A DNA stretch of 5,711 nucleotides, from positions 1 to 5,711 of the IMG/VR virus record IMGVR_UViG_3300045988_001120; one strand, 5' to 3'. The number at the start of each line of letters is the position of its first letter. Within the stretch, counting starts at the first letter, position 1. Made by a program: the position numbers and the translations under genes. Shown here in pieces: positions 1-5,711 of the stretch. The notes beneath the pieces are model-generated. The model saw nothing but the letters and a program-made list of their open reading frames with translations. It had not been told where the DNA came from and did no database searches. The DNA comes from a virus.

Positions 1-55
1 CGGCTTCAGACTGGCAGCGTTTGACGATGAAACCGGCGAGTTTACCAACGACAAG
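1..55. repeat. Terminal redundancy (copy 1); identical to 5657-5711, marks a circular genome of 5656 nt
   Basis: Compared base by base: cggcttcagactggcagcgtttgacgatgaaaccggcgagtttaccaacgacaag occurs at 1-55 and again at 5657-5711. An exact 55-nt end overlap is the usual signature of a circular contig from a k-mer assembler, not a biological repeat. Confidence 0.9.
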
Positions 56-88
56 GAAAAGGTATGGGAGGGCAAGCCGCATGAATAA
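1..88 (+). CDS. VP5: 3' end of the VP5/ORF5-like non-structural protein gene (continuation of 5505..5711 across the circular junction)
   Basis: The frame of the ORF opening at 5505 continues through 5657=1. Codons from position 2 read GFRLAAFDDETGEFTNDKEKVWEGKPHE, with TAA at 86-88. Bases 1-55 duplicate 5657-5711. The stop overlaps the VP3 start (ATGAATAA). Confidence 0.65.
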   Translation, partial: GFRLAAFDDETGEFTNDKEKVWEGKPHE

Positions 89-479
89 ACGATACGAAGA
101 AGGGCGAGAGCCCTTCTTTTCTAAATCGGGAGAAAAATTCCAAAAACAATACGTTTGGACGAAGAACGAAAAGGGAGAAGAAGTACTGCAAGAAACAGCA
201 CCAATCGATATCCAACAGGAAATTGAAAGCTATGCGGATGAATGTGATATCAAAAACATTGTCCGAAAAGCGAGTTTTGACCCGCAGTTTCTGAAAAGCC
301 TGTCAGAAGGAGCACTAAACGGAACAGAAGTGGATATCACCGAATTTCCGCAGAACATTCACGAGTATCATCGCATGATTGCAACAGCACAGGCAAACGC
401 CATGAAACTGGAAGAGCTGCAAAAAATGGCAGCAGCAGAACCCGAAGCAGAACCTAAAGAAAAGGAGAAAGAAAAGTGA
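81..479 (+). CDS. VP3: Internal scaffolding protein VP3-like (132 aa from ATG 81)
   Basis: ORF 21..479. I prefer ATG 81, which has GGAGG at 67-71 (9-nt spacing) and the ATGAATAA overlap with the upstream stop. The motif YADECDIKNIVRK resembles the ECDIN-type block I recall in gokushovirus VP3 scaffold proteins. The acidic/Lys-rich tail is AAAEPEAEPKEKEKEK. The gene sits directly upstream of and overlaps VP1 (GTGA). Recognised from memory, not searched. Confidence 0.75.
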   Translation: MNKRYEEGREPFFSKSGEKFQKQYVWTKNEKGEEVLQETAPIDIQQEIESYADECDIKNIVRKASFDPQFLKSLSEGALNGTEVDITEFPQNIHEYHRMIATAQANAMKLEELQKMAAAEPEAEPKEKEKEK

Positions 480-2149
480 ATCGAAACAATGAACGGCACT
501 TTAACCAGATTCCGGAAATAAAAGCGAGCCGAACACGGTTCAACCGTGACCAGACGATTTTAACAACGTTCGATTCCGGCAAGCTGATTCCGTTCTATGT
601 TGACGAGGTATTACCGGGCGATACCTTCAACGTGAACACGACAGCAATCATCCGAATGACAACGCCCAAGTACCCGGTGATGGATGATGCATTCATTGAC
701 TTCTACTATTTCTACTGTCCTAACAGAATTCTGTGGGACAACTTCAAACACTTCATGGGAGAAGTAGAAGAAACACCATGGATGCCAAAAAAAGAATACG
801 CAACGCCAAAAATCGTAATCAACGGAACGGCTAACGCACCAAAGCCAGACGAAAAATCCGTGCTGGACTATATGGGAGTACCAACCAAAATCAAAAAACC
901 GTTTAAGATTAACGCACTACCCGTAAGAGCATACGTAAAAATTTGGAATGAATTTTTCAGAGATGAAAACGTAGACAACGTAGCAACACTAAAAACAGAC
1001 GATACCAGCACAGTATACGAATTTGGAGACGAAAACTGGATGCAAGAAGCTGAAAACAACGCATGGAAAGGCGGAAACCTGTTATCTGTAAACAAATTCC
1101 ACGACTACTTTACCAGCTGTCTGCCGTATCCTCAGCGCGGGCCGGCGGTAACGCTGCCAATGGAAGGTAATGCAGTGGTAAGCGGATACAAAGACCTAAA
1201 ACTTAAGGAAAAAACAACTCTGTATGCAAACAGCTTTTTTGACGGAAGCACAAATCCGGGCAACGTGAAAGACAAAATGTATGCAATCTCAACACTCGGA
1301 GGCGAAGGACAAGCATACGTAACCGTCGGAACAGGAACAGGAACAGCCAATAACGTAGTGTACCTAGGTGCAGACCTAAGCACCGTGACAGCAGCAACCA
1401 TCAACGATTTGAGAAAAGCCGTAGCAGTGCAACAGTACTACGAAGCACTCGCACGAGGCGGCAGCAGATACCGCGAACAGGTACAGGCACTGTGGAACGT
1501 GGTTATCAGTGATAAAACCGTACAGGTGCCGGAATACCTGGGCGGTGGCAGATATCACGTCAATATTAACCAAATCGTACAGACCAGCGGACAGCAGACA
1601 GACAACGACACGCCAATTGGTGAAACCGGTGCAATGTCGGTAACGCCAATCAACGAAAGCAGCTTCACAAAATCTTTTGAGGAGCATGGTTTCGTCATCG
1701 GCGTATGTTGTGTAAGACACAATCACAGTTACCAGCAAGGCTTGGAACATTTCTGGAGTCGAAGTGACAGACTTGACTACTATGTGCCACAGTTTGCAAA
1801 CATTGGCGAACAGCCTGTCAAAAAGAAAGAAATCATGTTAACCGGCGAAGCAACGGATGAAGAGACATTCGGCTACCAGGAAGCATGGGCGGACTACAGA
1901 ATGAAGCCCAACCGAGTATCTGGTAAAATGCGAAGCAATGCAACAGAAACGCTGGATTTCTGGCATTATGCCGACAACTATTCAACCGTACCAACACTGT
2001 CACAAGACTGGATGCAAGAAAGCAAAGTAGAAATTGCGCGCACGCTCATCGTGCAAGATGAGCCGCAGTTCTTCGGTGCTATCCGTGTAGCAAACAAAAC
2101 CACAAGACGGATGCCGTTGTACAGTGTACCGGGCTTGTACAAATTGTAA
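476..2149 (+). CDS. VP1: Major capsid protein VP1 (phiX174 F-type capsid fold, gokushovirus-like), 557 aa
   Basis: GTG start lies 8 nt after AAGGAG (462-467). The N-terminal block FNRDQTILTTFDSGKLIPFYVDEVLPGDTF matches hallmark gokushovirus VP1 blocks. So do the internal blocks TINDLRKAVAVQQYYEALARGGSRYREQVQALW and VPEYLGGG. Size is typical (530-600 aa). Confidence 0.95.
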   Translation: MNRNNERHFNQIPEIKASRTRFNRDQTILTTFDSGKLIPFYVDEVLPGDTFNVNTTAIIRMTTPKYPVMDDAFIDFYYFYCPNRILWDNFKHFMGEVEETPWMPKKEYATPKIVINGTANAPKPDEKSVLDYMGVPTKIKKPFKINALPVRAYVKIWNEFFRDENVDNVATLKTDDTSTVYEFGDENWMQEAENNAWKGGNLLSVNKFHDYFTSCLPYPQRGPAVTLPMEGNAVVSGYKDLKLKEKTTLYANSFFDGSTNPGNVKDKMYAISTLGGEGQAYVTVGTGTGTANNVVYLGADLSTVTAATINDLRKAVAVQQYYEALARGGSRYREQVQALWNVVISDKTVQVPEYLGGGRYHVNINQIVQTSGQQTDNDTPIGETGAMSVTPINESSFTKSFEEHGFVIGVCCVRHNHSYQQGLEHFWSRSDRLDYYVPQFANIGEQPVKKKEIMLTGEATDEETFGYQEAWADYRMKPNRVSGKMRSNATETLDFWHYADNYSTVPTLSQDWMQESKVEIARTLIVQDEPQFFGAIRVANKTTRRMPLYSVPGLYKL

Positions 2150-2159
2150 GAAAGGAGAA

Positions 2160-2185
2160 AGCCCGGAGAAATCCGGGCTATTTTT
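2160..2185 (+). terminator. Stem-loop AGCCCGG-agaaat-CCGGGCT followed by aTTTTT, between VP1 stop and VP2 start
   Basis: A 7-bp GC-rich perfect stem (2160-2166 / 2173-2179) with a 6-nt loop is followed by a T5 run at 2181-2185. It lies 11 nt after the VP1 TAA and 3 nt before the VP2 ATG. This is the geometry of an intrinsic terminator or attenuator. Confidence 0.6.
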
Positions 2186-2187
2186 AA

Positions 2188-3024
2188 ATGGGAGCATTAT
2201 CAGGATTCTTAACAGCACTAAACGTAGCGGGAAACGTAGCAAATACGGTCGGAACAATCGCCGGAGCAGCACAAAACGTTGCTGGAGCTTTTGGCGGATG
2301 GGGTCAGACAGGCAGCAGCCAAAGCCAAGGCGGAAGTACAAGCCAAGGCGGTGGACATTCCGAAAGCGGAAGTCAAGCGGGAACAAACATTCAACAGGTA
2401 AACGACTGGCTTAAGCAAGCATACGCATACCAAGGCCAAGAAGCTGCCATGCAAGGTAAATACAACAGTCAAAGCATGTTAAAGCAGATGGGTTACAACA
2501 CCTTACAAGCAATCATGCAAGGCGTATATAACCACATTGAAAACAGCGTAGCAATGAACTACAACAGTGCAGAAGCACTAGCCAACCGTGAATGGCAAGA
2601 ACACATGTCAAGCACTGCATACCAGCGTGCAGTTGAAGACATGAGAAAAGCGGGACTGAATCCAATCTTAGCTTTTTCAAACGGCGGAGCGAGCACGCCG
2701 GGCGGTAGCGCGGGAACAATCAGCGGTGCGAGCATGGGACTAGCAAGCAGCAGCGCACTAGGAGTAAGCCGAAGCGGTGGATTTGTACCAAACGCATACG
2801 AAAGCAATAGCTGGAGTCAAAGTGACTGGTACAATGCTGCACAGAGCTGGCAGCAGATGCTTAGCAGCACACACATGACACCTTACGGACTGCAAAATGC
2901 ATTAACAGAAATCGCAAGCGATACAGGCAAAGCAATTGACAAAAACGTACCACAAGGAAGCAAAAAACACACTAGCAAATCCGGAGTAACACACGGAGGA
3001 GGAGGAGGTAACATCAAAAAATGA
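2188..3024 (+). CDS. VP2: Minor capsid / DNA pilot protein VP2-like, 278 aa
   Basis: The gene follows VP1 directly. It has a hydrophobic Gly/Ala-rich N-terminus (MGALSGFLTALNVAGNVANTVGTIAGAAQNVAGAFGGWG) and a Gly/Ser/Gln low-complexity segment. The central block STAYQRAVEDMRKAGLNPILAF is the conserved block I recall for gokushovirus VP2. Its stop overlaps the VP4 start (ATGA). Confidence 0.85.
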   Translation: MGALSGFLTALNVAGNVANTVGTIAGAAQNVAGAFGGWGQTGSSQSQGGSTSQGGGHSESGSQAGTNIQQVNDWLKQAYAYQGQEAAMQGKYNSQSMLKQMGYNTLQAIMQGVYNHIENSVAMNYNSAEALANREWQEHMSSTAYQRAVEDMRKAGLNPILAFSNGGASTPGGSAGTISGASMGLASSSALGVSRSGGFVPNAYESNSWSQSDWYNAAQSWQQMLSSTHMTPYGLQNALTEIASDTGKAIDKNVPQGSKKHTSKSGVTHGGGGGNIKK

Positions 3025-4040
3025 GTTGTTACAAGCCATTAATAAGGCTGTACAACCCGGAAAACAAAGATATAAGCGGGCGGGTGTATTCACTTGCCCG
3101 CTTTTCTGAAATATCGGGAAAGCAGCTCAAATATGAAGATTTAATGTTTAGAAAAGATGTCATGTTGATACCATGCGGACAGTGTATCGGATGCAGAATC
3201 AGACAAAGAGAGGACTGGACAACACGAATAGAATTAGAAGCACGAGACTATCCAAAAGAAGAAGTTTGGTTTATAACATTAACCTATAACGATGATCATG
3301 TGCCAGGCATGATAGTAAACACAGGCGAAATCACGCGAAAAGTACAATACGTCTGGAGACCGGGAGAGAAGCGCCCAGAAAGCGTCCAAACTTTGCTATA
3401 TACTGACGTTCAAAAGTTCTTAAAACGCCTCAGAAAGGCTTATAGGGGCAAATTACGCTATTTTGTGGCGGGAGAATACGGAGAACAGACAGCTCGGCCA
3501 CATTACCATATGATACTGTATGGATGGAGACCAACAGACCTAGAGCACCTATACAAGATACAGCACAACGGATATTTCACAAGTAAATGGTTAGAAAACC
3601 TGTGGGGCATGGGGCAAATACAGATAGCACAAGCAGCACCAGCAACATATAGATATGTTGCGGGATACGTTACAAAAAAAATGTACGAAATTGACGGCCA
3701 GAAAGCAAACGTATACTACGAACTAGGACAACAAAAACCTTTTGCGTGTATGAGTCTTAAACCAGGCCTAGGAGATAACTATTACCAAGAACACAAAGCA
3801 GAAATCTGGAGACAAGGCTACATCCAATGCACAAACGGCAAACAAGCACAAATTCCACGCTATTATGAAAAAATGATGGAAGCTGAAAACGCACAAAGAT
3901 TGTGGAGAATTAAACAGAACAGACAAGCAGCAGCCATAGCAGAAAACCGGCTTAAGTATGAAAATGCAGACTTTGAAGAGCAATGCAAGACAAAAGAAAG
4001 AGTGATAAAGAAGCAGATGAAGAAGAGGGGGACACTTTAA
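3021..4040 (+). CDS. VP4: Replication initiation protein VP4 (HUH rolling-circle endonuclease, phiX174 gpA-like), 339 aa
   Basis: Three RCR motifs are present. Motif 1 is FITLTY (3270-3287). Motif 2, the HUH motif, is PHYHMILY (HYH at 3501-3509). Motif 3 is YVAGYVTKK, with two Tyr spaced Y-x3-Y (3654-3668). An N-terminal PCGQCIGCR cysteine cluster is typical of gokushovirus VP4. A (GGA)4GG run at 2995-3008 provides the SD. Confidence 0.93.
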   Translation: MSCYKPLIRLYNPENKDISGRVYSLARFSEISGKQLKYEDLMFRKDVMLIPCGQCIGCRIRQREDWTTRIELEARDYPKEEVWFITLTYNDDHVPGMIVNTGEITRKVQYVWRPGEKRPESVQTLLYTDVQKFLKRLRKAYRGKLRYFVAGEYGEQTARPHYHMILYGWRPTDLEHLYKIQHNGYFTSKWLENLWGMGQIQIAQAAPATYRYVAGYVTKKMYEIDGQKANVYYELGQQKPFACMSLKPGLGDNYYQEHKAEIWRQGYIQCTNGKQAQIPRYYEKMMEAENAQRLWRIKQNRQAAAIAENRLKYENADFEEQCKTKERVIKKQMKKRGTL

Positions 4041-4050
4041 CGGTGTCACC

Positions 4051-4084
4051 TAGCCCAGTACCTATCAAGTAAGGTACTGGGCTA
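4051..4084 (+). terminator. Perfect 13-bp stem-loop (TAGCCCAGTACCT / AGGTACTGGGCTA, 8-nt loop) 11 nt after the VP4 stop; terminator-like or ssDNA origin hairpin
   Basis: 4051-4063 pairs perfectly with 4072-4084 around the loop atcaagta. The downstream sequence ttgtcattt is only weakly T-rich. Confidence 0.5.
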
Positions 4085-4143
4085 TTGTCATTTAAAGAGT
4101 CCATGTATCAATCTATTCAGTCTATCAAATAGCTATACTTTAT

Positions 4144-4187
4144 CGCGCGTGCGCACGCGCGCGAAGCGCGCACGCGCGCACGCGCGG
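4144..4187. repeat. GC-rich alternating purine/pyrimidine palindrome (imperfect ~20-bp hairpin/cruciform; three copies of GCGCACGCGCG)
   Basis: 4144-4163 (20 nt) and 4166-4186 (21 nt) each alternate Y/R perfectly and are separated by AA. Pairing i+j=8330 gives 4144-4154 with 4176-4186 (11 bp), then 2 bp and 5 bp segments separated by single mismatches. GCGCACGCGCG starts at 4151, 4168 and 4176. Only 6 of 44 bases are A/T, in an otherwise moderate-GC genome. Confidence 0.85.
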
Positions 4188-4200
4188 CTCTTCAGCGCTA

Positions 4201-4230
4201 TTGTTCGCAAGCTCACAAGCGCTGTATAAT
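4201..4230 (+). promoter_or_regulatory. Candidate sigma70-type promoter: TTGTTC (4201-4206), 18-nt spacer, TATAAT (4225-4230)
   Basis: The -10 hexamer is perfect and is preceded by TG. The -35 matches only 3/6 and the spacer is 18 nt. It would transcribe into the iteron region. Confidence 0.35.
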
Positions 4231-4270
4231 ATATAACTTGTTGTAGGAGTAGTAGTAGAGATAGTGGAAA

Positions 4271-4438
4271 AGTTGAAAAGTACTAAAATTTAACGCTAAA
4301 GCGTAAATAAAAAGCAAAAAATGCTGTTGAAAGTTTTGTTGAAAACTTGTTGAATTGTTGAAAGTCCGTCAAAATGACGAAAACCTTTGTGCAACATTTT
4401 GTTGAAAACCTGTTGAAAGTGTTGAAAGTGTTGAAAAC
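4271..4438 (+). repeat. Iteron array: 9 direct copies of GTTGAA, 8 of them as TGTTGAA(A/T), in two clusters of four
   Basis: TGTTGAA starts at 4325, 4337, 4348, 4356 and at 4400, 4411, 4420, 4429. AGTTGAA is at 4271 and a degenerate TGTTGTA at 4239. There are two subtypes, TGTTGAAAGT and TGTTGAAAAC. TTTTGTTGAAAAC is exact at 4334 and 4397. All copies are on the same strand. Confidence 0.9.
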
Positions 4439-4581
4439 GCGCACAGCGCTTACAATGAATGGATTAGCCGAGTTCCGCATACGCTCCACACGGCAAGGCG
4501 CTGAAGCGCTTTCAAAACAAAGGAGCAAAACCGGGTTACAAGAGAAGGTTACAATTTTATTACAAAACAGCAAAATCCCGG

Positions 4582-4610
4582 TTGACAATCGGGAGCTTTT
4601 ATTTTATAAT
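4582..4610 (+). promoter_or_regulatory. Perfect consensus sigma70 promoter TTGACA-17 nt-TATAAT upstream of the peptidase gene
   Basis: TTGACA is at 4582-4587 and TATAAT at 4605-4610, with a spacer of exactly 17 nt. The predicted start near 4617 lies just before the SD AAAGGGGG (4617-4624) and ATG 4632. Confidence 0.75.
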
Positions 4611-4631
4611 ACAGACAAAGGGGGCGCAAAA

Positions 4632-5024
4632 ATGCTTAAATGTTATATCATGAACACAGACGGAAATGTACAACTTGCAAGACACTTCAAAGTAAAAGAA
4701 TTTGCATGTAAAGACGGAAGTCCGATAGTATTCATAGATGACTACTTGTATAACGTTCTGGACATCCTCCGACATAAACTAGGGAAACCAGTCATTATCA
4801 CCAGCGGATACAGAACACCAGAGTGGAACAAAAAATGTAACGGAGCAAAATACAGCTACCACATGCGCGGTATGGCAGCAGATATCCGAGTCGATGGCAT
4901 GAGCACAAAAGAACTTGCCAACAAACTGAATGAAATCGTCCCGGATGAATGCGGCATTATCGTATACAACACTTGGGTGCATTTTGATGTGCGAAACGGG
5001 AAAAAATACAGAAAGGGGGTATAA
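4632..5024 (+). CDS. Zinc D-Ala-D-Ala carboxypeptidase / M15-family (M15_3-like) peptidoglycan peptidase, putative endolysin, 130 aa
   Basis: The zinc-ligand pattern is SYHMRGMAAD (H at 4860-4862, D at 4881-4883) plus WVHFD (H at 4980-4982). The KEFACKDG and TSGYR blocks are typical of small phage M15 peptidases. ATG 4632 is preceded by AAAGGGGG at 7-nt spacing. The track ORF starts at 4374, but that extension only translates the iteron array. Confidence 0.87.
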   Translation: MLKCYIMNTDGNVQLARHFKVKEFACKDGSPIVFIDDYLYNVLDILRHKLGKPVIITSGYRTPEWNKKCNGAKYSYHMRGMAADIRVDGMSTKELANKLNEIVPDECGIIVYNTWVHFDVRNGKKYRKGV

Positions 5025-5025
5025 G

Positions 5026-5148
5026 ATGGCACTGATTTCCATTAAGGACGTCAAACAGGCAATCCGCATTATGATGCAGATTCTGGAAAAGCTTGACGAA
5101 ATCTATCACGCGCTGCATGATAGCATCAACGAAAACGAAAAGGAGTAA
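5026..5148 (+). CDS. Hypothetical small protein, 40 aa (MALISIKDVKQAIRIMMQILEKLDEIYHALHDSINENEKE)
   Basis: ATG 5026 lies 6 nt after AAAGGGGG (5012-5019) and 1 nt after the peptidase stop. The composition is helical and amphipathic. No family was recognised. Confidence 0.45.
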   Translation: MALISIKDVKQAIRIMMQILEKLDEIYHALHDSINENEKE

Positions 5149-5152
5149 AACC

Positions 5153-5380
5153 ATGACAAGAACGACATGGAATGCAAGAGACACCCCCAAAGCAGCATTA
5201 GAAGAGCTGCTCGCACGAAAATACAAAGAAATTGATAGCAATTACAAAATGCTAAGAAAAGTAGCCAACGCCGAAGATGCAAAAAAGTTGATTGACGAAA
5301 TTTGGCAAATGAAAGACTTTGCAAATAGCATTGAAATAGAACTAATGAGGAGGGAATACAAAAATGGCACGACATCGTAA
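5153..5380 (+). CDS. Hypothetical protein, 75 aa, charged/helical (MTRTTWNARDTPKAALEELLARKYKEIDSNYKMLRKV...)
   Basis: ATG 5153 lies 7 nt after AAAGGAG (5139-5145) and 4 nt after the previous stop. The gene is packed in series with its neighbours. No family was recognised and no transmembrane segment is visible. Confidence 0.5.
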   Translation: MTRTTWNARDTPKAALEELLARKYKEIDSNYKMLRKVANAEDAKKLIDEIWQMKDFANSIEIELMRREYKNGTTS

Positions 5381-5486
5381 AGTAATGGGCGGCGCAAAAG
5401 ACCGCCGTATGTTTAACGTAACCGCACGAAAAACCAAAACCATCAACCTCAGCCAGAAGCCTATGCGTGGTGGCATCCGGCTGTAA
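5364..5486 (+). CDS. Small basic DNA-binding/packaging protein, gokushovirus ORF8 / phiX174 J-like, 40 aa
   Basis: Hand-translated as MARHRKVMGGAKDRRMFNVTARKTKTINLSQKPMRGGIRL, ending at TAA 5484-5486. AGGAGG at 5348-5353 is 10 nt upstream of the ATG. The protein is Arg/Lys-rich, and the C-terminal MRGGIRL matches the ending I recall for gokushovirus ORF8-type proteins. It is below the ORF-track size cut-off and overlaps the previous ORF by 17 nt. Confidence 0.7.
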   Translation: MARHRKVMGGAKDRRMFNVTARKTKTINLSQKPMRGGIRL

Positions 5487-5504
5487 AAAAGGAGAGTAGA
5501 TATC

Positions 5505-5711
5505 ATGCAGCATGAATATTTTGGCCTGTGGGACAGTGTAGCAAAGTGCTATGCATGGGTAGGCGAGAGCAAGAACAATGCAACCTTTGCACGCATGTGC
5601 AACGTAATGGCAAAGGATGAAAAAACGTTTGTAGGACAAGCACCTGGGGACTATACCGGCTTCAGACTGGCAGCGTTTGACGATGAAACCGGCGAGTTTA
5701 CCAACGACAAG
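5505..5711 (+). CDS. VP5: VP5/ORF5-like non-structural protein, 5' part (79 aa in total once joined across the circular junction to position 88)
   Basis: ATG 5505 lies 10 nt after AAGGAGA (5488-5494). The frame stays open to the window end: MQHEYFGLWDSVAKCYAWVGESKNNATFARMCNVMAKDEKTFVGQAPGDYTGFRLAAFDDETGEFTNDK. The pattern (WDSVAK.., ..ATFARM.., DYTGFRLAAFDDETGEF) resembles conserved blocks of gokushovirus ORF5 proteins as I recall them. It is missing from the track because no stop lies inside the window. Confidence 0.68.
   Translation, partial: MQHEYFGLWDSVAKCYAWVGESKNNATFARMCNVMAKDEKTFVGQAPGDYTGFRLAAFDDETGEFTNDK
5657..5711. repeat. Terminal redundancy (copy 2), identical to 1-55
   Basis: See feature 1-55. 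Confidence 0.9.

Follow-up and report, generated by a model that had tools for sequence, protein, structure and literature searches.

Our results suggest that the alternating pyrimidine/purine tract at positions 4144-4187 of the window (5,711 nt; IMG/VR record IMGVR_UViG_3300045988_001120) is a conserved, strand-specific DNA hairpin of the phage replication region. We tentatively favor a reading of the sequence that is quite possible though short of probable, in which the hairpin would form on the strand that is displaced and packaged and, lying about 60 nt to the 5' side of the putative nick site, would occupy the usual position of a single-strand origin. The window represents a circular 5,656-nt genome of a gut gokushovirus, a group that is among the most abundant human gut phages. 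All genes of this genome are located on one strand (hereafter the coding strand), and the tract is non-coding and lies in the intergenic region. The clade to which the genome belongs comprises abundant gokushoviruses of the human and pig gut. A Clostridiales host has been suggested for related phages (PMC3394797), and by analogy the host is probably a Firmicute rather than E. coli. A scan of 185,579 species genomes with VP4 gave no match, and therefore yielded neither an integration junction nor a host assignment. A full-text literature search returned no account of the tract or of inverted polarity, and no published mapping of a gokushovirus replication origin.

The tract had been described, in an earlier note made from the sequence alone, as two perfectly alternating runs separated by AA, and both runs were confirmed at 4144-4163 (CGCGCGTGCGCACGCGCGCG) and 4166-4186 (GCGCGCACGCGCGCACGCGCG). 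At 20 and 21 nt they are the two longest alternating runs of the genome, the next being 14 nt. When the genome was simulated 300 times as a first-order Markov chain, the longest alternating run had a mean of 13.4 nt and a maximum of 22; chance therefore falls far short of explaining two adjoining CG-rich runs of 20 nt or more. The sequence GCGCACGCGCG does occur three times, starting at 4151, 4168 and 4176, and GCGTGCGCACGC (4147-4158) is a palindrome as claimed, although the perfect palindrome actually extends to 18 nt (4144-4161). The tract was also rightly called a compositional outlier, with 86% G+C and 16 CpG in 44 nt; the genome has a G+C content of 44.5%, and the CpG observed/expected ratio outside the tract is 1.0. 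The parts of the tract are as follows.

4144-4163, complementary strand: arm 1, a 20-nt pyrimidine/purine run; on the complementary strand it forms a 20-bp stem with arm 2
4164-4166, complementary strand: central A-rich spacer that is the hairpin loop, AAG on the coding strand and CTT on the complementary strand
4167-4186, complementary strand: arm 2, the better conserved arm, with 2.5 copies of GCGCGCAC in it

The spacer sets the two arms out of alternation phase, and it is kept in nearly all variants with varying letters (AA, AAA, ATA, GTA or TA). As a hairpin loop of 3-4 nt it varies freely (AAG, AAA, TAG, ATA and others). The arms are length-matched in all lineages, and one of them is usually palindromic itself, namely arm 1 here and, by reading, arm 2 in L004. 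In two lineages, L006 and L011, alternation is uninterrupted over 44-45 nt, and L011 is (CGCGCGCA)n without any T. On the coding strand the tract is followed by GCTCTTCAGC, and on the complementary strand by ATAAAGTATAGC.

The intergenic regions of related microviruses were searched, as the earlier note had proposed, for a positionally conserved GC hairpin, and one was found. Of more than 90 relatives, ~90% (84/94) carry a bipartite alternating tract of ~43 nt at the corresponding position, and most of the 10 relatives without it are contigs that end at the site. The tract forms a conserved island (70-99%) amid indel-rich flanks, with a gap fraction of 0.075 compared to 0.40-0.45, and arm 1 itself is 70-99% conserved across 70 relatives. 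It is also present in the distant lineages L009, L150, L211, L215 and L216, and one of its carriers is a very distant microvirus; the relatives of L150 (L300-L322) are all without it. A scan of viral contigs for CRCGCRCG... gave, among the matches listed, many unrelated large phage contigs and microsatellites in addition to L150. The tract is not indispensable. It is absent from L088, L063, L212, L213 and L214, and most of one arm is gone from L053 by a slippage-like 14-nt deletion. If the tract is a single-strand origin, another site must substitute for it in the five relatives that lack it.

Independent assemblies that contain the tract include GenBank records of several laboratories and countries as well as IMG/VR contigs of at least nine metagenomes, and this recurrence excludes a one-off assembly artefact. 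It is thus the independent assemblies, and not read data, that counter the worry of mis-assembly or a chimera. Assembly across the tract is evidently difficult; several contigs stop in it or just before it and one, L015, is a chimera joined at it. L015 had been considered as an attachment or junction site and was rejected as an assembly chimera, since its foreign part encodes a tailed-phage portal and terminase.

The fold that had been claimed for the coding strand (11+2+5 bp with two single mismatches) was identical to the fold predicted here for single-stranded DNA, which has 18 bp, a 3-nt loop and an energy of -27.7 kcal/mol. Against dinucleotide shuffles this fold was unexceptional (z = -1.8; 10/200 shuffles folded equally well), because any CG-rich alternating sequence folds well. 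The description of the hairpin as extremely stable on the strand then assumed to be packaged, the coding strand, was not supported; randomized alternating tracts with an equal base composition are just as stable (mean z = -0.03), and the coding-strand hairpin contains many A.C mismatches. The complementary strand was predicted to fold into an uninterrupted 20-bp stem made of G:C, A:T and G.T pairs (-32.0 kcal/mol; z = -3.1; 0/200 shuffles). Across 55 variants, stability ranged from -9.5 to -31.8 kcal/mol on the coding strand and from -17.0 to -32.5 kcal/mol on the complementary strand, whose hairpin was the stabler in 54 of the 55 by a mean margin of 5.2 kcal/mol. By these predictions, the tract has the stable structure in single-stranded form that is expected of a single-strand origin.

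The constraint on pairing was assessed by a census of facing pairs, taken in a fixed register over 15 lineage representatives. On the coding strand the census counted 58 A.C appositions versus 5 G.T. Dyad symmetry was kept, with 37 of 44 Ts opposite A compared to an expected 14.8 +/- 2.8 (P < 0.0005). When pairs were counted over 21 distinct variants, 82.7% of the cells of the 16-bp inner stem were paired in the coding sense and 99.1% (333/336) in the complementary sense, and slid registers scored lower. Compensatory C:G<->T:A double changes between arm 1 and arm 2 were observed at five stem positions (16 cells; reached by 0/500 shuffles). Judged from these aligned variants, the pairing constraint is strand-specific and is kept in the sense complementary to the genes. 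As a side observation, the energy test of the coding strand (z ~0) would on its own have wrongly suggested that there is no stem, and it was the parameter-free census that settled the matter.

Purine/pyrimidine alternation was kept as well. The transition/transversion ratio was 8.7-10.4 in the tract versus 0.55-1.3 in the flanks, and transversions amounted to 1-1.5% in the tract versus 5-14% in the flanks, with transitions equally frequent in both. All compensations in the tract are transition pairs; none is of the transversion type and none breaks alternation, although the neighboring hairpin at 4051-4084 does have a transversion-type compensation (CCCAG/CTGGG <-> CCAAG/CTTGG). The mutation spectrum of the clade, polarized by rare variants in VP4, is roughly symmetric (C>T ~ G>A), and the asymmetry of the tract is therefore probably not a simple genome-wide bias. 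Within the tract, only 4 C>T and 5 G>A rare variants were counted. These numbers are too small to judge a mutation-spectrum explanation of the excess of A over T, and the VP4 spectrum is not decisive for it either. It was also observed that a hairpin requirement alone leaves the strict alternation unexplained, given that no transversion-type compensation occurs in the tract.

Next to the tract lies a second hairpin.

4051-4084, complementary strand: VP4-proximal hairpin with a 12-13-bp stem, loop TATCAAGTAA on the coding strand and TTACTTGATA on the complementary strand

This hairpin is ~95-99% conserved; its stem covaries and its loop is kept. It has a wobble asymmetry like that of the tract (A.C 15, G.T 2 on the coding strand), and control hairpins from genomes that carry the loop motif on the coding strand, in which the stems are nearly perfect, gave A.C 6 and G.T 5. 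The loop contains the pan-gokushovirus motif ACTTGAT(A), here on the complementary strand. In Chp2, SpV4 and 71 other gokushoviruses, the strongest hairpins carry the motif yTACTTGAT on the coding strand; on the complementary strand it also occurs in the independent lineages L268, L300 and L301. The annotated viral-strand origin of phiX174, CAACTTG^ATA, matches this loop motif, and ACTTGATA is common to both. The hairpin therefore looks like a putative nick site of the Rep protein VP4, that is, a double-strand origin, on the complementary strand. It is probably also the terminator of the VP1-VP2-VP4 operon on the coding strand; a terminator scan gave terminator-like sites at 4051-4084 (coding strand) and 4576-4594. 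The suggestion that the tract itself is a nick signal is not supported, since its loop of 3-4 nt is variable and lacks the conserved motif of an HUH Rep nick site; the loop of 4051-4084 with ACTTGATA fits better. The gpA origin of phiX174 (CAACTTG^ATATTAATAAC) likewise shares ACTTGATA with hairpin 4051-4084 and not with the tract. Unlike the tract, which has no motif and a variable loop, the phiX174 origin does not lie in a hairpin, and it is located inside gene A on the coding strand.

The Microviridae are described in textbooks as positive-sense. Among 58 genomes, T-enrichment at four-fold sites followed the orientation of the loop motif. The skew AT4 was -0.42 +/- 0.31 in 46 genomes with the motif on the coding strand (phiX174, -0.80) and +0.53 +/- 0.14 in 12/12 genomes with the motif on the complementary strand, and 4 of the 46 break the rule. 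Whole-genome A-richness had been considered as evidence of polarity and was replaced by the four-fold-site analysis, since phiMH2K is equally A-rich. If its origin is inverted relative to the genes, the phage would package the strand antisense to all genes. It is conceivable, though we regard it as doubtful, that this clade and at least two other lineages (L268; L300/L301) share an inverted rolling-circle origin and a packaged antisense strand, with the tract as a dual-state element, both a near-perfect G:C/G.T hairpin of the packaged strand that launches second-strand synthesis and, in the supercoiled RF, a Z-DNA switch beside the Rep nick hairpin. The sequences suggest that polarity may have flipped several times within the Microviridae, which, if true, would revise a family-level textbook trait. 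Loop-motif orientation together with four-fold-site skew would provide a cheap predictor of the packaged strand that needs only sequence.

On the motif-bearing strand, the tract lies on the 5' side of the putative origin hairpin at a distance of ~60 nt (4-165 nt in relatives). Relative to this predicted double-strand origin, the tract is thus non-coding, near and upstream, as a single-strand origin would be. On its other side, the tract is followed by two further elements.

4193-4224, no strand assigned: spacer hairpin hp2, stem CAGCGCT/AGCGCTG, conserved loop ATTGTTCGCAAGCTCACA
4225-4436, no strand assigned: conserved non-coding block A, consisting of the AT-rich TATAATATATAACTTGTTGTAGGAGTAGTAGTAG, four GTTGAAA, the hairpin CGTCAAAATGACG and four GTTGAAA

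The hairpin hp2 sits between the tract and block A, is predicted in the folds of both strands and is missing from about half of the relatives. Its stems are compensatory (CAGCGCT/AGCGCTG, CGGCGCT/AGCGCCG, GGCACT/AGTGCC and CAACGCT/AGCGTTG). AGCGCT occurs at 4194, 4218, 4445 and 4505; of the AGCGCT palindromes said to flank the tract, the one at 4194 is present but is not isolated, as it pairs with 4218-4223 in this separate covarying hairpin. Block A is ~90% conserved and is common to distant gokushoviruses. The tract always lies directly 5' of it on the coding strand, and block A is found in either orientation among close relatives. The orientation of the tract is unchanged where block A is inverted, and is tied to the genes and the origin hairpin. 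An inverted block A does not exclude the tract, as the two occur together in L008, L025, L039, L064, L076 and L077. A promoter at 4201-4230 (TTGTTC-18-TATAAT), with the tract as its upstream element, was also rejected; its '-35' lies in the covarying hp2 loop, and half of the relatives are without the whole spacer, so that the tract and the AT-rich block are directly adjacent in them.

In the reading that we favor, the Rep protein VP4 would nick the complementary strand in the loop of 4051-4084 (ACTTG^ATA), and the complementary strand would be displaced and packaged. After infection, host SSB would coat the circular single-stranded DNA and the tract hairpin would stay unmelted, leaving an exposed duplex that could be the entry or recognition site for host priming by RNA polymerase, a primase or a PriA-type primosome. 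Priming at the hairpin would then start second-strand synthesis. The tract would be a module that is accessory, open to exchange and not essential, and in the supercoiled RF the same 44 bp would be expected to flip to Z-DNA at sigma ~-0.035, either as a by-product or as a second function. The proposal of the earlier note that the tract is a minus-strand origin accordingly survives as the best single guess in that a conserved intergenic hairpin exists, but the pairing is kept on the complementary strand and not, as had been supposed, on the coding strand.

In textbook accounts, the single-strand origin (sso) of rolling-circle plasmids and the M13 minus origin both lie on the displaced strand, a short distance upstream of the nick site. 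Minus origins of single-stranded DNA coliphages include hairpins B and C of M13/f1, which are used by RNA polymerase, the G4 oriC hairpins, which are used by DnaG, and the n'/PriA primosome hairpin of phiX174. The tract resembles these in being an intergenic, presumably SSB-resistant hairpin on what would be the packaged strand. The M13 minus origin lies directly 5' of the plus-strand nick; if the viral strand is the complementary strand here, the tract has the corresponding place next to the ACTTG^ATA hairpin. M13 survives deletion of its minus origin in an impaired form, in keeping with the dispensability of the tract in some relatives. Unlike the coliphage origins, to which it has no sequence similarity, the tract has a stem of pure alternating CG/CA with a 3-nt loop and, by eye, no promoter-like or CTG-flanked features, and the strand of its functional form appears to be antisense to the genes. 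The sso elements of Gram-positive rolling-circle plasmids (ssoA, ssoU, ssoT and ssoW) are strand- and orientation-specific, have extensive secondary structure and are found on the displaced strand, shortly before the double-strand origin. As modules they can be exchanged or dispensed with, and their loss leads to accumulation of single-stranded DNA, not to loss of the replicon. The tract is like them in place, modularity, dispensability and secondary structure, and would be like them in strand sense if the complementary strand is the displaced one; however, they are imperfect hairpins of 150-300 nt with RSB and CS-6 TAGCGT/A elements, and at 43 nt the tract can be regarded as a candidate member only. 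No CS-6 TAGCG(T/A), RSB, promoter-like or CTG-flanked feature was seen by eye to be conserved in or beside the tract or in the flanks of the relatives. The nearest match to CS-6 is TAGCGC in hp2 on the complementary strand, which is variable among relatives.

Conserved intergenic hairpins, found by folding with DNA parameters and supported by compensatory substitutions, have been described for reekeekee- and roodoodooviruses in PMC9865509, which also summarizes the phiX case of a complementary-strand origin. Its hairpin passages propose the hairpins, without proof, as sites of negative-strand initiation. They concern other clades and other sequences, do not describe the hairpins as alternating CG and are silent on which strand carries the constraint (PMC9865509). 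If our reading is true, the large intergenic region would be parsed into a pan-subfamily Rep nick hairpin with an ACTTG^AT loop and a strand-specific, alternating-CG candidate second-strand origin. This would help to ask which host priming pathway is used, to build infectious clones or vectors and to explain the assembly breaks.

A competing explanation, which we consider rather unlikely, is that the tract is a supercoil-driven B-Z switch in the RF and that the selected property is the duplex alternation of CG and CA steps. Such a switch would absorb, via the two 20-bp arms, up to ~8 of the ~32 superhelical turns of the 5.6-kb circle, and would tune torsion for cruciform extrusion or Rep nicking at the origin hairpin or for promoters, or would block read-through transcription. 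We know of no established Z-DNA-dependent regulation of this kind in bacteria or phages. The claim that the tract is a Z-DNA former was credible in a SIBZ-type model, in which Z formation is easier than cruciform extrusion. The modeled P(Z) rose from 0.09 at sigma -0.030 to 0.82 at -0.035 and 0.99 at -0.040, with the transition predicted to occur in two steps of ~20 bp. The tract was the dominant Z site of the genome, and Z formation at sigma -0.05 would release 48 kcal/mol versus 25 for a cruciform that costs at least 26. The tract has alternating CG/CA runs of at least ~12 bp and, in the model, undergoes the B-Z transition at physiological superhelicity. The energies of the model were those of PMC3024258 (Table 1), and assumed values were used for the constants K, helical repeats and junction twist. 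The two 20-bp alternating CG/CA blocks resemble the Z-forming (CG)n/(CA)n plasmid inserts of PMC3024258, and the modeled sigma of ~-0.035 in a 5.6-kb circle falls among the values measured in pBR322 derivatives with CG inserts of 26-32 bp (PMC3024258). Such inserts are engineered or sporadic with no demonstrated selection, whereas alternation of the tract is kept across a phage clade, and the tract appears to be among the cleanest natural cases of conserved purine/pyrimidine alternation in a bacterial virus; a role of Z-DNA in prokaryotic replicons becomes directly testable with it. A B-Z switch is in line with the high transition/transversion ratio, with transversions purged and transitions at flank level, with the restriction of compensations to transition pairs despite the transversion-type ones of 4051-4084, and with the uninterrupted alternation of L006 and L011, although a high ratio is equally shown by stems that evolve via wobble intermediates. 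Z-DNA is strand-symmetric, and selection at the level of the duplex predicts neither the strand asymmetry (58 A.C versus 5 G.T) nor the facing of T and A (37/44), both of which are strong. Dyad symmetry and an out-of-phase center are also unneeded by Z-DNA; the A-rich center would cost ~12.6 kcal/mol as a Z-Z junction and makes two 20-bp blocks where a 44-bp block would be better, and the matching of arm lengths in all lineages is needed by a hairpin, not by Z-DNA.

A duplex site for protein binding or modification is very improbable; the candidates are a strong gyrase site, the operator of a dimeric regulator, which would occupy the 18-bp palindrome CGCGCGTGC|GCACGCGCG, or clustered GCGC/CGCG targets of methylation or restriction. 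Nine GCGC and 10 CGCG sites lie within the 44 nt, one arm is usually palindromic, and the tract adjoins origin-like elements. The letters of the tract drift by transitions, however, and its A/T positions move, which is unexpected for a sequence-specific site; strand asymmetry is left unexplained, an accumulation of restriction sites would run counter to their usual avoidance by phages, and the genome encodes no candidate binding protein. An RNA-level element is somewhat less remote but still improbable. This would be either a 3' UTR stem-loop of the VP1-VP2-VP4 mRNA, acting as an exonuclease barrier or read-through terminator, or a hairpin in complementary-sense RNA, such as an antisense transcript or an RNA primer copied from the viral strand. 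In favor, the tract lies 60 nt downstream of the terminator-like hairpin of the operon; against, the stem of the mRNA sense has A.C mismatches, the opposite of what an RNA stem tolerates. The complementary sense does have the pattern expected of an RNA stem, in which G.U-type wobble is tolerated and A.C is avoided, and the orientation of the tract follows the genes, not the invertible block A; yet all genes are on one strand, and no sigma-70-type promoter was found from which the tract could be transcribed in antisense. On neither strand is the stem followed by a U-tract, so the tract lacks the combination of GC-rich hairpin and U/T run of an intrinsic terminator, and it was not flagged by the terminator scan. 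To the right of the tract, the sequence as seen by eye also depends on whether hp2 is present and on which way block A points. A search with Rfam 15 gave no match in the intergenic region at E <= 1, and no tRNA or tmRNA. Unlikely, though less so than either of these, is that the tract has no function and is a self-propagating simple-sequence hairpin, generated by slippage or duplication of CG and GCGCGCAC units with hairpin-templated repair, that persists as harmless or by hitch-hiking beside the origin and may be a breakpoint of recombination or assembly. Its direct-repeat character fits this explanation, as seen in L011 ((CGCGCGCA)x4), in the arms of L090 and L010 and in the 2.5 x GCGCGCAC of arm 2, as do its loss from several relatives, the slippage-like 14-nt deletion of L053, its patchy spread (in L150 but in none of L300-L322) and the breaking and chimerizing of contigs at it. 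Against it, the tract keeps both its position and its size of ~43 nt in ~90% of a diverse clade despite the strong size economy of a 5.6-kb genome and indel-prone flanks, transversions are purged, and pairing is kept at 99.1% in one sense with compensatory changes.

The 5,711 bases of the window represent a circularly permuted genome of 5,656 nt, with positions 1-55 repeated at 5657-5711. The closest GenBank records are gokushoviruses of the human and pig gut (~84% identity). Every gene is carried on the + strand, and the tract is contained in the single long intergenic region (4041-4631).

Genes of the window
81-479, +, VP3 scaffold
476-2149, +, VP1 capsid
2188-3024, +, VP2
3021-4040, +, VP4 Rep
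4632-5024, +, M15 peptidase
starts 5505, +, VP5, across the junction
+, three small ORFs

As the earlier note had described, pyrimidines and purines alternate perfectly over 4144-4163 and 4166-4186, with AA between. These runs are the longest of the whole genome; the longest run in simulated genomes averages 13.4 nt. The three copies of GCGCACGCGCG and the flanking AGCGCT palindromes that it listed were also seen, and its 12-nt internal palindrome extends to 18 nt. Folding of the + strand reproduced the 11+2+5 bp hairpin it had given, with a z of only -1.8 against dinucleotide shuffles because CG-rich alternating sequence of any kind folds well. The complementary-strand hairpin of the window is an unbroken 20-bp stem (-32.0 kcal/mol, z = -3.1).

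A bipartite alternating tract of ~43 nt, differing in sequence, was found at the equivalent site in all 13 GenBank relatives first fetched. The comparison with related intergenic regions suggested in the earlier note showed the tract 48-210 nt 3' of the VP4 stop in 84 of 94 genomes (VP4 48-100% identical). The remainder were mostly contigs terminating before or within the tract, and absence was genuine in the relatives L088, L063, L212, L213 and L214. In another relative, L053 (3228-3360), a 14-nt deletion leaves arm 1 as CGCGCG and arm 2 intact, a potentially useful natural partial knock-out. The arrangement recurs in the very distant microvirus L150 (VP1 37% identical, other gene order), where a terminator is followed by CACGCACACACACACGCACGCG-AA-ACGCGTGCGCGCGCGCGCGCGCG. 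Aligned over 70 genomes, the tract stands out as an island (70-99% identity) bordered by indel-rich spacers and by a ~300-nt block with ~90% conservation. Recurrence across the genomes of relatives indicates that the tract is not an artefact and excludes a one-off misassembly, a possibility that the earlier note had raised. The tract is under selection yet not indispensable, some relatives dispensing with it. The tract is also an assembly breakpoint, which may skew the completeness of database gokushovirus genomes. The IMG/VR contigs L034, L035, L078 and L085 have ends within or just short of it, and in the 8.8-kb contig L015, a chimera, a fragment of a tailed phage encoding portal and terminase (4111-6600) is joined 13 nt before it.

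One property that is maintained is purine/pyrimidine alternation. Transversions amounted to 1-1.5% in the tract compared to 5-14% in the flanks; transitions were as common in the tract as in the flanks, and ts/tv was 9-10 and ~1, respectively. The other maintained property is dyad symmetry. Among 15 lineage representatives compared in fixed register, T stood opposite A at 37 of 44 Ts (expected 14.8 +/- 2.8), with 58 A.C and only 5 G.T appositions. Pairing in the 16-bp inner stem, scored on 21 distinct variants, was 99.1% (333/336 cells) in the complementary sense and 82.7% in the coding sense, and double changes occurred at five stem positions, unmatched by any shuffle. The complementary-strand hairpin was the more stable one in 54 of 55 variants, and on the coding strand the folds of real tracts were on a par with those of randomised alternating sequences of equal composition (mean z = -0.03). 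Since the overall mutation spectrum of the clade is roughly symmetric, the strand asymmetry does not appear to be a simple genome-wide bias.

The best-conserved non-coding feature is a hairpin just 3' of VP4 (4051-4084). Its stem covaries and is wholly different in L212 and L213, and its loop is retained (TATCAAG on +, CTTGATA on -). It shows a wobble asymmetry like that of the tract (A.C 15 vs G.T 2 on +). In the cultured gokushoviruses used for comparison, the strongest hairpins of Chp2 (2904-2941, loop TCTACTTGAT) and SpV4 (512-544, loop ATTACTTGTTATA) carry the same loop motif on the coding strand. Among ~120 further genomes, 71 have the hairpin ...CAGTTAC / yTACTTGATgt / GTAACTG... on their coding strand. 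The window's clade has it on the complementary strand, as do the independent lineages L268, L300 and L301, in which every gene is +; the yTACTTGATgt-loop hairpin is conserved across Gokushovirinae (window, Chp2, SpV4, L220-L322). The motif corresponds to the annotated phiX174 viral-strand origin, CAACTTG^ATA, with ACTTGATA common to both. As this neighbouring hairpin carries the match, the suggestion that the tract is itself a nick signal was not upheld.

The strand that is enriched in T at four-fold degenerate sites tracks the strand bearing the loop motif. The A/T skew (AT4) was -0.42 +/- 0.31 in 46 genomes with the motif on the coding strand (Chp2 T 50%, A 25%; phiX174 T 61%, A 7%) and +0.53 +/- 0.14 in 12 of 12 with it on the complementary strand (window A 47%, T 11%); the exceptions to the rule were four genomes of the coding-strand group. 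These results suggest that the hairpin is the Rep nick site, with polarity inverted in the window's clade, L268, L300 and L301. In the window's clade, Rep probably nicks, displaces and packages the gene-complementary strand. No report of such inverted packaging polarity was found in the literature. The flipped polarity that sequence evidence indicates in several gokushovirus lineages may be more surprising than the tract, and is open to direct test. In the cultured Bdellovibrio phage phiMH2K, coding-strand four-fold sites are A-rich and C-rich (AT4 +0.31, GC4 -0.56), a skew that resembles a deamination signature of the complementary strand; a search of this phage for the canonical ACTTGAT hairpin found none. 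TATCAA occurs three times on the window's + strand (TTGATA on the complementary strand), once within the origin-hairpin loop (4063-4068) and twice in the moderately conserved spacer preceding the tract (4106-4111 and 4122-4127), and these could be Rep-binding repeats.

On the complementary strand, the tract is 5' of the putative nick site, at a distance of ~60 nt in the window and 4-165 nt in relatives. It is alike in position to the single-strand origins of rolling-circle plasmids and the M13 minus origin, whose canonical site is 5' of the nick site. A 20-bp G:C/G.T hairpin on the displaced, packaged strand would resist SSB and could mark the entry site where the host primes the second strand. 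We tentatively predict that the tract is a hairpin of the single-strand-origin type on the packaged strand, priming second-strand synthesis. This reading fits the strand-specific constraint, the modularity of the tract (present or absent among relatives), its variable flanks, and its orientation, which follows the genes and the origin hairpin and not the neighbouring conserved module at 4225-4436 (block A). The strictness of alternation is left unexplained; compensations in the tract are transition pairs only, whereas hairpin 4051-4084 has transversion-type ones. The observation in the earlier note is confirmed, and its interpretation is borne out in part. A role in starting the complementary strand, as in the minus-strand origin proposed there, is still the most plausible guess; the functional sense is opposite to that assumed.

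A duplex-level Z-DNA switch would account for the alternation. In a SIBZ-type calculation using published dinucleotide energies, with some constants assumed, the tract was the dominant Z site, with a modelled B-Z transition between sigma -0.03 and -0.04 that outcompeted cruciform extrusion; the Z-DNA potential proposed earlier was reproduced in the model. Such a switch is compatible with a single-strand-origin hairpin, yet is itself rather unlikely, leaving unaccounted for the asymmetry between the strands, the rule that T faces A, the equal arm lengths and the costly out-of-phase centre. A neutral repeat driven by slippage is improbable: some variants have direct-repeat character and some relatives have lost the tract, but position and size are conserved and transversions purged. 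An element acting in RNA is very improbable given the A.C mismatches in the mRNA-sense stem and the absence of a U-tract; no conserved antisense promoter was found, and an Rfam search gave no match. The free drift of the sequence via transitions makes a sequence-specific protein site extremely unlikely. Hairpin cis-elements are already known from intergenic regions of ssDNA phages; the present one stands apart in its conserved CG alternation and its strand asymmetry.

Further elements follow the tract. A small hairpin at 4193-4224 (stem CAGCGCT/AGCGCTG, conserved 18-nt loop ATTGTTCGCAAGCTCACA) shows clear compensatory changes in relatives; roughly half of them carry the entire 36-nt unit and the rest lack it. 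Block A is a ~210-nt non-coding module, ~90% conserved and common to distant gokushoviruses. It opens with AT-rich TATAATATATAACTTGTTGTAGGAGTAGTAGTAG, followed by two sets of four GTTGAAA repeats with the hairpin CGTCAAAATGACG (4366-4378) between them. Its orientation varies among close relatives, being inverted in L008, L025, L039, L064, L076, L077 and L063, and in L214 it is both inverted and moved between VP2 and VP4. An iteron array, an enhancer and a small-RNA gene are candidates for its identity. Its start is similar to the loop variant yCTTGTTGT. The second highly conserved non-coding block (4437-4520) keeps its orientation where block A is inverted, and contains the small hairpin GGCGCT-GAA-GCGCT (4497-4510) already remarked in the earlier note.

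A perfect consensus sigma-70/sigma-A promoter (TTGACA-17-TATAAT, 12/12) lies 5' of the M15 peptidase gene at 4576-4610, its -35 within a small hairpin (4576-4594) that was flagged terminator-like in the scan. This promoter and strong Shine-Dalgarno sites are consistent with a Firmicute-type host. A 216-aa ATG-initiated ORF (4374-5024) begins within block A and runs in frame into the peptidase gene, for which a separate ribosome-binding site and promoter lie at 4582-4631. Since it spans the invertible block A, the N-terminal extension is probably spurious.

Follow-up and report, generated by a model that had tools for sequence, protein, structure and literature searches.

Bacterial DnaA-trios have the consensus 3′-GAT-5′, that is 5′-TAG-3′, and adjoin the DnaA box nearest the unwinding site, and the published search rule for a basal unwinding system (BUS) combines a box with no more than two mismatches, a spacer of at most 16 bp that includes a gap of about 4 bp, and at least three trios (PMC8287927). 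The trio strand of B. subtilis reads TAGTAGAAGTAATAGTAG, as deduced from the DRE 5′-CTACTATTACTTCTACTA-3′, and the boxes lie on the 5′ side of the DRE. Among replicons other than chromosomes, the theta origins of P1 (oriR), pSC101, RK2 and F contain DnaA boxes, and IHF is an enhancer factor at the f1 origin. To our knowledge, no plasmid or phage theta origin carries trios in the full BUS grammar and none belongs to a microvirus, nor do we know of rolling-circle phages that need DnaA. Few gut phages are as abundant as the microviruses, but hosts are known for hardly any of them and the origins of gokushoviruses are unmapped. The literature searched contained no paper linking Microviridae to DnaA boxes, Gokushovirinae and DnaA being mentioned together only in unrelated work on Rep evolution, and the enterogokushovirus paper does not discuss origins (PMC7062461).

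The locus described here is a cassette of 213 nt (4225-4437, + strand) in a gokushovirus genome, resembling an oriC-type DnaA module and conserved, inverted or relocated as a unit among relatives. Its TGTTGAA repeats are probably binding sites for the DnaA of the host and the cassette as a whole is probably a miniature copy or mimic of the host BUS, which suggests a coupling of phage replication to the initiator of the host.

Genome context and the TGTTGAA array

The window, by which we mean the whole 5,711-nt stretch of DNA analysed, is a circular gokushovirus genome of 5656 nt with a 55-nt terminal redundancy. All of its genes lie on the + strand, comprising VP1 (476-2149), VP2 (2188-3024), VP4 (3021-4040), an M15-type peptidase with its ATG at 4632, and several small ORFs. 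The VP4 stop at 4040 and the peptidase ATG at 4632 are separated by a 591-nt gap without a conserved ORF, in agreement with the large non-coding region described in a reading made from the sequence alone. This non-coding region is better kept than the genes, with 92% identity to KX513868 compared to 83.5% genome-wide. Both of the elements said to flank the array were present: a GC-rich hairpin of alternating purines and pyrimidines (4144-4186, −26.5 kcal/mol), which flanks the cassette and stays unmoved when the cassette inverts, and a consensus promoter (4582-4610, 12 of 12 positions), which has the cassette upstream of it. A scan for promoter and terminator consensus sequences found nothing within the array, a search of the full window sequence against Rfam at E ≤ 1 gave two chance-level matches only, both outside the region, and a search of a plasmid database with the cassette returned one chance match.

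Eight exact copies of TGTTGAA lie on the + strand of the gap in two clusters, with starts at 4325, 4337, 4348 and 4356 (cluster 1, 4325-4364; spacings of 12, 11 and 8 nt) and at 4400, 4411, 4420 and 4429 (cluster 2, 4400-4437; spacings of 11, 9 and 9 nt). Elsewhere in the window there is just one more copy, at 2390 on the − strand. The expected number for the window is 1.16, and the observed total of nine was reached in none of 200 dinucleotide shuffles. Degenerate copies occur at 4239 (TGTTGTA) and 4271 (AGTTGAA), and AACTTGTTG is found exactly at 4235 and again at 4344, so that the exact repeats, their spacings, their two subtypes, the degenerate copies and the AACTTGTTG duplicate are all as the sequence-only reading had described them. 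A 30-nt direct repeat (4325-4354 and 4388-4417, 83%) suggests that the two clusters arose by duplication, and at the head of cluster 2 there is a decayed fifth box, TGTGCAA (4388-4394, + strand). Between the clusters lies a small palindrome, CGTCAAAATGACG (4367-4379; −3.7 kcal/mol, z = −1.5), which is kept as GTCATTATGAC in the inverted type of the cassette described below.

Since cluster 2 is crossed by a + strand ORF (4374-5024) in frame with the peptidase, the repeats could in principle encode an N-terminal repeat domain of that protein. This ORF is peculiar to the window genome. In 76 relatives, the peptidase ATG is preceded by an open frame of mostly 2-30 codons, with a maximum of 74, which stops short of the array in all 76 genomes, and a translated repeat domain was rejected on this basis. 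Together with an array of Spo0A operator boxes and a protein-sponge RNA, both of which are taken up below, this belongs to a group of explanations that we consider scarcely credible.

Resemblance to bacterial unwinding systems and host origins

From 5′ to 3′ on the + strand, the cassette is made up of an AT-rich stretch, AACTTGTTG, five trios, a 4-nt gap, two tandem boxes and the two four-box clusters, and its first part reads TATAATATATAA-CTTGTTG-TAG GAG TAG TAG TAG-AGAT-AGTGGAAAA-GTTGAAAAG. The AT-rich stretch, TATAATATATAA (4225-4236, + strand), consists of A/T at 12 of 12 positions and is placed like a DNA-unwinding element, beyond the trios as seen from the boxes; AT-rich DNA is similarly located in four host oriC loci (L107, L124, L156 and L129). 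At 12 nt it is short, the B. subtilis counterpart being a 27-mer. The five trios, TAG GAG TAG TAG TAG (4244-4258, + strand), exceed the minimum of three. The same run adjoins the boxes in host oriCs, strand and order being as in the origins at L107 and L124, and the order and strand of the B. subtilis elements are likewise those of the cassette. Between the trios and the proximal box lies the gap AGAT (4259-4262, + strand), whose 4 nt equal the published average of 4 bp and fall well inside the 16-bp limit. This gap is G-rich (GGGAG, GGGGG, AGGC) in many relatives and hosts.

The trios are followed by the tandem boxes AGTGGAAAA (4263-4271) and AGTTGAAAA (4271-4279), both on the + strand, which are 8 nt apart from start to start and thus overlap by one base, the corresponding pair in the host loci examined being 9 nt apart. 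The first of these, AGTGGAAAA, has two mismatches to TGTGGATAA and is within two mismatches of TTATCCACA, the TGTGGAAAA of relatives has one mismatch, and the trio-adjacent box is TGTTGAA itself in four candidate host origins. In simulated genomes of the same composition, the full combination of box, spacer, trios and AT-rich flank appeared in 2 of 5000. The cassette thus formally matches a chromosomal BUS in its layout, and this points to a like function. A chromosomal origin beside dnaA it is not, as it is situated between VP4 and the peptidase gene on a phage genome.

The search for hosts consisted of a scan for three closely spaced TGTTGAA in one genome per bacterial and archaeal species, in which the candidate hosts are metagenome-assembled genomes. 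Many of the matches listed are tandem repeats with a regular period; also among the matches listed are irregular, phage-like arrays in several Oscillospiraceae, Ruminococcus and Clostridiales contigs. No microvirus genes were found in the array-bearing bacterial contigs. In at least four loci (L156, L107, L124 and L129) the array fills the dnaA-dnaN intergenic region, with yidC, rnpA and recF as the usual neighbours, and the identities of DnaA, DnaN and RnpA (RNase P protein) were confirmed by Pfam with E-values of 1e-23 to 1e-70. Each of these four dnaA-dnaN regions has between 8 and 20 TGTTGAA, interspersed with TGTGGAAAA and the canonical, textbook TGTGGATAA, and in L156 all 20 copies lie in the 863-nt intergenic region, compared to none in the remaining 3 kb. 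The variant boxes of the host origins have the form TGTTGAAA(A/C/G). Beside the array, the host origins carry (T)AGTAGTAGTAG, followed by GGGGG or GGG and a tandem pair of boxes, and the opposite side of the run is AT-rich.

When the profiles of 69 host boxes and 652 phage boxes were compared, the frequency of T at position 4 was 86% in the hosts and 90% in the phages and that of G was 14% and 10%, respectively, position 8 was A in 88% and 91%, and spacings of 9 and 11 nt dominated host and phage arrays alike. In the phage alignment, T and G alternate at orthologous positions, indicating that TGTTGAA and the near-canonical TGTGGAA are interchangeable there. It was deduced, solely from its position in their origins, that TGTTGAAAA is a DnaA box in the candidate hosts. 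This sequence is two mismatches from the textbook box, and its usually invariant CACA is changed to AACA. The four host DnaA proteins have RDHSTIVY in the DNA-reading helix, the counterpart being RDHTTV(L/I)H in the structures from E. coli, B. subtilis and Aquifex and RDHTTVMY in M. tuberculosis, a difference that is compatible with a shifted box preference of the host DnaA and gives only a hint of it.

The same profiles bear on the idea, raised as speculative in the sequence-only reading, that the repeats are Spo0A boxes coupling the phage to sporulation, as in phi29. TGTTGAA is one mismatch from the 0A-box TGTCGAA, TGACGAA at 4374-4380 fits TGNCGAA, and the candidate hosts are said to include spore-formers. 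The idea fails at the defining base, as position 4 is T or G and not one C was found there among 652 phage and 69 host boxes.

Conservation, inversion and relocation of the cassette

Eighty IMG/VR relatives were picked by similarity of VP4, and the cassette is present in 78 of them. One relative without it, L002, was set aside as a cassette-less 8.8-kb contig in which about 2.5 kb of unrelated reverse-strand ORFs replace the region. The core (4225-4442) was also found in 44 GenBank records of gokushoviruses or Microviridae from the faeces of humans, pigs, monkeys, dogs, mink and raccoons. The check proposed with the sequence-only reading, conservation in relatives, thus came out in favour of the repeats, which are kept in 78 of 80 relatives and, in 76 relatives, are not translated. 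Selection falls on the putatively functional parts of the cassette. Over the 78 distinct relatives, conservation was 97% for the eight box cores (94% for cluster 1 and 96% for cluster 2 as a whole), 93.6% for the trios, 93% for the tandem boxes and 88% for 4225-4234 of the AT-rich stretch, compared to 82% for the long spacer and 47% for the gap, which is the least conserved feature. The most conserved element is AACTTGTTG, at 99.9%. Between the forward and inverted types, matching positions number 38 of 40 in cluster 1, 37 of 38 in cluster 2 and 9 of 9 in AACTTGTTG, compared to 27 of 45 in the spacer.

This pattern can be set against the possibility that the TGTTGAA repeats are iterons for the phage's own Rep, VP4, as in CRESS-DNA viruses, geminiviruses and iteron plasmids. 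The repeats are on the same strand about one helical turn apart, they lie beside a Rep-like motif, and their first five bases, TGTTG, also occur inside AACTTGTTG, all of which would fit such iterons. However, the boxes remain unchanged while VP4 identity drops from 96% to 40%, including in the genomes at 40-46%, and this lack of co-variation argues against Rep-specific iterons. Furthermore, identical arrays, with the same motif, neighbours and spacing, fill bacterial dnaA-dnaN origins that have no VP4; of 80 outgroup gokushoviruses with a homologous Rep, 63 have a sense-strand hairpin with an ACTTGAT loop, none has a trio run beside it and canonical DnaA boxes form no consistent clusters; TAG trios play no part in iteron systems of Rep proteins; AACTTGTTG lies outside a hairpin; and the hairpins at 4051-4084 and 4144-4186 are not flanked by iterons. 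We therefore regard VP4 iterons as very improbable. According to the sequence-only reading the array could be a docking platform of origin type with VP4 as its binder; the platform is upheld by the BUS layout and the dnaA-dnaN match, and VP4 as the binder is not.

Six of the 80 IMG/VR relatives (L014, L029, L053, L054, L067 and L068) and MG945447 have the equivalent of about 4221-4438 inverted in place between two flanks of unchanged orientation, and the breakpoints lie at about 4220-4227 and 4437-4438 by BLAST. Identity between inverted and forward alleles is just 76-79%, indicating that the inversion is old, and an active phase-variable switch was rejected for this reason. The flanking inverted repeats are just 9-12 nt long, and no recombinase gene was seen among the ORFs of the window. 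In KT264784 the cassette is located between VP2 and VP4 on the opposite strand, and KT264799 has only the first third of it, a bare BUS of two boxes and trios. TGTTGAA arrays occur in 113 of the viral contigs examined, and of these contigs 27 of 32 from microviruses and 0 of 81 others show the trio-gap-box signature.

With both orientations and differing positions on record, the cassette is unlikely to serve as the operator of one fixed promoter, to be transcribed from a promoter in its flanks or to be a signal on one particular single strand. An autonomous element that acts in cis on double-stranded DNA, for which inversion and relocation would be tolerated, is more likely. Two further suggestions of the sequence-only reading are hard to reconcile with these rearrangements. 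One is an operator array for a regulator of the downstream genes. The other is a protein-titrating RNA made from the upstream promoter, for which the array also has no promoter-like site by consensus scan and no Rfam match, and relative to the flanking promoters the cassette flips.

DnaA could also bind the cassette without unwinding it, either because the many copies of the replicative form (RF) titrate DnaA and so halt initiation in the host, in the manner of datA, or because DnaA controls the nearby late promoter. DnaA is a known transcription factor and datA a known titration locus, each genome copy has at least 10 boxes, and the cassette is upstream of the consensus promoter at 4582-4610. 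A regulatory role is difficult to maintain given that the distance to the promoter ranges from 146 to 691 nt, that the orientation flips and that one genome has the cassette in another gap. As for a sink, the trios and the AT-rich stretch are selected as strongly as the boxes, and KT264799, the minimal version, retains two boxes only, together with trios, both of which speak against a pure sink. Taken as a whole, binding without unwinding appears improbable.

A Rep-like motif at the trio edge and possible modes of initiation

The element AACTTGTTG (4235-4243, + strand) is specific to the phages, as it was absent from the host oriCs examined, and it is identical also in the relocated and minimal cassettes. 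It directly adjoins the trios on the same strand as these, between them and the AT-rich stretch, and resembles a Rep nick site with a putative cut at G4240/T4241. It matches the phiX174 origin CAACTTG/ATA (rep_origin annotated at 4306), the loop CTACTTGTTGTAAG of a perfect 10-bp hairpin in phiMH2K, and the loop TCTACTTGAT of a 14-bp hairpin in Chp2. At AACTTGTTG itself, folding gave no hairpin (−1.3 kcal/mol, z = +0.85). A XerCD/dif-like site, considered from TATAATATATAAC, was dropped after a poor by-eye alignment to E. coli dif.

A canonical origin-type gokushovirus hairpin is present elsewhere in the gap, with a 13-bp stem and the loop TACTTGAT (4051-4084, − strand; −13.7 kcal/mol, z = −6.6). 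Hairpins of this type are antisense to the genes in about 85 of 91 genomes of the clade. In 63 of the 80 outgroup gokushoviruses, the hairpin with a (T)TACTTGAT(GTA) loop is on the gene-sense strand, in none of the 80 does a TAG-trio run adjoin the origin hairpin, and the 80 show no consistent clusters of canonical TTATCCACA. As the sequence-only reading held, the arrangement in the window falls outside the textbook picture of microviruses. The motif ACTTG(A/T)T thus occurs twice in the window, on the sense strand without a hairpin (4236-4245) and on the antisense strand in the 4051-4084 hairpin, the two Rep-like sites being on opposite strands in genomes with a forward cassette and on the same strand in those with an inverted one. 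We infer that ACTTG(A/T)TGTA is the Rep site of gokushoviruses, the literature searched giving no mapping of it.

Considering the position of AACTTGTTG at the trio edge and its ACTTG match, melting of the cassette would expose a putative nick site to VP4. In the mechanism that we propose, DnaA-ATP would occupy the boxes on the double-stranded replicative form, oligomerise onto the trio strand and melt the adjoining AT-rich and AACTTGTTG DNA. The melted AACTTGTTG might then be offered as single-stranded DNA to the HUH nuclease VP4, whose cut at G4240/T4241 could start rolling-circle synthesis. Melting by DnaA would in this way replace the hairpin extrusion that other gokushoviruses appear to use, and the outer clusters would raise the local concentration of DnaA, as the upstream boxes of B. 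subtilis do. On a broader scale, we tentatively propose that a widespread clade of gokushoviruses of the mammalian gut may have captured or evolved the DnaA unwinding module of its Oscillospiraceae/Ruminococcaceae hosts and fused it to its Rep nick motif, so that initiation, be it rolling-circle or theta, would be gated by the initiator of the host and thereby by the growth state of the host.

The second of these modes, in which the cassette is a true theta-type origin, would have DnaA open the DNA and the host loaders DnaD, DnaB and DnaI load the replicative helicase, allowing the RF to be copied as an oriC minichromosome is and, for example, to persist as an episome while cells divide, whereas VP4 would cut the hairpin at 4051-4084 to produce virions. 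The unwinding grammar is full, and the complement of the trios, CTACTACTA, contains TnnT repeats as recognised by B. subtilis DnaD. Neither orientation nor position is fixed for the cassette, the genome has a canonical origin hairpin apart from it, and gokushoviruses can persist as circular DNA without integration (PMC7062461). Theta initiation does not account, however, for the Rep-like AACTTGTTG being conserved above all other elements and firmly joined to the trios in each cassette, even the minimal one, and the genome is without partition or copy-control genes. On balance, we think a theta-type origin, the main rival, rather unlikely, and continue with the reading of the cassette as a DnaA unwinding module joined to a Rep-like site.

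If this reading is true, it would provide a concrete and testable origin for a large clade of gut phages, and the first rolling-circle ssDNA phage found described that couples its replication to DnaA through a complete module of boxes, trios and DNA-unwinding element. Phage replication would be linked to the cell-cycle and nutritional state of the host, which could explain persistence without integration. The box variant would serve as a new signal for host prediction, TGTTGAA having matched at least four dnaA-dnaN origins of Oscillospiraceae, Ruminococcus and Clostridiales, and the BUS would be able to serve as a portable, invertible cassette, which bears on the evolution of origins. The cassette also raises the question of which strand these phages package. 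If VP4 cuts the ACTTG of the cassette, sister phages would package opposite strands, making some of them the first antisense-packaging microviruses. Strand composition was uninformative as a clue to the packaged strand, as the sense strand of phiMH2K is equally A-rich.

Compared to known systems, the cassette is alike in elements, order, orientation and distances to the bacterial BUS (B. subtilis incC; Richardson 2016, 2019; Pelliciari 2021), and upstream accessory box clusters are common to both. It differs in that a BUS adjoins dnaA on a chromosome, whereas the cassette occupies about 213 nt of a 5.7-kb rolling-circle ssDNA phage. The phage cassette alone has the Rep-like AACTTGTTG between the trios and the AT-rich stretch, its proximal boxes overlap at a spacing of 8 nt, and it can be inverted and relocated. 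With the origins of Microviridae, namely the 30-nt phiX174 origin CAACTTG/ATATTAATAAC and the TACTTGAT(GTA) hairpin of gokushoviruses, it shares the ACTTG core followed by (A/T)TGTA, but its motif is outside a hairpin loop and flanked instead by DnaA elements, and the canonical hairpin of the window is antisense, whereas 63 of the 80 outgroups have theirs on the sense strand. The iterons that Rep binds in CRESS-DNA viruses, geminiviruses and iteron plasmids are similarly short same-strand repeats at about helical-turn spacing beside a nick site; those are bound by and co-vary with their own Rep, whereas the repeats of the window are shared with host origins and invariant with respect to Rep. 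The closest parallel in strategy is with the theta origins that contain DnaA boxes and with the IHF enhancer of f1, in which a mobile replicon likewise enlists a DNA-binding protein of the host, next to the site of its own initiator, for help in opening the origin, although P1 oriR, pSC101, RK2 and F have one to a few boxes together with iterons for their own initiator.

Relocated, minimal and unusual forms of the cassette

The oriC-like cassette, which lies at 4225-4437 on the plus strand of the window, is not fixed in position among gokushoviruses. In the GenBank record KT264784.1, a complete cassette is found at 2583-2790 on the opposite strand, in the VP2-VP4 gap and not, as in the window, downstream of VP4. 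The cassette has therefore relocated in one piece on at least one occasion. A minimal cassette was found at about 3530-3590 of a second record, KT264799.1, consisting of an AT-rich stretch, ACTTGTTG, five TAG trios, GGGAG and two boxes, with the outer box clusters absent. In the window, an ATG-initiated ORF (4374-5024) in frame with the peptidase, whose own ATG is at 4632, adds 86 codons upstream and crosses box cluster 2 (4400-4437). This frame is open only in the genome of the window, probably by chance.

In the 8.8-kb IMG/VR contig L002 (6286-8675 and 1-1137), the cassette region is replaced by ~ 2.5 kb carrying three reverse-strand ORFs of 211, 479, and 120 aa. This contig could have been assembled chimerically, or it could come from a microvirus that carries a large insertion. 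Contigs L022 and L017 (10.7 and 10.9 kb, respectively) are each about two genome lengths, with a forward-type and an inverted-type cassette present together on L022; this may represent two co-assembled strains or a heterodimer.

Hairpins around the cassette

At 4144-4186 of the window, purines and pyrimidines alternate along a GC-rich tract of 43 nt, which folds into a hairpin of -26.5 kcal/mol and would tend to form Z-DNA or a cruciform. This hairpin is kept beside the cassette in most relatives, remains in place when the cassette is inverted, and is missing from KT264799. Downstream of the cassette, a hairpin at 4467-4494 (GCCGAGT/ACACGGC) shows compensatory changes at three of its seven stem positions among relatives, while an internal mismatch is constant across them. 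Another small hairpin comes next, at 4498-4509. The 4467-4494 hairpin may be an RNA element or may act as a signal for single-strand priming.

Directly 3′ of the VP4 stop codon, a perfect hairpin with a 13-bp stem (4051-4084) carries the loop TACTTGAT, read on the antisense strand. Of 80 other gokushoviruses, 63 have the same type of hairpin on the sense strand. This difference raises the possibility that, in the clade of the window, the strand that is nicked or packaged is the one antisense to the genes.

A further trio-gap-box array and DnaA of the candidate hosts

An array of the same type as the cassette, with trios, gap and boxes, was also observed at 2400-2800 of L198, a contig binned as Mesoaciditoga sp. 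There it adjoins a 539-aa ORF, a putative groEL judging from its first residues, and not dnaA. The contig may be mis-binned; alternatively, the array may be a second locus of DnaA boxes, or the origin of a plasmid or phage.

In the DnaA C-termini of all four candidate-host contigs with TGTTGAA arrays in their dnaA-dnaN origins (L156, L124, L107, and L129), RDHSTIVY replaces RDHTTV(L/I)H in the DNA-reading helix, and the proline aligned to E. coli Pro423 is absent. These two differences could underlie the TGTTGAA variant of the box.

Follow-up and report, generated by a model that had tools for sequence, protein, structure and literature searches.

How does a peptidase encoded by a microvirus reach the murein of its host when neither a holin nor a signal peptide appears to accompany it, and does it serve exit, entry or some other step of the phage cycle? 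The question is posed by a single gene within a 5,711-nt stretch of viral DNA, analysed here at its full length and referred to as the window. A 55-nt direct repeat at the window ends implies that the true circle comprises 5656 nt. The initial annotation had assigned the DNA to a microvirus and had placed the peptidase between VP4 and an ORF8/VP5/VP3/VP1 block, and the profile matches and gene coordinates agree with it on both counts (Table 1). The genome is of the gokushovirus type of Microviridae, i.e. small and circular with VP1, VP2, VP3, VP4 and VP5 on one strand; the capsid protein VP1 matched Phage_F (E 1e-140), VP2 matched phrog_8742 ('pilot protein for DNA ejection', E 7e-119), and Chlamy_scaf, REP_ORF2-G2P, phrog_942 and phrog_1670 were matched as well (Pfam, PHROG). 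The peptidase gene follows VP4 and precedes the VP8-like/VP5/VP3/VP1 block. Whole-genome nucleotide identity is 85% to KT264791 and likewise 85% to Gokushovirus WZ-2015a, and an Rfam scan of the window returned no significant match. The region between VP4 and the peptidase differs in content among relatives. In the human gut, gokushoviruses rank with the most abundant phages, and to our knowledge the gut clades have neither a cultured host nor a defined lysis mechanism.

Table 1. Features of the window (positions in nucleotides; position 1 is the first letter of the window)
Feature	Position	Strand	Remarks
VP3 (scaffold)	81-479	+	Chlamy_scaf
VP1 (F-like capsid)	476-2149	+	Phage_F
Terminator-like hairpin past VP1	2160-2179	+	Nearest such site 3' of the 4582 promoter; terminator scan
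VP2 (DNA pilot protein), N-terminal Gly/Ala-rich hydrophobic segment	2188-2304	+	Only membrane-like plus-strand segment
VP4	3021-4040	+	REP_ORF2-G2P / phrog_942
Terminator-like hairpin directly 3' of VP4	4051-4084	+	13-bp stem; terminator scan
Hairpin overlapping the promoter	4576-4594	+	TCCCGGTT-GAC-AATCGGGA, or 6-bp stem with loop TTGACAA, then T-rich GCTTTTATTTT; terminator scan
Promoter, sigma-70/sigma-A type	4582-4610	+	TTGACA 4582-4587, 17-nt spacer, TATAAT 4605-4610
Shine-Dalgarno sequence AAGGGGG	4618-4624	+	7 nt before ATG; GGAG or GAGG at the same place in relatives
Peptidase_M15_3 (LAS-fold zinc peptidase) gene	4632-5024	+	130 aa, catalytic domain alone
s40	5026-5148	+	40-aa acidic helical protein, pI 5.2; start codon 1 nt past the peptidase stop
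s75	5153-5380	+	Conserved 75-aa charged helical protein; no known family
VP8-like	5364-5486	+	
VP5	5505, across the circular junction	+	

The gene product (start MLKCYIMNTDGNVQ, 15.0 kDa, pI 9.3) had been described as a 130-aa protein with the M15 metal-binding signature in the segments SYHMRGMAAD and VHFD, profile searches and structure prediction being proposed as checks, and both supported the assignment. Peptidase_M15_3 (PF08291; MEROPS family M15, clan MD) scored 79.5 bits, the cut-off being 23.2 (E 2.4e-22), with residues 18-119 of the protein aligning with profile positions 2-108 of 108. The Peptidase_M15_2 profile likewise scored above its Pfam cut-off (33.6 versus 27 bits), and PHROG 894, 'endolysin', was matched with an E-value of 5.3e-44. 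The motifs read S75-Y-H77-M-R-G-M-A-A-D84 (H-x6-D) and V-H117-F-D119; H77, D84, H117, D119, R61 and S75 are invariant among 40 aligned sequences, whose identity goes down to 35%, and equally across 90 viral copies. H77, D84 and H117 are the putative zinc ligands, and the stretch from H77 to D84 aligns with SRHMYGHAAD of 1lbu, the zinc D-Ala-D-Ala peptidase of Streptomyces albus G. The locus had been given a start at 4582, where the -35 hexamer begins and not the gene; the reading frame extends from the ATG at 4632 to the TAA at 5024. A longer open reading frame, 4374-5024 (216 aa), was rejected as the true gene: the Pfam domain begins only at its residue 104, 130 aa is the length of almost every one of the 120 closest homologues listed, and the promoter and Shine-Dalgarno sequence fall within its N-terminal extension. 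The stretch upstream of the peptidase is open in differing frames in relatives because it is built from conserved TGTTGAAA DNA repeats.

The AF2 model of the peptidase was predicted with high confidence (pLDDT 97.4, pTM 0.90) and has the LAS-type alpha/beta fold according to AF2 and Foldseek. Foldseek gave a probability of 1.0 for 1lbu and hedgehog-N, and of 0.8-0.99 for VanXYc, VanY, Ply500 and ChiX; among solved structures the Zn DD-peptidase 1lbu (MEROPS M15A) was the best match both in sequence (E 2e-4) and in fold, followed by hedgehog-N, VanXY/VanY, Ply500, ChiX and LysECD7. The S-x-H-x-x-G-x-A-x-D pattern of 1lbu aligns with that of the viral protein; however, the two share only 23% identity at a TM of ~0.5, and 1lbu is a secreted, cellular enzyme. 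The best viral fold matches were peptidase domains within proteins of 341-349 aa from gut sipho- and myoviruses (TM 0.97). E. coli MepK (M15_2/DUF882), also secreted and cellular, was matched below threshold in NCBIfam (42.9 bits versus an equivalog cut-off of 185).

M15 peptidases in gut gokushoviruses are already known, and the present genome is a new sequence variant. Roux et al. 2012 (PMC3394797; PLoS One 7:e40418) reported M15_3 peptidases in human-gut Gokushovirinae and Alpavirinae, with the gene in 11/81 genomes, and proposed that the enzyme serves as an endolysin and that its gene was acquired horizontally; such peptidases were also noted in metagenomic microviruses by Kirchberger et al. 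2022 (PMC9239249). The gut-gokushovirus peptidases of 2012 have the same Pfam family, virus group, habitat and post-VP4 position as the one described here, with no essential difference. The GenBank relatives KX513868 and KX513877 are annotated 'peptidase M15', and the pig-faeces MG945xxx genomes 'similar to peptidase'. Identity of the peptidase amounts to 65-88% to the aligned GenBank copies (KX513868, KX513877, KT264791, MT121961) and reaches 96% to IMG/VR copies. The statement in the initial annotation that M15 peptidases had been noted in microviruses was thus correct, but its word 'sporadic' understates the case, since the gene is universal in the clade and has more than 1,400 close homologues on contigs of 5-6 kb. 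A literature search found no experiments on an M15 peptidase from a gokushovirus or on a microvirus holin. New here are the clade-wide fixation, the purifying selection, the affinity to Clostridia and a promoter that probably serves the whole structural operon.

With the clade defined as complete genomes whose VP4 is at least 88% identical, the peptidase was present in every complete member examined. A relative without the gene would have marked it as dispensable, but none was found. Five apparent exceptions were dismissed: contigs L151, L166 and L176 are broken in or beside the gene, in L056 the gene spans the circular junction, and L162 carries the gene truncated at the contig end, having been flagged because s40 is cut off. 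The dN/dS ratio of ~0.15 (3,541 pairs) indicates purifying selection, and 38 residues, all motif residues included, are invariant over the 90 viral copies. Such a pattern points to a fixed gene of the clade and not to a recent insertion. The opposite view, that the reading frame is a decaying or neutral passenger left by horizontal transfer with no part in the phage cycle, could appeal to the rarity of microvirus accessory genes and to the variable content of the VP4-peptidase region. However, the low dN/dS, the invariant residues, the presence in all complete clade members, and the combination of the best promoter in the genome with a strong Shine-Dalgarno sequence all speak against a passenger; its probability is close to nil, the selection and conservation data effectively refuting it.

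The promoter described as textbook ahead of the peptidase proved to be the sole 12/12 match to TTGACA-17-TATAAT in the window, the runners-up reaching 9/12; simple arithmetic gives a chance expectation of ~0.002 such sites in 5.7 kb, both strands counted. In 80 related complete genomes, 77 of the 77 plus-strand sites matching at 11/12 or better fall no more than 600 nt ahead of the peptidase ATG, and no site of that quality was found on the minus strand. The hairpin overlapping the promoter looks like an intrinsic terminator that holds the -35 hexamer as its loop. In seven related genomes the equivalent hairpin has stems that differ yet remain complementary, around an invariant TTGAC(A/G) loop. 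Between the 4582 promoter and the end of VP1, the terminator scan returned no terminator-like site. Thus, the consensus promoter attributed to the peptidase is present, but the description of it as the gene's own is probably too narrow: most likely, transcription from it covers the entire peptidase-s40-s75-VP8-VP5-VP3-VP1 block, in which the peptidase gene lies closest to the promoter.

The search for a means of membrane passage confirmed that the peptidase has neither a signal peptide nor a SAR segment and that no reading frame resembles a holin, as previously stated, and extended this by hydropathy to 80 related genomes. Within the N-terminal 35 residues of the peptidase the best 19-mer has a Kyte-Doolittle mean of -0.04 and the best 8-mer one of 0.74, and hydropathy revealed no N-terminal signal peptide or SAR segment; an N-terminal extension is likewise missing from almost all of the 120 closest listed homologues. 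Among plus-strand frames of at least 20 aa in the window the highest 19-mer mean was 1.12, at the VP2 N-terminus, in line with the earlier remark that this is the only markedly hydrophobic stretch; in relatives the same segment scores 1.05-1.56. For calibration, real holins and phiX174 E give 1.36-2.79 on this measure, lambda S105 lying at 1.36 and the holin of a Faecalibacterium prophage considered below at 1.54. Under a lenient test (19-mer mean of at least 1.0, at most one charged residue), 19 scattered ORFs passed in the 80 related genomes, and no recurrent small membrane gene emerged among them. No PHROG lysis family was matched in the genome besides that of the peptidase, and a holin gene adjacent to or co-transcribed with it, as in a canonical holin-endolysin cassette, was not found.

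The plus-strand frames, overprinted ones included, also yielded no membrane-anchored small ORF of the phiX174 E type. The latter protein is a membrane-anchored MraY inhibitor overprinted on gene D; like other single-gene lysis proteins it represents lysis by a small-genome phage with minimal coding capacity, whereas the present phage encodes a hydrolase and lacks such an ORF. Several candidates were rejected. An ORF overprinted on VP1 (684-767) arises from conserved GATGAT codons, measures 27-76 aa in relatives and is not hydrophobic. Overprinted plus-strand frames in VP1 ('LLYGY...LLLCSVPSAVG') and at the VP4 3' end ('VLPLPLFA...') mostly have no start codon, and as ORFs they are not conserved. 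Hydrophobic minus-strand ORFs, e.g. 5106-5639 and 4957-5241, are served by no minus-strand promoter-like site of at least 11/12 in the 80 genomes; the plus strand contains 36% A, so that the complement is T-rich and hydrophobic codons arise from composition. Since the peptidase is universal and constrained, stands first behind the sole consensus promoter and is accompanied by no holin, signal or small membrane protein, lysis or entry would need a step outside current phage-lysis models.

The nearest cellular homologues are at most 49% identical and come almost all from Clostridia; Roux et al. 2012 (PMC3394797) likewise found the closest cellular homologues in Faecalibacterium/Clostridiales. 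The single case inspected in detail, a homologue of 46% identity on a Faecalibacterium MAG contig (CABQER010000053, L014), is followed by a phrog_1863 protein, which is small, contains a membrane segment and has no assigned function, and then by a phrog_263 holin; it is a prophage endolysin of Faecalibacterium. Such Clostridia prophage cassettes resemble the microvirus locus in that they also carry a single-domain M15_3 protein of ~130-140 aa matching PHROG 894. They differ in the two genes that follow, both of which the microvirus lacks and for which no equivalent was found in the 80 relatives. Related domains (identity 38-51%) occur in fusions with GH25 muramidase, SH3, PG_binding_1 and tail-lysozyme domains, which indicates that the M15_3 family acts on mature murein. 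CRISPR spacers assign gut gokushoviruses to Clostridiales (Shah 2023, PMC10159846), and the -35/-10 consensus, often with a TGn extension, together with the strong Shine-Dalgarno sequence in this genome and its relatives fits a Bacillota host. We infer a Clostridial, probably single-membrane host.

The favoured reading, to which we assign a probability of roughly 0.6, is that the peptidase is a cytoplasmic, catalytic-domain-only endolysin that releases progeny from its Clostridial host after crossing the membrane by a non-holin route; the enzyme would be muralytic and would act in lysis. Most likely, the domain came into an ancestor of the clade from the lysis cassette of a Clostridia prophage, and the holin was left behind. 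The gene would now be fixed as the first of an operon with the scaffold and capsid genes under one strong sigma-A-type promoter, and through this co-transcription the enzyme would accumulate alongside the virions. The membrane crossing that a leaderless endolysin lacking a holin would need counts against this reading, and two working guesses are offered for it: late membrane damage or depolarisation, possibly via a membrane-inserting VP2 N-terminus, or attack from outside by enzyme from the first burst cells on infected neighbours whose wall is exposed. A further point against the endolysin reading is that the peptidase lacks a cell-wall-binding domain, which is present in most endolysins of Gram-positive phages. 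Moreover, the M15_3/M15A domain is also found in virion-associated tail lysins (Gp5-type, proteins of more than 600 aa), so that the fold alone cannot separate exit from entry.

An entry role is accordingly to be weighed, in which a few packaged or attached copies of the enzyme open a thick Gram-positive-type wall locally, giving the 25-30 nm particle, which has no tail, and its VP2 conduit access to the membrane. No holin is needed by an enzyme that works from outside, and the missing holin and signal cease to be a problem; co-transcription with the structural genes from one promoter, the small size and basic character of the protein, and the use of the same domain in tail-associated lysins of tailed phages would also fit. 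The microvirus Ebor, a 'Tainavirinae' phage of Rhodobacter, encodes a peptidoglycan hydrolase, Gp7, with demonstrated activity that was detected in virions (PMC11980548, mBio 2025), although in trace amounts only. By description, Gp7 resembles the present protein as an accessory murein hydrolase of a microvirus, and it is the sole one with demonstrated activity; Ebor, however, belongs to another microvirus lineage with a Gram-negative host and has a 45-aa protein, Gp1, which is predicted to be membrane-bound, may be a holin and is absent from the present clade. Against entry stands the T=1 capsid, whose interior is already taken up by a genome of unusual length (5.66 kb), VP2 and a VP8-like protein, as well as the prophage holin that adjoins the one cellular homologue inspected in detail. 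We know of no microvirus that packages an enzyme, and the lack of a precedent adds to our view that an entry role is rather unlikely.

Still less probable, in our estimate, is a peptidase that stays in the cytoplasm and, as VanX/VanY-type M15 enzymes do, cuts the stem peptide of UDP-MurNAc-pentapeptide or lipid II, so that wall synthesis is starved and growing cells lyse, an enzymatic 'protein antibiotic' akin to phiX174 E. It would account for the absence of a holin, signal or wall-binding domain in a very small genome, and the closest solved relatives in sequence and fold are D-Ala-D-Ala carboxypeptidases or dipeptidases (1lbu, VanXYc, VanY); the stem peptide is, moreover, chemically identical in precursors and mature murein. 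Conversely, the nearest homologues have wall-binding or muramidase fusions, signal peptides or, in the Faecalibacterium case, a holin neighbour, which indicates that they act outside the membrane, and in the 40-sequence alignment no residue change separates the viral copies from them. Canonical endolysins are also generally known to build up in the cytoplasm without harming the cell.

Returning to the endolysin reading, the absent holin and the Clostridial gene affinities together provide a concrete experimental handle, and the peptidase, small and domain-only, could be a candidate lysin for use against gut Clostridia. A bolder proposal, for which we see only a slim chance, is that the clade lyses Clostridial hosts with a single membrane by a minimal system not described before, consisting of a leaderless, domain-only M15 peptidase and a non-holin passage protein. 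The glycine-zipper N-terminus of VP2 may act as the passage protein late in infection, or s40, tightly coupled and clade-specific, may be an export or activation partner; alternatively, one peptidase may serve both entry and exit. The two small ORFs downstream of the peptidase, s40 and s75, are charged and helical, as had been pointed out. No match to s40 was obtained in Pfam, PHROG or NCBIfam; it is conserved, with a pN/pS of 0.17 over 130 genomes, and its start lies 1-2 nt past the peptidase stop in 86 of ~120 genomes.

The window comprises the whole of a circular, gokushovirus-type genome in which every gene lies on the plus strand. An exact 55-nt direct repeat at its two ends (1-55 = 5657-5711) is the overlap left by assembling a circular molecule, so the circle measures 5656 nt. 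Gokushovirus WZ-2015a, obtained from human faeces, is the closest GenBank record and shares 85% identity across 95% of the genome; further relatives stem from human gut and pig faeces. The ORF starting with ATG at 4632, with a 130-aa product, had been proposed to encode an M15 peptidase, and this assignment was borne out: Pfam Peptidase_M15_3 matches over the whole domain (79.5 bits, threshold 23.2), with M15_2 as a weaker match, and PHROG family 894, 'endolysin', matches with an E-value of 5e-44. The metal-binding signature behind the proposal is present as S75-x-H77-x6-D84 and H117-x-D119; neither these residues nor R61 vary in an alignment of 40 sequences with identities as low as 35%, or among 90 viral copies taken from related genomes. 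Structure prediction agreed, the AlphaFold model obtained from the 40-sequence alignment having a pLDDT of 97.4. Among solved structures, the zinc D-Ala-D-Ala peptidase 1lbu of Streptomyces albus is the top match in both sequence and fold; after it come the hedgehog N-terminal domain, VanXYc/VanY, the Ply500 endolysin domain, ChiX and LysECD7. As modelled, the fold is LAS / clan MD, with a putative zinc site.

Features of the window genome, and interval ORF regions in three comparison loci (each in its own coordinates)
Feature	Position	Strand	Remark
VP3 scaffold	81-479	+	Chlamy_scaf
VP1 capsid	476-2149	+	Phage_F, E 1e-140
Terminator-like hairpin	2160-2179	+	after VP1; first one downstream of the 4582-4610 promoter
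VP2 pilot	2188-3024	+	phrog_8742
VP4 replication initiator	3021-4040	+	
Terminator-like hairpin	4051-4084	+	after VP4; next one beyond 2160-2179
VP4-to-peptidase interval	~590 nt		without convincing gene
Peptidase ORF	4632-5024	+	
s40 (40-aa ORF)	5026-5148	+	
s75 (75-aa ORF)	5153-5380	+	
VP8-like basic protein	5364-5486	+	
VP5	across circular junction	+	79 aa when read through, same in relatives
Interval ORF region, L001	4145-4513		
Interval ORF region, L006	1586-1984		
Interval ORF region, L008	1519-1875		

Searching a sequence database with the peptidase yielded 1,487 homologues, the best 120 of which are at least 78% identical and nearly all 130 aa long; among those of the 120 on longer contigs, most are on contigs of 5-6 kb. 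Comparison of viral contigs retrieved via the peptidase (80) or via VP4 (80) showed the gene in every complete genome of the clade of related gut gokushoviruses with a VP4 at least 88% identical. Five genomes flagged for an absent peptidase or s40 were all accounted for: the contigs of L151, L166 and L176 are broken in the gene or next to it, in L056 the gene spans the circular junction, and in L162 it is present, cut at the contig end, the flag having come from a cut-off s40. Among relatives the peptidase is 65-96% identical, more variable than VP4 (88-96%), and the pairwise dN/dS is ~0.15. The gene is, judging from these comparisons, fixed in the clade and under purifying selection. The sporadic occurrence mentioned in the initial annotation does not hold here, and the selection data refute the notion of a neutral passenger.

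The presence of M15 peptidases in gut gokushoviruses is already known. M15_3 peptidases were described in five Gokushovirinae and six Alpavirinae from human samples, with Faecalibacterium affinity, a holin-containing prophage context and a proposed endolysin role (Roux et al. 2012, PMC3394797), and peptidases are among the few recurrent accessory genes of microviruses (Kirchberger et al. 2022, PMC9239249). M15 peptidases and an endolysin gene (lys) have been reported for cultured roseophage and Rhizobium microviruses, respectively, and Gp7 of Ebor, a microvirus of Rhodobacter, is a peptidoglycan hydrolase with activity demonstrated in 2025 (PMC11980548). GenBank relatives of the window genome carry the annotation 'peptidase M15'. 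A literature search found no paper testing a gokushovirus peptidase or explaining its export. What the present data add is the context of promoter and operon, together with a sharper, clade-wide form of the 'endolysin without a holin' problem.

A promoter dedicated to the peptidase had also been proposed. The consensus promoter itself stands: TTGACA-17-TATAAT at 4582-4610, followed by a good Shine-Dalgarno sequence, is the sole 12/12 site in the window, the next-best sites scoring 9/12. Across 80 relatives, the plus strand has 77 sites of at least 11/12, every one of them within 600 nt 5' of the peptidase start, and the minus strand has none; in 57 of the 80 genomes a site falls within 120 nt of the start. 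The window holds no terminator-like site from 4610 through to the VP1-trailing hairpin. Exclusivity to the peptidase is probably too narrow a reading in view of the clade-wide sites and the lack of an intervening terminator. On the simplest reading, 4582-4610 would be the genome's main promoter, with the peptidase as first gene, co-transcribed with s40, s75, VP8, VP5, VP3 and VP1. Such co-transcription with structural genes would suit a rival to the endolysin role, namely a virion-associated entry enzyme; the M15_3-type domain is used in Gp5-type tail lysins, and Ebor Gp7 was found in virions in trace amounts (PMC11980548).

In the window and seven relatives (L003, L004, L006, L057, L077, L082 and L086; 8 of 142 loci in total), the -35 hexamer is the loop of a GC-rich hairpin, at 4576-4594 in the window, with a T tract behind it. 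Six stem sequences occur in the eight genomes (one stem common to two) with complementarity kept, and the loop is invariably TTGAC(A/G), an arrangement that looks like a compact overlapping terminator and promoter. In relatives in which another ORF precedes the peptidase (such as L001, L007, L008, L009 and L061-L102; not in the window), TTGACA is found 9 nt before the peptidase ATG and forms an 11/12 promoter-like site with TATCAT at codons 5-7. Transcription from it would begin within the peptidase ORF, and the site may reflect shared ancestry and coding constraint, not function.

Across bacteria and archaea, with one genome per species, the closest cellular relatives of the peptidase are at most 49% identical and almost all from Clostridia (Lachnospiraceae, Oscillospiraceae, Faecalibacterium, Lacrimispora). 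On a Faecalibacterium contig (L014, CABQER010000053), a single-domain homologue, 46% identical, lies downstream of a tail-fibre-like gene, with a small membrane-segment protein (phrog_1863, no assigned function) and a phrog_263 holin directly 3' of it. Both the Clostridial affinity and the holin-bearing prophage context agree with Roux et al. 2012 (PMC3394797), and CRISPR spacers link gut gokushoviruses to Clostridiales (Shah et al. 2023, PMC10159846). Some other homologues have signal peptides, and in yet others the peptidase is part of a fusion with GH25 muramidase, SH3, PG_binding_1 or tail-lysozyme domains. The promoter consensus differs between Bacillota and Bacteroidota; the clade's consensus -35/-10 promoters, often TGn-extended, and its strong Shine-Dalgarno sequences would fit a Bacillota host, not a Bacteroidota one. 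A VanX/VanY-style attack on murein precursors in the cytoplasm would be elegant, but the close homologues, all of them extracellular in character, contradict it. The best-supported reading, which agrees with the endolysin-like nature given in the initial annotation, is that this intact and constrained gene encodes a cytoplasmic, domain-only endolysin, presumably muralytic and acting when progeny are released from a probably Clostridial host.

The reported lack of a signal peptide and a holin was upheld. The peptidase N-terminus is hydrophilic, and among all plus-strand open frames of at least 20 aa, overprinted ones included, the best 19-residue Kyte-Doolittle mean was 1.12, in the Gly/Ala-rich VP2 N-terminus already named as most hydrophobic. 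Known lysis proteins gave 1.54 and 2.43 (the L014 pair), 2.79 (phiX174 E) and 1.36 (lambda S105), and the threshold was recalibrated because a stricter cut-off would miss a genuine prophage holin. With lenient criteria (a mean of 1.0 or more, no more than one charged residue, a start codon and an ORF length up to 230 aa), 80 complete related genomes contained no recurrent small membrane ORF, the 19 passes being scattered with at most three per 150-nt bin of relative position; the missing small membrane protein is therefore a trait that the clade shares and is not peculiar to the window genome. Hydrophobic ORFs, which are numerous on the minus strand, were dismissed as a composition artefact of the A-rich coding strand, and are without promoter support.

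The endolysin might pass the membrane upon its late damage or depolarisation, e.g. by excess VP2, whose N-terminus, with its AxxxAxxxGxxxG pattern, is the sole membrane-like element. Alternatively, enzyme freed by first-bursting cells could act on others from outside, which would be feasible if the host has a single membrane. Help might also come from the tightly coupled s40 (MALISIKDVKQAIRIMMQILEKLDEIYHALHD...), a genuine gene with a pN/pS of 0.17, whose start lies 1-2 nt past the peptidase stop in most genomes and which is away from the peptidase in one sub-clade; its product is acidic and not membrane-like. Its median identity is 90%, versus 81% for the peptidase in the same genomes, and s75 is conserved at ~72%. 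Neither s40 nor s75 matched a Pfam, PHROG or NCBIfam family, and both are clade-specific.

The VP4-peptidase interval is a variable accessory region: it is without such ORFs in the window, but in different relatives holds between one and three small ORFs, unrelated to each other, for soluble products of 54-132 aa. With the peptidase also varying more than VP4, this is consistent with recombination there. Just past the VP4 stop codon (4038-4040), the hairpin with a 13-bp stem (TAGCCCAGTACCT...AGGTACTGGGCTA) may serve as a terminator or as a signal for replication or packaging. At 4140-4195 the otherwise A-rich genome has a ~55-nt near-perfect alternating purine-pyrimidine CG/CA tract (CGCGCGTGCGCACGCGCGCGAAGCGCGCACGCGCGCACGCGCG); tracts of this kind recur in relatives, where open frames read ARAHAHEARARARA. 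An iteron-like noncoding array follows at 4272-4436, with seven exact copies of TGTTGAAA and one GTTGAAA in ~165 nt (chance expectation 0.4; 0 of 200 shuffles reach 7). Most relatives have TGTTGAAA-type arrays of 6-10 copies 150-800 nt upstream of the peptidase. In a subset the entire array is on the opposite strand, which points to a role played by the duplex DNA itself whatever the orientation, e.g. replication-protein or host-factor binding.

Inside VP2, in the +1 frame, a 38-aa extremely basic ORF with ATG (MGSDRQQPKPRRKYKPRRWTFRKRKSSGNKHSTGKRLA) lies at 2298-2414 and is shared by L001 and L002. The part of VP2 that it overlaps is rich in Gly and Ser, and the ORF may simply be a consequence of this composition.
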